Assembly (NCBI GenBank): GCA_001784175.1
Contig: MFPR01000006.1
Span: forward strand, 62,001-126,000
Source of the DNA: Candidatus Lindowbacteria bacterium RIFCSPLOWO2_12_FULL_62_27
Lineage (GTDB): Bacteria > Lindowbacteria > 2-12-FULL-62-27
Length of the DNA: 64,000 nt
Direction: 5' to 3'
Shown here: piece by piece, positions 1 to 64,000 of the stretch
How the letters are laid out: each line of letters opens with the position of its first letter
Numbering within the stretch: the stretch's first letter is position 1
Notes under the pieces: generated by a model
What the model was told of the DNA's origin: nothing
Databases searched by the model: none
What the model saw: the letters and a program-made list of their open reading frames with translations, nothing else
Translations under genes and position numbers: made by a program

Positions 1-1
1 C

Positions 2-556
2 GGCCACCGGCCGCTGGTCGTAGAGCGCGCCAAATTCCAGTTTCACCTGTGGTCGCAGAGATCCCGTTATCTTGCCGGATCGAGGGTAAGCGAATAGGAT
101 GACCGGTGAGTGCGTCGCGGCGTCCACTTCGAACTCAAGCGCTGACGCCTGCGTGCCGGGCAACTTGGCAGTAATGTGGCGGGCCAGGACAGGCATGAAG
201 CGGTCGCGAACCACCGTAATGCAGGCCTCCTCAAGAACCTTGGTACGCTTGTCGTGCTGTGAACGACTGGATGCGGCGTCCGGCCGCATGTCCCCGCCGA
301 AGCCAAGCCAATCAGGGTCGACGGCAAGGTCAATGTCTTCGGAAAAGCGCTGGATGATGCCAAATACTTTCGAGAGCGATGTGCCGCCTTTGAAAATCAG
401 GCGACCTCCCAATTCGGGATCGGAAAAAATCACTCCGAGAAGCCAGCACACCCAGAAATCCTTTTCGACGATATGGCTGCCAATGCTCCGGCGGGCACCG
501 GCTTCCTCAAACACTGCAGACTGCTCCGGGGTCGGTGTTCGCGCAAACTCAAGCAT
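2..556 (-). CDS. AbiEii/AbiGii-family nucleotidyltransferase toxin (type IV TA), truncated by the window edge
   Basis: Not in the ORF track. Hand translation from ATG 556 gives MLEFART...IVEKDFWVCWLL...LIFKGGTSLSKVFGIIQRFSEDIDL, the AbiEii EKD / KGGTSL / RFSEDID motifs. It overlaps the stop of the upstream antitoxin. Confidence 0.92.
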   Translation of the reverse strand, partial: MLEFARTPTPEQSAVFEEAGARRSIGSHIVEKDFWVCWLLGVIFSDPELGGRLIFKGGTSLSKVFGIIQRFSEDIDLAVDPDWLGFGGDMRPDAASSRSQHDKRTKVLEEACITVVRDRFMPVLARHITAKLPGTQASALEFEVDAATHSPVILFAYPRSGKITGSLRPQVKLEFGALYDQRPVA

Positions 557-1178
557 TCGGTGGTGTCCTCCGGCATATTTCCAATAGATATGGGCGCATC
601 CACGCCGGCGCGCGGATACGGTCCTTCGTCAGACATTGCTTGTCTTTCGTGTCCAATTTTTTCCGGAGTATTCCAACATGCCGGCTGGTCAACCGATCTT
701 TGCCGACAAACCTCAATGCCTGAATCACGATTCCGCTTGTGCGGCCGGCGGTCGCCATAGTTCGGGGTGTGGCGCGTTTCAAAATGATCTCCCGCCCGCC
801 AATCTTCACGCGCCGGGATATCCCGTCCGTCAGATACACGATCCGGGCCGGGACCTGTTCGGACAAGCCAAGCAGGTTTGCGGCGAAAGCGCCGGATGGC
901 TGCATTCGGATGGCCCGGCTTCTGGACAGGGCGCGGGCTATCGCATCCGGATCGGGCGCCATCTGACCGAGTCGGGGATGGATGCGAGGAAAGTCGTAAA
1001 GTCCCTGCGCCAAACGGCGGATGGCCTTGCGCCGGGCTTGGCGATGCAATGCCGTCCAAACCGCGCCGTCTCCGCCCAAGTCGGCAAAGTCGGCTGGTGT
1101 AAAGCACCAACCTCTGCCTCTACCTCGGATACGCGCGGCCATCATTTTTTCGATATGTTTCATGGATTTCGGCTCCAT
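549..1178 (-). CDS. DUF6088 / AbiEi-type antitoxin
   Basis: FTPADFADLG...IRRLAQGLYDFP...SGAFAANLLGLSEQVPARIVYLTDG motifs; lies directly upstream of AbiEii. Confidence 0.88.
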   Translation of the reverse strand: MEPKSMKHIEKMMAARIRGRGRGWCFTPADFADLGGDGAVWTALHRQARRKAIRRLAQGLYDFPRIHPRLGQMAPDPDAIARALSRSRAIRMQPSGAFAANLLGLSEQVPARIVYLTDGISRRVKIGGREIILKRATPRTMATAGRTSGIVIQALRFVGKDRLTSRHVGILRKKLDTKDKQCLTKDRIRAPAWMRPYLLEICRRTPPNA

Positions 1179-1181
1179 TTC

Positions 1182-1218
1182 TGTAAGGAATTATAATCAA
1201 TTTTCCTTACAAATGCAA
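1182..1218 (-). promoter_or_regulatory. sigma70 promoter with inverted-repeat operator for the AbiE operon
   Basis: Minus strand TTGCAT-17-TATAAT, overlapped by the inverted repeat TGTAAGGAA-N12-TTCCTTACA (1182-1211). Confidence 0.65.
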
Positions 1219-1316
1219 AGAGGAAATTCTCTCCGCACAACGGTAGGCTTGGACACCCTGTAATTTCGTGTGACGTAGGTTGACTCATATATGGATTCCA
1301 TTCTAATAATCGCTCT

Positions 1317-1658
1317 GTGAAAAAGATCAAACTTCGAGACAATGAAACGGTGCTTGAGGATGAGGCGGCACGACTATATCGCGTGGATGTACCCGCGCTC
1401 CGGCGTTCCCTGGGACGAAACAAAAAGCGATTTCCGGGCGGCGCTGTGTTTCAATTGACCAAATCAGAGATGACAGCACTCGGCTTGAAATTTGTCCGAT
1501 CCAGATCGGCGCCGTATGCGTTCACTCGATTCGGATACATCATGCTCGCCAACATCCTCAACAGCCCTACGGCCATCAAGGCGCACATCCGAAGAATCAG
1601 GAGTGTTTGCCGGCACCTGTCTTTTGAGGCGATTATCAGGATGATTGCCGGTCAATAG
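1317..1658 (+). CDS. ORF6N (KilA-N-like) domain protein
   Basis: LRDNETVLEDEAARLYRVD...RNKKRFP...FQLTKSE...PYAFTRFGYIMLANILNSPTAI resembles ORF6N; possibly degenerate. Confidence 0.75.
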   Translation: MKKIKLRDNETVLEDEAARLYRVDVPALRRSLGRNKKRFPGGAVFQLTKSEMTALGLKFVRSRSAPYAFTRFGYIMLANILNSPTAIKAHIRRIRSVCRHLSFEAIIRMIAGQ

Positions 1659-1710
1659 CGGAGGGTCGCACAATTCATTTTTAGAAAATCTCATTCCCAA
1701 GCGGCCTTCA

Positions 1711-1770
1711 AAAAACTTACGAAAAACTTACAAAAACTTTGGATGCAAAAAGTTGGCACTAATTTGGCAC
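1711..1770. repeat. Short direct repeats next to the att site (possible integrase arm-type sites)
   Basis: AAAAACTT x3 (1711-1740) and TTGGCAC x2 (1753, 1764), within ~115 bp of the tRNA remnant. Confidence 0.4.
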
Positions 1771-1825
1771 CAAATCGAAAATGGACTTTTGTAACCCATT
1801 CATTTATGAGCGACTAACAAAAATC

Positions 1826-1877
1826 AGGCAGCGGCCTTTGGAGCCGTTATCCGCAGGTTCGAATCCTGCCGCCCCAG
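1826..1877 (+). mobile_element. att site: 3' two-thirds of tRNA-Gln(TTG), not a complete tRNA
   Basis: AGGCA-GCGGC-CTTTGGA-GCCGT anticodon arm, GGTTCGAATCC T-loop and CGCCCCAG acceptor strand are present; the 5' acceptor strand and most of the D arm are absent. Confidence 0.85.
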
Positions 1878-1906
1878 AATTTTTCCATCTTCCATTTCCT
1901 TCAGAT

Positions 1907-1943
1907 TTGACGAATGTATTGATCATACGTATAATATACGTGT
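1907..1943 (+). promoter_or_regulatory. sigma70 promoter of the VapBC module with likely antitoxin operator
   Basis: TTGACG-17-TATAAT (1907-1935); ATACGT repeats flank the -10; GGAGG RBS before ATG 1965. Confidence 0.7.
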
Positions 1944-1964
1944 AAACTTAGGAGGTGGTCCACC

Positions 1965-2231
1965 ATGCCCAAGACGGCATTGAAAAAGGAAAAATGGACG
2001 CTGACGTTTGATCCGGGGCTCAAGGAGATCGTGACGAAGGAGGCGCGCCGGAACGGGATTTACCCGGTGGCCTTGCTGGAGCGGATGGTTCGGGAGAAGT
2101 TCAATCCCTTTGGCCATTCCGGCGTCGGGGACGCCGCGGCCTATGTCCGCGCCCTGCGGGGGCGATCGAGGGGCAAAACGGACGCGGCTTTTTTGCGAGA
2201 CATTCGTGAATGGCGAAAATCAAACTCTTAG
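1965..2231 (+). CDS. Putative antitoxin (RHH-like) of a VapBC module
   Basis: Small protein with an N-terminal KWTLTFD beta-strand then helices; overlaps the downstream PIN gene. Confidence 0.65.
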   Translation: MPKTALKKEKWTLTFDPGLKEIVTKEARRNGIYPVALLERMVREKFNPFGHSGVGDAAAYVRALRGRSRGKTDAAFLRDIREWRKSNS

Positions 2232-2587
2232 TCGATACCGATGTTTTCATCGAATATTTCAACCATGGGAAATTTTCGGCGCTGTTTGACTCCCCTGAAT
2301 TTGATGTCCACTATTCCATCGTTACCCGCAAGGAACTTCTGACCAAACCCGGCCTAAAAGATTCTGAAAAGAAGGCCATCGAAAACGTTCTGGCGCTGTT
2401 TCGGGCGATATTCCTGAACGTCCAGATCACCGAACGTTACACGGACCTTAGACGCCGATATCCGGCGCTTGAAAAGGAAGATGGCTTGATTGCGGCCACG
2501 GCGCTGGCCCGACGTCTGCCGCTGGTCACCCGGAACCGAAAGCACTTTCAATTCATTCAAGGTCTGACGTTGTTTTCGCCCAAGTGA
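2210..2587 (+). CDS. vapC: PIN-domain VapC toxin
   Basis: LLVDTDVFI...E...EDGLIAATALARRLPLVTRNRKHF. Confidence 0.9.
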   Translation: MAKIKLLVDTDVFIEYFNHGKFSALFDSPEFDVHYSIVTRKELLTKPGLKDSEKKAIENVLALFRAIFLNVQITERYTDLRRRYPALEKEDGLIAATALARRLPLVTRNRKHFQFIQGLTLFSPK

Positions 2588-2623
2588 GGTGAAAAATAAA
2601 CACGATGTTGTGACCCCATGGAA

Positions 2624-2663
2624 TTGGAGCCGTTATCCGCAGGTTCGAATCCTGCCGCCCCAG
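2624..2663 (+). mobile_element. Second att copy (40-bp tRNA-Gln 3' end)
   Basis: Identical to 1838-1877: TTGGAGCCGTTATCCGCAGGTTCGAATCCTGCCGCCCCAG. Confidence 0.9.
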
Positions 2664-2751
2664 TATTTTCAACGAGATTGCTGACACATCCCCGCCGGGA
2701 TGCTTTGATGCTCCCAGAAACACACGGATTCCAATGATAAAGGAGGCTTCC

Positions 2752-2949
2752 ATGGCCAAGAAACTGGAAATGCTGGTGGTGTCGAGCAAGGTGAAAGGGT
2801 TGCTTAAGAAAGCCAAGTGCAACACGGCGGGGGACGCGCTGGATGGCCTGAATGGAGTGGTTCACTGGTACATCGCCGAGGCGGCGGCGCGAGCCAAGGC
2901 CAACGGCCGCAAGACCGTTCGCAAGCACGATTTTTGCGCCTGCGCCTGA
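2752..2949 (+). CDS. Bacterial histone-fold protein (Bd0055/HBb-like singlet)
   Basis: 65 aa; LVVSSKVKGLLK...NTAGDALDGL...AKANGRKTVRKHDF matches the histone L2 RKTV..D motif; AAGGAGG RBS. Confidence 0.85.
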   Translation: MAKKLEMLVVSSKVKGLLKKAKCNTAGDALDGLNGVVHWYIAEAAARAKANGRKTVRKHDFCACA

Positions 2950-3020
2950 ACGATCTTTTTTCCGGTTATAAACCACTCGCGAACGTTTGGGATATATTCG
3001 CGCGCTGAAGGAGGTGCCGG

Positions 3021-4430
3021 TTGAAAAAGAAAACTCCGGTTGTCCCGATCGTCCTCATTGCCGCCACGGCGATTTTCGCGTCGTGCGGCGACCCTTCATC
3101 CCCCATCCATGCCACAGTGGGGGATTGGATGGCAAGAGAGGCGATCACTTTTTCCGTTGAATCCGATGTGGACGGCGCCATCGACAAACTCGCCGCGTCG
3201 CTGGATGGATCGGTCGATCTGCTTGCGTTCGGCGAGGCGCTTCACGGCGGCGAGGAGATTCTCGTCCTTCGCAACCGGATGTTCCGGCGTCTTGTGGAAT
3301 CGCACGGCTTCAGCGCGATCGCCATCGAGAGCAGTTTTCCGAAAGCGCATCTGGTGAATGAGTACGTATCGGGCCGCGGGCCCGCGTCGTATGAGGCGAT
3401 CAAGGAGACGGGGTTTGCCCATGCGGCCGGGAGTCTCGAAGCCAATCGAGAACTTGTGGAATGGATGCGGAACTACAACGCCGATTCGTCCCGCAAGGTG
3501 AAAGTCGGGTTTTATGGGTTTGACATTCCAAGCGGCGCGATGGGTATCGCCAGCCCGCGGCAGGTCCTCGATTTCGCCGTTGATTATCTCGCCTCGATCG
3601 ACAGCGCGAGCGGATCGGACCATCGGCGGCGAATGCATTCGCTATTGGGGGACGACGCGCCGTGGGAGAATCCGGCGGTGTACATGGATCCATCCAAATC
3701 GATCGCGCTCTCACCCGCGGCGAAGGATCTGCGGACAGCGACGGAGGACCTGATTGCGGAATTTCGAACGCGCCGGCCCGAACTGACCGCCAAAAGCGGC
3801 GACGAACCATATCTCGAAGCCCTTCATTACGCGGAGATGGCGCGGCAGCTTCTGAACTTTCACGTGTCGATGGCGGTGAGAAAACCGGGCGAGTCGCCCG
3901 CGCGGGTTCTGGGCGTGCGCGACGCGCTGATGGCCGACAACCTTGACTACATCGTCGAACGCGAACGCGGGCGGGGGAAAGTTCTGGTGTTCGCTCACAA
4001 CAGCCATGTACAGCGCGGAAAGGCCGTCTGGCCCGGGCAAAAATATTGGGGAACGCAAGATCCCTGCGAGTGGTGGCCCGCCGGGGCTCTGCTCGAACGG
4101 ATGATGGGACCCCGCTATGCCGTCATCGGATCGGCGGTGGGCGTATCGGACGACAACGGCATCGGCAAGCCTGATTCGGGAACGCTTGAAGCTCTACTGT
4201 CCGCGCGGGCGGCGCCGGCGCTGTTCATACCGACGTATCGCGGCAGAAGTTTCGCCTCCGCCGAAATCGTTTCGCTTCCGGTTCGGCGCAGCAGTATGCT
4301 GAATCAAACCTACGCGCCGCTCACTCCGCAAAGTTTCACCGACTTCGACTGGCTCGCCTTTCTTGATTCAACCGCCTACAACCGCGGCGGCTCGCCGCTC
4401 CGGACGTGGGACGCCGGCGCCAAAAAATGA
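3021..4430 (+). CDS. Erythromycin esterase family protein, probable lipoprotein
   Basis: LAFGEALHG, AIAIES, FYGFD, RDALMADN and VFAHNSHV motifs; IFASC lipobox-like. Confidence 0.85.
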   Translation: MKKKTPVVPIVLIAATAIFASCGDPSSPIHATVGDWMAREAITFSVESDVDGAIDKLAASLDGSVDLLAFGEALHGGEEILVLRNRMFRRLVESHGFSAIAIESSFPKAHLVNEYVSGRGPASYEAIKETGFAHAAGSLEANRELVEWMRNYNADSSRKVKVGFYGFDIPSGAMGIASPRQVLDFAVDYLASIDSASGSDHRRRMHSLLGDDAPWENPAVYMDPSKSIALSPAAKDLRTATEDLIAEFRTRRPELTAKSGDEPYLEALHYAEMARQLLNFHVSMAVRKPGESPARVLGVRDALMADNLDYIVERERGRGKVLVFAHNSHVQRGKAVWPGQKYWGTQDPCEWWPAGALLERMMGPRYAVIGSAVGVSDDNGIGKPDSGTLEALLSARAAPALFIPTYRGRSFASAEIVSLPVRRSSMLNQTYAPLTPQSFTDFDWLAFLDSTAYNRGGSPLRTWDAGAKK

Positions 4431-5032
4431 ATTCGTTTGGGGCCGGCCGGGGATTCCTGCCGAATACGGTATCGGAAGCAGTCGACCAGGTGGTCGTTGA
4501 CCATACCCACCGCCTGCATGTGGGCGTAGATGATCGTGCCACCTACGAATTTGAATCCGCGTTTTTTCAGATCCGCGCTTAAGGCATCGGATTCCGGCGA
4601 CGTGGCCGGTATGTCTTTCATGGTCCTCCTGCGATTTCGGATGGGCCGGCCGCCGACGAATCGCCAGACATACGCGTCGAAACTGCCGAATTCTTTCCGG
4701 ACGGCCAAAAACGCCCGGGCGTTCCCGACGGCGGCGGCGACCTTCAGGCGATTCCGGATGATCCCGGGATTTTTCAGAAGGGCCGCGATTTTCCTTCCGG
4801 TAAAACGGGCGACCCGGACAGGATCAAATCCGGCGAAGGCCTTCCGATAGCTCTCGCGTTTCTTGAGAACCGTCGACCAGCTCAACCCAGCCTGAGCTCC
4901 CTCCAGAATGAGAAACTCAAAATGTTTCCGGTCGTCATGAACCGGCACGCCCCATTCGGTGTCGTGGTATTCGAGATAGAAATCGCCAACGCCCTCGGCC
5001 CACGCACAGCGTTTTCGGAAATTGGCCGTCAT
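4376..5032 (-). CDS. tag: DNA-3-methyladenine glycosylase I
   Basis: RCAWA...YHDTEWG...LEGAQAGLSW...IIRNRLK...MQAVGMVNDHLVDC. Confidence 0.95.
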   Translation of the reverse strand: MTANFRKRCAWAEGVGDFYLEYHDTEWGVPVHDDRKHFEFLILEGAQAGLSWSTVLKKRESYRKAFAGFDPVRVARFTGRKIAALLKNPGIIRNRLKVAAAVGNARAFLAVRKEFGSFDAYVWRFVGGRPIRNRRRTMKDIPATSPESDALSADLKKRGFKFVGGTIIYAHMQAVGMVNDHLVDCFRYRIRQESPAGPKRIHFLAPASHVRSGEPPRL

Positions 5033-5436
5033 TTCCCGCGCTTTCTCCGGAGCACAACGTCAACACTCCACTCGCCGGCTCCGTGGGCTGCCAAGAACAG
5101 AAATATGAAGCAGAGCAGCACGGCCGGCTCGCCGTGGTTCTGGATCGGCCAGAATCCCTGCGGCTGGTGGAACTGGAAGTAGGCGACCGCCATCATGCCC
5201 GAAAGGATGAAGGCGACAGGCCTGGTCCAGAGTCCCAGCAGGATCGCCGCGCCGCCATAGAACTCAAGCACGCCCCGAATCCATATCTGCGACAGAAACT
5301 TTGGGTGGCCGCCGAACTGGGCCGGGACGCCGCCGAACCAATCGAAGATCTTCATGCCCCCGGCCTGAAGAAACAGCAGGCCCGATACGACCCGCAGGAG
5401 AAACAACACAATTTCCTTTGCCCGATCCATGTTCAT
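5029..5436 (-). CDS. DoxX family membrane protein
   Basis: LGLWTRPVAFILSGMMAVAYF...NHGEPAVL...GAGEWSVD. Confidence 0.9.
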   Translation of the reverse strand: MNMDRAKEIVLFLLRVVSGLLFLQAGGMKIFDWFGGVPAQFGGHPKFLSQIWIRGVLEFYGGAAILLGLWTRPVAFILSGMMAVAYFQFHQPQGFWPIQNHGEPAVLLCFIFLFLAAHGAGEWSVDVVLRRKRGK

Positions 5437-5464
5437 GACAATGCCGTCCTTTCCATCCGGCCGC

Positions 5465-5935
5465 TCACATTCGCTCACCGGGCAATTTGCCGGCTTGCTT
5501 CACCCAAGCGGCGAGCTGAGCTTCGTCGAGCGGGTCGTCCTCGCGGATGTCGAGGTATCGCACTTCCTTCTGCTTGGACTCGCCGGGGGGGACAGGACGC
5601 AGCGACGTGCCGCGGAAGAAAGCCACTTTGACGTAGTTCGTGAAGCAATGGATGCCGAGGAACCAGCCCTGGCCCTCGACTCCGTAGAAGGGCGAGTTCC
5701 ATTTGACCGCCTTGCGCACGCCGTGGACGGTGCGCACGATGAGCGCGTCGAGGCGGCGCCCGACGTCGCGTTTCCAGCCCGGCATGGCCGCGATGTAGGC
5801 CTGCACGGGGGCGTCGCCGTCGGCCTTCGCGATCTGAGGGTTGCCGCCCGCGAGGAGAGCCGGCTTGGCGGCGACTCGCTTGGCGGCGGCCTTCTTTGCG
5901 GCCCGCGCCAACTTCCCGGACGTTTTGTTGACCAT
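5465..5935 (-). CDS. DUF1801 domain protein
   Basis: LLAGGNPQIAKADGDAPVQAYIAAMPGWK...KAVKWNSPFYG. Confidence 0.85.
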   Translation of the reverse strand: MVNKTSGKLARAAKKAAAKRVAAKPALLAGGNPQIAKADGDAPVQAYIAAMPGWKRDVGRRLDALIVRTVHGVRKAVKWNSPFYGVEGQGWFLGIHCFTNYVKVAFFRGTSLRPVPPGESKQKEVRYLDIREDDPLDEAQLAAWVKQAGKLPGERM

Positions 5936-5952
5936 TGCGCTCACTCCTTTTT

Positions 5953-6357
5953 TCACTTGATCCCGGAACAATGCACCGGTTGGATCTTGTACATGACCCG
6001 CACTTCGCCGGGACGGTTGTATGGGAATTTGTCCAGGCCGAGATACTTCATCGTCAAGAGATCGATATGCTCCGCCGCGCCCTTCTCCTGGATGTCGACG
6101 ACTTTCCCGCGCACTTCGAGATAGCGGTACGGGTTGTCCGGATCCTGGAGTGTCAGCGTCACGCGCGGATCGCGCCGCATGTTCTGGTCCTTGACTCGAC
6201 CGCGAGCCGATCCGATCCGGATGTGGGTGCCGTCAAAATCGCACCAGACCGGCGTCACCTGCGGCTGTCCGTCCGGCATGATCGTGGCCAGCTGCGCGAA
6301 GGCTTTCTTCTGAAACAAATCCAGAAATTCTGCTGGAATCTCATTCGCCATGTTCAT
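5953..6357 (-). CDS. PPOX-class (F420-dependent-like) oxidoreductase
   Basis: LATIMPDGQPQVTPVW...RVKDQNMRRDPRV...NPYRYLEVRG. Confidence 0.88.
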   Translation of the reverse strand: MNMANEIPAEFLDLFQKKAFAQLATIMPDGQPQVTPVWCDFDGTHIRIGSARGRVKDQNMRRDPRVTLTLQDPDNPYRYLEVRGKVVDIQEKGAAEHIDLLTMKYLGLDKFPYNRPGEVRVMYKIQPVHCSGIK

Positions 6358-6463
6358 TCGCCTCTCTTCATTTTTGTTAAATACGGAGATCGGAAGATAT
6401 TGTACCATCCGATAGGAAATAGTTGTATAATGAAAGAACAACGCAGGAAAGGATCAGGATCCC

Positions 6464-6682
6464 ATGACGCAGAGAAACGGACAGAATCCGATCAAGTCAT
6501 TGAAAAATTTTGAGCACGGCCGCAGTCATTTTAACAATCCGGGGAATATCCACGGCAATCCGCAAAATCCCACCGGCATTTGCACAGCCTGCGGCGCGGA
6601 AGTCCCTCATAAACCGGGCTTCAGATTTTCCGCGCTCAAATGTCCGAAATGCGGCGCCTCCATGCGGCAGCAGACGCATTAG
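6464..6682 (+). CDS. Small zinc-ribbon-like protein
   Basis: GICTACGAEVPHKPG...CPKCGASM (two CxxC pairs). Confidence 0.55.
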   Translation: MTQRNGQNPIKSLKNFEHGRSHFNNPGNIHGNPQNPTGICTACGAEVPHKPGFRFSALKCPKCGASMRQQTH

Positions 6683-6700
6683 CGCGAAGTCCGTGCCTGT

Positions 6701-6733
6701 AAAAAAACAGTCCCGGCAGGAAACTGCCGGGAC
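6701..6733 (-). terminator. Rho-independent terminator of the csp gene
   Basis: GTCCCGGCAG-GAAA-CTGCCGGGAC hairpin followed by a T7 tract on the minus strand. Confidence 0.85.
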
Positions 6734-6767
6734 CGGAGAATTTTCTCTGTAAAACGCGAGAACGGAA

Positions 6768-6977
6768 TTAAGCGCTGATTTTCTGGACGTTCAACGCCTG
6801 CTTGCCTTTTTTCCCTTCGCCAATTTCGAACTCGACTTTCTGTCCTTCATCGAGGTTTTTAAATCCCTCGCCGGCAATGCTGGAGAAATGCACAAACAAA
6901 TCTCCAGCGCCGCCTTCGAGCTCGATAAAGCCAAATCCTTTCTTGGCATCAAACCACTTTACTTTACCCTGTGCCAT
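6768..6977 (-). CDS. cspA: Cold-shock protein
   Basis: [15 protein letters not shown] (RNP1) and DLFVHFS (RNP2). Confidence 0.97.
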
Positions 6978-7208
6978 TCGCCTTACCTCCTTCTTACCGT
7001 TCAGCCCAAGTCAGGAACACTGTTATTACACCCACCGATTTCGGCCGAAGGACCCAAGGATCGAAAAGCCAATATCGTCACGATCGGGTATATCCCAGAA
7101 CCCCACTCGACCGCTGCGCCGCCATCTGCAGCCTGCCAACGGCCAAGGCTTATGTGAAAACTGTAATTACGAATGAGCGGATAGTCAATAGCGGAAATTT
7201 CGATCGGT

Positions 7209-7238
7209 TTGACACAAAAACTATACATTTGTATAGTT
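7209..7238 (+). promoter_or_regulatory. Promoter with palindromic TetR-type operator
   Basis: TTGACA at 7209; inverted repeat AACTATACA-TT-TGTATAGTT (7219-7238). Confidence 0.7.
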
Positions 7239-7267
7239 ATGCAGTCGTATAGACAAGGAGACGAGCA

Positions 7268-7557
7268 ATGACACGGCCTTCGCAAAACACGGACTGGCGG
7301 CTCATCCGGGCCGGACGGGAGCTGCTGCCTGAAACCGGGATCACGGGGCTGAGCCTGCGCAGGGAGGCGGACCGCGCGGGCGTGAACCTCGGCATGTTCC
7401 ACTGGTGCCCAACGCCCTCGTCACCATTCTCGAACGCGTCAAGGCGCGCAGGCCCTTCGGGATCCATCCCAAGGATCTCGATACGGTCTTTCTCTCGGAT
7501 CAGGTGATTGAAACGCGTATCGGACTTGTCCTCCAAGGGCTGAAAAAGGGCCGATGA
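7268..7557 (+). pseudogene. TetR/AcrR regulator pseudogene (internal deletion plus frameshift)
   Basis: The HTH (GITGLSLRREADRAGVNLGMFHW) breaks off; a plausible C-terminus (...IETRIGLVLQGLKKGR*) is in another frame and ends in an ATGA overlap with tolC; total length under 300 bp. Confidence 0.7.
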
Positions 7558-9008
7558 ACGTCCGGCGGATCATCGTTTCCGCGGCCGCCCTGTGGATCGC
7601 GCCGTCCGTCCACGCCATGTCTTTGGGTGACGCGGTCCGCGAGTCCATTCAAAACAGCCCCGAAGTTCGCGAGGCGGCGCTGGGGCTCGACCGGGCCATG
7701 CTGGAGGAGCCGGGAATTCTGGCGTTGACCGATCCGGTCTTCAGCCTCAGCGTCTCCGCGACGGACGACCGGGGGCCGCGGGCGAGTCCCGCCTTTCAGG
7801 GCGCCTACAGCCGATCCAACGATTGGGAGGCCGCGGTCAGCCAGGATCTTCTGATCGGGACCGAATCGAAACTGTTTCTGAAATCGGAGGACCTCCAGAG
7901 CCCTTCCAATTTCCGCAGCGTCGATCCGACCATCACGACGACGTTCGGAGTGGAAGTTCGCCAGCCGCTGTGGCGCAATTTCCACGGGAGACCGGACAAG
8001 GCCAAACGCCGGCAGGCGCGCGCCGGCGTGTCGGCCGCGCAGGGCGCCCTTGATCGCGCCAGGGAACGGGAGGCGGCCCGCGCCATGATCGCATTTGCGG
8101 ATGTCTGCACGGCCCAGGAGCAGATCGTCATCCGCGAGGCGGCGCTGGCGGACGCGGAGAAACTTCTGAAAACCTATCAGGAGAAGAAGCGATATGGTCT
8201 GGTCGACGCGTCGGACCTGATTCAGGCCGAGGTTTCCGCGCGAACGCAGGAGACGGAACTGAGGCTGGGGCGGTCCGCGCTCAAGCAGGCCGAAGAGGCC
8301 CTGCGACGCGCGCTCTATCGCAAGGATGCATCGGCGTTCGGGCCGTTGCGTCTTCCGGATTTGCCCTCGAAGTCCATCCCGACAGCGGAAGAGGCGTGGG
8401 CGCGGGCGGCGGCGAACCGCGGCGATTACCGCTCCGAGGTCCATCGGGTCGAACGCGCGGAGAATTTTGAGCAGGTGGAAAAATTGCGGACCCTGCCGGA
8501 TCTGGCTCTCGTCGGCGAATACGAGTGGGCGGGATTGAGCAACCGTTCCGGCCAATCCTGGCGCGACGTTCGAGACGCGGACAAGCCCTATTACAAGACC
8601 GGCATCGAATTGGAAATCCCCTTCTTCGGCAGGCAGGAGACGGTTCGGCGCGAGGAGGCGGCGCTTCTCTTGAAAACCGCGCGCGCGCGAAGAGACCAAG
8701 TGGAGGCCGATTTGCGGCAGGAGGTCAGCGAAGCACTGGAGAGTTTGCGCCTGGCGCAGGACCGCGCGGCGGCCTACAAGGAATTGGTCGATCTGGAAAA
8801 GCGCAAGCTTGCCGCGGCCCAGGAGGATTTCCAGCGCGGCCGGTCGTCGACGGACATTTTGATTCGATTCCAATCCGACATCCACCGCACCGAGTCGCAG
8901 CTCCTGGAAGCCAACGCCGACCTGTTCATGCAATGGGCCCGGTTGAGCCTCGCGACCGGTACGCTTCTCGAGGATTTCGCCGCGCATGTGGGGGAGCGCT
9001 CTCCCTGA
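7554..9008 (+). CDS. TolC-family outer membrane efflux protein
   Basis: Signal peptide; two OEP-like repeats (MSLGDAVRESIQNSPEV; LPDLALVG; LSLATGTLL); upstream of an RND gene. Confidence 0.85.
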   Translation: MNVRRIIVSAAALWIAPSVHAMSLGDAVRESIQNSPEVREAALGLDRAMLEEPGILALTDPVFSLSVSATDDRGPRASPAFQGAYSRSNDWEAAVSQDLLIGTESKLFLKSEDLQSPSNFRSVDPTITTTFGVEVRQPLWRNFHGRPDKAKRRQARAGVSAAQGALDRAREREAARAMIAFADVCTAQEQIVIREAALADAEKLLKTYQEKKRYGLVDASDLIQAEVSARTQETELRLGRSALKQAEEALRRALYRKDASAFGPLRLPDLPSKSIPTAEEAWARAAANRGDYRSEVHRVERAENFEQVEKLRTLPDLALVGEYEWAGLSNRSGQSWRDVRDADKPYYKTGIELEIPFFGRQETVRREEAALLLKTARARRDQVEADLRQEVSEALESLRLAQDRAAAYKELVDLEKRKLAAAQEDFQRGRSSTDILIRFQSDIHRTESQLLEANADLFMQWARLSLATGTLLEDFAAHVGERSP

Positions 9009-12000
9009 TCCAGTTTTTTCTCACCCGCCGCGTCCTCACGAATCTTTTGACGTTTTTTATTCTGGGCGTGGGATTGTGGCAATTCGCCCATGCCAAACGC
9101 GAGGCGTTTCCGGAGGTCACGTTTGACCTCGTTGTCATTCGGACCGCCTACCCCGGCGCCTTGCCGGAAGAGGTCGACCGGCTGATCACCGGCCCCGTCG
9201 AGGACACCCTGAAAATCGTCGACAACGTCGACCACGTGGAGTCGTATTCCATCGAAGGGATGTCCCTCATTCTGGTTCGTCTGGACGAAGGCCTGAATCG
9301 CCCGCAGGTCAGCCGCGCCGTGTCGGACATTCAACAGGCGGTCTCGCGGACCGAAGATCTTCCGGACGAGGCCAAGGCGCCGATCGTGGAGGAGCTGACG
9401 TCCAGCCGGCCCCTGATCGTCGTGTCGGTGGCCGGCGGCGATGACTTCGCGCGCGACACGTTCGCCGAGCGGATCAAAGACATGCTGGAGGACATTCCCG
9501 GCGTGTCCCGCGTGGATCAGAACGGGGATCGCAACCGTGAAATCTGGGTGGAGGCCGACGCGGCCAAACTGGCGCGCTCCCGGCTGACGCTGGGCGAAAT
9601 CGCCGGGGTCCTTCGCGCCGAAAACGTCAATCTCTCCGCCGGTTCGGTGGAAGTCGGCCGCGCGGAAATGCTCGTGCGCACGGCGGGCTCATTCGAAACG
9701 GCCGAGGACGTGGCCGACGTCATTTTGCGCGGCAATGACGAACGGAGTTTCCTGCGTGTGCGGGACGTGGCGCGCGTGCGGGAGACATTTTCCGACGCCA
9801 AGGTCATCGCGCGAGCCGGAGGAATGCCTTCCATCAATCTTCAGGTGCGGAAGAAGCGGGACGCCGACGCCATCACGCTGGCGAAGGAGGTCAAGAAGCT
9901 GGTCCGGGAGCAGGAAGGCGACGCGGCCAGGCTCGGTATCAAGTTCGTGCTGACCGACGACTGGTCCTTTTTCATCAAACGGCGGCTCAATGTCCTTCGG
10001 TCGAATATGATTCAAGGCGGGATTCTGATCCTGGCGGCGCTCTTTCTGTTTCTCGATTGGCGTCTGGCGTTGGTGGCGGCGGCGGGCGTGCCCATTTCAT
10101 TCGGCCTCGCCATGCTGGTCGGATCGCAGTTCGGGCTGACCATCAATCTTCTGTCCCTGCTCGGATTCATCATCGTTCTCGGCATGCTTGACGACGACTC
10201 GGTAGCCGTCGCGGAAAACATTTACCGGCACCTCGAAATGGGCAAGCCCCCCCAGCAGGCTGCGGTGGACGGCGTCCGGGAGATCATGCTGCCGGTCCTC
10301 GGCTCCGTCATGGCAACCTCGGCGGCGTTTATTCCGTTCGCGCTGATCGAGGGAATCATGGGGAAGTTCATGTTCATGATCCCGGTCATCGTGATTCTCT
10401 GTCTTGTCGCGAGCGTCCTCGAGGCGTTTTTCGTTCTGCCCGCGCACGTCCTGGACATCCTGCCCTACGGCCGGCCCGTGAGCGAGAAGCGGGACGGTCG
10501 CTGGTACGCCGCCATCATTGCCGCCTACCGGAGAATTCTGCGATGGTGCGTCGTGCATCGATACAAATTCCTGGCGATCGTCTTCGCCGGTCTGATCGTC
10601 ACCGTCGGCGTGGCGACGATGCGGCTGAAACTCGTGATGTTCCCGCCAGGCCTCATCGATCAGTTCTTCGTTCAAGTTGAAATGCCGGAAGGCACCTCGG
10701 TGGCGGAGACGGAGCGGGCGGTCTCGGAGATCGAGCGCGTCATCCTCAAATTGCCGCCGTCGGAACTCGAAGCCCTGACCGCCACCGCGGGCCTCAAGGG
10801 ATACGAGCAGACGGAACGGCGCGGCACGCATTACGGACAGGTCCGGGTGTTTCTCGTGCCTCAGGAAAATCGCGCGCGTCAAACCGACGCCATCCTGGAG
10901 GAACTGCGGCCGGAGATGATGAAGATCGGCGGCATCCAAAAGCTGGTCGTCGAAAAACTCCGGCCCGGTCCGCCGGTGGGCATGGCGGTGCAGGTGCGCG
11001 TGCGAGGCGACGACCCCGGCACGCTTCAGGAAATCGCCGGCCGCATGAAGGCGGAACTCCGGGCCATGGAGGGGACCACCGACATCAAGGACAATTTCGA
11101 GGGCGGCAAAGCGGAACTGCGGGTCCGGATCAACCCGACGGAAGCGGCCTATGCCGGAGTTTCGACGGCGGAAGTGGCGCGGCATATTCTGTACGCGTTC
11201 GAGGGCGGCGAAGTCACGAAGATCCGGCGGACGACCGAAGAGGTGACCGTCAAAGTCAAATTCGAACCGGAGAGCCGTCCCCATCCTCAATCTCTGGACG
11301 GCGTTTTGGTGCTGAACAAGTTCGGCCGGCAGATATCGCTGTCGCCGCTCGTGCGCGTCTCTCATGAAACCAGCCCGCCTTACATCGAGCGGTACAATTT
11401 CAAGCGGGCCATTCAAATCACGGCCGACGTAGACAACGTCAAAGTGACGTCCTATCAGGCCAATGCGCGTCTCCGGGATTTTTTCCGCGGCATCGAAAGG
11501 GATTATCCGGGATACGACGCGATCTATGGAGGAGAGGAGGAGCGAACCCAGGAGTCGATGAGGTCGCTCCGGAAGGGGTTTGGGGTGGCGGTCTTCCTCG
11601 ACTTGATCATTCTGGCCGCGCTCTTTGGATCGTATATTCAGCCTTTCATCATTCTCCTCACGATTCCCATCGGCCTCGCCGGCGTCGCATGGGCCCTGAT
11701 GCTCCACGGCGCGCCCGCGTCCTTCATGGCGCTCTTGGGCGTTGTGGCGATGACGGGCGTCGTCGTCAACAACGCCATCGTGCTGGTCGATTTCATCAAC
11801 CGGAAAAGGGACGAGGGCATGGCCATCGAAGACGCCGTGGTCGAAGCCGGGGCCACGCGCCTCCGGCCCATTTTCGCCAGCTCTATCACGACGCTCCTCG
11901 GACTCTTCCCGACGGCGTATGGCATCGGTGGCTACGAACCCTTTGTTGCGCCCTTGTGCCTGGCCCTCGCCTGGGGCCTGGCGCTGGCCATGCCGCTCAC

Positions 12001-12109
12001 CCTGTTCGCGATCCCCACGGCCACCGTGATCGTGGACGACGTCGTCCGCAGATTCAGGCGGAAGGATTTCGCCGGCGCAGGTTCTTGTAAACCACAGCCA
12101 CCAGAATAA
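9005..12109 (+). CDS. RND efflux permease (AcrB/AcrD/AcrF family); probable CTG start
   Basis: REAFPEV, GMLDDDSVAVAENIYR, GVVVNNAIVLVD and RLRPIFASSITT motifs. The first 160 aa of the track ORF overlap tolC and are spurious. Confidence 0.9.
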   Translation: MIQFFLTRRVLTNLLTFFILGVGLWQFAHAKREAFPEVTFDLVVIRTAYPGALPEEVDRLITGPVEDTLKIVDNVDHVESYSIEGMSLILVRLDEGLNRPQVSRAVSDIQQAVSRTEDLPDEAKAPIVEELTSSRPLIVVSVAGGDDFARDTFAERIKDMLEDIPGVSRVDQNGDRNREIWVEADAAKLARSRLTLGEIAGVLRAENVNLSAGSVEVGRAEMLVRTAGSFETAEDVADVILRGNDERSFLRVRDVARVRETFSDAKVIARAGGMPSINLQVRKKRDADAITLAKEVKKLVREQEGDAARLGIKFVLTDDWSFFIKRRLNVLRSNMIQGGILILAALFLFLDWRLALVAAAGVPISFGLAMLVGSQFGLTINLLSLLGFIIVLGMLDDDSVAVAENIYRHLEMGKPPQQAAVDGVREIMLPVLGSVMATSAAFIPFALIEGIMGKFMFMIPVIVILCLVASVLEAFFVLPAHVLDILPYGRPVSEKRDGRWYAAIIAAYRRILRWCVVHRYKFLAIVFAGLIVTVGVATMRLKLVMFPPGLIDQFFVQVEMPEGTSVAETERAVSEIERVILKLPPSELEALTATAGLKGYEQTERRGTHYGQVRVFLVPQENRARQTDAILEELRPEMMKIGGIQKLVVEKLRPGPPVGMAVQVRVRGDDPGTLQEIAGRMKAELRAMEGTTDIKDNFEGGKAELRVRINPTEAAYAGVSTAEVARHILYAFEGGEVTKIRRTTEEVTVKVKFEPESRPHPQSLDGVLVLNKFGRQISLSPLVRVSHETSPPYIERYNFKRAIQITADVDNVKVTSYQANARLRDFFRGIERDYPGYDAIYGGEEERTQESMRSLRKGFGVAVFLDLIILAALFGSYIQPFIILLTIPIGLAGVAWALMLHGAPASFMALLGVVAMTGVVVNNAIVLVDFINRKRDEGMAIEDAVVEAGATRLRPIFASSITTLLGLFPTAYGIGGYEPFVAPLCLALAWGLALAMPLTLFAIPTATVIVDDVVRRFRRKDFAGAGSCKPQPPE

Positions 12110-12323
12110 TCGAAAAAGCCAGAAGCCTGATCAGATAGAAGAACGGATCGCCCTCCCTGGGATTGTCCGAAAGGGCAAGGGCGGTTCGGTTCACTCCCTC
12201 GATTCCGAAGGAGACGCCGAAGGCGAGGAAGAGCCGGTCGCGTGTTTCCCGCCAGAAACGCAGAAAGAACAGCGCTGCGGTGACGGAGGTCATGGCAATT
12301 GCGCCGAGGAGGAAGAGCGTCAC
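12054..12323 (-). CDS. DUF5985-like small membrane protein
   Basis: GTG start overlaps the upstream stop; FLLGAIAM...LFFLRFWRETRDRLF...YLIRLLAF...KN. Confidence 0.75.
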   Translation of the reverse strand: MTLFLLGAIAMTSVTAALFFLRFWRETRDRLFLAFGVSFGIEGVNRTALALSDNPREGDPFFYLIRLLAFSIILVAVVYKNLRRRNPSA

Positions 12324-12580
12324 TTGCCGTCCTCCCAGATGAGACCGTAGAGAAGGATCGACATCGCCGCCAGCGCGGTGAGGTTGCGCGGCAGGAAGAG
12401 GTCGATGTGCGGCACGACGACCATATCCACAAAGACGAGACAATTGTTGGCCATGAGCCCCAGAAAACAAAGCGCGGACCAGAGCAGGAGCTTGTGCCGG
12501 ATCCGGCGATAGCCGAGCATCAGCACGGCGGCGCAACCGAGGGCGGTCGCGGCGCAGAGGAGATAGACGAGTCCCGCCAT
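12320..12580 (-). CDS. DUF5985-like small membrane protein
   Basis: VYLLCAATALGCA...LLLWSALCFLGLMANN...LLYGLIWE. Confidence 0.8.
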   Translation of the reverse strand: MAGLVYLLCAATALGCAAVLMLGYRRIRHKLLLWSALCFLGLMANNCLVFVDMVVVPHIDLFLPRNLTALAAMSILLYGLIWEDGK

Positions 12581-12839
12581 CAGTCGAACTTCCGGATCCG
12601 AAATGAGTCGGCGAAGCTCCGCACACCGGAACCGGCGTTCCCGTGAATGAGGTTTGTCACCGCGATGAGGCGTTTGGCGTAGGTCACCGCCACGCGGTCG
12701 ACCAGAGACGCCAGATTCTCCGACTTCGGCTGATAGCGGCCTCGAGGTCGGCCACCGAAGCTATGTGGCGAAGGACGATATCCCGGATGTCCTGCGGTAT
12801 GAGGTCGCCCCTCATCTCTTGATTGCCCGTGTTCACCAT
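12580..12839 (-). pseudogene. Degenerate conserved hypothetical gene preceding the DUF5985 pair
   Basis: N-part IPQDIRDIVLRHIASVADLEA and C-part YAKRLIAVTNLIH...SFADSFRIRKFD* are in different frames. Confidence 0.55.
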
Positions 12840-12888
12840 ATAAAAGTTTTTATCTCCATCGGGCGGCAAATTCAAATTTCCCCGTATG

Positions 12889-12978
12889 GGTGCCGGACAT
12901 AGACTTATAGACTTATTGCGGCAGCGATCGCATGATTCCCCCGTATGCCAATAAGTCTATAAGTCTATGTCCGGCACC
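12889..12978. mobile_element. 90-bp MITE/REPIN of the RAYT family
   Basis: GGTGCCGGACATAGACTTATAGACTTATTG ... CAATAAGTCTATAAGTCTATGTCCGGCACC, the same TIR as at 57226/58188. Confidence 0.9.
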
Positions 12979-13958
12979 TATTGAGGCCATTTCCATGTTG
13001 CAGCTTCTTGCGGGTTGCCGTTTTCCATCCATGCCCGTGCGATCATGTCCCAGTGCGGGCCGAAGGGGATCCATGTTGTTCTTCGCTCCTCAAAATATCT
13101 TATGGCCTTGTCCGCATCGCCGGACTCCAGAGCCGAAATCCCCGCCAACAGGAGGCCCACGGCGACGCGTTTCTCTATTTTGAGGGATTTCCAGAGCTTG
13201 ATGTTCTTGAGCGCATAAGCGTCGGACTCCGCCGGTCGATTCAGTTTTGCATACGCCTCGGTCAGGGACAAACAGCATGATTCATAAAGGACTGCGTCAT
13301 GGTCAGCATCGAGGATCAGTTTGGATGAGATTTCGATCGCCTCTTGCGGGCGATTCAATCGGATCAGAATGACGGCTTTGATGGCGCGCGAAAATAATCG
13401 GATGCCGTGGACAATCTCGGAGGTTGAACGGGGTTCAAACCGTTCCGTCGCCCGGTCGATGTGATCCAGCGCGGCCGGAAGATCTGCGCCGCTGTTGAGA
13501 AAGAACATCGCGTATTCGAACAACGAGCATGCTTCCGCATCAGGGTCTTCGAGTGCGCGGCTCATCTCCAGCGCTCTTTCGATCATGCCGCGTCCCGACT
13601 CGCGATTGCCCATGGATTCGAGGCTGCCCGCAAATCCAATGAGGATGGCCAAGTGCCTGGACGGGGGGGTGCCGTGCGCCATCAAAGATTGTGTCAACCG
13701 ATCCAGCCACGGCGTTCTTTGGCCGGAAACATTTGCGATCCCGAGGTTCATCTCGGCGTACAGACCGGCCCATGCCAGCCGGCTCAGGACATCGGGGTCT
13801 GTCGTCGCACCCGAGAGCCTTTCGATCTCGGAAAAGGCATCCGTAAAATAACCGGACTTGAGTTTCGCCATGACTCCTGCGACAGCGTCGCCTACGATGC
13901 CTTGATTGCCCGCATTCACCATATCAAAGTTTTTACCTCCATTGGGCGGCAAATTCAA
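12978..13958 (-). CDS. Helical-repeat (TPR-like) hypothetical protein; true start probably 13922 or 13871
   Basis: 326-aa ORF with TPR-like helices (LNRPQEAIEI; SGDADKAIRYFE). Confidence 0.6.
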   Translation of the reverse strand: MNLPPNGGKNFDMVNAGNQGIVGDAVAGVMAKLKSGYFTDAFSEIERLSGATTDPDVLSRLAWAGLYAEMNLGIANVSGQRTPWLDRLTQSLMAHGTPPSRHLAILIGFAGSLESMGNRESGRGMIERALEMSRALEDPDAEACSLFEYAMFFLNSGADLPAALDHIDRATERFEPRSTSEIVHGIRLFSRAIKAVILIRLNRPQEAIEISSKLILDADHDAVLYESCCLSLTEAYAKLNRPAESDAYALKNIKLWKSLKIEKRVAVGLLLAGISALESGDADKAIRYFEERRTTWIPFGPHWDMIARAWMENGNPQEAATWKWPQ

Positions 13959-13963
13959 ATTTC

Positions 13964-15175
13964 CTATTGGTCACCAGATCCCGCCCATGCGAACCATGCG
14001 GTTGCCAGAAGGCCGAAGGCTGCGGCGGTCAGGAGATTCACCTTGGGGTCGATCTGCCAGAGGAAGGCGCCGGCGAAGGCGGCGAGGGCTACGATGCTGT
14101 CGCGGATCAGGTAATAGCGGCCAAAGGCCGAGGCCTTGGCATGGTCCGGCGCGAGCTCCATGATCAGCGCTTTGCGGGTCGGCTCGCCGAATTCTTTCAG
14201 GCCACGGAGCACAAACGCCGCCAGGAGCGCATCGAATGACCGGCAAAAAAGGAGGGCCAGCGGAAAGAGCGCGAAGAAGAGGAAGGTGAGGACGACGAAC
14301 GGCTTTTTGGATCCCCGGTCGGCGAGCCAGGCGACAGGCACATAAACGGCCATCGCCGTCGCCATTTCGACGGCCGTCAGGATTCCGAACTGGCCGGCGG
14401 AAACGGGCGATTCGATGGTTTTCATGCACCACACCACGACAAAGGCGTAGGGGATCTGCTCGCAAAACCGCACGAGGATGTCGGCCACGAGGAGATTCTT
14501 CAGGGCCGGAGGGAATCTGAGCCGGAGGATGGTCATGACGCCGCCGCCTGCTCCGCCTCCGGCCGCCGCCCGATCGTGGGCGGGGGCGTCCGGGCTCAGC
14601 AGTTTCTGCTGAATGAGTATCGACACCACAGCCATCAGGACCGCCATGCCGAACCCCGCCCGGATCCCGGCGACCGTTCCCCACCGGTCGATCAGGAGGC
14701 CGCCCACGACGGGCCCGAGCGCCATCGGAATTCGCGCGACCATCGAGTGCATGGACACGCCCATCGTCCGTTTGGCGGCGGGAAGCAGTTTGAAGATCAT
14801 GTCCATGGTCGCCGGCAGGGAGATGGCGCCCCAGGAAAGAAAGAAGAGGGAGCCGACGATGACAGCGGGCCAGACGGGAATCGCCATCACGATGACGAAC
14901 CCGAAAATAGCCATGAGATTGAACACAAGCAGTGAGCGCTTTGCGCCGAATCGATCGGAGCAATACCCGCCGGCGAGGGAATAGAGGGCGGAGAGAAAGT
15001 TGTCGAGCCCCTTCAAAAACCCGATGGCGACAGGTCCGGCGCCGAGCGCGAGGATGTAGATGGGAAGGAATCGCTCGGCCATGCGGTTGCCCATGCCGAC
15101 GAGGATGACCATCGCCAGAACGGCCGCCAACCCGGCTTTGAGTCCGAGGAATTCAATGAGGCGCCGCATCGGCAT
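13964..15175 (-). CDS. MFS transporter
   Basis: About 12 hydrophobic segments; motif A GGYCSDRFGAKR and WLADRGSKK. Confidence 0.9.
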   Translation of the reverse strand: MPMRRLIEFLGLKAGLAAVLAMVILVGMGNRMAERFLPIYILALGAGPVAIGFLKGLDNFLSALYSLAGGYCSDRFGAKRSLLVFNLMAIFGFVIVMAIPVWPAVIVGSLFFLSWGAISLPATMDMIFKLLPAAKRTMGVSMHSMVARIPMALGPVVGGLLIDRWGTVAGIRAGFGMAVLMAVVSILIQQKLLSPDAPAHDRAAAGGGAGGGVMTILRLRFPPALKNLLVADILVRFCEQIPYAFVVVWCMKTIESPVSAGQFGILTAVEMATAMAVYVPVAWLADRGSKKPFVVLTFLFFALFPLALLFCRSFDALLAAFVLRGLKEFGEPTRKALIMELAPDHAKASAFGRYYLIRDSIVALAAFAGAFLWQIDPKVNLLTAAAFGLLATAWFAWAGSGDQ

Positions 15176-15178
15176 GGA

Positions 15179-15934
15179 TCAGGCGAGCGCCAGCGCCGCG
15201 GATTTGCAGGCCGCGGTCAGGAGAACGACAGCGAGAATGCGGCGGAGGGCAACGTTCGAGAATTTCCTGGATCCCCAGTGAGATCCCAGGACGCCTCCGG
15301 CGGCGGCCGCGGCCGCCCACCAGATCCACCCGGCCGGCCACTGCACGGTCACATGGGCGTGTCCCAGGAGGCCGGAGGCCGAGTTGAGCCAGATGAACGC
15401 CGCCGAAACCGCCGCGGTTTCCTTGGCGCTTCCCCAGCGCTTCAGGATAAAAAGGGGGCTCAGGAAAATTCCGCCGCCCACGCCGACCATGCCTGATACA
15501 AACCCGATCAACGCGCCGACCGCCAGCGAGAGAGGCATCGGCGGGAGAAACTCCGCGCCGTCGGCGGCCGGCGCAGCCGCGAAGGCGAGCCGCGCGCCGG
15601 CCCAGACCAGGGTGGCCGCCAGGACGAGACCGTATATTTCCAACGAAATCGGCAATCGCGCGCCGGCGTAGGACATCGGAATGGACGAGAGCGCAAACGG
15701 CCACAGGAGGCGAAACCGGAAATGGCCCGCGCGAAAATACTGGACGGCGCCGATACCCGCCACGAGCAGGTTGAGCGCCAGCGCGCCCGGCTTCATCACG
15801 GCGGCCGGCACCGACAAAAGCGCCATGACGGCCAGATATCCGGACGCGCCGCCGTGCCCGACGGACGCATAGAGGGCGGCGATGAGCGCGACCGCTGCAG
15901 AAACGCCGATCGTTTGGAGCGCTTCAGGGAACAT
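15179..15934 (-). CDS. TauE/SafE sulfite exporter family protein
   Basis: LYASVGHGGASGYLA and SGMVGVGGGIFLSP. Confidence 0.9.
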   Translation of the reverse strand: MFPEALQTIGVSAAVALIAALYASVGHGGASGYLAVMALLSVPAAVMKPGALALNLLVAGIGAVQYFRAGHFRFRLLWPFALSSIPMSYAGARLPISLEIYGLVLAATLVWAGARLAFAAAPAADGAEFLPPMPLSLAVGALIGFVSGMVGVGGGIFLSPLFILKRWGSAKETAAVSAAFIWLNSASGLLGHAHVTVQWPAGWIWWAAAAAAGGVLGSHWGSRKFSNVALRRILAVVLLTAACKSAALALA

Positions 15935-16025
15935 GTCGGTGAGTCTATCACGAGTGGGTGAAAGGCTGTAAGACATGGACCCTTTAATTTCATTCGGAGC
16001 AATGCTACTGATCGTCTGTATACTT

Positions 16026-16301
16026 ATGAGCGGCATTGAACCATCGGTGTCGATATTGCGACTGCTTCGGACGGGTTCGCTGTCCGGATATCAACTTGCG
16101 CGGCTTCTGCGCGGGGTGCGGCCGGAGATTCTTTCGGACGGCACGGGACTGATTTATCCGATGCTCCAGCACATGGAGTGCGAAAAATTGATATCAGCCG
16201 CATGGAAACGTCCCGGCCGCGGCAGGCGCTGTCGCTGTTATTCGTTGACCTCGAAAGGGAGGCGCTTGCTCGCGCGGCAGGCCGATGAGCCCTCGCGTTG
16301 A
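16026..16301 (+). CDS. PadR family regulator
   Basis: ILRLL...SGYQL...GLIYPMLQHME...RRCRCYSLTSKG. Confidence 0.8.
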   Translation: MSGIEPSVSILRLLRTGSLSGYQLARLLRGVRPEILSDGTGLIYPMLQHMECEKLISAAWKRPGRGRRCRCYSLTSKGRRLLARQADEPSR

Positions 16302-16993
16302 TTGCCAAACGGGGCGATTTACAGTATGGTGAGGTATTGAAACGCATTGCGAAGATGCCCGAGGCGGACCGGCCCCGGGAGAAGATGGTGCGAAAGGGCC
16401 CCGGGTCGCTGACGGACGCCGAACTGATCGCGGTCCTTCTCGGCACGGGAACCGGCGAGCGGGATGTTTTGAAACTTGCCGCGGCCGTTGAGCGCCGGTT
16501 CAACGGCCGCCGGCGCGTTCCGACGGTCGCGGAGCTGAAGGAGATCAAAGGACTCGGCACCGCAAAGGCCTGCCAGATCGCCGCGGCCTACGAAATCGGG
16601 CGGCGTGGCGCGGCGTCCGGCGCGCGTGTGACCGGGCCGGAATCATTCCTTCCTCACATATCGTTTATTGCAACCAAGCGTCAGGAGTATCTTGTCTGTA
16701 TTTCGCTAAGCGGCGCCGGCGAAGTACTCGGATGCCGGGTCGTGACCGTGGGGATTCTGGATTCGACGATGGCGCATCCCCGCGAGGTTTTCGCCGATCC
16801 CATCACGGACCGCGCCGCCGCCGTCGTCCTGGCCCACAATCATCCGTCCGGGTCGGCGCGGCCCAGCCGCCGGGACCTGCGCTTGCACCGGCGCCTGGCG
16901 GAAGCGGGCCGGATCCTGGGGATCGAGGTTGCGGACCATCTGATTCTGACGCGGGGGGAATTCTTCAGCTTCAAGAAACACGGCTTGATTTAA
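16298..16993 (+). CDS. radC: RadC/JAB-domain protein
   Basis: RPREKM...LTDAELIAVLLGTG...AHPREVF...AHNHPSG...DHLI. Confidence 0.93.
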   Translation: MIAKRGDLQYGEVLKRIAKMPEADRPREKMVRKGPGSLTDAELIAVLLGTGTGERDVLKLAAAVERRFNGRRRVPTVAELKEIKGLGTAKACQIAAAYEIGRRGAASGARVTGPESFLPHISFIATKRQEYLVCISLSGAGEVLGCRVVTVGILDSTMAHPREVFADPITDRAAAVVLAHNHPSGSARPSRRDLRLHRRLAEAGRILGIEVADHLILTRGEFFSFKKHGLI

Positions 16994-16998
16994 AGCCC

Positions 16999-17232
16999 CT
17001 ATTTTTCCTCGAAAAGCTTCCGTACGGCCGTGCCGAGGGAGTCGGCGATTTTCTGGATGTTGCGCAGGCTGACGTTGCGTTCGCCGCGTTCGATTCCGCC
17101 GATGTAGGTCCGGTGAAGATCGCAGGCGTCCGCGAATTCCTCCTGGGACCAGCCCTTGGCCTTCCGCAATTTTCGAATTCTTTCCCCGAAGCGCGCCTGT
17201 ACAGGGTTCCTGCCGGAATATTTTTTCTTCAT
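16999..17232 (-). CDS. XRE-family HTH regulator
   Basis: SQEEFADACDLHRTYIGGIERGERNVSL. Confidence 0.92.
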   Translation of the reverse strand: MKKKYSGRNPVQARFGERIRKLRKAKGWSQEEFADACDLHRTYIGGIERGERNVSLRNIQKIADSLGTAVRKLFEEK

Positions 17233-17306
17233 GCGGGATACTCATAACCGGTCGGATGACAAAAGGTCTACAGACGATCCGTAGCATTTTTCCGGCCCGC
17301 GCGGGC

Positions 17307-18935
17307 CTAGATGAGCGGGATGACTTTGATTCTTCGGAGGGCGGGATCGTACTTGAACCGGACGAAGGAGAGGGGCTTCAGAACGGCATAGGCGGCGTGG
17401 CCGATGAGAACTTTGACGCCCGGGTGGACGCGTCCCCGCACGTCCAGGATACCGTCGGTCCGGTTCTTCATGGTCTCCACGAACTTGGCTTCCTCCTCCT
17501 GGATTTTTCGCACTCTGTTACTCAACACCACGATGGTTTTGACCAGCTTCAAAACGTCCCGGCCCTCGCTCGTGACCGCTCCCGACTGGAGCGTTTCGGC
17601 CGAGAGGCCCGCCTGCGAAAGCGCCTGTTCGGCGTCCGAGAGCGCCTTTTGCGCCGCCTGCAGGCGCGTCTTCAACTTGGTCAGCGCGAGGAGGCTGTCG
17701 GGTGAAATGCCAAGCTGGACGACCGTGGTCTCGCCGGAGGCATTGCCGAGTTCCCGGACCTGCACGCGCCGGCCGGCGTGGAGCCGGCCGCCGATGACGA
17801 TGCCGCGGCCCTCGCCGACCATCACCGCCTCACCGGCCGCGAGGTCGCTGCGGATGGCGCTCTGGGTTTTCAAAATCCCGCCGGCCAGGACCGTCGCCTG
17901 TTCGATGAATCGGGCGCTGATGTCCCACGCGGCCTCGATGAATGCGATGCCGGAACCCTGGATTCCCTTGTTGATGAAGATGCTTCCGCCGGCCGATCTC
18001 ACCGTGGCCGCCTCCACTCCGCCGTCGATGGCGATGTCCTTCCCGGCCTCGATCAGAAGGCCGCTGCGGACCCAGCCGCGCACCACGAGTTCGCCCGGGA
18101 ACGTCACGTGTCCGACGGAAATGTCGACGTCGCTTTCCAGCACCATCATTTTTTCGATGTCGATGGCCTCGTCCGAGACGGCGACACGGCCGGATTCCTT
18201 CGCGTAGAAGACGCCGGCGTCGGCGTCAAACGAAACGCCATCGCCCACCCGCGGCGAGATCGCTTTCACGGGCGGCGGCGGAATTTCCCAGCCGAACACG
18301 TCCTTGCCGGGCGATCCGGGCGCCGGGGGCAGGAGCTTCGCGATTTTTTGTCCCTGCTCCGCGGTTTCGATGTGTGCGGCGGGAATGAACGCGGCGTCAT
18401 CGCCCCGGGCAGGTTCCATATCTTTTCCGAGCGCCACGATACAGCCGTCCCGGCCGGCCTGCACGGGGACGCCTCGGGCAATGCAGGCGCCGCGGACCTT
18501 GTCGGTGCGCCCTGTCTCCACCGCCTTCTCGATGGCCGCCTCATCAAGGCCAAAGACGATTTTTTGCTCCTGAATTTGTTTGAACACATCCATGAGGGAA
18601 ACCGGCTTGCCGTCGGAGGCGGGCGGATCGACGTCGAGTTCGACCTTCATGCCCTGATCGAGAACATGGAGCCGGCAGACCCCGGGCGCCGCCGGCATGC
18701 CCAAAAGCTGCATCAGGCGGGGACCGAATCGCCGGGACATCTCGCGAATTTCCTCGCAGGTCGCCTCCGAGGTTTCCGCGCGTGAAAACATGATTTTCTC
18801 GAACTCCGAATCCACATCGACGTCGCCTTCCGTGGCCGCAAGGTCCGTCAGCACCCGGCCCAGCCTGTTCTCGAGGCGGTCCATCTCCTTCTCCGTCAAT
18901 TTTATCTCCGCACCGTTCGGGCGAGATTCCGTCAT
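17307..18935 (-). CDS. FapA (DUF342) family protein
   Basis: IVFGLDEAAI, PGKDVFG, DVDISVGHVTFPG...GWVRSG, coiled coil, VHPGVKV. Confidence 0.85.
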   Translation of the reverse strand: MTESRPNGAEIKLTEKEMDRLENRLGRVLTDLAATEGDVDVDSEFEKIMFSRAETSEATCEEIREMSRRFGPRLMQLLGMPAAPGVCRLHVLDQGMKVELDVDPPASDGKPVSLMDVFKQIQEQKIVFGLDEAAIEKAVETGRTDKVRGACIARGVPVQAGRDGCIVALGKDMEPARGDDAAFIPAAHIETAEQGQKIAKLLPPAPGSPGKDVFGWEIPPPPVKAISPRVGDGVSFDADAGVFYAKESGRVAVSDEAIDIEKMMVLESDVDISVGHVTFPGELVVRGWVRSGLLIEAGKDIAIDGGVEAATVRSAGGSIFINKGIQGSGIAFIEAAWDISARFIEQATVLAGGILKTQSAIRSDLAAGEAVMVGEGRGIVIGGRLHAGRRVQVRELGNASGETTVVQLGISPDSLLALTKLKTRLQAAQKALSDAEQALSQAGLSAETLQSGAVTSEGRDVLKLVKTIVVLSNRVRKIQEEEAKFVETMKNRTDGILDVRGRVHPGVKVLIGHAAYAVLKPLSFVRFKYDPALRRIKVIPLI

Positions 18936-19483
18936 GGAGTGGCGCCGTCCGGTCTTTCGGCGTCGCTGCGATCATCCGCCGCAACCAGCCGCGACGCCAG
19001 TCCGCTGCCGCGAAACGTCCTGACCGGCTTGAAGGGCTCGTCCGCCGCTTCGTCGTCGGCGCCCCCGCGTTCCGCCGGGGCCCCGGCGGACGTTTTGGTG
19101 ACAGGCGCGACCCCCGCATGTTTTCTCAGCTTCTCCATCAGGACCGGCACCTTGAACGGCTTCACGAGATAATCAACCGCCCCGGCCTCGATGGCCTTCA
19201 TGATCGTTTCCTTGTCACCCATCGCCGTCATCATCACGATCCTGGGTTTGTCGGCCGCGCCCGATGACATCACCTCCCGGCAGACCTCGATGCCGGACAG
19301 GCCGCGCGGGAGATTGATGTCGAGAAGGACGAGCGCGGGCCGGATTTCAGCGAGGGCCTTGAGCGCCCGCCGGCCGTCCGCGGCCAAATCGACCTGAAAT
19401 CCGAAATCGGGCAGGAGCTTGCTCAAATACTCGCGGATGTCCGTATCGTCCTCCACCACCAGGATCCGTTTGGGATCGGTCAT
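18932..19483 (-). CDS. Single-domain response regulator with a disordered tail
   Basis: ILVVEDD...LLDINLP...MTA...YLVKPF. Confidence 0.9.
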   Translation of the reverse strand: MTDPKRILVVEDDTDIREYLSKLLPDFGFQVDLAADGRRALKALAEIRPALVLLDINLPRGLSGIEVCREVMSSGAADKPRIVMMTAMGDKETIMKAIEAGAVDYLVKPFKVPVLMEKLRKHAGVAPVTKTSAGAPAERGGADDEAADEPFKPVRTFRGSGLASRLVAADDRSDAERPDGATP

Positions 19484-21060
19484 GTCCCCCCGCGCAGAGC
19501 CTCGCGGACCTTTTTTGCCAGCATTTCCGGTTTATACGGCTTTCGAAGAATAAATTGGCCGGCGGCCGGCCCGCCGTGATCGATGATCGATTGATCCGTG
19601 TATCCCGATGCGAACATGACTTTCATGCCGGGCCGCTCGATTCTCAGTATGTCCGCCACCTCCCGGCCGTTTATTCCGGTCAACACGACGTCCGTGATCA
19701 AGAGATCAATGGGCCGGCCGTGCGCCCGGGACATGCGCACGGCCGCCTCGCCGCTCCCGGCCTCCAAAACGTCGTAGCCCAGTTTCTGCAGAATGAACGC
19801 CGAGATTTTCCGCACCGGCGTCTCGTCCTCGACCAGAAGGATGGTTTCTCCGCCGCCTGATTGGGAGGCGGCCGGGCGGCCGTCGTGCGGCCGCCGGGAG
19901 GCCGTCGGGAGGCCTTCGGGGACGCGGGGCAGGAAGATGTTGAAGGTCGTTCCAAAGCCCGGCGCGCTGTCGACCGTTATGTGTCCCCCGCTTTGCTTGA
20001 CGATACCGTAACAGATCGACAGTCCGAGCCCGGTTCCCCGCCCATGCTCCTTGGTCGTAAAAAACGGCTCGAAGATCCGGTCCAAAATCTCCTTGGGCAT
20101 GCCCGCGCCCGCGTCGGAAACCGTGAGGAGCACGTAGGGCCCGGGCGCGACGTCGGGGGTTTCTCCCACGTGTTTTTGATCGAGTTCCACAGCAGCGGTT
20201 TCAAAACTCAGCACGCCCCCCTGCGGCATGGCGTCGCGCGCGTTGATCGCCAGATTGACGATCACCTGCTCCATCTGGGTCGGATCGACGCGGACGGTCA
20301 ACCCATCGCCGGACAGTTTGTGCGTGATGAGAATGTCCTCGCCGATGAGCCGTCTCAGCAATTTCTCGGAATCGAGAATCACCTCGTTCAGATTCAATTC
20401 AACAGGCTCGAGGATTTGCTTTCGCGCGAAGGCCAGCAGTTGCTGGGTCATGCGGGCGGCCCGGTCGGCGAGGCGCTCGATTTCGAGCAGGTCCGCGTGC
20501 ACCGGGTGGCCGGGCGCCACCGTTTCGATGCCGACGCAGGTGTATCCCATGAGCGCCGTCAGAATGTTGTTGAGATCGTGCGCGACCCCGCCGGCCAACT
20601 GGCCGATGGCGTCCATTTTCTGCGCCTGGTCCAGCATCGCCTGGAGTTTCACCATGGTCCGCCGGTCCTCCGCCTCTTTCAGCGCGCGGCGGACGGCCGG
20701 CGCCAGTTTGTAGAGTTTGTCCTTAAGGACGTAGTCGGTGGCGCCGTTCTTCATGATCTCCACGGCCAGCTCCTCGCCGATCGTTCCGGTGACGAGAATG
20801 AACGGCACGTCCGGGCAGAGGTCTCTTGCCTTGAGGAGCGCGGAGAGTCCGTCGAACCCGGGGTTGGTGAAATCGGAGAATATGAGGTCCGGTTTAAACT
20901 CATGGAGCGAAGTGGCGTACTCCGCCTCCGTCTTGACGTGCAGGAACGAGAAATCGATCCCCATCCCGGAGACTGCGCGGCGCATGAGTTCCGCGTCGGC
21001 CGCAATGTCTTCGAGGATCAGAACCTTCACTTTCGGCGCCATCCGTAGGGCTCCTTTCAT
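19480..21060 (-). CDS. Hybrid histidine kinase (REC-HisKA-HATPase-REC)
   Basis: [31 protein letters not shown]; receiver domains at both ends. Confidence 0.93.
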
Positions 21061-21503
21061 CCAGGCGGCTGATTGAGGACGAGCCAGTAAAGCCCGAGTT
21101 CAACCACCGATTTGCAGAATTTCTCGAAATCGACCGGCTTGACGATGTAGCTGTTGACGCCGAGCCGGTAGCTGTCCAGGACGTCCTTTTCCTCCCTGGA
21201 CGAGGTCAGGACGACGACCGGGATGGGTTTGGTCCGCGGGTCGGCCTTGATCCGGCCGAGGACCTCCAAGCCGTCGACTTTGGGCAATTTCAAATCGAGT
21301 AGAATGATCTTGGGAATTTGCTCCACCGAACGCTGCGCGTACGCTCCGGTCGCGTAAATGAAATCGAGCGCCTCCGCCCCGTCCTTGACGTGGTGGAGCC
21401 GGTTGGCCAGATGGTTTTTCTTCAGCGCGCGGATCGTCAGTTCCGCGTCGTGCGGGTTGTCCTCCACGAGGAGGATTTCGACGCTGTCGAGGTCCATGCT
21501 CAC
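21057..21503 (-). CDS. Rcp1-like single-domain response regulator
   Basis: [10 protein letters not shown]...[11 protein letters not shown]...LTSS...[12 protein letters not shown]. Confidence 0.93.
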
Positions 21504-23119
21504 GCTCCTTCCAGGGGTAGCGCGAAATAGAATGTCGCGCCCTTGTTGAGTTCGCCCTCGGCCCAGACGCGGCCGCCGTGCCGGTGAATGACGCGCTGGA
21601 CAATCGCCAGGCCCACGCCCGTGCCCTCGAACTCGTCGGCCGGATGCAGGCGCTGAAACACGCCGAACAATTTATGGACGTACTTCATGTCAAAGCCCGC
21701 GCCGTTGTCCCTGACCCGAAAGACCGTCTCGCGCTCCCCGGCGTCGGCGGAAATTTCGACTTGCGGCGCGGCGGCCCGGCGGGTGTATTTGAACGCGTTT
21801 GAAATCAGATTGATCCACACCTGCTTGATCAGCGCCGGATCGCCTTGGATGCGGGGCAGATCGCCGACGCGGGCGTCGACGTGCGCGCCGTTTTCCTGCC
21901 GCCGCATCTCCTCCACGGCGTCACGCGCCTGCGCCGTCATGTCCACCGGTTTTTTTTGAAGCTCCTTGCGTCCGAGCCGGGACAGGGTCAGGAGGTCGTC
22001 GATCAGATCGCCCATTTTCTGCATGTGTTCCCGGATCACGGCCAGCATCCGCAGCCCCTCGGAGTCGAGCTGTCCCGCGTAATCCTCGATGAGGATGCGC
22101 GAGAATCCGTCCGCCACCCTCAGGGGCGCGCGCAGGTCGTGGGAAACCGAATAGGTGAAGGCCTCGAGTTCCTTGTTGGCCCACTCAAGCTCCGCGCCGG
22201 TCTCGCGGAGCCGGTCGGCGATGGCGGCGCGGCCGTCGGCGGCCTCCTTTTCGAGCCGCGCGCGCAGCGTCTCCATTTCCTTGTTCTTGAGTTCCTCGAT
22301 GATCCGCAGGTTCTCCTCCTGGAAAAATTTTCTCCGAAGCAGCGCCCGGACGCGGCCCTTCACGACGCCGATGTCGCTCGACTTGCCGACGAAATCGTCC
22401 GCGCCCGCGTCCAGGCCCCGCGTCATGTCGTCCTTCGTCTCGTGCGCCGTCAGCATGAGGACGACGACGGGGTCGGACATGCGATACCGGATTTCGTGGA
22501 TCCGGCGGCAAACTTCGATTCCGTCCATTTCCGGCATCATCAGGTCGAGGAGGATGCAATCGAAACCCCGGCGCTCGAGCAGGGCCAGGCCGTCGGGTCC
22601 GCTCGGCGCGTTTTCTACAAGATATCCTTCGGCCTTCAGTTCCTCCGTCAGATACTCCAGATACGTCCGGCTGTCGTCGATGGCCAAAATTCTTGCCTGC
22701 CGGAAATAGGCGTCGGTCGGCCCCAGGACCGACATCTGCCGGCGCGATTTGCGCAGGAGGGACCGGACGCGGATGAGGAGGATGTCATCGTCATCGGACT
22801 TGGAGACATAATCGTCCGCGCCGCCTGCAAGGGCGTGGACTTCGGACTGGCCCTGGTCCTCCGCCGTCATCATCAGGATGGGGATTCCGCGGGTGTTGAT
22901 GTTCATCCGGATGCGCTGGCAGAGTTCGTCGCCGCGAATGCCGGGCAGCCAGAAGTCGAGGATGACAAGATCAGGGACGCGCCGGTTGATCTCCTCCAGC
23001 GCCTGCTCGGCGTCCTGCGCCGTCACGACGTCCCACGCTTCGCGTTCGAGAAGTTCCCGGAGTTTGAGGGCCTGGGTTTCGGAGTCCTCGACGATCAGGA
23101 TGCGGCTTCCCCGGCTCAT
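21500..23119 (-). CDS. REC-REC histidine kinase (Cph1-type transmitter)
   Basis: Two receivers, then [16 protein letters not shown] and FQRLH...GTGVGL; ATG 23119 overlaps the cheB stop. Confidence 0.9.
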
Positions 23120-24222
23120 GGTTGGCGCACCGTCGCCGGAGGAACCGCGGCCAGCTCCCGGATCCGCCGTGCGATCTCGTGCAGCGGCAGGGATTCGCAG
23201 ACCGCGCCCCTTTTCATCGCGGCGGCGGGCATGCCGTAGACCACGGCCGTTGTTTCGTCCTCCGCGATCGTGTATCCTCCGGCGCGCTTCAGCGCCAACA
23301 GCCCGTCCGCGCCGTCCTCGCCCATGCCGGTGAGGAGCACGCCGATGGAGACCGTGGCCTGATGCCGGGCGAGCGATTGGAACAGGACCGACCCCGACGG
23401 GCGCTGGCCCGAGACGCATTCGCCGGCGCCCAGCGTCAGCGCGCGGGCGTTCATTTCAAGATGCCGCTCGGCGGGCGCCACGTAGATTTTTCCGGGCGAC
23501 GGGATCTCTCCCTCGCGCGCGATCTTCGCCGTGAAGGGGCAGGCGGAACTCAACCACGAAACGAATCCCTCGAGAAAGGCCGGAGAGATATGTTGAACGA
23601 GCAGGATGGGCAGCGGAAAAGGTTCGGGCAGATCGCCCAGCAGTCTGGCGAGCGCGGACGGGCCGCCGGTCGAACACACGATCGCCAGCAGGCCGTAGGA
23701 GGCGACCGTTGGGCGAGCGGCGGACGAGTCCCGCGCGATGCCGGTCCTGCCCCCGGTCGCAGGAGGCTTGGCGGCCGGAACGAAGTCCAGATTCCGGTCG
23801 ATGCGCTGTTTGACCAGCCGGACATCGCTCATGATCGCGAGTTGCCCGCAGAGGTTGCCGGCCATGGCCGCGTAGTCTTCGTGCCCCATCCCGGCCGGTT
23901 TTTCCACGATGGCCAGCGCGCCGGCCCGCAGCGCGTTCATCGAGATCTTGAGGTCCTCCGACTCGACGCTGGCCGACACGACCACGATGGGCGTCGGCCG
24001 TTCGGCCATGATGCGGCACGTGGCCTCAAAGCCGTTCATTCCGGGAAGCCGGATGTCCATGGAGATGACGTCGGGATGGTCGCGCGAAAGGCGCCGCAAG
24101 GCCTCTTCGGCCGAGGGCACGGCCGCAACGACTTCGAACCGCGAATCGGCGGAGATGATGTGCCGGAGATATTCGCGGGCGACATCGGAGTCCTCGACGA
24201 TCATGACACGGATTTTTTTCAC
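23116..24222 (-). CDS. cheB: Chemotaxis methylesterase CheB (WspF-like)
   Basis: Receiver plus CSTGG, VQHI and LTGMGEDG motifs. Confidence 0.95.
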   Translation of the reverse strand: MKKIRVMIVEDSDVAREYLRHIISADSRFEVVAAVPSAEEALRRLSRDHPDVISMDIRLPGMNGFEATCRIMAERPTPIVVVSASVESEDLKISMNALRAGALAIVEKPAGMGHEDYAAMAGNLCGQLAIMSDVRLVKQRIDRNLDFVPAAKPPATGGRTGIARDSSAARPTVASYGLLAIVCSTGGPSALARLLGDLPEPFPLPILLVQHISPAFLEGFVSWLSSACPFTAKIAREGEIPSPGKIYVAPAERHLEMNARALTLGAGECVSGQRPSGSVLFQSLARHQATVSIGVLLTGMGEDGADGLLALKRAGGYTIAEDETTAVVYGMPAAAMKRGAVCESLPLHEIARRIRELAAVPPATVRQP

Positions 24223-26435
24223 AGGATCTGGCGGAGGGTGTCGAGCAAGTCCTTCTGATCGAACTTCCGCTTCATGATGTACGCGTCGGCGCCGAGCGCA
24301 AGCCCGCGCGCCTGGTCCTCGCGGCTCTCGAGCGACGTCACGAGGATGACGGGCATGTGTTGGAGTTTGCGGTCCTTTTTCATTTCCTCCAGCAACTGAA
24401 ATCCGTCCATGCGCGGCATCTGGATGTCGGCGACGACCAGGTCGACGGCCTCGGTTTTCAGGCGCGCCATCGCCTCGATGCCGTCCACGGCCAGCGTCAC
24501 CTGATAGCCGTTGGCTTCCAGGAGGCTCTTTTCGAGTGTGCGGGTCGTGATCGAATCGTCGACGACGAGGATGACCGGTACGGGTCGCGGCTCCGCCGGG
24601 CGCTCGGCCATCTGGATCAGCGGCCGATCCATGGATTCGTTGAGGGATTCAATGAGCCGCTGGGTCGAGAGCACCGGGAACACCGTTCCGTCGCCGAGCG
24701 TGACGGCGCCCGACACGCCCGTGTGGGGCTGGATGGCCGGAATGTCCTCCAGAAGGCCGTCCTGGACCGACAGGAGCGCATCGACGGCCACCGCGAGGCG
24801 CCGCGGGCCGGACTTCAGAATGAACGCGGAAAGATACGGACCGTCCAGCCGGATGGCCGGGGATCCGAGTTTCAGAAGCTGCGACAGACTCACGATCGGC
24901 ACGGGAGCATCCCCGGGCGATCCCTTCAGACGCATCATCGTCCGGCCTTCCACGCTCTCCAACGCCTGCGGCTTGACCCTCGCCACCTGCTCGATCCCGA
25001 ACACCGGCAGGCCGAAGATCCGCTCATTGCAGGAAACGAGGAGCATGCGGTGGGCCGAGACGGTGAGCGGAACTTCAACGTAGAAGGTTGTCCCGCCGCC
25101 AAGGGCTGTCCGCCCGTCGTTTGAGCGAACGCCGGCTTCTCCCTGAAGGCGGCGTGCCGCGTCGGCGACGACGGAGAGGCCGATCCCGCGGCCGGAGAGT
25201 TCCGTCACGTATCGGGCGGTGCTGAATCCGGGTAGGAACACGACTTTCAAAATGTCGCCGGCGTCCGCCTGCGCGCGGGATTCGGAGAGGAATCCTTTCC
25301 GCGCCGCCGTTTCGGCGATCTCCTTGAGATCGATCCCCCGGCCATCGTCGGAGACATCGACGCGAAGCCGCCCGCCGAGAATCTCCAGCCGCAATTGCAC
25401 GCGGCCGGCGGCGGGCTTGCCGCTCTTGCGGCGTTCCGCCGGCGGCTCAATGCCGTGCGCGACGGCGTTTCGCAGCATGTGCATGACCGGATCCTTGAGC
25501 GTCTGCAGGACCATGAGATCGGCTTCGGTGTCGAGTCCGACCGCCGCAAACTCGACCTCCATTCGCTGATCCCCGGCGAGATCACGGACCATTTTTTGAA
25601 ATCCGTCAAACACCGTCTCGGCGCGGACCATCCTGGCCCGGCGCAGATCCTCCCGCAATTCCTCGCTGAGACTCTGGAGACCCCACGCGGTGCGCTGCTG
25701 GAGAATTTTTGTCCGTTGAAGTCCCCGGCTGAGCGTTCGCCAACGCCGGTCGATTCTTTCAAGCGCGTGCGCCAGTCGCCCGTGCTCTGGACGCGCTTGC
25801 GCCTTCCGGAACACCGCCGCGAGGTCCGACCGCAGTCGGCCCCAGTCCCGCTCAAAGTCCGTCCCCTCGCGGCCGGCGCGTCTCAGGAGAGCGGTGACGA
25901 GTTCCTGCCGCTGACATTCCTCCAGCAACCGGCTGGCCTGCCGATGGAACCGGCCGAGGACGGCGGCGCCGATCCGCACCGTCGATTCGGCGTCCGCCGG
26001 GTCAGCGCCTCCGGCGCCGGATGAGGGCGTGGACGCCGCGACCGGCGCAGACGCGGAAATCAGCCGGGCGATGGTTTCCAACACCCGTGTCGGTTCGGGC
26101 GGATTTCTTTTTTCGGCAACCTCCGTCACCCAATCCTCAATCGCGTCGAGCGTCTGATGAACGGCCTCCAGCGCCGGCATGTCCAGTTTGAGCCGGCCGT
26201 CCCGAAGGTTCGAGAACAGCGTTTCGAGCTGGTGCGCGAGCGTTTCGATCGGCCGCAAATCGACGGCGCGCGCGGCGCCCTTCAAACTGTGCGCCCGGCG
26301 AAACGCCTCTTCGAGCTGCGCCGGCGCCGGCGCGGCCGACTCCCGGCCTTTGCCTTTGAGGATCGTCCGAATCCGGGACAGATGCTCCCTGAGTTCGATC
26401 TGAAACGTGGCGAACAGTTTCTGCCGGATGTCCAT
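24219..26435 (-). CDS. cheA: CheA-CheY hybrid kinase (WspE-like)
   Basis: HSLKG Hpt, HMLRNAVAHGIE, SGRGIGL, CheW domain, C-terminal receiver VVDDSITTR. Confidence 0.95.
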   Translation of the reverse strand: MDIRQKLFATFQIELREHLSRIRTILKGKGRESAAPAPAQLEEAFRRAHSLKGAARAVDLRPIETLAHQLETLFSNLRDGRLKLDMPALEAVHQTLDAIEDWVTEVAEKRNPPEPTRVLETIARLISASAPVAASTPSSGAGGADPADAESTVRIGAAVLGRFHRQASRLLEECQRQELVTALLRRAGREGTDFERDWGRLRSDLAAVFRKAQARPEHGRLAHALERIDRRWRTLSRGLQRTKILQQRTAWGLQSLSEELREDLRRARMVRAETVFDGFQKMVRDLAGDQRMEVEFAAVGLDTEADLMVLQTLKDPVMHMLRNAVAHGIEPPAERRKSGKPAAGRVQLRLEILGGRLRVDVSDDGRGIDLKEIAETAARKGFLSESRAQADAGDILKVVFLPGFSTARYVTELSGRGIGLSVVADAARRLQGEAGVRSNDGRTALGGGTTFYVEVPLTVSAHRMLLVSCNERIFGLPVFGIEQVARVKPQALESVEGRTMMRLKGSPGDAPVPIVSLSQLLKLGSPAIRLDGPYLSAFILKSGPRRLAVAVDALLSVQDGLLEDIPAIQPHTGVSGAVTLGDGTVFPVLSTQRLIESLNESMDRPLIQMAERPAEPRPVPVILVVDDSITTRTLEKSLLEANGYQVTLAVDGIEAMARLKTEAVDLVVADIQMPRMDGFQLLEEMKKDRKLQHMPVILVTSLESREDQARGLALGADAYIMKRKFDQKDLLDTLRQIL

Positions 26436-26449
26436 GCGTCCCGCCGCGG

Positions 26450-28129
26450 TTAGATTTTGTAGCGCTCGACGGATTTCATCAATTGCTGTCCCTGCGCGCC
26501 GAGTCCGGAGGCCGCCTTCTCGAGCTGGCGGGTGCCGGCGACCGTCTGCTCGCCGGCCTGACGGATGTTCTTCATCGCCTGTGACACCTGCTCAAATCCA
26601 ATTTGCTGCTGGTTGGTGGCCGCCACGATTTGCTGAAAGGCCTGGACGCTTTCGAGGACGCCGTCGGACAGCCGGCGGATGGTCTGCTCCGCGACATCGC
26701 TTTGCTGTTTGCCCGATTCGATCCGTTTGACGGCCTCCTCGGTCAGCATCACCGACGTGTTGATGCCCTTCTGGATGTCGCCGAGGATTGTCCGGACCTG
26801 GCCGGTGGACGCGCGGGCCTGCTCGGCCAGATTCTTGATCTCGGCGGCCAGCACGGAGAAACTGCGGCCGTGTTCGCCCGCCGCGGCGGCCTCGATGGCC
26901 GCGTTCAGGGCCAGAAGGTTCGACTGCTCGGCAATGTCGTTGACGGTGGCGATGATGTCGCCGACGGTCTGCGTCTTCTCGCTGAGGGCGACGATGGTCT
27001 CCGCGACGGTCTCGGCCTGCTCACGGATCGACTCCATGATCCGGTTGGTGTTCTGCACGGCCTGGATGCCGCCGGCCACGGCCGCCGACGTGGCCTCCGT
27101 CGCCGCCGCCACCTGCCGCGCCCTGTCCGAAATCTGATGGCCGGACTGGCCGACCTCCTCCATCGTGCTGGTGGTTTCCTGCACCGCGGCGGCCTGCTCC
27201 TCGGTACTCGCCGCCTGCTGCTGCGCCGCGGCCAGAATCTCCGTGGCCGTCGAGTTCAGGTTTTCCGTCACGGTTCGTGTCTGCGACGCCAGATCCCGGA
27301 GACCGGCCACCATCTGGTTCAACATGCCGCCCAGCCGGCCCAGCTCGTCGCCGTTGCTCGAATCGGCCGCCCGGCGAGTGAGGTCGCCCCGGCCGACATG
27401 CTCGACAAACAGCATGAACTCGCCGAGCGGCCGCGAGATCGACTGCTGAATGAAGACGCCGGCGCCGGCGCCGACCAGAAGCGCCGCCACGAGAAACGCG
27501 ATCACGGCCGTCCGGCCCTCCGTGTAGGCCTGCTCGGCCTCGGCCTCTCCCGCGCGCGTGACATCGGCGAGAAGCTGCTCGGCGTAGTCGATGTCGGCGT
27601 CCACGGTCTCACGCAGCCGCCGCACGTCGGGATCGGCCGCCGCGAGCTGCGTCCAGTCGTTTTTCTCCAGCCATGCGAGCTGGGACTCCACCGCCGCCGA
27701 CAATTCCTGAAATGTGCCGAGCGTTTTCCGGAGCTGCTGGCGGACGCGCCCGAAGGCGCCGCCGCGTTTTTCAGTGAGCGCGGTCTTCTCATATTCGGCG
27801 GCCTTCGCTTCAAGGTCCTGGAGCACGGCGAGGGTCTCGTGCTTGCGCGCCCGCCACGACTCGCCGGAGTTTTCCTGCCGGGCCTCCGGCAGGCCCGCGC
27901 GCTTTTTCAGGGCCGATGTGACGGACTCCTCGCGCGCCGAGCGCATGCCATATTGACTTGAATTGGCGGCCAGAAGCCCCGCCATCATCGCGATTTCGCG
28001 TTCGGCGATCCGCGCCGTCAGCGTGTTGACTTCGCCGAGCTTGGAAATCGAAAACAGCCCGACGCCCAGCGCGAGGGCGATGACGATCGCAAATCCAATC
28101 AGAATCCTGGTTCGTATGGTGAATGTCAT
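26450..28129 (-). CDS. Methyl-accepting chemotaxis protein (WspA-like)
   Basis: Two TM segments, helical sensor, [21 protein letters not shown]. Confidence 0.95.
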
Positions 28130-28683
28130 TGAGGTGAAACCTCCTTGAACAGGGGATGAAGAAAAACGGCGTCCAGATCGGGAAGGACCAGGCCGTCCGG
28201 ACCGACGCCTTTGACGAAACGGCCGGGCGGATGGCCTGCGCCATCGGTCGCGGGGCTGAATGTTCCCGGCGAAACCTTGCGCACATCCCGGAGCCCGTCG
28301 ACGCGAAATCCGATCCGGCCCTGGAATCTGCGCAGAAGCAGGACGGGCGCGGCGGACGGCGGTTCGGTGGGAGGCTGTGTTTCCGGCGCCGCTGCCGAAA
28401 TCCCCAGCACGGAGCGGAGATTCACGATCAGGCGCAGTTCGCCATGCCAGTTTCCGACGCCGGCGACTTCCGGCGGCGCCAGCGGAACAGGCGTCACATC
28501 CGCCAGCAGAGCGACTTCGGTCAGATCCGCCAGATTCACTCCGTGCCGCTCGCCGGCCAGGTCGAAGACCAGAACGAGGGACGACCCGGCGTCTCCGGCG
28601 CCGACCGGGCGCCGCGCCGCGAGGCGCCGGGCTCTGGCCCGCCAGGCCTCCGATATTTTTTGGTCCCGTTCCACGGCGTTCAC
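28126..28683 (-). CDS. cheW: CheW-domain protein (WspD-like)
   Basis: [21 protein letters not shown]; position in the operon. Confidence 0.85.
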
Positions 28684-30035
28684 AGGACGGCCCGTGTCTC
28701 CATGTTGAGACGCGCCACCCCCCGAAGGTCCGAAACGGTCATGCCGTCGCCGTTCTCAATCGGCGTGTCGTCCGGAAGGCCCGCGAGAACGGAGAGGACG
28801 TTCTGAAAGGATCGGATGGCGCCCTTCGCATCGCCGCGCTTGTGGAGCAGAAGGCCCAGATGGTGGTGGGCGAGGGCGTTTCGCCGGTCCAGGTAGATGG
28901 CGTGGCGCAAGGTTTTTTCCGACGCGTCATAGTTTGCCACCTGCCGGAGGACGAGCGCGTAATAAAAATGAACGGAGGCGTTCAGAGGTTCGGCGTCGAT
29001 CAGGCGCTCGTAGGCACGCAGCGCCGCGTCCCAGTCTCCCCGGTCCGCGAGCGACTGCGCGCCGGCGCGGGGCTCGACATCGGGCGCGGGCGGCATCACG
29101 TCCACGATCCCCCCTCCCCCGCCATAGGCGGGAGAGGGTTGGGGTGAGGGTGGCATGTGAATCGTTACATCGCCTGGTTTCTGATGGACAATGGCGCCGC
29201 CTATGTTGCGCATGGAAAAATGCTGAAAGAGATCGATCGAGAGATCCGACGGTCCGAGCGCGAGCCATCCGCGCTCCACAAGACACCCTTCAAATTGCGA
29301 AATGATTTTCCGGCAGAGGTCGCGGTTGAAATAGATCATGACGTTCCGGCAGAGGATCAGATCGAAGGCCTGCAGATCATGGAGAATCGACGGAAACGGA
29401 TGCTTGACGAGATTGTGATACTGGAACGACACCGCGCGCCTGTAATCGGGCGCAATCGCGTGGTGCGCCCCCTGCGGGCGGAAGCACGCCGTCCGGACGC
29501 TGTCCGGCGTCGCGCGGAAGGCCCACTCGTCGTACACGCCGGCGGCGGCCCGCTGCAGAAACCGCCGGTTGATGTCTGTTCCCAAAATGTCGACATCCCA
29601 CCCCGCCAGCGCCGCGCCGAGGTCGCGTTTCAGGAGAATCGCGATTGAATACGCTTCCGGTCCTGTCGCGCAACCCGCGCTCCAGATTCGGATCCGCCGC
29701 GTCGCCCTGTTTTTTTCGATGATCTCCGGAAACACGACGTCCCGCAGCGCGTCGAACAACTCCGGCTGGCGGAAGAAGTAGGTTTCGCCGATGGTCAGTT
29801 CCTCGACGAGCGCGTCCAGTTCCGTCTCGCCCGCCCGGCCGTCCTTCAGAAGACGCAAATAGGACGTGCAATCGCCGGCGCCGGCCACCTCCAGGCGGCG
29901 GTCGATACGGTCCGCCAGTTCGGCGTTCTTGTCGGCGTAGTAGGACAATCCGGTATGGTCGATGAGGTAGTCCTTCAAAGCGGGAAAGAGGGGATCGGAC
30001 GCGAGATCGCTCGAGACCCCCGTCGAACCCGTCAC
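28680..30035 (-). CDS. cheR: CheR methyltransferase with C-terminal TPR (WspC-like)
   Basis: [38 protein letters not shown] tail; GTG 30035 overlaps the cheW stop. Confidence 0.93.
29109..29150. repeat. Palindromic REP-like element inserted in frame in cheR
   Basis: Minus strand CCCTCACCCCAACCCTCTCCCGCC-TAT-GGCGGGGGAGGGG, read as [13 protein letters not shown] in the CheR-TPR linker. Confidence 0.7.
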
Positions 30036-30520
30036 GCGCGCGGTTTCGCCAAGTCGTTCAGCCGTTTTTGCTCCATCACCTGAAATTCGGCGATCCGGCG
30101 GCTCTCCTGTTCGAGCAGGACCCGCGCCGGCGAGAGAAGGTGGAATCGCCGGCCGTCGATGTCGATGTCGGCTTCGACACAGCCGTTGAATGTCTGCGAC
30201 TGCGGGCATGGCAGAATATCTCCCGAAGGCACCGGACGGGCGGCCATGGCCTCGTCGGCGAAAAATCCAAGCGGGGCCTCTCTCGTCTCCATGATAATCA
30301 CGCACGAGTACATGCGGCGCGCCGGTTCAGGCCAGTCGAACAGGCGGTCGAGCCGCATAACGGGGATGGCGGCGCCGCCCAGATTCAGAAAGCCCTCCAA
30401 TATCCCCGGCATGGCCGGCGCCGTGGAAACGTCCGCCATCGGGACGATCTCCCGGACGTGCTCGCCCGGGATCGCCAGCGCGCGGCCGGACAGGGAAAAG
30501 AAAATGCAGAAACGGCTCAC
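30032..30520 (-). CDS. cheW: CheW-domain protein (WspB-like)
   Basis: VREIVPM...PGILEGFLNLGGAAIPVMRL. Confidence 0.88.
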   Translation of the reverse strand: MSRFCIFFSLSGRALAIPGEHVREIVPMADVSTAPAMPGILEGFLNLGGAAIPVMRLDRLFDWPEPARRMYSCVIIMETREAPLGFFADEAMAARPVPSGDILPCPQSQTFNGCVEADIDIDGRRFHLLSPARVLLEQESRRIAEFQVMEQKRLNDLAKPRA

Positions 30521-30521
30521 A

Positions 30522-33500
30522 TCAAGGAGCCGGTTTGACGGTGGGCGACGGTGATTTCTGGCTGTAGGTCGCGGAATCCGACAGGGTGTCCAGCTCCCAC
30601 GATTTGCCCTCCGGACAGGATGAGTAGGTCATCCCGTGGATTTCGATGGTGTCGCCGCCCGCAAATTTTCGGATAAGCCGGACCGCGTCGCCGGGACTCG
30701 TGTTGAGGAGGGTCCAACTGTTCAGGTAATCGTAGGAGGTGACCCCGGGCCCATAGGTGTCGTCGAACGTGTTGTCGACGCCATCGGAGGCGCTGCGCGA
30801 GTTGCCGAAGACGAACGCTGCGCCGGCCGCGAGATGGACCTTCTGTTTTCCGCCGCCGACGATCTGGCCCGGGTAATGGTCGATGGCGAAGGTGTTGCCT
30901 GCGTCGTCGGTGACGATGAGGCCGGACAGATCAACCGCGTGGCCGGTCATGTTGACCAGCTCGAAAAATTCGGCATTGGGCTCGCCGCCCGGCGGCGGAT
31001 TGGCGGAAACCTCCGAGATCAGGACCTCGCCGCCGCGAACGGCCAGATGGTTGGGCCCGCCCGGCGTGCCGTGACCGGAGTCGCCGTAGGGGATCGACGC
31101 GTTGACCCAGTTTTTTCCCTGCGCGGCGTCGACCGACGTGTCGAGGAGTGACATGGACCGGTTCTCGGCCGCCGTCACGTCCTGCCTCGGATGAGCGCCG
31201 GTCGAGCTGTAGGACATCTCGGTGATGATGGCGTTGTCGCTCAGCCGGAAGACCACGAGTTCATCGTTGGCGTTGTCGAAATTCAGGTCCTGGTTCATGA
31301 AAATTCCGCCGAGGTCGTATCCGCCGACCTGAATCCGGTTCCCCGCCCGGCCGATGACTTTGAACTGGCCCGGCTCGATCCGGAGGGGAAACGGCCCGTC
31401 CACGTTGTAGATCCGGCTGACGGCTTCCGGATACGGGTCTCCGGTCGCGCCGCCGCCGTCCTGAACACCCAGCGTCGCCAGATCGATGGTCTTGGCCGAC
31501 GGGTTGTACAGCTCAAAATATTCCGTGAGGTTCTCGTCGGCGGGCCCGTTGATCATGACCTCGGTAATGACGAGATCGCCGGCCACGGCCGTCTGGAGAT
31601 CGCCGGGCGTCGGGTGTCGCGTATCGGTAACGGTGACCGTCGCGGTTCCCCGAAAGGCCTGCGGATCGGCGGCGTTTCGAAGCGCGGTGATCTCGGCGGT
31701 GATCGACCGATTTCGTTCGACGATCGCGGGGACCTCATAGCTTCGGAAGTCCGCCCGGATGTCGCCCGAATTGATTTTCAGGAAGTACGGCCGCTGCGTG
31801 CGGAACAGCCGGACCGACTGGGTGTCGACATCGTTGACGCCGTATCCCGCGCCGGGCGTGAGGACGGCCGAAAAGGTTTCCGTCAACGTGTGGGCGTTCA
31901 CGGACGACGGCATCGAAACCGTCAGCGCCAGATCGTGAACATTCGGCCGGCCCGGCGTTCCGAACCCGCCGCTCCCTTTATACCCTCCGGGCATGCCGTA
32001 CCGCTCGAGATTGGACGCGAGGGCCCAGTTGTTTTTGTTGTTGTTGTCGTAGTCCGGGTCGAGGAGGTCCGTGAGGGATCCCTGGAGGGCCGCGGTCCGG
32101 CCGTCCAGCTCGCTGGGGATCGGCCATCCGCCGTTCACCCCGTTGCCGAAATCGGGGAAGCCGGCGAAGAGGTCGCCATCGTAGGAGACTTCGTCGATCA
32201 CCGTCCCCGTGTCGTCCTTAATACGGAGGGTGCCCTTGTCGTTGGACAGCGACGCGTTGTCGGGGTAGTCGTAGTCGAACGCGAATCCGGGGGTGAGGTT
32301 TCCGTCTCTGGCGAAGACAAAATATTTCCGCGGGTCAAGCACCGTTTCCGTCGAAACCGTGAACGTGGTCGAGACGCCGGTGCTGTCCACAAATTCGAAC
32401 GTCAAATCCGTCAGCGCGGCCGGGCTGTCGGCGCGGTTGAAAATCTCAAACCATTCGCCGGTTTCATCCCGCCCATGCGCGTTGGGCAGAAATTCGGTGA
32501 TGACGAGCGACCCAGCCGCCGGGGCGACGGCGGCGGGCGGGATGGGGGGCGTGTCGGAAGGGACGTCGTTGGGTGAGTTGGGCGTGCCTTTCTGGCTCAT
32601 GTGGCCGAAGACAAGCGTGCTCGCGGACCAGTTCGATCCGCTGTTGTTGTCAGCGGTCGTGTCGGTGAGCATCATGCTTTTGCCCGTCGGGTTGGGCCAT
32701 CCCGTTGTCGTGTACTCGACCCGGTCGATTTCGCCGATCCCGCTGACTTCCAGGATGACCTCATCCGACGTGTTCGCGAGATTGAATGCCGCGCCGTAGG
32801 CCGCCTCCACGCGCGCGCTGCCGTTCAGCCGCGCGTCGCGGGTCTTGCCGAAGACGAACGTCTTCCCCGGCGCAAGAAGCATCGCGTCCTTGCGGGAATT
32901 GAACGCGTAGGGCGCGAAGAAATCCGAGCCGTTGTCGCGAATCACGAGATGGCGAAGATCCAGCCACAGGCCCGACGCGTTGAGGACCTCGAACCATTCG
33001 CCCACCGCGTCCGATACGCCGTTGTTCGGGTCGTTCATGATCTCGGTGATCACGAGGTCCCCGGCTTTCGGCACGTGGAGTGTCGGAAAGGTTTCGCCGG
33101 GCGGGTCGGACGGAATGACCGCCGGCGGCGCCGACACTTTGCGTTCGTTTGCGTTGGGATAAAAATCATTCTGAATGATTTTGCGGTACGCGTCGGCCGG
33201 TGTTTTTCGCATGTGGAAATTCGACGCCATGCTGTCCCGGAGGTCGTCGGTGTCCGAATAGAACGGCGGGACGAACGCGAAGACAATGGAGGAGGTTTCA
33301 GAGGGGTCGTTCTCGGCGTAGTAAATGGACACGGTGAAGAATGTGAGCAAGATCGGATCGTGCAGGAAGACGGTCCCGGGCGAGGAGAACCCGGTCCAGG
33401 TGTCGTTCGCGCGAAGCTGCGACCGAAATCCGGGATCGGTCTGAAAAAAGGCGGTCACCACCGAATCCTGCACCAGAAACACCTCGTTCGATTCGAGATT

Positions 33501-33743
33501 CACCCGCATGTCGAACGGAACCATCCGGCTGTCCGTCGTGCTCAAAACCCCCAGCGCCAGCCGCCGCTCGCCGGTCAGGACGTTGCAGAACGTTCCGCCG
33601 CACGACCATGACGCCTCATCGCAGGACGATGCCCATGAGACCCCGCCCCCGGCGCAACTGCTCGTCGAAAAGGCGTGGACACGGGACGGGACAAGGATCG
33701 ACAGGAGCAGGGCAAGCGCAAGCAGGCGGCAGGCCGATTTCAT
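30522..33743 (-). CDS. Large secreted protein with four lamin-tail (LTD) domains
   Basis: Signal peptide; four LVITE/VLISE...E(W/Y/F)FE..N units, three ending in GTP. Confidence 0.85.
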   Translation of the reverse strand: MKSACRLLALALLLSILVPSRVHAFSTSSCAGGGVSWASSCDEASWSCGGTFCNVLTGERRLALGVLSTTDSRMVPFDMRVNLESNEVFLVQDSVVTAFFQTDPGFRSQLRANDTWTGFSSPGTVFLHDPILLTFFTVSIYYAENDPSETSSIVFAFVPPFYSDTDDLRDSMASNFHMRKTPADAYRKIIQNDFYPNANERKVSAPPAVIPSDPPGETFPTLHVPKAGDLVITEIMNDPNNGVSDAVGEWFEVLNASGLWLDLRHLVIRDNGSDFFAPYAFNSRKDAMLLAPGKTFVFGKTRDARLNGSARVEAAYGAAFNLANTSDEVILEVSGIGEIDRVEYTTTGWPNPTGKSMMLTDTTADNNSGSNWSASTLVFGHMSQKGTPNSPNDVPSDTPPIPPAAVAPAAGSLVITEFLPNAHGRDETGEWFEIFNRADSPAALTDLTFEFVDSTGVSTTFTVSTETVLDPRKYFVFARDGNLTPGFAFDYDYPDNASLSNDKGTLRIKDDTGTVIDEVSYDGDLFAGFPDFGNGVNGGWPIPSELDGRTAALQGSLTDLLDPDYDNNNKNNWALASNLERYGMPGGYKGSGGFGTPGRPNVHDLALTVSMPSSVNAHTLTETFSAVLTPGAGYGVNDVDTQSVRLFRTQRPYFLKINSGDIRADFRSYEVPAIVERNRSITAEITALRNAADPQAFRGTATVTVTDTRHPTPGDLQTAVAGDLVITEVMINGPADENLTEYFELYNPSAKTIDLATLGVQDGGGATGDPYPEAVSRIYNVDGPFPLRIEPGQFKVIGRAGNRIQVGGYDLGGIFMNQDLNFDNANDELVVFRLSDNAIITEMSYSSTGAHPRQDVTAAENRSMSLLDTSVDAAQGKNWVNASIPYGDSGHGTPGGPNHLAVRGGEVLISEVSANPPPGGEPNAEFFELVNMTGHAVDLSGLIVTDDAGNTFAIDHYPGQIVGGGKQKVHLAAGAAFVFGNSRSASDGVDNTFDDTYGPGVTSYDYLNSWTLLNTSPGDAVRLIRKFAGGDTIEIHGMTYSSCPEGKSWELDTLSDSATYSQKSPSPTVKPAP

Positions 33744-33744
33744 C

Positions 33745-34095
33745 TCACGCCGCCTCCTTGAACGCGCAAATGGTCCCGACCGCCCGGACCAGCGTGTGCC
33801 ATGCCTGGCCGAGGTGTTGATACTCGCGCCGTCCTTCGGCCGTGATGTGGTAATGCCGCCGGCGTCTCCGGAGGCCGGCCTTCTCCCAGGCGCCCGCCAC
33901 GAGACCCTTGCGTTCCAGCCGGTAGAGGAGGGGATAGAGCGTCCCCTCGTTCATGCAGAGGGCGTAGACGATCTTGTCGTCGCTCTCGCAGAGCGTCCGG
34001 AACATCCGGTAGCCGTGCATGGGCCTGTGGGCCAGCATGCCCAGCACCACGAGTTCGCCGGGACCCCGGCGGAAACACCGTGTAGCGTCATTCAT
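33745..34095 (-). CDS. PadR family regulator
   Basis: PMHGY...EGTLYPLLYRLERKGLV...YHITAEG. Confidence 0.9.
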   Translation of the reverse strand: MNDATRCFRRGPGELVVLGMLAHRPMHGYRMFRTLCESDDKIVYALCMNEGTLYPLLYRLERKGLVAGAWEKAGLRRRRRHYHITAEGRREYQHLGQAWHTLVRAVGTICAFKEAA

Positions 34096-34104
34096 GGGCG
34101 TCTT

Positions 34105-34131
34105 ATACATCGGAGAGCAATGTATTGTCAA
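34105..34131 (-). promoter_or_regulatory. Promoter -35 with palindromic operator (likely PadR box)
   Basis: ATACAT-N9-ATGTAT (34105-34125) abuts minus-strand TTGACA (34126-34131). Confidence 0.55.
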
Positions 34132-34211
34132 GCAAAAATATCGCGCGAACGCCGGACAGATCGGAAACTCAGAGCGGTGAAGCGCTTGCCCTGCGCGGAA
34201 TCAGCGCCGCA

Positions 34212-35510
34212 TCAGCGGGCTTCGACCTCGGGTGGGAATTCGTGCTGGTGGCGGTCCCACCAGCGTTGGTACCGTAATTTGACCTCCTCCGCGCCCGGAT
34301 CACCCGGGTTGTACATGCCTTTGCGCAGGAGGCAGTTCAGGCCGCGGACGGCGTGGAGTTGTTCCTGCTCGTCTCCGTGGGCGAGCGCATCCATCAAAAA
34401 TGGAATGGCGGACCGGTCCTTGATCTGGCCGAGCATGTAGTACGCGATGAAGTGCCACTGGATGTCCCTGTTTTTGGCAATGCGCTTGAGATCGGGCGTG
34501 ATGCCCGGCCCTTTCTTGACGATCTGCTGGTAAATCGGATCTTTGACGGTGAGTCCCCGGCGGTTCTCGACCATCCGGCGAAACAGGCTTTCGACGTCGC
34601 TCTGGCCCGAGCCGGCCTCCCGGGGCCTGCTGCAGGCTGAAAGGAGGAGAGACAGGACGAGGGCGGAAAGCAGGCCCGCCGTTCGCGCGGACGGCCGCAG
34701 CTTCAGTTTCTCAAGTATAAATGACGTCGACAGCAGGACGGCCAAAAGATACGTGACGATCGTGGCCTGGGCCGTGTCTGAGTACGGCCACGGCACACCC
34801 CGGCGGAAATCATTATTCAAGAAACGTATCAAAAAACCGGACAGCTCGAATTCCCACACCATGTAGGCGCGCGACATGAGCGGCGGATCGGCAAAGGGAG
34901 AAGGCACGTCCAGCGTGAGGAAAATCCGGCATTCCGGCGCCGGAAAGGGCGCGATGAAGTCGAGATGGCACTCGGAAAGGTTGGTGACCAGAAACATCAC
35001 CACCGACAGCGTGGCGAACGGCGTGAGCCGATACGCGTTGCCGGCCCTTCTCATGTACAGCGCATACGCCGCCGGCCCCGAAAGAATCGCGATCATCCAC
35101 CGCACATCGATGATGTGCTTGTCGGCTGCATACGCAATCCGCGGGTCGAGACCCGAAAGGCCAAGCCCAAGAATCAGCGCTTCGGACAAAACGCCGAACG
35201 CCAGAAATGCGCCGCCGGCGAGAAGCATGGCCCTGACGCACGCGGGATCCCGGAACCAGTTCCGGAACGCCTCCTCCCGGTTGAGCCGGTCGGCGACGAT
35301 CGGCGGCTCACCGAAGTCGGCGGCGGCCTCCGCCGCCGCATAGTCCGCGCGGTAGCCTCGTTCGGTCAACGCCTCCCGCGTCTCGTCGAGGTGTCCCGCA
35401 AACTCCTCCCGCCAGCCGCGCTTGATCGTGTCGCGAACCGACACGCGGCTCAGAATTTCGTCGAGATACGAGTCGAACGGTTCCGGTTGCGGGGTGTCCC
35501 CCGACTTCAT
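34212..35510 (-). CDS. PadR-associated membrane protein (HAAS/permease-prefix N-terminus, TM region, C-terminal HEAT-like repeat)
   Basis: YLDEIL...EEFAGHL...AAADFGEP..VA..L N-terminus; TM helices; LGQIKDRSAIPFLMDAL. Confidence 0.7.
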   Translation of the reverse strand: MKSGDTPQPEPFDSYLDEILSRVSVRDTIKRGWREEFAGHLDETREALTERGYRADYAAAEAAADFGEPPIVADRLNREEAFRNWFRDPACVRAMLLAGGAFLAFGVLSEALILGLGLSGLDPRIAYAADKHIIDVRWMIAILSGPAAYALYMRRAGNAYRLTPFATLSVVMFLVTNLSECHLDFIAPFPAPECRIFLTLDVPSPFADPPLMSRAYMVWEFELSGFLIRFLNNDFRRGVPWPYSDTAQATIVTYLLAVLLSTSFILEKLKLRPSARTAGLLSALVLSLLLSACSRPREAGSGQSDVESLFRRMVENRRGLTVKDPIYQQIVKKGPGITPDLKRIAKNRDIQWHFIAYYMLGQIKDRSAIPFLMDALAHGDEQEQLHAVRGLNCLLRKGMYNPGDPGAEEVKLRYQRWWDRHQHEFPPEVEAR

Positions 35511-35836
35511 GCAGGGGTCGGGACGAAGAGCCGGACGGCCCGCGTGAGTCCCGACCACATTGATTTGCGTTCCTTCAATCCCTTGCGGCCCTTGTCGGTG
35601 ATGCTGTACACGTGCTGCCGGCGCTTGCCGACGGGCCGTTCCCACCGGCCCCGGACAAGTCCTCTGCGTTCAAGCCGCATGAGCAGCGGATAGAGCGTCC
35701 CTTCCTTGACGCCGAGGAACTCCGGCGACTTCGCGCGCAGCTCCTGCGTGATCAGGTATCCGTGCATGTCCTTGCGATTCAACAAACTCAAAACCACCAT
35801 CTCGATGGTGCCCTTGATGAATTGATCCCGAACCAT
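35507..35836 (-). CDS. PadR family regulator
   Basis: KGTIEMVVLSLL..KDMHGY...EGTLYPLL.RLE. Confidence 0.93.
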   Translation of the reverse strand: MVRDQFIKGTIEMVVLSLLNRKDMHGYLITQELRAKSPEFLGVKEGTLYPLLMRLERRGLVRGRWERPVGKRRQHVYSITDKGRKGLKERKSMWSGLTRAVRLFVPTPA

Positions 35837-35924
35837 GGTCTCACCCCCATTTGTTATCCAAAGGCTGACCATATACGGCAATTCTATTGATGTCAAGCGG
35901 CGCGCTTCATGTATACTTGTATCT

Positions 35925-37178
35925 ATGAATCCACGCGACGATGTGCTCGTCATCGGCGGCGGGGTGATCGGCGTGGCCTGCGCCTATTACCTCTCGAAGG
36001 AAGGCCTGCGGGTGCGGTTGCTCGAGAAGGACCGGATCGGGTCCGGGGCGTCGCACGCCAACTGCGGGCTGATTTCCCCCAGCCACGCCCTGCCGCTGGC
36101 CACGCCCGGCGTCATCGGCAAGGGTCTCCGGTGGCTCCTGCGCAAAGACTCGCCGCTCTACATCAAGGCCCGCTTTGATCCCGCGCTCATGATGTGGCTT
36201 GCGCGGTTCGCCCTTCGATGCAACGACCGCGACATGCGCGCGTCGATCGACGCGCTGTGCCCGATCCTGTCCGGCTCGCGGGCGCTGTACGAGCGGCTCT
36301 TTCAAGAGGAATCAATGGCCTGCGAGTGGTCGCCGTCGGGGTCCCTGTCCGTGTTTCGCACCGAAAAGGAAATGGCCGCGTTCGCGCCGACGGTTGAGCT
36401 CCTCAAGGCGCGCGGAATCGTTGCGGTCGCGCTCACAGACGCGGCGCTGCGGGAAAAGGAACCGGCCGTGCGGGACGATATGTTCGGCGGCTGGTATTTC
36501 AAAATCGACGCGCACCTGCGGCCCGACCGCCTGATGGCGGAATGGCGTCGCATCCTTCTGGAGCGCGGCGTGGCGGTGGAAGAAGACTGCGCCGTTCACT
36601 CGCTCGATGTCTCCGGAGGGTCAGTGCGGTCCGCCGGCACGGCGCGCGGCCGGTTCGCGGCCGATCACTTCGTTCTGGCCGCCGGCGCGTGGTCGCCGCG
36701 TCTTGCGCGCCGGCTGGGCGTGAAACTGCCGATCCAGCCGGCCAAAGGCTACAGCGTGACGATGGGCCGCCCGGCGCGGTGTCCGCGCATGCCCGTGTTT
36801 TTTCAGGAAACCAAAGTCCTCGCCACCCCGTGGCCGAGCGGCTTTCGGCTGGGCGGAACGATGGAGTTTTCAGGATTCGACCCGGCAAAAAGTTCCATCC
36901 GCATTTCGGCCCTTCACCGCGCCGCCGCCGAGTATCTGCATGATCCAGGCAACGGCCCGGCCGGCGAGGAATGGGCCGGCTGGCGGCCGATGACCTGGGA
37001 CAGCCTGCCGGTCATCGATCGCGCGCCGCGTCTCTCAAACCTGACGGTGGCCGCCGGCCACAACATGCTCGGCATGAGCCTCGCGCCGGCCACCGGCAAG
37101 CTCGTCGCGGAACTCCTCGCGGGCCGCGACCCGCACCTGCCTCTCGCCCCCTATGCGCTCCGGAGGTTCGCGGCTTGA
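35925..37178 (+). CDS. FAD-dependent D-amino acid dehydrogenase (DadA-like)
   Basis: VIGGGVIG, GASHANCG, QPAKGYS, WAGWRP, GHNMLG. Confidence 0.9.
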   Translation: MNPRDDVLVIGGGVIGVACAYYLSKEGLRVRLLEKDRIGSGASHANCGLISPSHALPLATPGVIGKGLRWLLRKDSPLYIKARFDPALMMWLARFALRCNDRDMRASIDALCPILSGSRALYERLFQEESMACEWSPSGSLSVFRTEKEMAAFAPTVELLKARGIVAVALTDAALREKEPAVRDDMFGGWYFKIDAHLRPDRLMAEWRRILLERGVAVEEDCAVHSLDVSGGSVRSAGTARGRFAADHFVLAAGAWSPRLARRLGVKLPIQPAKGYSVTMGRPARCPRMPVFFQETKVLATPWPSGFRLGGTMEFSGFDPAKSSIRISALHRAAAEYLHDPGNGPAGEEWAGWRPMTWDSLPVIDRAPRLSNLTVAAGHNMLGMSLAPATGKLVAELLAGRDPHLPLAPYALRRFAA

Positions 37179-37211
37179 AAAACGCGCAACAATTTTGGAG
37201 CATTTAGCCAT

Positions 37212-39485
37212 ATGAACCGGTTCGCAGGTATCCGGGAGCGGATCAGCGTCACCGTCATGTCCCTCCTCATTCTCCTCACCGTCGCGGTCACCTGGTCGGT
37301 GGTCGGCTTGATCCGACGGAATACTTTTGCCGAAGTTTCAGACCTGGTCCGGCAGGAATCGCGGACCTTCAAACTCCTCCATCAGCGCCGGGCCGCCGAG
37401 CTTCTGGTCCGCACGCGGTTTCTCGCGGCGGAACCGAAAATCATCGCGGCCCTCGGCACGCCCGACATCGACCGGGAAACCGTGCAGTTTCTGGCGGACG
37501 AAATCCGGGGCGACGGCGATCTCGATTTTCTCCTCATCCGCGGCCGACATCCGCAGGCCGCCGCCGTCTCGATGAAGGGCATCCGGCCGGACGCGGCGGC
37601 GATGGCGGCGCTCAAGCTCCCCCGCTTGGCGGGCGGGTATCTCGTCATCGACGACAAGGATGTCCATGCGGTGTCGGTGCCCGTGTCGATCGGCGGCATG
37701 GTCGTCGGCTCGGTGTCGATCGGCGACTTCATCACCGACGCCCACGTACGGGACCTCAAGCCGATCATTTCCTCCGAGATCATCCTCTGTGTCGGCCCGA
37801 TGGAGGAGCGGATGCGCGTGGCGGCCACCACCCTGAGCCGCGTGTCCCAAACCCGGATCGATGCGGCGCTCGCGGCCGTAACCTCGCCCGGCCCGGCAGA
37901 AGTAGTCCTGCCGCCGGACAGGGAGAGGTTTTTATTTCAGTCCCTGGCGCTGGACGACCATCTCAACGGCTGTTTTCTAAAGTCCCTCGAGCCGGCCGAA
38001 GCGGCCGTGAACGCGGTCCTGAAACGCGCCGTCGTCATCGCCGCCTGCTTTTTGATCCTGTCGTTCCTCGCCGTCAAGAGACTCTCCGAGGCGCTCACGC
38101 GGCCGATTCGAACATTGGCGGAAGGCACCGCATCGATTGCGGCGGGAAACCTGGACATCCGGACCGATGTCCGGTCGCCGACAGAGATGCGGCTTCTCGG
38201 CCAGTCCTTCAACAAAATGGCGGAACGCATCAAGGACCTGCTGGCCGCGGAGGAGCGCGCCAAGGCCGGCCTGGAGGTCCGGGTCGTTGAGCGGACGGCG
38301 GAGCTGGTCGAATCCAACCGTCTGCTGGCCGCGGCGCACCACGATTTGAAGGAACAGACGGCAAAGAGAATCCAGTATGAAAAACTCGCCGGGCTTGGAA
38401 CGCTGGCCGCCGGCATCGCGCACGAGATCAACAACCCGCTTACCGTGGTCATCGGCCGCTCTCAGGCCTTGTCCGAGTCGCTGAACGAGCCTCTCGCCAA
38501 AAAAACGGCCGAGACCATTTCCCGGGCCGCCGCGCGGTGCGGCGAGATCGTCAAAAGCATCCTGCGGTTCGCGCGCCAAGAAGGCCCGCGGCGCATGCCG
38601 GTCCACGTGAATTTGATGATCGACCTCGCGCTGGAGACGATCCAGACCCGGGAGGATTTCAAGTCCATCCGGATCGTCCGGGACTACCGCCCGGACCTGC
38701 CCTACGTGCTGATGGACGAAGTCCTGATGCAGCAGGCGATTTTCAATGTCGCCCTGAACGCGTTCCAGTGCATGCGGGAGTCGCGCGGCCGGGGCACGCT
38801 GACGGCGCGCACCGGCGTGGCCGGCAAAAAACTCAGGATGAGTTTCGCCGACGACGGCCCGGGCATGACCGCCGAAGTCGCGGCCCGGATCTTCGACCCG
38901 TTCTTCACCACGAAGGACGTCGGCCAGGGCAGCGGACTGGGGATGAGCGTGGCGCACGGGATCGTGGAGCAGCACGGAGGGAACATCTTTGTCGAGAAGA
39001 CCGGCCCGGCCGGAACCACGGTCACGCTCGAGGTGCCGCTGCTCACGGAGATTCCGTTTCCGGAGGAGGAGAAGCAGCGGGCCGCCGGGCCGCGCGGGGT
39101 GTCGATCAAGGACAAGCGCGTCCTCGTGGTCGACGACGAGCGTGACATCCGCGACTTGATGAAGAGTTTTCTCGAGCACCAGGGCTGCCATGTGACGTGC
39201 GCCGAGAGCGGCGAAGCGGCGCTGGAGGCCCTGCGCGGCGCCGGCGACTACGACATCTTATTCGTGGACGTTCGCATGCCGGGCATGGACGGATCGGAAC
39301 TCTACCGGCAGATCACAGCGCGGAGCGGCGGCCTGGCCTCGAGGATCGTGTTTGTGACGGGGGACACGATGAGCGAGGAGACGCAACGGTTTCTGAAGGA
39401 CACCGGATGCGAGTCGATCACCAAACCGTTTAAAATGCAGCTCCTGGCCGAAATGGTCGGAAAAGTCACGCAGGCGGCCGGCTGA
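37212..39485 (+). CDS. Membrane hybrid sensor kinase (periplasmic sensor-HAMP-HisKA-HATPase-REC)
   Basis: GIAHEINNPL, PFFTTKDVGQGSGLG, C-terminal receiver. Confidence 0.92.
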   Translation: MNRFAGIRERISVTVMSLLILLTVAVTWSVVGLIRRNTFAEVSDLVRQESRTFKLLHQRRAAELLVRTRFLAAEPKIIAALGTPDIDRETVQFLADEIRGDGDLDFLLIRGRHPQAAAVSMKGIRPDAAAMAALKLPRLAGGYLVIDDKDVHAVSVPVSIGGMVVGSVSIGDFITDAHVRDLKPIISSEIILCVGPMEERMRVAATTLSRVSQTRIDAALAAVTSPGPAEVVLPPDRERFLFQSLALDDHLNGCFLKSLEPAEAAVNAVLKRAVVIAACFLILSFLAVKRLSEALTRPIRTLAEGTASIAAGNLDIRTDVRSPTEMRLLGQSFNKMAERIKDLLAAEERAKAGLEVRVVERTAELVESNRLLAAAHHDLKEQTAKRIQYEKLAGLGTLAAGIAHEINNPLTVVIGRSQALSESLNEPLAKKTAETISRAAARCGEIVKSILRFARQEGPRRMPVHVNLMIDLALETIQTREDFKSIRIVRDYRPDLPYVLMDEVLMQQAIFNVALNAFQCMRESRGRGTLTARTGVAGKKLRMSFADDGPGMTAEVAARIFDPFFTTKDVGQGSGLGMSVAHGIVEQHGGNIFVEKTGPAGTTVTLEVPLLTEIPFPEEEKQRAAGPRGVSIKDKRVLVVDDERDIRDLMKSFLEHQGCHVTCAESGEAALEALRGAGDYDILFVDVRMPGMDGSELYRQITARSGGLASRIVFVTGDTMSEETQRFLKDTGCESITKPFKMQLLAEMVGKVTQAAG

Positions 39486-41319
39486 TAAGCCGGCGGACTT
39501 CCTCCTCCGTTTCGACGACGTGCATGGGCAGCCAATCCGAAAATTCCACCAGTCTCTTCCGGACGTCGCCGTTGGAGTGAATGATGATGCGCCGGCCGCG
39601 GCCGTTCCATTTCGATCCGATCCTGAACAACGCCCAGAGGCCTGAATCCGTCGCAAGGCCGATGTCCTTCAGATCAATCACGACGAGCGCGGTCCGCCGC
39701 TCGAGTTCCTGCGTCGTTTTCTCCAGGAGGAATCGGCCGGCCGGCAGAGAAAGATCGCCCTCCAGTTTCAAGCGCGGACATCCCCCGAACTGGTCCTCGG
39801 CGGCGCTGAACGCCAGCTCCTTTTCCTCGAACCGGATGCAGTCGATGAAGACCTTGACCAGTTGCGGATCGAACTGCGTCCCCACGCCTTTTCGAAGCTC
39901 TCCCACGGCCTCCTCGAACGACCGCGCCTTCCGGTAGGGCCGGTCGGTCGTCATCGCGTCGAAGGCGTCGGCGATGGACACGACGCGCGCCGCCAGCGGA
40001 ATCTGATCGCCCTTCAGGCCGTCCGGATAACCCTTCCCGTCCCACCGCTCGTGATGGTGCCGGACCACCACGCGTGCGGATTCCAGAAGTCTCACGCCGG
40101 ACAGAAGATCGTCGCCGACGGGCGGATGGAGCCGCATCTCCCGGAATTCGGCGTCGGTGAGCGCGCCCGGCTTTCGGAGGATCGCGTCCGGAATGGAGAT
40201 CTTGCCGATGTCGTGCAGGAGCGCGCCCAGCCGGATGTGATCGATCTCGTCCTCCTTCAGCCGCAGCGCGCGGGCGAGCGCGGTGGAATAGGCCATGACG
40301 TTTTCCGCGTGCATCGACGTGTAGGCGTCGCGCGCCTCGACCATGGACGCCAGCGCCGCAAGCACGCTCATCAGCGCCTCGCGCGTTTCAAACTCGGTCT
40401 TCGCCTGAAGCAGAATCAGCGACACGAGGTCGGCGAAAACGCAGAAGGTCGATAGCTTGTCGTCCGTGAGCCGGCCTTCGTGCTCGAGGACCGACACGAC
40501 GAGGACCCCGATGGCCGCGCCGTAGGCCTTGAGCGGGATGCACGCGTACTCCTTCGCGTAGGTCTTGTCCTTGGCGGCCTGGCCGAGGAGCCACGCGTAA
40601 TATACGGGGTCCTCGGCGCGGTCCCGGCAGACTTCCATTTCTCCCAGAAGCGACGCCCGGCAAATAGCGTGCGCGATTTCAACGCCCGGTTTCATCTCCA
40701 GCGCATATTCCTGCGCGCGGATGTAACTTTCGGGCAGGCCCACGCCAGCCATGCCGCGGATGCGGTTTCCGGTTTCGGTGACCAGAAACAGGACCACGCG
40801 CGAAAACCCGAACGCGGCCTTGATTTCCTCGCAGACGGCCATGAGGCGCGCCTCGTAGCCGGGCGTCGACAGGACTTTCTGGCACATCGTCAGCGCAAGC
40901 CGCATCGGGACATCGTCGGCCCGGCGCCGTTCTTCGCGCGCCTCGATCAGTGCCGTCACCCGGCGCAGCGCCGCCGGCAGGTAGGCGAGCCGGCTTTTCT
41001 GTATGACGTCCGTGGCGCCGCGCTGGAGGACATCGAGCAAGAGATCATGGGCAAAGGAGTCGGACAGGAGAATGAAAGGGACTTCCGGGCAATGCTGTTT
41101 TGCCAGAAGCAGGGCCGACACCCCGTCAAAGGACGGCAGGCCGAGGTCAGCGAGGATGACGTCCGGGCCGGCTTTTATTTTTTCCAGAAAATTATTTTTT
41201 GTTTCGACCCGCTCCATCTCAAACGCAAACCCGGCCCGGCGCAGTTCCATCTCAATGTTCCCCGCCTCCTCCGGATCGTGCTCCAGGAGCAGGATCCGCA
41301 ACGCCCGATTCAATGTCAC
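39466..41319 (-). CDS. REC-GAF-HD-GYP phosphodiesterase with C-terminal STAS-like domain
   Basis: LHDIGK, HHERWDGKGYP, DAFDAMTTDRPYR; LKLEGDL...VVIDLKD tail. Confidence 0.88.
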   Translation of the reverse strand: MTLNRALRILLLEHDPEEAGNIEMELRRAGFAFEMERVETKNNFLEKIKAGPDVILADLGLPSFDGVSALLLAKQHCPEVPFILLSDSFAHDLLLDVLQRGATDVIQKSRLAYLPAALRRVTALIEAREERRRADDVPMRLALTMCQKVLSTPGYEARLMAVCEEIKAAFGFSRVVLFLVTETGNRIRGMAGVGLPESYIRAQEYALEMKPGVEIAHAICRASLLGEMEVCRDRAEDPVYYAWLLGQAAKDKTYAKEYACIPLKAYGAAIGVLVVSVLEHEGRLTDDKLSTFCVFADLVSLILLQAKTEFETREALMSVLAALASMVEARDAYTSMHAENVMAYSTALARALRLKEDEIDHIRLGALLHDIGKISIPDAILRKPGALTDAEFREMRLHPPVGDDLLSGVRLLESARVVVRHHHERWDGKGYPDGLKGDQIPLAARVVSIADAFDAMTTDRPYRKARSFEEAVGELRKGVGTQFDPQLVKVFIDCIRFEEKELAFSAAEDQFGGCPRLKLEGDLSLPAGRFLLEKTTQELERRTALVVIDLKDIGLATDSGLWALFRIGSKWNGRGRRIIIHSNGDVRKRLVEFSDWLPMHVVETEEEVRRLISRPPA

Positions 41320-41615
41320 CGCGGCCTCCGCACCGCCCCCGGCGCCCGGCCCGGCGAAGCGGGTCGGAGCTGGAGAGACTCGCGCAGATGGATGGCCAGA
41401 ACGTTGATGTGGTTCAGAATGTCCGTGACGTCCGCCGCCTCCGGCAGGTCACGCTTCATCAATTTTCTTTCGAGCTTCAGGCACTTGAACGCAATCCGCC
41501 CGACCTGTTGGGACAGGTCGTCCATGTCGTCCGGGTTTTGGGCGTTCAGTTTGTGTTGAATCTCCCTCCATGCCGTGTCCATGGCGCATTTCCGCGCCCG
41601 CTTTTCCGCTTTCAA
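41316..41615 (-). CDS. Small helical hypothetical protein
   Basis: AAGGAGG RBS before TTG 41615; stop overlaps the HD-GYP start. Confidence 0.5.
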   Translation of the reverse strand: MKAEKRARKCAMDTAWREIQHKLNAQNPDDMDDLSQQVGRIAFKCLKLERKLMKRDLPEAADVTDILNHINVLAIHLRESLQLRPASPGRAPGAVRRPR

Positions 41616-41845
41616 GATAGACGCCTCCTTCTTCCCCGGGTATTGTGGAATCCCGGCGATTTCAAGCCCCTTCAGGCAATACGAATCCCCTTCCTTTTGT
41701 GCGACGCGCAAAAAAGGAGCGGCTCCCGTCCGGATCTATTTTTTCTCGATATAGTCGCGAGTATCAACCCAAACGGAGGATAAATCAAGTCCCGGCGATG
41801 GAATTTCCGAAATATTTTTCCCCCCTTTACAAGGGGGTGAGAGGG

Positions 41846-42142
41846 TTACGCCGGTAAAAGATCAATCTTCAGACGTGCGCCAGTCGCTTCAGCAATCTTT
41901 TCCAGTGTTTTTAAAGTAAAGCCTTCGTATTCCCCGCTTTCGATCCTTGATACGGCCTGCTGGCTGGTTCCCATCGCCTTCGCCAACTCTTTCTGGGTCA
42001 GACCCCTTCTCTCCCGGAGTTTGGAGATTTTGATGGCCAGCGCAAGCGCACGGCGTTCCTCGTCAAAATGTTTCCTGAATTCGGGATCCTTCAATTCCTT
42101 TTTGAGGTGTTCCTGAAAAGTTCTGATCTTCGGTTTTCTCAT
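41846..42142 (-). CDS. HigA-like XRE HTH antitoxin
   Basis: LKDPEFRKHF...GLTQKELA..MGTSQQAVSRIESG. Confidence 0.9.
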   Translation of the reverse strand: MRKPKIRTFQEHLKKELKDPEFRKHFDEERRALALAIKISKLRERRGLTQKELAKAMGTSQQAVSRIESGEYEGFTLKTLEKIAEATGARLKIDLLPA

Positions 42143-42148
42143 GGGCGT

Positions 42149-42502
42149 TCAACCTCCTCTCGGGTGTCTGGCGATCCAGTCCGCCATGCGGCTTTCCGCT
42201 AAAGTGATATCGCTCTCCTTCAGCTTCGGCGTTGTCTTCAGCAGGGCGTGAAGCAACACAATGCGTCCTTCAAGAAAGAAAAAGTGCAAAATCCGGTATT
42301 TTTTTGAACCCATCTGAACCCTCAATTCCCGAATCTTTCCACGTACGTGATCCGCGTACGGCCGTTTAAGATCGGGACCGTATTGAGCCAACAGGTCGAT
42401 ATGGGCCATGACCTTCGCACGAGACTTCTTGTCCATGTTGTCCAAGAACTCAAGGACAGGTTGGTCTCCTCGTTCCGTGCTGTAGTAAATAAGCGAGTAC
42501 AC
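42149..42502 (-). CDS. RelE/HigB (Gp49-like) toxin
   Basis: GDQPVLEFL...GPDLKRPYA...IRELR...YRILHFF...LLHALLKTT; toxin-first gene order. Confidence 0.9.
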   Translation of the reverse strand: MYSLIYYSTERGDQPVLEFLDNMDKKSRAKVMAHIDLLAQYGPDLKRPYADHVRGKIRELRVQMGSKKYRILHFFFLEGRIVLLHALLKTTPKLKESDITLAESRMADWIARHPRGG

Positions 42503-42511
42503 GCAGAAAAT

Positions 42512-42537
42512 ATACATCAGAACTGATGTATTGTCAA
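42512..42537 (-). promoter_or_regulatory. higBA promoter/operator
   Basis: Inverted repeat ATACATCAG-AA-CTGATGTAT next to minus-strand TTGACA. Confidence 0.7.
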
Positions 42538-42562
42538 ATTTGGAAAATTTTCTCATCAGATG

Positions 42563-42814
42563 GTGCCAGGTATTGAGTTTTTGGGGAAAGGACGCCATTC
42601 AAATAAAGGCGGGGGTCTTGCACATGAGACCGCACCGAATTCGAGCGCCGGGGACTTTGTCCCACGAGACCTCGCGTGGAAATCCGGATGGTCGAAATAG
42701 CCGGCACGATCCGGCGAACGACCCCCGCCGCCGTCCGATTCGATGGGTTTTTCTCACTATCATATCTGACCGTTTGGCGTTCTTTCCAAAACTCATAAAC
42801 TCAATACCTGGCAC
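42563..42814 (+). mobile_element. Decayed second-family RAYT element (TIRs plus transposase N-terminal remnant)
   Basis: 18-bp perfect inverted repeat GTGCCAGGTATTGAGTTT / AAACTCAATACCTGGCAC; internal ATG 42624 reads MRPHRIRAPGTLSHETSRGN. Confidence 0.75.
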
Positions 42815-42870
42815 TATCAGCCCCTATCAGCCCTGGCACTATCAGCCCTACTATCATCCCTATCAGCCCC
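42807..42870. repeat. Tandem CTATCAGCCC repeats, including a duplicated CCTGGCAC element end
   Basis: Five CTATCA(G/T)CCC units; CCTGGCACTATCAGCCC occurs twice. Confidence 0.85.
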
Positions 42871-42881
42871 TCGGACCGCGC

Positions 42882-43826
42882 TTATTCAACCCCCAAGAGC
42901 TTCTTGTATTCGGTGATGGCCTCCGGTGTGAGCGGGCGGCCGCTGTTTTCCGGTCTGGCGTCAACCCCATAAAACACCGCGTGCGCTTCATCCGGCTCGG
43001 CCAAGAAGATGGACGAAAGCAGACGCCATTGGCCCTTCGAACCGACTTCCTCCGTCACGCGTAGAAACTGATGAATATTGTTTTTCGTGCTGTATACATT
43101 GCGGGTAATCAGGAAGAACAAGTTCTCTTCGTCGTCTTCTGTTTCCTTGCTGGGTTCTCCGTCGTCCCCGTCCGCCCCACGCCGCTTCCGCACGTCCTTT
43201 TCGGCATCGTCGGACCTCGGCGATTCCCGAACCAGTGGAACGATTTGAGGCGCCGCAAATCCAACCCCCCGGCATTCGTCGGTCGTACCCCACATTACGT
43301 CCGGATCCATCCCTTTCGTATCCTCGGGGCGGACGCAGAAAACCTCCTCGAAATCGTGTTCGAATGAAGAAGCCCACAACATGGAAGATCCAAGGCGGAC
43401 GAAGTCCAGCGCATCGGTTTCGGTTCGGATCTTGACATAGCCACGAAGGTCGTTGAGCGTCTGAACAGGACGAATCAGAGTGTCGCCTTCCACCAGTTTG
43501 ATGTCGAATCTGCCGGCTCGTCGTGCCTCTTTGGATTGTTTTTGGATTTTCACAAGGTACATCTTGGGCGGCACCCCCCAGAGTGCCCCCCCCTTCATAT
43601 GCCCACTCTTGTTTTCCACTAATATCAAAACTTTTTCTTTCATCATCGGTCTGGACAAATGAAGACCGGCCTTTTTCGTACTTCTATCTATTCGATGAAA
43701 CCGCATTCCGGCAAAGTCGATGTGACCGCCAACGACAGACGGATACCACAGATTTTCGGCAGACGACGCCTGAACTGACAAAACGCCAATACTCATACAG
43801 AGTAAAAAGATTCTGACTATGCGCAT
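42882..43826 (-). CDS. Secreted hypothetical protein (possible partner or immunity protein)
   Basis: 314-aa ORF with signal peptide, lower GC, overlapping the upstream stop. Confidence 0.6.
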   Translation of the reverse strand: MRIVRIFLLCMSIGVLSVQASSAENLWYPSVVGGHIDFAGMRFHRIDRSTKKAGLHLSRPMMKEKVLILVENKSGHMKGGALWGVPPKMYLVKIQKQSKEARRAGRFDIKLVEGDTLIRPVQTLNDLRGYVKIRTETDALDFVRLGSSMLWASSFEHDFEEVFCVRPEDTKGMDPDVMWGTTDECRGVGFAAPQIVPLVRESPRSDDAEKDVRKRRGADGDDGEPSKETEDDEENLFFLITRNVYSTKNNIHQFLRVTEEVGSKGQWRLLSSIFLAEPDEAHAVFYGVDARPENSGRPLTPEAITEYKKLLGVE

Positions 43827-45127
43827 ATATCACCACTCCTCATAAACTTTCGCAAATGTTTTCTAAATTTTGTCAAGAATTCCTTCTCCTTCGAACCCGG
43901 CGTCGCCGCATTCCATTTGTTTCGGAGGCACACCAGTTGTTCCAAGATTGCCCGCTGTTCGCTTCGTTCACAATCCGCGTCATCGTCGTACTTGGGCGCC
44001 ATCACGCAACAGCACCCCTGGCACCGGTCCTCATATCCGTTGATCGGGTCGTTCAACCAGTCGATATGATCCTTCTCGTGCTCTTGCGAGCATTCCCGCG
44101 CCATGTCCGCATATTGATCTCGCTCGGACGAGGTCGAGCCTGCCGGCGCGAATCGGTCGGTGGATTTTCTGTACGCATCACGGTTCTTTTGAATGAATCT
44201 AAAGCCCCCGTCGCCATCGCAGTGTACACCCGCCAAAAAATCCTCCTTTTCCAGTTCCTCGAATATTTTTGCCGTGAGATTGCATGAAGATCCGGGCGTC
44301 GGACACAATTCATCCTGAAAGTCCGCCGCAGACAATCCACTGGTGTTCATTGCCTCCTGATAGTCTCCCGCCACCACTTTCTTGGTCGCCCGGTTGACCT
44401 CCGCCGCGGACATCCCGTCCGGTGGTCCGGGCATTCGCCAGACCCATTCCAATTCATACAAGCCGTCGTCCAAGAATTTAATGCCCACCGGATTTCCGAA
44501 TTCGGGAAAATCCTGATTGGACGCGCCCATGTTTCCGCTGCTGACTTCGTCTCCATTTACCCCAAACTGATGGTCCGTATAACCGCTGCCGTCATGCTGC
44601 CGGACATGAAAATCGCTCTGCTTGGTCGTGAAGAGCCCGGCCGGGCTGTTGACCGGATCGGGTTCCTCGACATCGCTCCCGTCCCTCAGCTTGGGAACAT
44701 ACTCGGTCGTTTCATTCAGCTTGGCCATACACGGTCCCGTGAGGACAAAATCTTCCCCTGCGGCGATCCCCGTGATATCGAATGTGTACTTGCATCCGTT
44801 GACGGTGGCTGAATAGAATCCGACCCCCGGCAGAATGGAGATTTGCCCCACCAGTCCGAGAAGCGCGCCCGTATCGCTGAAACGGAATTCACGCGCATTG
44901 ACGACATACCAGTCTCCTTCCAATAGTCCCAACGGATCCGTGAGATCATGCTTGCCGAACCCGTTCGGCACGGCGGGGAAATCCCCATTGCAAGTCGTGC
45001 CTGTGAACGTCAAGAATTCCCCGTCCGCCGTTCGATGGGACGCGTAGTTGGCCGAAATCGCGACGACGACCAGAATCAGCGAAAGAACTGCAACCCCGAG
45101 CCATTTGTTGCAAATGTACTTCAGCAT
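43817..45127 (-). CDS. Secreted Cys-rich hypothetical protein with C-terminal HExxH motif
   Basis: N-terminal signal/TM segment; ECSQEHEKDH...CERSEQRA C-terminus. Confidence 0.6.
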   Translation of the reverse strand: MLKYICNKWLGVAVLSLILVVVAISANYASHRTADGEFLTFTGTTCNGDFPAVPNGFGKHDLTDPLGLLEGDWYVVNAREFRFSDTGALLGLVGQISILPGVGFYSATVNGCKYTFDITGIAAGEDFVLTGPCMAKLNETTEYVPKLRDGSDVEEPDPVNSPAGLFTTKQSDFHVRQHDGSGYTDHQFGVNGDEVSSGNMGASNQDFPEFGNPVGIKFLDDGLYELEWVWRMPGPPDGMSAAEVNRATKKVVAGDYQEAMNTSGLSAADFQDELCPTPGSSCNLTAKIFEELEKEDFLAGVHCDGDGGFRFIQKNRDAYRKSTDRFAPAGSTSSERDQYADMARECSQEHEKDHIDWLNDPINGYEDRCQGCCCVMAPKYDDDADCERSEQRAILEQLVCLRNKWNAATPGSKEKEFLTKFRKHLRKFMRSGDICA

Positions 45128-45262
45128 CGTAACTCTACTTATATCAAGGAAAAAAAAAAAACTTGTCAAGCACAATTTTTTCCTGTGAATTTTTCCTGTG
45201 AAAAAAGACGCCTTGCAATCCCCGAAAAGCATTGTATTTTCAGTCAGGAGCGAATAACAGAC

Positions 45263-45505
45263 ATGGAACCGTTGCCGCAGGAATTCTGGGTCAAGGTGAC
45301 GCCGCGCGCGTCAAAGGACGAGGTCGTCGGTTGGGCGGACCAAGTGCTGAAGGCGCGCGTGCGCGCGGTCCCGGAGGGCGGTCGCGCGAACGAGGCGCTG
45401 GTAGAACTGCTGTCGGATTATTGCGGCCTTCCGAAATCGGCGTTCACGATCGTTCGCGGCCATACGGCGCGTCTCAAGCGCATCCGCGTGGCGCGGCGGA
45501 CATGA
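45263..45505 (+). CDS. DUF167/YggU family protein
   Basis: VKVTPRASK...AVPEGGRANEAL...GHTARLK. Confidence 0.92.
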   Translation: MEPLPQEFWVKVTPRASKDEVVGWADQVLKARVRAVPEGGRANEALVELLSDYCGLPKSAFTIVRGHTARLKRIRVARRT

Positions 45506-46185
45506 AAATCCTCAAAATCGGGCATCGGGGCGCCAGGCTCTATGAGCCGGAGAACACGCTGCGCAGTTTCGCCGCCGCGGTCCGGCTCGGCGTCGATTAC
45601 GCCGAATTCGACGTCCGGTTTAGCTTGGAGAAAATCCCTGTTGTCATCCATGACGAAACCGTCGACCGGACAACCCGCGGTCGCGGGCGGGTGGGGCGTC
45701 TGACCCTGCCGGCCCTGAGGCGCCTCGACGCGGGCCGGGGCGAGAAAATTCCCACGCTGGAGGAGGCCCTGCGGTTCCTCCGGGACCACCGGACGGGCGC
45801 GCTGGTGGAGCTCAAGGAAAAACACGGCGTGGACAGGGTCGTCCGCGCGGTCGAGAAATCCGGCGCGCGGTCCATTCTGATTTCATTTTATCCGGAGGTT
45901 CTCAAGGAGATCGCGCATCTCAATCCGGAACTTCCGACCGGCCTGATTTTCTCGAATCCCATCCGAAAACGCGCCGGATTTTTCCGGCTCGCCAAAACCT
46001 GCCGGGCCCGGTGGCTGCTCGGTCACATCCGCGCGTTGAGCCGCCCCTTCGTCGACACCGCCCACCGGTTGGGATTCCAGGTCGAAGCGTGGGTGGCGAA
46101 CGACCGGCGGGCGGTGCGGCGGCTCGCGGCGATGGGCGTCGACGCGATCGCAAGCGACAAACCGGACCTCTTGCAGGGCGTGTGA
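45502..46185 (+). CDS. Glycerophosphodiester phosphodiesterase
   Basis: GHRGA...PENTL...EFDV...HDETVDRTT. Confidence 0.93.
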   Translation: MKILKIGHRGARLYEPENTLRSFAAAVRLGVDYAEFDVRFSLEKIPVVIHDETVDRTTRGRGRVGRLTLPALRRLDAGRGEKIPTLEEALRFLRDHRTGALVELKEKHGVDRVVRAVEKSGARSILISFYPEVLKEIAHLNPELPTGLIFSNPIRKRAGFFRLAKTCRARWLLGHIRALSRPFVDTAHRLGFQVEAWVANDRRAVRRLAAMGVDAIASDKPDLLQGV

Positions 46186-48203
46186 CTTGCTTGACGAAGA
46201 CGCGCGCCGCCGCGCTGATCGCCGTGTTTCTCGCGGGAGCCGCGCCCGCCATGGCTGACGCGATGTCGGCGCTGAAGGCATCGATCCTTTCCATCAACCA
46301 CGCATGGCGGTTCCGGCCGGACCCGCACGATACAGGGCTGCGTGACGAATGGTTCCGCACGGACTTCGACGACAGCCGGTGGTCAATGATCGACGCCGGC
46401 AAGACTTGGGAATCGCAGGGATTCCCCGAGTACGACGGCGTCGGCTGGTACCGCAAGCGGATCGACATCCCGGCGGACTGGAAGGGAACGATCGTGCGGC
46501 TGGCGGCGAGCGGGGTCGACGACGAATACGACGTGTACGTGAACGGGACGTTCGTACGGCATCACGGCGAGAAACCGGACCGGTCGGTCTGGAACTGGCA
46601 AACCTACACGCGACTCGATCCGCATCTCGAGTTCGGGAAGGCCAACACGCTCGCGATCCGCGTGAACGACTGGGGCGGGGGTGGCGGGATCTGGCGCGAC
46701 ATCGCGGTCCGCCGCGCGCTGCCGATGGGGCCGTACAGGGACTTTCTTCCCGAGCCGATGCTGCCGGCGCATCCGGAATGGATCGACCTTTACTGGGAGG
46801 CGTGGCGGATGGCGTGGGAGAAAATATCTTTCGGCACGCCCGAAAACGGCCTCGCCGCCGCGTACATGGATGAGGGCTTCAATGAGCAGATTTATCAATG
46901 GGACAGCGTCTTCATGTGCCTTTTTGCCCGCTACGGCCTGCGGCTGTTCCCGGTCATGCCGACCCTCGACAATTTTTACGGCAAGCAGCGCGAGAACGGA
47001 TACATCCAGCGATGCTATTCGGAATCGGACGGCCGCGAAGTCCAGACGCCGACGCCGGACGACCCCGGCGTCAACCCGCCGCTGTTTGCGTGGGTCGAGT
47101 GGGAGTATTACGCCTTCACCGGCGACCGCTCGCGCCTCCTGCGAGTGTTTCCGAAACTCGAAAAATATTTCTTGTGGCTCGAGGACAACGCCCGCGCGCC
47201 CGAAGGCCGCGGGCTTTATTATCAGACGGATCTCGGCAGCGGCATGGACAACACGCCGCGCGGGGACGTCACGCGGTCCGCCTGGTCGGACATGTCGATC
47301 CAGCAGGCGCTGGCCGCCGGATATCTTGCGCGAATGGCCGCCGTTCTGGGCGATCGGGAGAAGGAGGCGTTCTGGCGCCGGGAGCACGCGGACCTCAAAG
47401 ACCGGATCAACGAACTTTTGTGGGACGAGGCCGACGGATTCTATTACGACCTTCTCCGGTCCGGCGAGAAATCCCACGTCAAACACATCGGCGCCTTCTG
47501 GGCCATGCTCGCGTCCGTCGCGGACGGCCAACGGACGGCGCGGCTGGTGGACCACCTCAAGAATCCGGCCGAGTTTTATCGCCCGCATCTGTTCCCCACC
47601 TTGGCCGCGTCCGAGAAAACGTACGCGGCGGCCGGCCACTACTGGCGGGGCAGCGTCTGGGCGCCGACGAATTACATGGTCATCCAGGGCCTTGAGCGGC
47701 GCGGATACGGAGACCTCGCGCGCGAGGCGGCGGAAAATCACGTGAGGCACATGGCGCAGGTGTACGCCGACCCGCCGGCGGACGAGCACCGGATCGCGCC
47801 CGAGGAGCGGCGCGATGCGTATCGGACGATCTGGGAATGCTATTCGCCCGAACGCCCCGCGCCGGCCACGCGATGGGACAACACGTTCTACTCGCGGCAG
47901 GATTTCGTCGGCTGGTCGGGCCTCGGCCCCATTGCGATGCTCATCGAAAATATTCTGGGGTTCGAGGTCCGCGGCGCGGAAAACATTCTCGTCTGGACCC
48001 TGACCCGCTCCGACACGCACGGCATCCGGCGCCTGCCGGTTGGACCTGACAATCGAGTGAGCCTCGAAGCGTCGCCGGGGCGCAGCGGCCGGATTTCAGT
48101 GCGAATCATCGCGGAAAAAGAATTCGCGCTGGAGATCCGCCGGCCCGGCGCCGCGGCGCGTCGGATCCGGGTCAAGCCTGGCAGGAGCACGGTCCGACTG
48201 TGA
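46182..48203 (+). CDS. Secreted glycoside hydrolase: jelly-roll sugar-binding domain plus (alpha/alpha)6 GH63/MGH1/trehalase-like domain
   Basis: YDGVGWYRK...GGGGIW N-domain; IYQWDS, NPPLF, SGMDNTPR, YWRGSVW, IWECY. Confidence 0.82.
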   Translation: MTCLTKTRAAALIAVFLAGAAPAMADAMSALKASILSINHAWRFRPDPHDTGLRDEWFRTDFDDSRWSMIDAGKTWESQGFPEYDGVGWYRKRIDIPADWKGTIVRLAASGVDDEYDVYVNGTFVRHHGEKPDRSVWNWQTYTRLDPHLEFGKANTLAIRVNDWGGGGGIWRDIAVRRALPMGPYRDFLPEPMLPAHPEWIDLYWEAWRMAWEKISFGTPENGLAAAYMDEGFNEQIYQWDSVFMCLFARYGLRLFPVMPTLDNFYGKQRENGYIQRCYSESDGREVQTPTPDDPGVNPPLFAWVEWEYYAFTGDRSRLLRVFPKLEKYFLWLEDNARAPEGRGLYYQTDLGSGMDNTPRGDVTRSAWSDMSIQQALAAGYLARMAAVLGDREKEAFWRREHADLKDRINELLWDEADGFYYDLLRSGEKSHVKHIGAFWAMLASVADGQRTARLVDHLKNPAEFYRPHLFPTLAASEKTYAAAGHYWRGSVWAPTNYMVIQGLERRGYGDLAREAAENHVRHMAQVYADPPADEHRIAPEERRDAYRTIWECYSPERPAPATRWDNTFYSRQDFVGWSGLGPIAMLIENILGFEVRGAENILVWTLTRSDTHGIRRLPVGPDNRVSLEASPGRSGRISVRIIAEKEFALEIRRPGAAARRIRVKPGRSTVRL

Positions 48204-48278
48204 CAGCATATTGAAAGTGCGCCAAATGTTTGATATCCGGTCTCAGCATTCTGAGAAGGCAAAAGGGGGCAAGCGCTC

Positions 48279-48854
48279 ATGAACTATTTGAAGACAGGCA
48301 TGGTGATTTTGATCGCGATCGGAGTGACCGGTTGCGCCGCATCGTCGGCCAGAAAAAAACCGGCTCCGGCGGCGCCGGCGCCCGTGCCGGAAAAACCCGC
48401 CGACTGGGACAAGGACGGCGTTCCGGATCAGGCCGACAAATGTCCGGATGCGGCGGAAACGCCCAACGGCTACCGCGATGACGACGGCTGTCCGGACGCC
48501 GACCCGTCCAGGGCCGTCCTGACGGGCGCCGTCGTGTTTGAACTCAACAGCGTGAATCTGAAGGCTGCATCGGACGGAATCATCGGCCAGACGGCGGATC
48601 TCCTCGTGAAAAATCCGGCGTGGAAAGTCCGGATCGAGGGCCACACGGACACGTATGGCGCACCGGCCTACAACCTGGACCTGTCGAGGCGCCGGGCGGA
48701 GAGCGTGAAATCGCGCCTCGTCAAGAAATTCGGCGCCGCGCCGGAGCGGGTCACCACGGCCGGCTACGGCGGAACGCGCCCGATCGCGTCGCTGGAGACG
48801 CGCGAAGGCCGCCTGGCGAACCGGCGGATCGAGTTCGTGTTTGGCGAGGACTAA
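48279..48854 (+). CDS. OmpA-family lipoprotein with TSP3-like Ca-binding repeats
   Basis: VTGC lipobox; DKDGVPDQADKCP and DDDGCPD; IEGHTD...NLDLSRRRA...NRRIE. Confidence 0.92.
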   Translation: MNYLKTGMVILIAIGVTGCAASSARKKPAPAAPAPVPEKPADWDKDGVPDQADKCPDAAETPNGYRDDDGCPDADPSRAVLTGAVVFELNSVNLKAASDGIIGQTADLLVKNPAWKVRIEGHTDTYGAPAYNLDLSRRRAESVKSRLVKKFGAAPERVTTAGYGGTRPIASLETREGRLANRRIEFVFGED

Positions 48855-49225
48855 TCGAGAAGTTCCCTGATTTTCTGAAACATGCGCGGGTCGTCGACCG
48901 CCTTGATGAAGAATCCGGCCGCTCCGAGTTTCACGGCCTGAGGCTCCAGTTCCGGGTCCCGGAGATTCGTGTAAATGAAGACCGGCACGTTTTGGATATG
49001 CGGCAGGTGAACCAGGCTCTGAATGAGTTCGAGCCCGCTCCAGCCCGGGATGCTGACGTCCAGAATGATCAGATCCGGCCGCGTCTGAATGGCCGCGCGG
49101 CGCCCCTCGACCGGATCGGTCCGCCCCTCCGCCTGGTAGCCGAGATGCGCGAGGCGGGCCGTTAGCACGTCGATGAGGTCCTCCTCGTCGTCGATGATCA
49201 AAATTCTCTTCGTTTCGCCGTCCAT
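48851..49225 (-). CDS. Single-domain response regulator
   Basis: ILIIDDE...PDLIILDV...YTN...FFIK. Confidence 0.85.
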   Translation of the reverse strand: MDGETKRILIIDDEEDLIDVLTARLAHLGYQAEGRTDPVEGRRAAIQTRPDLIILDVSIPGWSGLELIQSLVHLPHIQNVPVFIYTNLRDPELEPQAVKLGAAGFFIKAVDDPRMFQKIRELLD

Positions 49226-49236
49226 GCGTTTGATGC

Positions 49237-50577
49237 TTAGGGAACCGCCGCGCGCGACTTGAGGTAGGTGGCGAACGCGTCCTGAATGCTGCCGGCCGTC
49301 CGGCGGCGGCGCGCATTTTTGAAGGACCAGAATCCGTCGCCGCCCTCGGCCAGATAGTCGGGAACGGCGACTTGATAGTATTTGTCCGATTGAATGGGTT
49401 TTCCGTCCGCCAGCGTCGCCGTAAACTCCGGAATGCCCAGCTCGACATTTTTGACCTCGGCGGAGACGCCGGCCGCGTGGAGCCACCATCGCTCGTCCCG
49501 GCCGCGCGCGAGCGCCGCGAGGACGTCCACGCCTTTCATTTCCAGCGTGACGACACGGTTGGGAAACACCAGCACCCGGTCGACGAGGCTGCGGCGGATC
49601 GGGCCTCTCGGAATATTTCCGCGCAGGCAGAAGGCGTTCACCAGCCCGATGTCCGCATTCCCGGCGGTCCGGACGGCCTCCGCGACCATCGGTCCCAGCC
49701 GGTGGGTCGACCACGGCGCCGTCCACAGGAGATTCTCCGTCGCCTGCGCCAATACATCGCCTTCCGTCAGGTCGTCGTAAAACACCGCCAGCGCGAGCGA
49801 GGATTGATAGCTGAATTTCAGCAGGCCGCCCGTATCGAATGCGAGCAGCGTGTAACTGGCGTGTCCAGGACTTTTGACGTACATCCACCGGCCGCCGAAC
49901 GGGCTCACCGGGGAGTCTTCCTTGATCATCGCCGCAAGTCCGGGCAGCCGGAGGCTGTGGCCCTCCGCAGACACGGCCAGGTCGTCGCCGTCGATAGAAA
50001 CCGCGTGGGTCAGCTCCTCAGTGGATCCGAACATGGAATCGCTACGACTCGACGGCTCGAAAATCGACGCGAGGCGCTGCAGGAGCTTGTCCCGCCGCAG
50101 GCCTTTGGAATGGATCCAGCCGTCGGGATGGATCAGAAAAACGGAGGGAATGGCCCGGACGCCGTACTGGAGCGCAACCGGATCGTCCCAGCCCTTGCCG
50201 GAAAAAATCTGCCGGAAGGGCAGCTTGCGCTCTTGCACGAACCGCGAGAGCTGCGCGCGGTTGTCATCGAGGCTGACCGACAGAAATTCGATCGGATATT
50301 TCGAAAAGCGCGCGTGCGCCTCAAGCTGGTGCGGCAGTTCCGTCAGGCACGGCCCGCACCACGTCGCCCAAAAATCGAGCAGGACCCATTTCCCGCGATG
50401 GTCGGACAACCGGACGGTCCGGCCGTCGAGATCAACCGCCGCAAAGTCCGGCGCCGAATCGCCGACCGACAGGACGGCGCCGAGAAAGGCCTGGGCGTGC
50501 GATGGTCCGGCCCACGAGACTGCGGCGAGGATGGCCAACAGAAGGCGGATGGAGCGTCTCCCCGAATCCATGATCAT
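49237..50577 (-). CDS. TlpA-like redoxin fused to a 5'-nucleotidase C-terminal domain
   Basis: Signal peptide; DFWATWCGPC; C-terminal ADIGLVN...FPNRVV...Y.VAVPDYLAEGGDGF. Confidence 0.8.
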   Translation of the reverse strand: MIMDSGRRSIRLLLAILAAVSWAGPSHAQAFLGAVLSVGDSAPDFAAVDLDGRTVRLSDHRGKWVLLDFWATWCGPCLTELPHQLEAHARFSKYPIEFLSVSLDDNRAQLSRFVQERKLPFRQIFSGKGWDDPVALQYGVRAIPSVFLIHPDGWIHSKGLRRDKLLQRLASIFEPSSRSDSMFGSTEELTHAVSIDGDDLAVSAEGHSLRLPGLAAMIKEDSPVSPFGGRWMYVKSPGHASYTLLAFDTGGLLKFSYQSSLALAVFYDDLTEGDVLAQATENLLWTAPWSTHRLGPMVAEAVRTAGNADIGLVNAFCLRGNIPRGPIRRSLVDRVLVFPNRVVTLEMKGVDVLAALARGRDERWWLHAAGVSAEVKNVELGIPEFTATLADGKPIQSDKYYQVAVPDYLAEGGDGFWSFKNARRRRTAGSIQDAFATYLKSRAAVP

Positions 50578-50641
50578 TCACATATCAGCAGCCATGAGAA
50601 TGCGCAAGAATTGCGCTTCCCTGATGGAAATGATGGAATAA

Positions 50642-51982
50642 ATGCGAATGCACGGATCCTGGTTCTGGACGGAAACGGACGCACCGGTCCTCTGGTCTGG
50701 CTTGGAAAAAATCTCGAAACTTTGCGCCGGCGCCGTGACGATCTGGCTGGTCGCCACTCGGTTCACGCCGGAGGTGCAGGGTTATTTTTTCACCTTTTTC
50801 AGCCTGCTGGCCCTCCAGGTTTTTGTCGACCTGGGCGTGGCCGGCGTGGTGGTTCCGTTCGCCAGTCACGAATGGGCCGGCCTGGGGCTGGACGAGCGAC
50901 GCCGGATCGTCGGTGATCCTCAAGCGCTGTCGCGACTGGTGAGTTTTGGTCGGATGGTTTTCGGCTGGTTTTTGGCGGCGGGAGCGATCAGCGCGGCGGG
51001 ATTGGGCGTGTTCGGATACTTCTTTTTCTCCGCGCACGCCGAATCGGTAGTGGCCTGGCAGACCCCGTGGCTGATGTTCTGTGTTATTGGCGGCCTCAAT
51101 CTTTGCCTGTCGCCGGTTTGGACGCTCCTCGAAGGCTGCAACCAGGTGTCGGCGGCCTACTTCGCGCGGTTTCTCAGCAGCGTGCTTGGATCGGTCTTGC
51201 TGTGGTGGGCCATCCTCTCAGGCGCCGGCCTTTTTTCGGCGGCGATCCCATACGCTGTCTCCATTCTGGCCGGTCTCGGATTGGCGGTGGGGCGTTACCC
51301 CGCTTTCTTTCGCGCCTTTTGCGCGCCTCCGGCCGGCCGGCGGATGAGCTGGTCGGACGAGGTCTGGCCGATGCAGTGGCGGATCGGGTTAAGTTGGTTG
51401 AGCGGTTATTTCATCAACTGGTTTTTCACTCCGGTGCTCTTTCATTTCCACGGCGCGGCCGTCGCCGGGAGATTTGGGATGACATGGACGGCCGGCATGG
51501 CTATCTTTGGAATCGCAAGCTCGTGGCTGAACACCCGGGCGCCTCAGTTTGGAGTGTTGATCGCACAGCGCGATTTCAGCGCCCTCGATCACAGGTTCTT
51601 CCGGGCGGCCGGCATGTCTCTATGGGCGGTCCTGTCCGGTTCGGCATTGTTCGCCGTCCTGATCTACGTACTGGGCGCCGCCCGGCATCCTTTGGCCGAC
51701 CGGCTGCTGTCGCTGCGCCCGACCGTTCTTATGCTCCTGGCGATTATTCTGACGACGGTCTCTTACGCCCAGGCGGTCTATCTGAGGTGCCATAAACAAG
51801 AACCGGCCTTCTGGCTTTCCATCCTTCAGGGCATTTTTACCGGACTGTCCACATGGGTCCTGGGCAGCCGGTACGGGCCAACGGGCGTGGCCGCGGGCTA
51901 TTTGGCGGTCGTCGCGCTCCTGGTCATTCCGGCCGGCACGATCGTCTGGCTGAACAAACGGCGCGTCTGGCACACCCTTTGA
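50642..51982 (+). CDS. Wzx-like polysaccharide flippase
   Basis: About 12 TM segments; QGYFFTFFSLLALQVFVDLG and WPMQWRIGLSWLSGYF; next to glycosyltransferases. Confidence 0.75.
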   Translation: MRMHGSWFWTETDAPVLWSGLEKISKLCAGAVTIWLVATRFTPEVQGYFFTFFSLLALQVFVDLGVAGVVVPFASHEWAGLGLDERRRIVGDPQALSRLVSFGRMVFGWFLAAGAISAAGLGVFGYFFFSAHAESVVAWQTPWLMFCVIGGLNLCLSPVWTLLEGCNQVSAAYFARFLSSVLGSVLLWWAILSGAGLFSAAIPYAVSILAGLGLAVGRYPAFFRAFCAPPAGRRMSWSDEVWPMQWRIGLSWLSGYFINWFFTPVLFHFHGAAVAGRFGMTWTAGMAIFGIASSWLNTRAPQFGVLIAQRDFSALDHRFFRAAGMSLWAVLSGSALFAVLIYVLGAARHPLADRLLSLRPTVLMLLAIILTTVSYAQAVYLRCHKQEPAFWLSILQGIFTGLSTWVLGSRYGPTGVAAGYLAVVALLVIPAGTIVWLNKRRVWHTL

Positions 51983-52005
51983 CCTTGCGGCCGGGGAAAA
52001 TGATG

Positions 52006-53286
52006 TCAGGCCGGCGATAGCAGCGACGCATACTTGCGCAAAAACTCTTTTCCCACGCGAGCGCGGCCGCCATACGAGTAGTGCCCGGGGCGTAACAATG
52101 ACTTGAATCGCTCCTGAAGCCGCGCATCCTCATCTGTGTATTTCACAGCGCCCCGGACGGCATCGAGCATCTCCAGAGCCAAATCTTTAATATCCTCCGG
52201 GGAATTTTCCTCTACCATCAAGCCGGCGTCCGTGAACAAGGACGTGGCGCGGAAATCGCCGGTCGTCGAACCGAGAACTTCTCCGAAAGTCAAATATCGT
52301 TGCCGGTCACGTGACCACACCAGCTTCGGGATTCCCAGGTCTCCGGATCCCGTCGGAAGAATCACCGCCATCGGCGCCTGGTTCGCCACGGCCGAAGGGA
52401 CGCCAAACACACATGCCGCGCCGGACAGGCTGGAACTGCCCCCCAGGAAGAACTTGCAGCTTGCGCAGAGAAAAATATCCATCCAATCACTTTTGACGCT
52501 GAGATGCGCATAGTCAATCACATGCTCCATGGGCGGCAGGGGTTTCATCGTCGCGTCACCCATTCGAATGCACCATCCGCCTTTTTCCACAATCGCTTTC
52601 ATCGCGAGAATATAGTTATGGATGTCCGCATTACGATAGGTTTGGGCTTCGTTGGGCGCATAGCCGGACTCCCTGCAATGAACGGAAACGAACCAACCAT
52701 CCTCCGGCACACCCAACGTTCGCAAACAGTCCAACCCGCACTCGCGATCGGATTCCGACAAAGCCAAAAGAGGCGGCCTTTCAGCCCATGCTTTTTGCAC
52801 GGCGTAATAGTGTGCGGTGCTTCTGAGCGCAAGGAAATAGTGTCTGATGTCAATTTGCAGGATCGGACTCCAGGAAAGCGGCGCAAGCAAAGGATAGAGA
52901 AGCGGCGAGCTGATAATTCTCAGGTGCTGCCGCCAATACTGCAACAAATGCGGATTGGAAACTCTATTGGGCTTGACGAGCACGATCACAAAGGAATGGC
53001 GGGGCATACCCAATATCCCCTCCTTGACGTAACAATCCGGCTCGCAGACGAGATGACCGATGTGCTGGGCGGCGATCGGTAGAAATCTAATGCCGATGAG
53101 ATACAATAGGAATGACAATGGGCAGGTCAATATCACGACCATCAGTTGGAAAAGTCCGATACTCCCCCGCCGCAGGCACCAGCCAACCCCCTTTTCCCTC
53201 AGCTTGTCATGGTAAAAGCGAGGAGATAAATAACGTTGCCAGTCCTGCATGCGCGGCATTAAAGCATCAAAGACGCGGCGTATCAA
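52006..53286 (-). CDS. TIGR04372-like putative glycosyltransferase
   Basis: HIGHL..E, VSVHCRE, YRNADI, CIRMGD, DIFLCASCKFFLG, ENSPEDI. Confidence 0.8.
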   Translation of the reverse strand: MIRRVFDALMPRMQDWQRYLSPRFYHDKLREKGVGWCLRRGSIGLFQLMVVILTCPLSFLLYLIGIRFLPIAAQHIGHLVCEPDCYVKEGILGMPRHSFVIVLVKPNRVSNPHLLQYWRQHLRIISSPLLYPLLAPLSWSPILQIDIRHYFLALRSTAHYYAVQKAWAERPPLLALSESDRECGLDCLRTLGVPEDGWFVSVHCRESGYAPNEAQTYRNADIHNYILAMKAIVEKGGWCIRMGDATMKPLPPMEHVIDYAHLSVKSDWMDIFLCASCKFFLGGSSSLSGAACVFGVPSAVANQAPMAVILPTGSGDLGIPKLVWSRDRQRYLTFGEVLGSTTGDFRATSLFTDAGLMVEENSPEDIKDLALEMLDAVRGAVKYTDEDARLQERFKSLLRPGHYSYGGRARVGKEFLRKYASLLSPA

Positions 53287-53361
53287 CGCGAGTCAGGCAG
53301 GATCGGACGAAAAAGTCTTGACCTGCCGTACGTCTTCTTGTACGCGTATGGATGAGGGTAA

Positions 53362-55446
53362 ATGATGATTACACCACCGGGCCCGTCCGTTTCCGCCGTC
53401 GTCGTCACGTTGCGCGTAGAGCGGTTCATTGCAGATTGCCTGGAGTCGTTGCTCAAGCAGACGCATCCCGTGCGACAGATCGTTGTGGTCGACAACGGGT
53501 CGACGGACGAAACGTGCGCCATTGTCCGGCGCCGGTTTCCGCAGGTACGGCTGATCGAGCTTGGCCGCAACACCGGATTTTGCCACGCCAACAATGTCGG
53601 GTTGCGGGAAACCCAAACGGATTTTGTTCTGTTTGCGAATCCGGACACGATTCTTGAGCCGACGTATCTGCAGGAGGCCATGGCCGCGTTTGAACCCGAT
53701 CCGCGGACCGGCGCGGTGACGGGCAAGCTCCTGAGATTCGACCGGACGACGATTGATTCGGCCGGGCAGGTATTGACCCGAAGCCGGAAAATTCAGGATC
53801 GGGGATATGGCCAGAAGGATGTCGGGCAATTCAACGGGCGGGCGACGGTCGATTCCGTTTGCGGGGCGATGGCGCTGTACCGGCGCGAGATGATCGACGA
53901 GATATCGCTCGACGGCCAACTGTTCGACGAGGATTTTTTCGCATTCTGGGAAGACATGGACGTGGGCTGGAGGGCGAAGCGGGCAGGCTGGGAGGCGAGG
54001 TATGTTCCGACGGCGGTCGCCTACCATTTTCGTGGAGGAAGCCAGGAACGGCACACGGCCTGGACGAACCTGGTTCGAATGAGCGGTCGGTCGGTCGAGT
54101 CGAAATATCACATCGTCAAGAACCGCTGGCTGATGTTGATCAAGAATGAACGCGCGAAGGACTATCTGCTCCGTCTTCCGTTTATTTTGGCCCGGGATAT
54201 CGCCATGCTCGTGTATTTGCTGGTGTCCGCTCCGGCTGCTTTTATGCGACTGTTGCTTGAGCCCGGCATTTTTGTCAGGGCGTGGCAAAAACGGCGGAGA
54301 TTATTGATGAACCTTAAAACATCGATGGCCGACGTGTCTCAATCGCGCCCGAAGGCGATCTGCTTCGTGATCTCGAAACTGGGCGTGGGCGGCGCGGAAA
54401 AAAACCTCCTGCTGTTGACGGGCCGGCTGCCCAGGGACAGGTATGCGCCGGTCGTCCTCTCGCTGGACGGCGAGGGCGAATACGCGGCACGGCTGCGGGC
54501 GGCCGGCGTTCCGGTCTACGCGCTGGGGTTCCCGCGCCCGGCGTTTCTCTGGAGGCTGATCCGTTTTTTCTCACGATGCCCCTTCGATCTTTTTCATGGT
54601 TTCATGTTTCACGGGAATCTCGCGGCGCGCGTGTTTGCGAGGCTGTTGGGCAAGCCGAGCGTGAGCGCCGTGCGTGTGGCCGAGGGCGAGAAGCGCTGGC
54701 ATCTGTGGCTGGATCGATGGACAGCGCGCATGGTGGACCGATACACGGCGAACAGCGCGGCCCTGGCCGGATTCGTGACGGTCCGGCTGGGCGTGCCGGC
54801 CGGCCGGATCCGCGTCATTCCAAACGCGCTGGCGGAAGACGACCTTGAGGGCCTCCCGGACCGCGCACGCGCGCGGCGTGCGCTGGGCCTTCCGGAGGCG
54901 GGCCTCTTCGTGTCCATGGTGGGCCGGCTGCACTTTCAGAAGGACCCGGAAACGTTCGTCCGGGCGGCGCGTGTGATCGCGGCAGAAGTAGAGGGCGTGC
55001 AGTTCGGCATCGCGGGCATCGGCCCGCTGAAGGAACGCCTGGAGCGGATGATCGCCTCCGCAGGACTTGGCGGCCGGTTTCACCTGCTGGGCCTTGTGGA
55101 CGCGCGCGCCGTTTACGCCGCGTCGGACGTGTTCGTGCTGCCGTCGCGTTGGGAGGGATTCCCAAACGCCGCGATCGAAGCGATGGCCGCGGGCAGGCCC
55201 GTTGTCCTCGCCGACTTTGAAGGCGCGTCGGAAGTCGTGGATTACGGCGTCACCGGCATGGTCTTCCCGCGCGGGGACGACCGCGCGCTTTCCGAAGCGG
55301 TGGTAGGCCTGCTGAGAAACGAATCGGCGCGAACGCTGATGGGTCAGAAGGCGCAGGACTCGGCGCTCGCGAAATTCACGGTTGAGAGGTTGGTCAAAGA
55401 CAATATGGCGATTTATGATGAGCTCGTGGCACGGTGCCGGACATAG
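53362..55446 (+). CDS. GT2 + GT4 fusion glycosyltransferase
   Basis: VVDNGSTD, NPD and FWEDMD (GT2); GVGGAEK...PSRWEGFPNAAIEAMA (GT4). Confidence 0.9.
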   Translation: MMITPPGPSVSAVVVTLRVERFIADCLESLLKQTHPVRQIVVVDNGSTDETCAIVRRRFPQVRLIELGRNTGFCHANNVGLRETQTDFVLFANPDTILEPTYLQEAMAAFEPDPRTGAVTGKLLRFDRTTIDSAGQVLTRSRKIQDRGYGQKDVGQFNGRATVDSVCGAMALYRREMIDEISLDGQLFDEDFFAFWEDMDVGWRAKRAGWEARYVPTAVAYHFRGGSQERHTAWTNLVRMSGRSVESKYHIVKNRWLMLIKNERAKDYLLRLPFILARDIAMLVYLLVSAPAAFMRLLLEPGIFVRAWQKRRRLLMNLKTSMADVSQSRPKAICFVISKLGVGGAEKNLLLLTGRLPRDRYAPVVLSLDGEGEYAARLRAAGVPVYALGFPRPAFLWRLIRFFSRCPFDLFHGFMFHGNLAARVFARLLGKPSVSAVRVAEGEKRWHLWLDRWTARMVDRYTANSAALAGFVTVRLGVPAGRIRVIPNALAEDDLEGLPDRARARRALGLPEAGLFVSMVGRLHFQKDPETFVRAARVIAAEVEGVQFGIAGIGPLKERLERMIASAGLGGRFHLLGLVDARAVYAASDVFVLPSRWEGFPNAAIEAMAAGRPVVLADFEGASEVVDYGVTGMVFPRGDDRALSEAVVGLLRNESARTLMGQKAQDSALAKFTVERLVKDNMAIYDELVARCRT

Positions 55447-55542
55447 ACTTATAGACTTATTTTGGACCGGAATTTTCCTTGGACGACCCATATCTACCTG
55501 CATCATGGCCGCCAATAAGTCTATAAGTCTATGTGCGGCACC
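55433..55542. mobile_element. 110-bp MITE, internal-deletion derivative of the RAYT element
   Basis: Same TIRs; the interior ATTTTCCTTG|GACGACCCATAT joins the 3' and 5' ends of the transposase gene. Confidence 0.9.
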
Positions 55543-55588
55543 GGGCAGGGGATTGAGTTGATCATCCCACCCATGCTTACATCCCCTC

Positions 55589-57085
55589 ATGCACGCCGAC
55601 TCATCCGTCCCGCGCGTGAAGATATCGCTTTTCCTCGTGCTTGCCGTTTCCGCGTCCATGCTTCCGCTGAAACTGGCCGCAGCGGGATGTTATCCGTGGA
55701 GCCACGATTTTTACAGCGGCGACGCAAAACATGCGCGGGATGATTTCGACAGCGCGATTCGTCTGAATCCGAATGACCTGAACTCGCATTTCAATCTGGG
55801 CCGACTGTATATGTTACTTTGGCAGCACGGCAAGGCGGTACGGGAGTTCAGCGAGGCCATCCGGCTGGATTCCGGAAATCCGTGGTATTACACCTGCCGC
55901 GCCCTCTCGTATGCGGAAATCAAACAGTTCGACAAAAGTCTGGAAGATCGAAAGACGGCGCTTCGCCTCGATCCCAAGAAGGCCTGCCACCATGCGGGAA
56001 TGGCAATTACATACGCATATATGGACCGGCCGAAATGGGCGCTCGATGAATGTGAAAAAGCGTTGAAGATAGATTCGACGTGTGAGGATGCGTACAGGGC
56101 CAGGACCGCAGCGTATGGGGGGCTGTCGCAATATGAGAAGGCCGTCAAGACCATGTACGAGGCGATCCGCCTGCACCCCCAAAGCTTCCAAGTCTATCTG
56201 GAGATGGGCTATCTCCATTACGTGATGGAGAAATATGACAAAGCCGTTCGGTACTTCAGAGAGGCCATTCATCTGGATCCCCGGAATTCTTACGGACCTT
56301 ACTACCTGGGCCTGGCGCATGCGAAGCAGGGTTATTACGAACAAGCCATTGAGGATTATAGCGAGGCCATGCGAATCAACCCGATCTCGGCGGATTATCC
56401 ACAGGCGCGCGGGAAGGCTTACACGATGCTGTCGAAGTATCAAGAAGCCATTCGGGATTACAGTCTGGCCGTTGAACTGGACACCGGCAGGATCGGCGTC
56501 TATTACGATCGGGCGGCGGCGCACTATCGGATCGGCTATTACAGTGAAGCAGTATCAGATTACGAGGCGGCGTACGAACTCGAACCGGATAATGACAGTC
56601 TCAAAGAGAAGGTAAAGGGAGCCCAAAGCATCGTTGAAGAACGAGGCCCGCGGGGTCTGCCGCCGGATCAGTGGATATTTGACAGGGTTGACGGAGTGCC
56701 GGGACCCGGCGCGAAAAAAAAAGCCACGGCCTGCAACGACACAGGCATTCGATACTTCAAAGAGGGGAGGCTCGACAAAGCCCTGGATGAATTCGACGAG
56801 GCCATCCGTCTTTGGCCCCAAGCCGCATTCTATTTTAACAGGGGTTCGGTTCTTCTGAGGAAGAAGCTGTGGCTAAAGGCCATTGGCGACATGACCGATG
56901 CAATTAAGCTTGACCCCAAATTGACTTCCGCCTATTTCGGCCGGGGCGGCGCGTATTACTCGCTGGGCAAGTACAAAGAATCCTTGCAGGATTTCGACGA
57001 GGTTTTCCGGCTTGATCCAAAATTCGCAAATATCGACCGCTACCGGCAATCTGCCGAAGAAATGCTGAAAAAAAAGAAAAAGTAG
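55589..57085 (+). CDS. Exported TPR-repeat protein
   Basis: Signal-like N-terminus; more than 10 canonical TPR units (AIRLNP, AIRLDS, AIKLDP). Confidence 0.92.
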   Translation: MHADSSVPRVKISLFLVLAVSASMLPLKLAAAGCYPWSHDFYSGDAKHARDDFDSAIRLNPNDLNSHFNLGRLYMLLWQHGKAVREFSEAIRLDSGNPWYYTCRALSYAEIKQFDKSLEDRKTALRLDPKKACHHAGMAITYAYMDRPKWALDECEKALKIDSTCEDAYRARTAAYGGLSQYEKAVKTMYEAIRLHPQSFQVYLEMGYLHYVMEKYDKAVRYFREAIHLDPRNSYGPYYLGLAHAKQGYYEQAIEDYSEAMRINPISADYPQARGKAYTMLSKYQEAIRDYSLAVELDTGRIGVYYDRAAAHYRIGYYSEAVSDYEAAYELEPDNDSLKEKVKGAQSIVEERGPRGLPPDQWIFDRVDGVPGPGAKKKATACNDTGIRYFKEGRLDKALDEFDEAIRLWPQAAFYFNRGSVLLRKKLWLKAIGDMTDAIKLDPKLTSAYFGRGGAYYSLGKYKESLQDFDEVFRLDPKFANIDRYRQSAEEMLKKKKK

Positions 57086-57118
57086 GATGCTGGGTGCGGA
57101 TTCTTTCACTTTGGCGGT

Positions 57119-57202
57119 TTCCGGATAGACGCGCTTGAACTCCCCAAAATGACCGGCGACGAGTTTGTAGAACGGCGTCTCGGTCGCCCGGCGAGGCTTG
57201 TG
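57119..57202 (-). pseudogene. Possible N-terminal remnant of an IS91-like transposase
   Basis: HKPRRATETPFYKLVAGHFGEFKRVYPE resembles IS91-family N-termini; very short. Confidence 0.45.
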
Positions 57203-57225
57203 TGGGAATGGTGCCGTGTGGGAAT

Positions 57226-58188
57226 GGTGCCGCACATAGACTTATAGACTTATTGGCGACCAGTATTTTTCCTTGCCCATGCCCCGTGGGATCTAATGAC
57301 AATCATGGGGGTGCGATGGAAGCACTTGCCGATTTCTGTAGGTCCATATCCTTCTTCGTACATAAGTGACATCGCTGTGTGACGGAGCGTACTGATGGTC
57401 CGGTCACGCCTGGGACTGCACAATTCCTGTGGCGAGATCGTTGTTCCCAGAAGCACACGCTGGATGATCTCCTCCGGCGATTTCCTTCCCCGCCTCTCCT
57501 TAAATTTTTGCCCCTCGCGACCTTCACGGCGCCGCTCTATACCGTCCCATTGCTCTTGCGTGCCGATGTAGCCCGGTCCTTCCGGACATTCATAACTTTC
57601 CAGAGCGATGGCTGAACGAAACGCGTTGACACGACCGCGCCCATCAAAGCCCGGTGGATATTCCCAGCACTTCAGTCTGATCCAATCACATTTTTTCCCT
57701 TCAAACCAATACCAGGAACTCCATCTATAATCTGTCACGTTCTTGCAAATGCCCGCATCGGGGGCGTTTCGATGGACGTAACCGACAAGCGTGCGCAAAT
57801 ACGTTTCGTCCAAAACAATTTTACACCCCGGTCGCCCTTGAAACACGTGGCCATTTGTTTTCCGACGCTCATTGAATCGTTTCGCATATTTTGTATGCGC
57901 GGCGTGAAATATCCGGTCAAGCGAAACTTCTCCCTGACGAAGCAAGAGATGTGTGTGATTGGTCATAAGGGAAAAAGAGCCCAACGCACCGCCTCGGCGG
58001 TACAATTCATCATCGAAACACCGCAGGTAACGGACGCGATCATAGGGAGAAAAAAACAATGGCTGACCACGCTGGCCGCGAGCATAAACATGATACCAAT
58101 GGCCCGGTACAAACAGTCTCAACGGACGACCCATATCCTACTTCTATCATCGGCCCGCCAATAAGTCTATAAGTCTATGTCCGGCACC
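57226..58188 (-). mobile_element. 963-bp RAYT element with 33-bp terminal inverted repeats
   Basis: 57226-57258 and 58156-58188 are inverted copies (32/33) tightly enclosing the transposase. Confidence 0.9.
57250..58134 (-). CDS. REP-associated tyrosine transposase (Y1 HUH, RAYT) with C-terminal DnaA_C-like HTH
   Basis: MGRPLR...YHVYARG; LMTNHTHLL (HUH); GHVFQGR; YVHRN (catalytic Tyr); YRWSS; C-terminal RHTAMSL...TEIG..F.R. Confidence 0.9.
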   Translation of the reverse strand: MGRPLRLFVPGHWYHVYARGQRGQPLFFSPYDRVRYLRCFDDELYRRGGALGSFSLMTNHTHLLLRQGEVSLDRIFHAAHTKYAKRFNERRKTNGHVFQGRPGCKIVLDETYLRTLVGYVHRNAPDAGICKNVTDYRWSSWYWFEGKKCDWIRLKCWEYPPGFDGRGRVNAFRSAIALESYECPEGPGYIGTQEQWDGIERRREGREGQKFKERRGRKSPEEIIQRVLLGTTISPQELCSPRRDRTISTLRHTAMSLMYEEGYGPTEIGKCFHRTPMIVIRSHGAWARKNTGRQ

Positions 58189-58304
58189 GAATCTGACGCG
58201 GCACCGAATCTGACGGCGTACTTAAATATATAATGTATATATACAAGGACGGATATCAAACTGCACGAGAATAGTATAACAGCCTGTATTTAATTAAGTT
58301 AACA

Positions 58305-58395
58305 AGTAAATCGTTTGGGTTGATTGACAATTACTAGGATTTGCCCTATATTCTACTTAATCGGTTTAGTAAATCAGTTTAGTGAACCGATTTAG
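58305..58395 (+). promoter_or_regulatory. lacI promoter region with several LacI-type operator-like sites
   Basis: TTGACA-17-TATTCT; repeated TAAATCGTTTG / TAATCGGTTTA / TAAATCAGTTTA / TGAACCGATTTA. Confidence 0.55.
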
Positions 58396-58456
58396 TTTGC
58401 CCGAATGTCCACAATAGATGCAAGACCGAGTACAAAAGGGTGAGGTACCCAAACAA

Positions 58457-59566
58457 ATGGCGAACGGCAACGGACCGAAGGCTGCGACGATTGAGATGGT
58501 GGCGGCGGAGGCAGGGGTTTCCAAGACGACGGTATCATTTGTGTTGAACAACAATCCGACCATCAGTTCCGCCACGCGCGAGCGCGTTCTGCAGGCGATC
58601 GCGAAGCTGGGGTATCACCCGAACGTACACGCGCGGAATTTGTCCTCGCAGAAATCCCGGACGGTCTGCGTACTGGTTCCGGAGATCGGGCGGATATTCG
58701 AGGACCCCTATTTTGCGCGCGCGATCGGCGGCGTGTACGACGAGATTGAAGCCGCGGAATACAACCTGATCCTCAAGAAGACATCCTTTCAGTTCGCCAG
58801 GGAAAAGGAATATCTGAATTTGTTCCGCCGCGCCGAGATCGGCGGGATGCTGTACATCGGCTCGACGCTGGACGACGACTACTTGAAGGATTTCGTGAGC
58901 ACCCACCACCCGTTTGTTCTGGTCAACAGTTACCTGCCTGAGATTCCCATTCCGTGCGTCATTGCGGACAACGTGAAGATGGGCTATTCGGCCACAAAGC
59001 ATCTCATCGATCTCGGTCATCAGCGGATCGGCCATGTCCGGGGCTCGACCAACACGGTCACGGCGATGGACCGGTGCGAGGGCTACAAGAAGGCGCTGGC
59101 GGAGGCCGGCATCGTGTTTGACGCGTCGCTGGTCGCGGACGGCCATTACAGCCGGAACGAGTCGGCGTCGGCCGCGCGGAAACTTCTGGAGCTGCCGGTC
59201 CGCCCGACGGCGATTTACGCGTGCAACGACATCATGGCCATGGGCGTGCAGGACGCGTTGAAGACCTCGGGCCTTCGCCGGATCAGCGACTGCGCGGTGG
59301 TGGGGTCGGACAACATCGAGATGTCGAGGTTCACGCACCCGCCGCTGACGACCGTGAACATGCCGATCTACGAAATCTCTCGTGCCGCCGTCCGTCTGCT
59401 GTTCGATCTCATGGAGGGAAAGCTGCCGAACGGCAGCGCGAAGCAGGTGATGGATACGTATCTCGTGGTGAGGGAATCGTGCGGCGCGAAGCATCAGCCG
59501 CGCCGCCGCGCCGACGGATGGACGCGCTCGTCGGACGCGTCCGTGGGGGGACGGACCAAGAAATGA
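58457..59566 (+). CDS. LacI-family regulator
   Basis: ATIEMVAAEAGVSKTTVSFVLN; PPLTTV; VVRESCG. Confidence 0.95.
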   Translation: MANGNGPKAATIEMVAAEAGVSKTTVSFVLNNNPTISSATRERVLQAIAKLGYHPNVHARNLSSQKSRTVCVLVPEIGRIFEDPYFARAIGGVYDEIEAAEYNLILKKTSFQFAREKEYLNLFRRAEIGGMLYIGSTLDDDYLKDFVSTHHPFVLVNSYLPEIPIPCVIADNVKMGYSATKHLIDLGHQRIGHVRGSTNTVTAMDRCEGYKKALAEAGIVFDASLVADGHYSRNESASAARKLLELPVRPTAIYACNDIMAMGVQDALKTSGLRRISDCAVVGSDNIEMSRFTHPPLTTVNMPIYEISRAAVRLLFDLMEGKLPNGSAKQVMDTYLVVRESCGAKHQPRRRADGWTRSSDASVGGRTKK

Positions 59567-62500
59567 GGGAAGGGAGAAAAATTCAGAAGAGACCGCGGGC
59601 GGGGTATGCCCTTCCAGTGCTGGCTCTCTTCTGTATTTTGCTGCCTGCCGCCTCCGCCCACGCATGGGTCCTGTCGGACTTGCAGATCCCCGACACCTGG
59701 GCCGGCCACGCCTACAACCCCTCGCCTTCCGACTGGCGGAAATTCGGCGTCTACCAGCTCATGACCGACCGTTTCTACGACGGCGATCCTTCCAACAACA
59801 ACACGCACAACATGTCGGTGTCCTTCAGCGAGCCTTCGAACGTCATCCCGACCGAAGGCCACCGCCGGACGATCGGCGGCGATTTCAAGGGCCTGACGGA
59901 CCATCTCGATTACATCAAATCCCTCGGATTCGACGTCATCTGGATTTCCGGCCCCCTCTTCGGCACCGAGGCCAACGGCTACGCGCCCACCACCTACAAC
60001 GCGCTGGACCCGAAACTCGGCACGGTCGCCGAGTTTCGCGCGCTGATCGACGCCGCCCACGCGCGGGGGATGTACGTCATCGTCGACTGCGTCGCCAACC
60101 ATTTCGCGAACTGGTTCATCGACCAAGGGTTCAACGGCGGCGGCTGGGGCACGCCTCAGTACAAGACGGGGACCGACAAGCGTTACGGCGCGACGTTCGG
60201 CGACGCGATCGGCACGAACGACTTTCACTACAACGGCAACATCTCGGATTGGAACGACGCCTTCCAGCTCGAGCACGGCGAACTGGTGGGACTGGACGAT
60301 CTGAAGACCGACGAAGCCTACGTGCGCAATTACGTCATCTCGAAATATTCGAACATGATCAAGGCCTTCGACATCGACGGATTCCGGGTGGACGCGATCA
60401 AGCACGTGAACATCTGGGACTGGGCGCAACTGGCGTCGGCCTGGCGCGCCGCCGCGAAGTCCGTCGGCAAAAACAATTTCTTCATGTTCGGCGAGGCCTT
60501 CAGCGGTGGCGACGGCGCCGTGGGCTATTACACCGGCAACAAGGGCGGCACCGGCACGAAGATCATGAACGGGATGATGGACTACGTCTTTTATTTGAGC
60601 GGCCAGCCCTGGAAACTTTTCACGGACCCGTGGGGTCTCAAGGGCTGGATCGCGAACATGAACAACGCGAACTACGACATGGGCCAGGGCGACGGCACGA
60701 CCTGGACGTTCGGCAACATGAACGTGCGGTTTGCGGACAACCACGACGTCGCGCGGTTTTTGTCCTCGGGCGACCAAGACCGGATGCTGTCGGTGGCGGG
60801 CCTGATGACGACGATCGAGGGCGTGGGAGGTCTGTATTACGGAAGCGAGCAGGCGTTCAACACAGGCGGCACGGACGGCCGGGGCGCCTACGCCGCGATG
60901 TTTGACCATCCGTTCCAGTGGGACAACGCGTCCGGCGACAATTTCAATCAGGCGTTCTGGCTCTACAAAAAGATCGCGCGGATGATGGCGGCGCGCCGAC
61001 GGATCGGCGACGGGCTGGGATTCGGCACGACGCTCATGGACCCGCAAAACGGAATTTTCGCCTACAAGCGCGGCTCCGACGCCTTCATCGCGATCAACGG
61101 CACGAACTTCCAGCAGTCGGCGACGTACAACCTCGGCGTGTCGGGCCGGTTCGTCAATCTGGTCGACAGCACCGTCGTGAACGGCCCGACCGTCACGATC
61201 ACGCTGCCGAAATACGAGGTCGGCATCTGGATCAAGGACGGCGACCCGGTGCTCGAGCCGATGGTGACGTCGATCACGCCGTCCCACGGGTCGTCCTATT
61301 CCGGAAGCACGATCACGATCACGTTCGATCAGGCCATGGACCCGGTGACGACCGCGGCGGCCGCGTCGGTGACCCCGAGCGCCGGCGGGACGTGGTCGGT
61401 GAGCGGCAACCAGCTCACGCTCTCGGGCGCGGCGTTTGCGGCGGGCGCGCAGTACACGGTGCGCATCGCGAACACGGCGCGCGCAGCGGGCGCCGGCGGC
61501 AAGGCGATGTTCGGCGGATTTCTCTCGCGGTTCAAGGGCAGTTACGCCTCGCCGGTTGTGAACGGCAACGTCGTGACGTTTAATTATTCGGGCGGCGGTT
61601 CCGCGAAGATCAAAGGATCGTGGCAGATCACGGGCGGCTCGAACGGCAACTACACCGCGGCCTACAGCTCGTCCTGGGTGGGCCCGTCGGAACCGATGGT
61701 GCAGAGCAACGGCCTGTGGACGGTCACGCTGACGCTGACGGCGAACACGACGTTTGAATACGGTTTTGAAATCGACGGCGCCTGGACGAACGACCCCGTC
61801 AACTCGAACCACGCCACCAGCGGCAACGACCGCTTCACCACCGGCAACTCGGTGGTGGCGAACGACAGCGTCCCGCCGGTATTCGGGGGCCTCGCGAGCG
61901 CGGCGGACGCGGTGACGAGCGGCAAGGTGAATCTGAGCTGGACCGCGGCGACGGACTCGTCCCTGCCGGTCAAATACAATATTTACTGGACCAACGACGC
62001 CGGCGTGTCCGCGGCGAAGACCTACGTCGACGCAACGCCGAACGCGACGACTCAGCAGACGACCTATCAGGTGACGGGCCTCGTGAACGGCGACACCTAC
62101 TGGTTCGTGGTGCGCGCCGAGGACGCGACGACCGGCAATGGCGGCCCGGGCGGCGGCAAGGAGGACACGAACCTGGTCGAGCGGCCGGCCCGGCCGACAG
62201 GCGTGTCGTCGCCGGTGGTGAACGGAGCCGTGGCGACGTTCAATTATGTCGGCGGCGCCGTGGCGAAGGTCAAGGGGAGCTGGAAGGTGACGGGCGGGTC
62301 GGCCGGCGTCTACACGGCGATCTACGACACGCAGTGGGACGGCGGGCTTGCGACGCCGATGGTGCTGAACGGCAGTGTATGGACGATCACGCTGACGCTG
62401 GATCCGAACAAAACCTTCGAATACGGATTCGACATCGACGGCGCCTGGACGAACGATCCGCTGAACGCCAATCACGCCGCCAACGGCAACGACCAGCTCA

Positions 62501-64000
62501 CGACCGCCCGGTCCGCCACCTCCGATTCGTCGGCGCCGGCGTTCGCGGGTCTTGCGAGCGCGACGGACGTCGCGTCGGGCGGGAAGGTCAATCTTTCGTG
62601 GACGGCGGCGACGGACTCGACGCCGCCCATTACGTACAACATATATTTCACCAACGACACTGGCGCGCAGGTCTCGAAATCGTACGTGGACAATACGCCC
62701 GACCTCACGACGGCCTCGACGAGCTATCAGGTCACGGGCCTCCGGAACGGCTGGACGTACTGGTTTACCGTGCGCGCTGAAGACGCGACGACGGGCAGTG
62801 TGGGCCCGCACGGCGGCCTGCAGGACACCAACCTCGTCGAGCGGTCCGCGACGCCGTCCGGAAACACGGCGCCGGTCGCGAACGCGCAGTCGGTGAGCAC
62901 GAACCAGAACACATCCAAAACGATCACGCTGACCGGTAGCGACGCCAACGGCGACCCGCTGACGTTCGCGATCGGTTCGGCCCCGGCGAACGGCGCTCTG
63001 GGCGCGGTAACGTCGGCGGGCGCGACGTCGGCGACCGTCGTCTACACGCCGAACGCCAACTTCAACGGCGCCGACAATTTCATCTTCACGGCAAGCGACG
63101 GCGTTCTGACGAGCGGCAGCGCGACCGTCTCGATCACCGTCAACGCCCCGCCGCAGGGCAAGCCCGCCATTTACATCGCGCACCACTGGCACATGCACCA
63201 GCCGATCTACTGGCCGGACGAAAACGTCGTCGCGACCGAGAACAACGGCCGGTACGGCTTCAGCGTCGTGTCCGTTCACAGCGACCGCACCGGCCCCTAC
63301 ACGACGTGGCCGGCGGACGCGGTCCAGAACGCGATGTGGAACGGCCTTGCGCACGGCGGCGCGTCGGTGAGTTTCACGGGGTCGCTGACCGAAAATCTGA
63401 ACACGCTGGAGGGTTCGGGCTGGGGATTCTACGGCTGGAAGAACCGCTGGCGCGAATCGCAGAACTGGACGACGTCTCTGGGCAACAAGCGTCTCGACAT
63501 CGTGATCTTCCCGTATTTCCACTCGATGCAGCCTCTGATTCCCGACAAGTGGGTGCGGTCGGGCATTCAGCGGTACAAGGGGATGTACGCGGGCACGTGG
63601 TCGACGGGGACGCTCTCCAAGGGCATGTTTCCCTCGGAAAATTCTCTGTCCCCGCACATGATCCCGGCCCTGGTCGACGAGGGCATCGAATGGGTGATGG
63701 TCGACAACGTCCATTTCGACCGCGCGACCCAGGGCTATCCGTGGAGTTCCAGCGGCAACCTCTACGAGCCGAATCCTTCCGACATCGTGAATCCGAATCC
63801 GAACGACTGGGTGCAGTTGACCAACATCTGGGCGCCGACGAAAATTTCCGGCCGGTGGGGACACCAGCCTCATTATGTGGAGTATGTGGACCCGACGACG
63901 GGCGTATCGAAGAAGATCATCGCGATTCCGACGGAACGCTACATGGGCAACGAGGACGGCCGCGGCGGTTACGGGGCTCTGCAGTACGAGTCGGTGATCT
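59563..64000 (+). CDS. Giant secreted multidomain amylase: GH13 - Ig-like - 2x(CBM-like+FN3) - Ig/cadherin-like - GH57/GH119-like (truncated by the window end)
   Basis: Not in the ORF track. ATG 59563 overlaps the lacI stop. Signal peptide; YQLMTDRFYDGD, GGDFKGL, DGFRVDAIKH, GEAF and DNHD motifs; from ~63160 IYIAHHWHMHQPIYWP...SFTGSLTENL. Confidence 0.9.
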   Translation, partial: MREGRKIQKRPRAGYALPVLALFCILLPAASAHAWVLSDLQIPDTWAGHAYNPSPSDWRKFGVYQLMTDRFYDGDPSNNNTHNMSVSFSEPSNVIPTEGHRRTIGGDFKGLTDHLDYIKSLGFDVIWISGPLFGTEANGYAPTTYNALDPKLGTVAEFRALIDAAHARGMYVIVDCVANHFANWFIDQGFNGGGWGTPQYKTGTDKRYGATFGDAIGTNDFHYNGNISDWNDAFQLEHGELVGLDDLKTDEAYVRNYVISKYSNMIKAFDIDGFRVDAIKHVNIWDWAQLASAWRAAAKSVGKNNFFMFGEAFSGGDGAVGYYTGNKGGTGTKIMNGMMDYVFYLSGQPWKLFTDPWGLKGWIANMNNANYDMGQGDGTTWTFGNMNVRFADNHDVARFLSSGDQDRMLSVAGLMTTIEGVGGLYYGSEQAFNTGGTDGRGAYAAMFDHPFQWDNASGDNFNQAFWLYKKIARMMAARRRIGDGLGFGTTLMDPQNGIFAYKRGSDAFIAINGTNFQQSATYNLGVSGRFVNLVDSTVVNGPTVTITLPKYEVGIWIKDGDPVLEPMVTSITPSHGSSYSGSTITITFDQAMDPVTTAAAASVTPSAGGTWSVSGNQLTLSGAAFAAGAQYTVRIANTARAAGAGGKAMFGGFLSRFKGSYASPVVNGNVVTFNYSGGGSAKIKGSWQITGGSNGNYTAAYSSSWVGPSEPMVQSNGLWTVTLTLTANTTFEYGFEIDGAWTNDPVNSNHATSGNDRFTTGNSVVANDSVPPVFGGLASAADAVTSGKVNLSWTAATDSSLPVKYNIYWTNDAGVSAAKTYVDATPNATTQQTTYQVTGLVNGDTYWFVVRAEDATTGNGGPGGGKEDTNLVERPARPTGVSSPVVNGAVATFNYVGGAVAKVKGSWKVTGGSAGVYTAIYDTQWDGGLATPMVLNGSVWTITLTLDPNKTFEYGFDIDGAWTNDPLNANHAANGNDQLTTARSATSDSSAPAFAGLASATDVASGGKVNLSWTAATDSTPPITYNIYFTNDTGAQVSKSYVDNTPDLTTASTSYQVTGLRNGWTYWFTVRAEDATTGSVGPHGGLQDTNLVERSATPSGNTAPVANAQSVSTNQNTSKTITLTGSDANGDPLTFAIGSAPANGALGAVTSAGATSATVVYTPNANFNGADNFIFTASDGVLTSGSATVSITVNAPPQGKPAIYIAHHWHMHQPIYWPDENVVATENNGRYGFSVVSVHSDRTGPYTTWPADAVQNAMWNGLAHGGASVSFTGSLTENLNTLEGSGWGFYGWKNRWRESQNWTTSLGNKRLDIVIFPYFHSMQPLIPDKWVRSGIQRYKGMYAGTWSTGTLSKGMFPSENSLSPHMIPALVDEGIEWVMVDNVHFDRATQGYPWSSSGNLYEPNPSDIVNPNPNDWVQLTNIWAPTKISGRWGHQPHYVEYVDPTTGVSKKIIAIPTERYMGNEDGRGGYGALQYESVI
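61549..62856 (+). repeat. Two tandem ~660-bp intragenic repeats (CBM-like + FN3 module)
   Basis: SPVVNG..VTFNY.GG...KGSW...FEYGF.IDGAWTNDP.N...YQVTGL.NG.TYWF.VRAEDATTG at 61549 and 62209. Confidence 0.88.

Follow-up and report, generated by a model that had tools for sequence, protein, structure and literature searches.

A probable TIRtron remnant with a tandemly duplicated boundary

The locus at positions 42563-42870 of the window (the whole stretch of DNA analysed, 64 kb in length) raises the question of what kind of element left a 254-bp segment bounded by inverted repeats, and how the short tandem repeats that follow its right end came about. The initial annotation placed the segment in a RAYT family with terminal inverted repeats. 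Its origin from a RAYT-like Y1 gene is borne out by our analysis; the proper name of the class, however, is TIRYT/TIRtron, and not REP-associated RAYT. TIRtrons are ~1-kb elements with a sole gene, the TIRYT, encoding a RAYT-like Y1/HUH nuclease fused to a helix-turn-helix that resembles domain IV of DnaA. We consider the feature to be a dead, non-autonomous TIRtron that suffered an internal deletion and carries tandem duplications formed at its boundary after insertion (boundary stutter), a reading to which we assign a probability of roughly 0.85.

Structure of the element

The following parts can be assigned to the element and its right flank.

42562..42583, plus strand: left terminal inverted repeat of the F2 family, a GGTGCC terminus followed by one TTGAGTTT 8-mer
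42584..42623, plus strand: subterminal leader from the left arm to the start codon, the first ~15 nt of which pair with 42773-42788 in the predicted single-strand fold
42624..42682, plus strand: remnant of the transposase N-terminus, codons 1-20, MRPHRIRAPGTLSHETSRGN (profile match and DNA alignment to the intact relative L015)
42673..42682, plus strand: deletion junction CGCGTGGAAA (overlapping blastn segments)
42683..42769, plus strand: remnant of the transposase 3' end, comprising the last ~29 codons of its DnaA_C-like helix-turn-helix (blastn to L015)
42786..42814, minus strand: right terminal inverted repeat, a GTGCC terminus and the tandem 8-mers TTGAGTTT ATGAGTTT (repeat and arm comparison)
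42807..42870, plus strand: flank stutter, a 25-nt unit (CCTGGCAC and two TATCAGCC-type units) repeated about 2.1 times (repeat finding, Tandem Repeats Finder)

As the initial annotation had described, the element, 254 bp long, is bounded by an 18-bp perfect inverted repeat, GTGCCAGGTATTGAGTTT, at 42563-42580 (plus strand) and 42797-42814 (minus strand). Exactly two copies of it occur in the 64-kb window, and no such pair is expected across 100 shuffles of the window. According to a repeat finder, the inverted repeat can be extended to 25 nt with 92% complementarity (42559-42583 and 42794-42818). The imperfect internal tandem noted earlier on the right arm is also present, consisting of AAACTCAT AAACTCAA at 42789-42804, which on the minus strand reads TTGAGTTT ATGAGTTT; the left arm carries a single 8-mer at 42573-42580, the second one being missing. 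Between the arms, an ATG at 42624 opens the peptide MRPHRIRAPGTLSHETSRGN, in a frame that stays open until 42872.

When folded as a single strand, the 254-bp element is predicted to form a long hairpin of -61.8 kcal/mol (z -6.1), a value matched by none of 200 shuffles, and in the same fold the subterminal stretches GGAAAGGACGCCA and TGGCGTTCTTTCC are paired as well. Inside the remnant, GGCGGGGGTC and GACCCCCGCC (42608-42617 and 42720-42729) form a perfect inverted repeat of 10 nt, which gives the predicted hairpin a second stem.

Origin of the element and its relation to TIRtrons

The source genome is rich in potential relatives. A tblastn search in which the window's intact enzyme (57250-58134, minus strand) served as the query retrieved eight further full-length TIRYT paralogues in the 4.39-Mb, 44-contig genome (G000), located on contigs C1, C22, C24 (two), C36, C41, C43 and C44 (loci L043-L050). 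The nine intact paralogues measure 288-331 aa, each lies between its own inverted repeats, and the corresponding elements span 939-1083 bp; nine is an unusually high number for a 4.4-Mb genome. The window itself harbors an intact F1-family TIRtron at 57226-58190, whose gene (57250-58134, minus strand) encodes 294 aa and which shows flank-plus-terminus duplications of 16 and 17 nt, on both sides. Gene-less doublets of F1 ends, 90-110 bp long, are found at 12889-12978 and 55433-55542, the latter retaining the first codons of the gene.

A profile was built from the nine paralogue proteins, and the null consisted of six-frame readings of 3000 random genome windows of 205 bp. The N-terminal remnant scored 10.4 bits on positions 1-21 of this profile, with the match starting exactly at ATG 42624, a score that was reached by none of the 3000 random windows; the earlier proposal that the enclosed peptide is a transposase remnant was thus supported, the peptide being a transposase N-terminus. 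A collinear match to the C-terminal helix-turn-helix was found in a different frame. Its 1.9 bits were equalled by 271 of the 3000 random windows, so that the match is weak when taken alone and the C-terminal remnant has no significance at the protein level by itself.

An intact gene between F2 ends was found outside the source genome. The pattern GGTATTGAGTTWWTGAGTT is present in two of the 61 genomes searched, namely the source genome and the same-family genome G003. It also occurs in 34 genome-contig stretches, of which the five from one groundwater assembly were examined, the other 29 lying in different assemblies (Saprospiraceae and others). The element L015:1495-2491, from a same-family genome, is intact, measures 997 bp and shares its ends with the window element, with arms that lie 965 bp apart. 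It encodes a 302-aa ORF beginning MRPRRIVAPETFFHVTARGN, which matches Y1_Tnp with 44.6 bits (Pfam cut-off 23) and Bac_DnaA_C with 35.5 bits (cut-off 31.5). The HUH motif and the catalytic tyrosine are retained in this protein and all nine paralogues, with residues N58, H59, H61 and Y119 invariant. The initial annotation's peptide therefore does resemble a RAYT-like protein, as the profile match indicates, and its inverted repeat does stand beside such a gene, in L015.

At the DNA level, blastn aligned window positions 42624-42682 with L015:1536-1594 (codons 1-20) at 71% identity (E 1e-6), and 42673-42815 with L015:2340-2490 at 68% over 151 columns (E 7e-18), the second match covering the last ~100 nt of the gene, the 3' untranslated stretch and the right arm. 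With the arms excluded, the interior still matched the L015 gene with E values of 1e-5 (5' part) and 2e-7 (3' part), collinear at both ends, while the same interior gave no DNA match at E<0.1 to any of the nine in-genome paralogue loci, leaving the F2-type gene of L015 as the sole match. The 3' remnant is frame-shifted and contains a gap of 8 nt; the TGA of the ancestral gene falls at 42767-42769 in the alignment. The sequence CGCGTGGAAA (42673-42682) aligns to both the 5' and the 3' parts of the L015 gene, which indicates microhomology at the deletion junction. Compared with L015, the window copy lacks ~745 bp that include the HUH motif and the catalytic tyrosine.

Since the interior aligns collinearly to both ends of the L015 gene only, the window element is, on the strength of these alignments, an internal-deletion derivative of an F2-type element, from which ~745 bp were lost between short similar sequences. 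What remains is both inverted ends, ~20 N-terminal codons and ~29 C-terminal codons. With the HUH motif and the catalytic tyrosine deleted, the copy is to be regarded as a derivative and not as a functional member of the TIRtrons. A chance inverted repeat with a chance reading frame, or an unrelated DDE-type insertion sequence, has a negligible probability and is refuted: an 18-bp repeat for which shuffles yield no expectation, an N-terminal profile score that 0/3000 null windows reached and the blastn matches to L015 all contradict it, as does the lack of target-site duplication beyond chance in 28 paired elements. In those 28 elements the longest string shared by the two flanks averaged 2.89 nt, compared with 2.94 nt in mismatched pairs. 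The string ATCAG, which occurs near both ends of the window element, was considered as a target-site duplication and, given this flank comparison, is treated as chance.

Whether the element could still move depends on an enzyme that recognizes its ends. The F2-type gene was not found in the source genome, and it could be unassembled, since the draft (44 contigs) is 94% complete. As no cognate enzyme was found in this draft, the window element is probably immobile at present. That one of the nine resident paralogues still mobilises the feature in trans, as a live miniature element of the MITE or REPIN-like kind, is quite unlikely. Both ends are present, the single-strand hairpin is strong (-61.8 kcal/mol, z -6.1, 0/200 shuffles), doublets of 59-110 bp are numerous in other families of the source genome, and the paralogues closest to the F2-type enzyme (C43, C24b and C22, 47-50% identity) use AAGTT-type 8-mers similar to that of F2. 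However, F2 is represented in the source genome by a single paired copy and a handful of solo or divergent arms; one 8-mer has been lost from the left arm; the arms of the paralogues are all distinct, without a match to the 8-mer of F2; and the size of the element together with its retained gene ends indicates a one-off deletion rather than an amplified miniature family. A generic MITE measures 70-300 bp and has terminal inverted repeats, no coding capacity and a target-site duplication; the window element agrees in its size of 254 bp, its inverted repeats and its destroyed gene, and the 28 paired elements show no target duplication above chance.

A deleted TIRtron thus remains our reading, and its class is an already described one. 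RAYT-like genes with long inverted repeats were named TIRYTs, and the corresponding elements TIRtrons, by Di Nocera, De Gregorio and Rocco, who reported a GGGGWSAS motif in 'some' of the terminal inverted repeats and end families present in single, dimeric and clustered form (Di Nocera et al., 2013; PMC3733652). Most TIRYTs were assigned to TnpA-Y1 subclass 2.1, whose proteins bear a Bac_DnaA_C or HTH extension (Quentin et al., 2018; PMC6006769). Traits of this class recur here: the window element goes back to a RAYT-like Y1/HUH gene that lay between long terminal inverted repeats and not REP stem-loops, the protein has a C-terminal helix-turn-helix, and the ends are scattered genome-wide as singles, dimers and clusters, with several paralogues per genome that each have their own ends. 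The GC-rich end motif resembles GGGGWSAS to a varying degree: the F2 terminus GGTGCCAG agrees with it at 6 of 8 positions, that of the sister family C41 (GGGGTCAG) at all 8 and that of C36 (GGTGTCAG) at 7. The window copy differs in having no catalytic core. The Bac_DnaA_C extension (35.5 bits in the L015 protein against the cut-off of 31.5; E 2e-7 for the last ~29 codons of the window copy) points to subclass 2.1.2, an assignment made by domain and not by tree.

Other systems fit less well. The arms have neither the GTAG tag nor the self-complementarity of classical RAYT/REPtrons and carry tandem direct 8-mers instead; TIRYT proteins possess an extra helix-turn-helix domain that classical RAYTs do not have, and the NCBIfam RayT model NF047646 gave 65.2 and 38.5 bits against a cut-off of 80. 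REPIN/RAYT systems, reportedly described by Bertels and Rainey in 2011, are similar in that a Y1 gene present in one copy has its own short repeat on either side, and in that gene-less inverted doublets fold as hairpins. The Y1/HUH catalytic domain and the lack of target-site duplication are shared with the IS200/IS605 family (IS608, ISDra2) (PMC6006769; PMC8266576), the ends of which, however, are asymmetric subterminal hairpins without inverted repeats, as opposed to the symmetric inverted repeats seen here; moreover, the transposase of that family, as presented in those texts, is shorter than a TIRYT and has no helix-turn-helix.

Regarding its surroundings, the element sits between the stop codon of a 314-aa ORF and a near-consensus promoter, TTGACA-17-TATATT (42537-42509, minus strand), that lies ahead of the genes for a Gp49/HigB-like toxin and an HTH antitoxin. 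The intergenic repeat next to this toxin-antitoxin promoter is transposon debris and not a regulatory device. The toxin-antitoxin pair occupies 41846-42598 on the minus strand (Gp49/HigB-like toxin, Pfam 1e-21; HTH_3 antitoxin). Its listed ATG at 42598 falls inside the element, so that the true start probably lies further downstream. The promoter overlaps the palindrome ATACATCAG-TT-CTGATGTAT. Three other samples contain a 134-nt contig that overlays 42285-42418, within the toxin gene, with 10 differences and could represent a strain variant or a paralogue. On the other side, two overlapping ORFs of about 314 aa (42882-43826) and about 471 aa (43817-45232) lie on the minus strand, neither having a Pfam or PADLOC match.

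Arm plan and boundary stutter

Across the source genome, ten end families (the nine paralogues plus F2) with 110 arms were recognized, including singles and doublets of 59-110 bp. The arms follow a common plan: the terminus is GC-rich and, according to family, reads GGTGCC, GGGGCC, GGGGTC or GGTGTC, and behind it comes a tandem 8/9-mer beginning 8-12 nt inside. The tandem was found at this offset in 10 of 11 arms (shuffle p<=0.016), C41 being the exception (p 0.17). Comparison of eight F2-type arms shows an invariant first 8-mer region (GTATTGAGTT) and a variable terminal hexamer. The general rule put forward in the initial annotation is therefore upheld in part: the combination of terminus, family-specific 8-mer and duplicated flank stands statistically over ten end families, while a shared GTGCC does not.

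Outside the source genome the tandem 8/9-mer is less general. A single scan confirmed 563 metagenome relatives, of which 80 loci were kept, 77 with a complete ORF and 49 with a clear inverted repeat; the tandem was strong in 3 of 11 long elements bearing a helix-turn-helix and in none of 38 short ones. A distant TIRtron on a metagenome contig (L060:994-1024 and 2266-2296) has the GGTGCCAGG terminus in common with F2 and a different tandem motif, TTCGGT, which suggests that terminus and inner repeats evolve separately. In the source genome, a dense cluster of solo arms outside the window (G000:C6:252800-257700, partly L051) comprises at least four end families (C24b, C43, C22 and F2) and an F1-like piece, and may be an insertion hot spot or a graveyard.

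The C-terminal domain, which resembles domain IV of DnaA, matches Pfam Bac_DnaA_C, and the direct-repeat 8/9-mers, as candidate binding sites, have the length of the 9-bp DnaA box (PMC6006769). They differ from it in sequence, since ATTGAGTT, ATAGACTT, TAAGTTGT and others vary by family and do not follow TT[AT]TNCACA. GGGGWSAS itself is unlike a DnaA box, and it is the only end motif compared with that box in the text of Quentin et al. (PMC6006769). A covariation between helix-turn-helix and 8-mer sequences would be no sign of binding, given that a gene passes on together with its ends and the two would covary in any case.

Beyond the right end of the window element, the five flank units described earlier are indeed present, namely four exact TATCAGCC units (42815, 42825, 42840 and 42861) and the variant TATCATCC at 42852, and seven exact TATCAGCC copies occur in the window compared with 0.79 expected. 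The sequence CCTGGCACTATCAGCCC at 42807 recurs at 42832 with 100% identity, such that a second copy of the terminus CCTGGCAC (42832-42839), together with the first flank unit, lies beyond the right end. Tandem Repeats Finder describes 42807-42861 as 2.1 copies of a 25-nt period (90% matches, score 87). The array at 42807-42870 is thus a boundary stutter, in which a few flank bases and the outermost arm bases are tandemly duplicated; the presence of the element terminus inside the repeat unit implies that it formed after insertion. No copy-number variation of the array was seen in the Logan contigs of three other samples, X4, X5 and X6, that cross 42389-42935 or beyond (0 differences, 0 gaps), contigs being unable to show rare variants; the X7 contig ends at 42805, before the array.

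When a stutter was defined as a tandem duplication with an inner copy that stops at the boundary of the arm, it was detected at 37 of all 110 arms of the source genome compared with 38 of 5000 random genome positions, and at 9 of 93 metagenome arms compared with 6 of 875 metagenome control positions. Within the source genome, arms beside intact genes (master copies) stuttered in 10 of 18 cases, non-master arms in 26 of 90, and the window element at one of its two arms. The intact F2 element shows about five flank units on each side (L015/L006), while the three solo F2 arms of G003 have repeated flank units at L008 and L004 and a single GGTACTGG-like unit at L002. Boundary stutter is therefore a scar found repeatedly at the ends of such elements. 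The duplication of flank proposed in the initial annotation is real, although its period ranges over 6-25 nt and is not fixed at ~10 bp. The duplicated unit consists of 4-11 nt of flank and 0-17 nt of arm, and never extends past the first 8-mer. Five arrays in the genome include 10-17 nt of element-specific arm sequence, e.g. GGGGCCAGACCGTAAGT, and so must have arisen after insertion.

This composition of the units bears on whether the arrays might pre-date the element. Tandem repeats can provide the kind of single-stranded or structured DNA on which HUH transposases act, and an insertion preference for short tandem repeats could on that ground account for the association. This is very unlikely, given that the window unit contains the element's own terminus (CCTGGCAC again at 42832) and that units elsewhere contain 10-17 nt of arm sequence such as GGGGCCAGACCGTAAGT. 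No empty site was found for comparison: the right-hand neighbour protein, used as the query (42882-43823), gave no hit in the same-family genomes G001-G003 (81-91% complete), and the L015 flanks show no similarity to the window neighbours.

As to the cause of the stutter after insertion, a repeat-generating mechanism is something that we infer. The junction may lie anywhere between 0 and 17 nt into the arm, so that a single precise cleavage site is unsupported; a fixed cut right after the hexamer fits only 10 of 34 exact arrays (13 of 34 with one extra base), and the idea was withdrawn. Our preferred explanation, to which we would give somewhat less than even odds, is that the transposase repeatedly nicks and rejoins DNA at its own end, or that repair synthesis takes place there. 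In the intact element, the helix-turn-helix would bind the tandem 8/9-mers, as candidate sites 8-12 nt inside each end, and the Y1 domain would nick single-stranded DNA at or near the GC-rich terminal hexamer. Cleavage of single-stranded DNA by classical TnpA_REP takes place at several sites on both the 5' and the 3' side of the enzyme's repeat, and the enzyme can use any suitable 3'-OH for joining, including a foreign one (Corneloup et al., 2021; PMC8266576). Chemistry of this type could in principle yield short duplications.

The main alternative is a replication slippage independent of the transposase, in which the fork halts at an end that forms a hairpin or is occupied by protein, and the last few bases are then copied again by the nascent strand. 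It is a possible but doubtful explanation. Junctions 0-17 nt into the arm with a flank share of 4-11 nt fit one cut site less well than a diffuse zone of stalling, arrays never pass the first 8-mer, as would be predicted if the 8-mer acted as a roadblock, and non-master arms stutter too (26/90). On the other hand, master copies stutter more often (10/18 vs 26/90), solo arms stutter although they are unable to form a local hairpin, and most two-copy arrays show little or no microhomology, with a run length near the period, whereas classical slippage requires microhomology.

Significance for TIRYT biology

Action of the transposase at its own end can be framed more specifically: a TIRYT may stutter its own boundary, its DnaA-like helix-turn-helix docking on the 8/9-mers while the Y1 domain repeatedly nicks and rejoins within about 20 nt of the terminus, thereby adding copies of flank plus terminus. 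In this detailed form the proposal is speculative and rather unlikely to be correct throughout. If it were true, the arrays would be a readable record of past nuclease activity, and the element class would constitute a natural, site-anchored generator of short tandem repeats, with a positioning rule for a single-strand nuclease. Neither site-anchored repeat generation nor such a positioning rule appears in the text of the two TIRYT papers (PMC3733652; PMC6006769). Likewise, boundary stutter and tandem 8/9-mers were not found in the texts of the TIRYT and RAYT/TnpAREP literature; the word 'duplication' does not occur in the text of PMC3733652, nor 'tandem' in that of PMC6006769, and no TIRYT biochemistry was found in the texts of the TIRYT literature.

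The tandem 8/9-mers and the boundary stutter thus provide testable leads on how TIRYTs engage their own ends. The former are candidate binding sites for the DnaA-like domain, a point that earlier authors left open, and the latter delimits the zone of action of the enzyme or of a stalled fork. Within the single-strand HUH transposases, TIRYTs form a widespread branch, with 563 relatives confirmed in one metagenome scan, and the source genome, with its nine intact paralogues, ten end families and one fossil, represents an unusually rich natural experiment.
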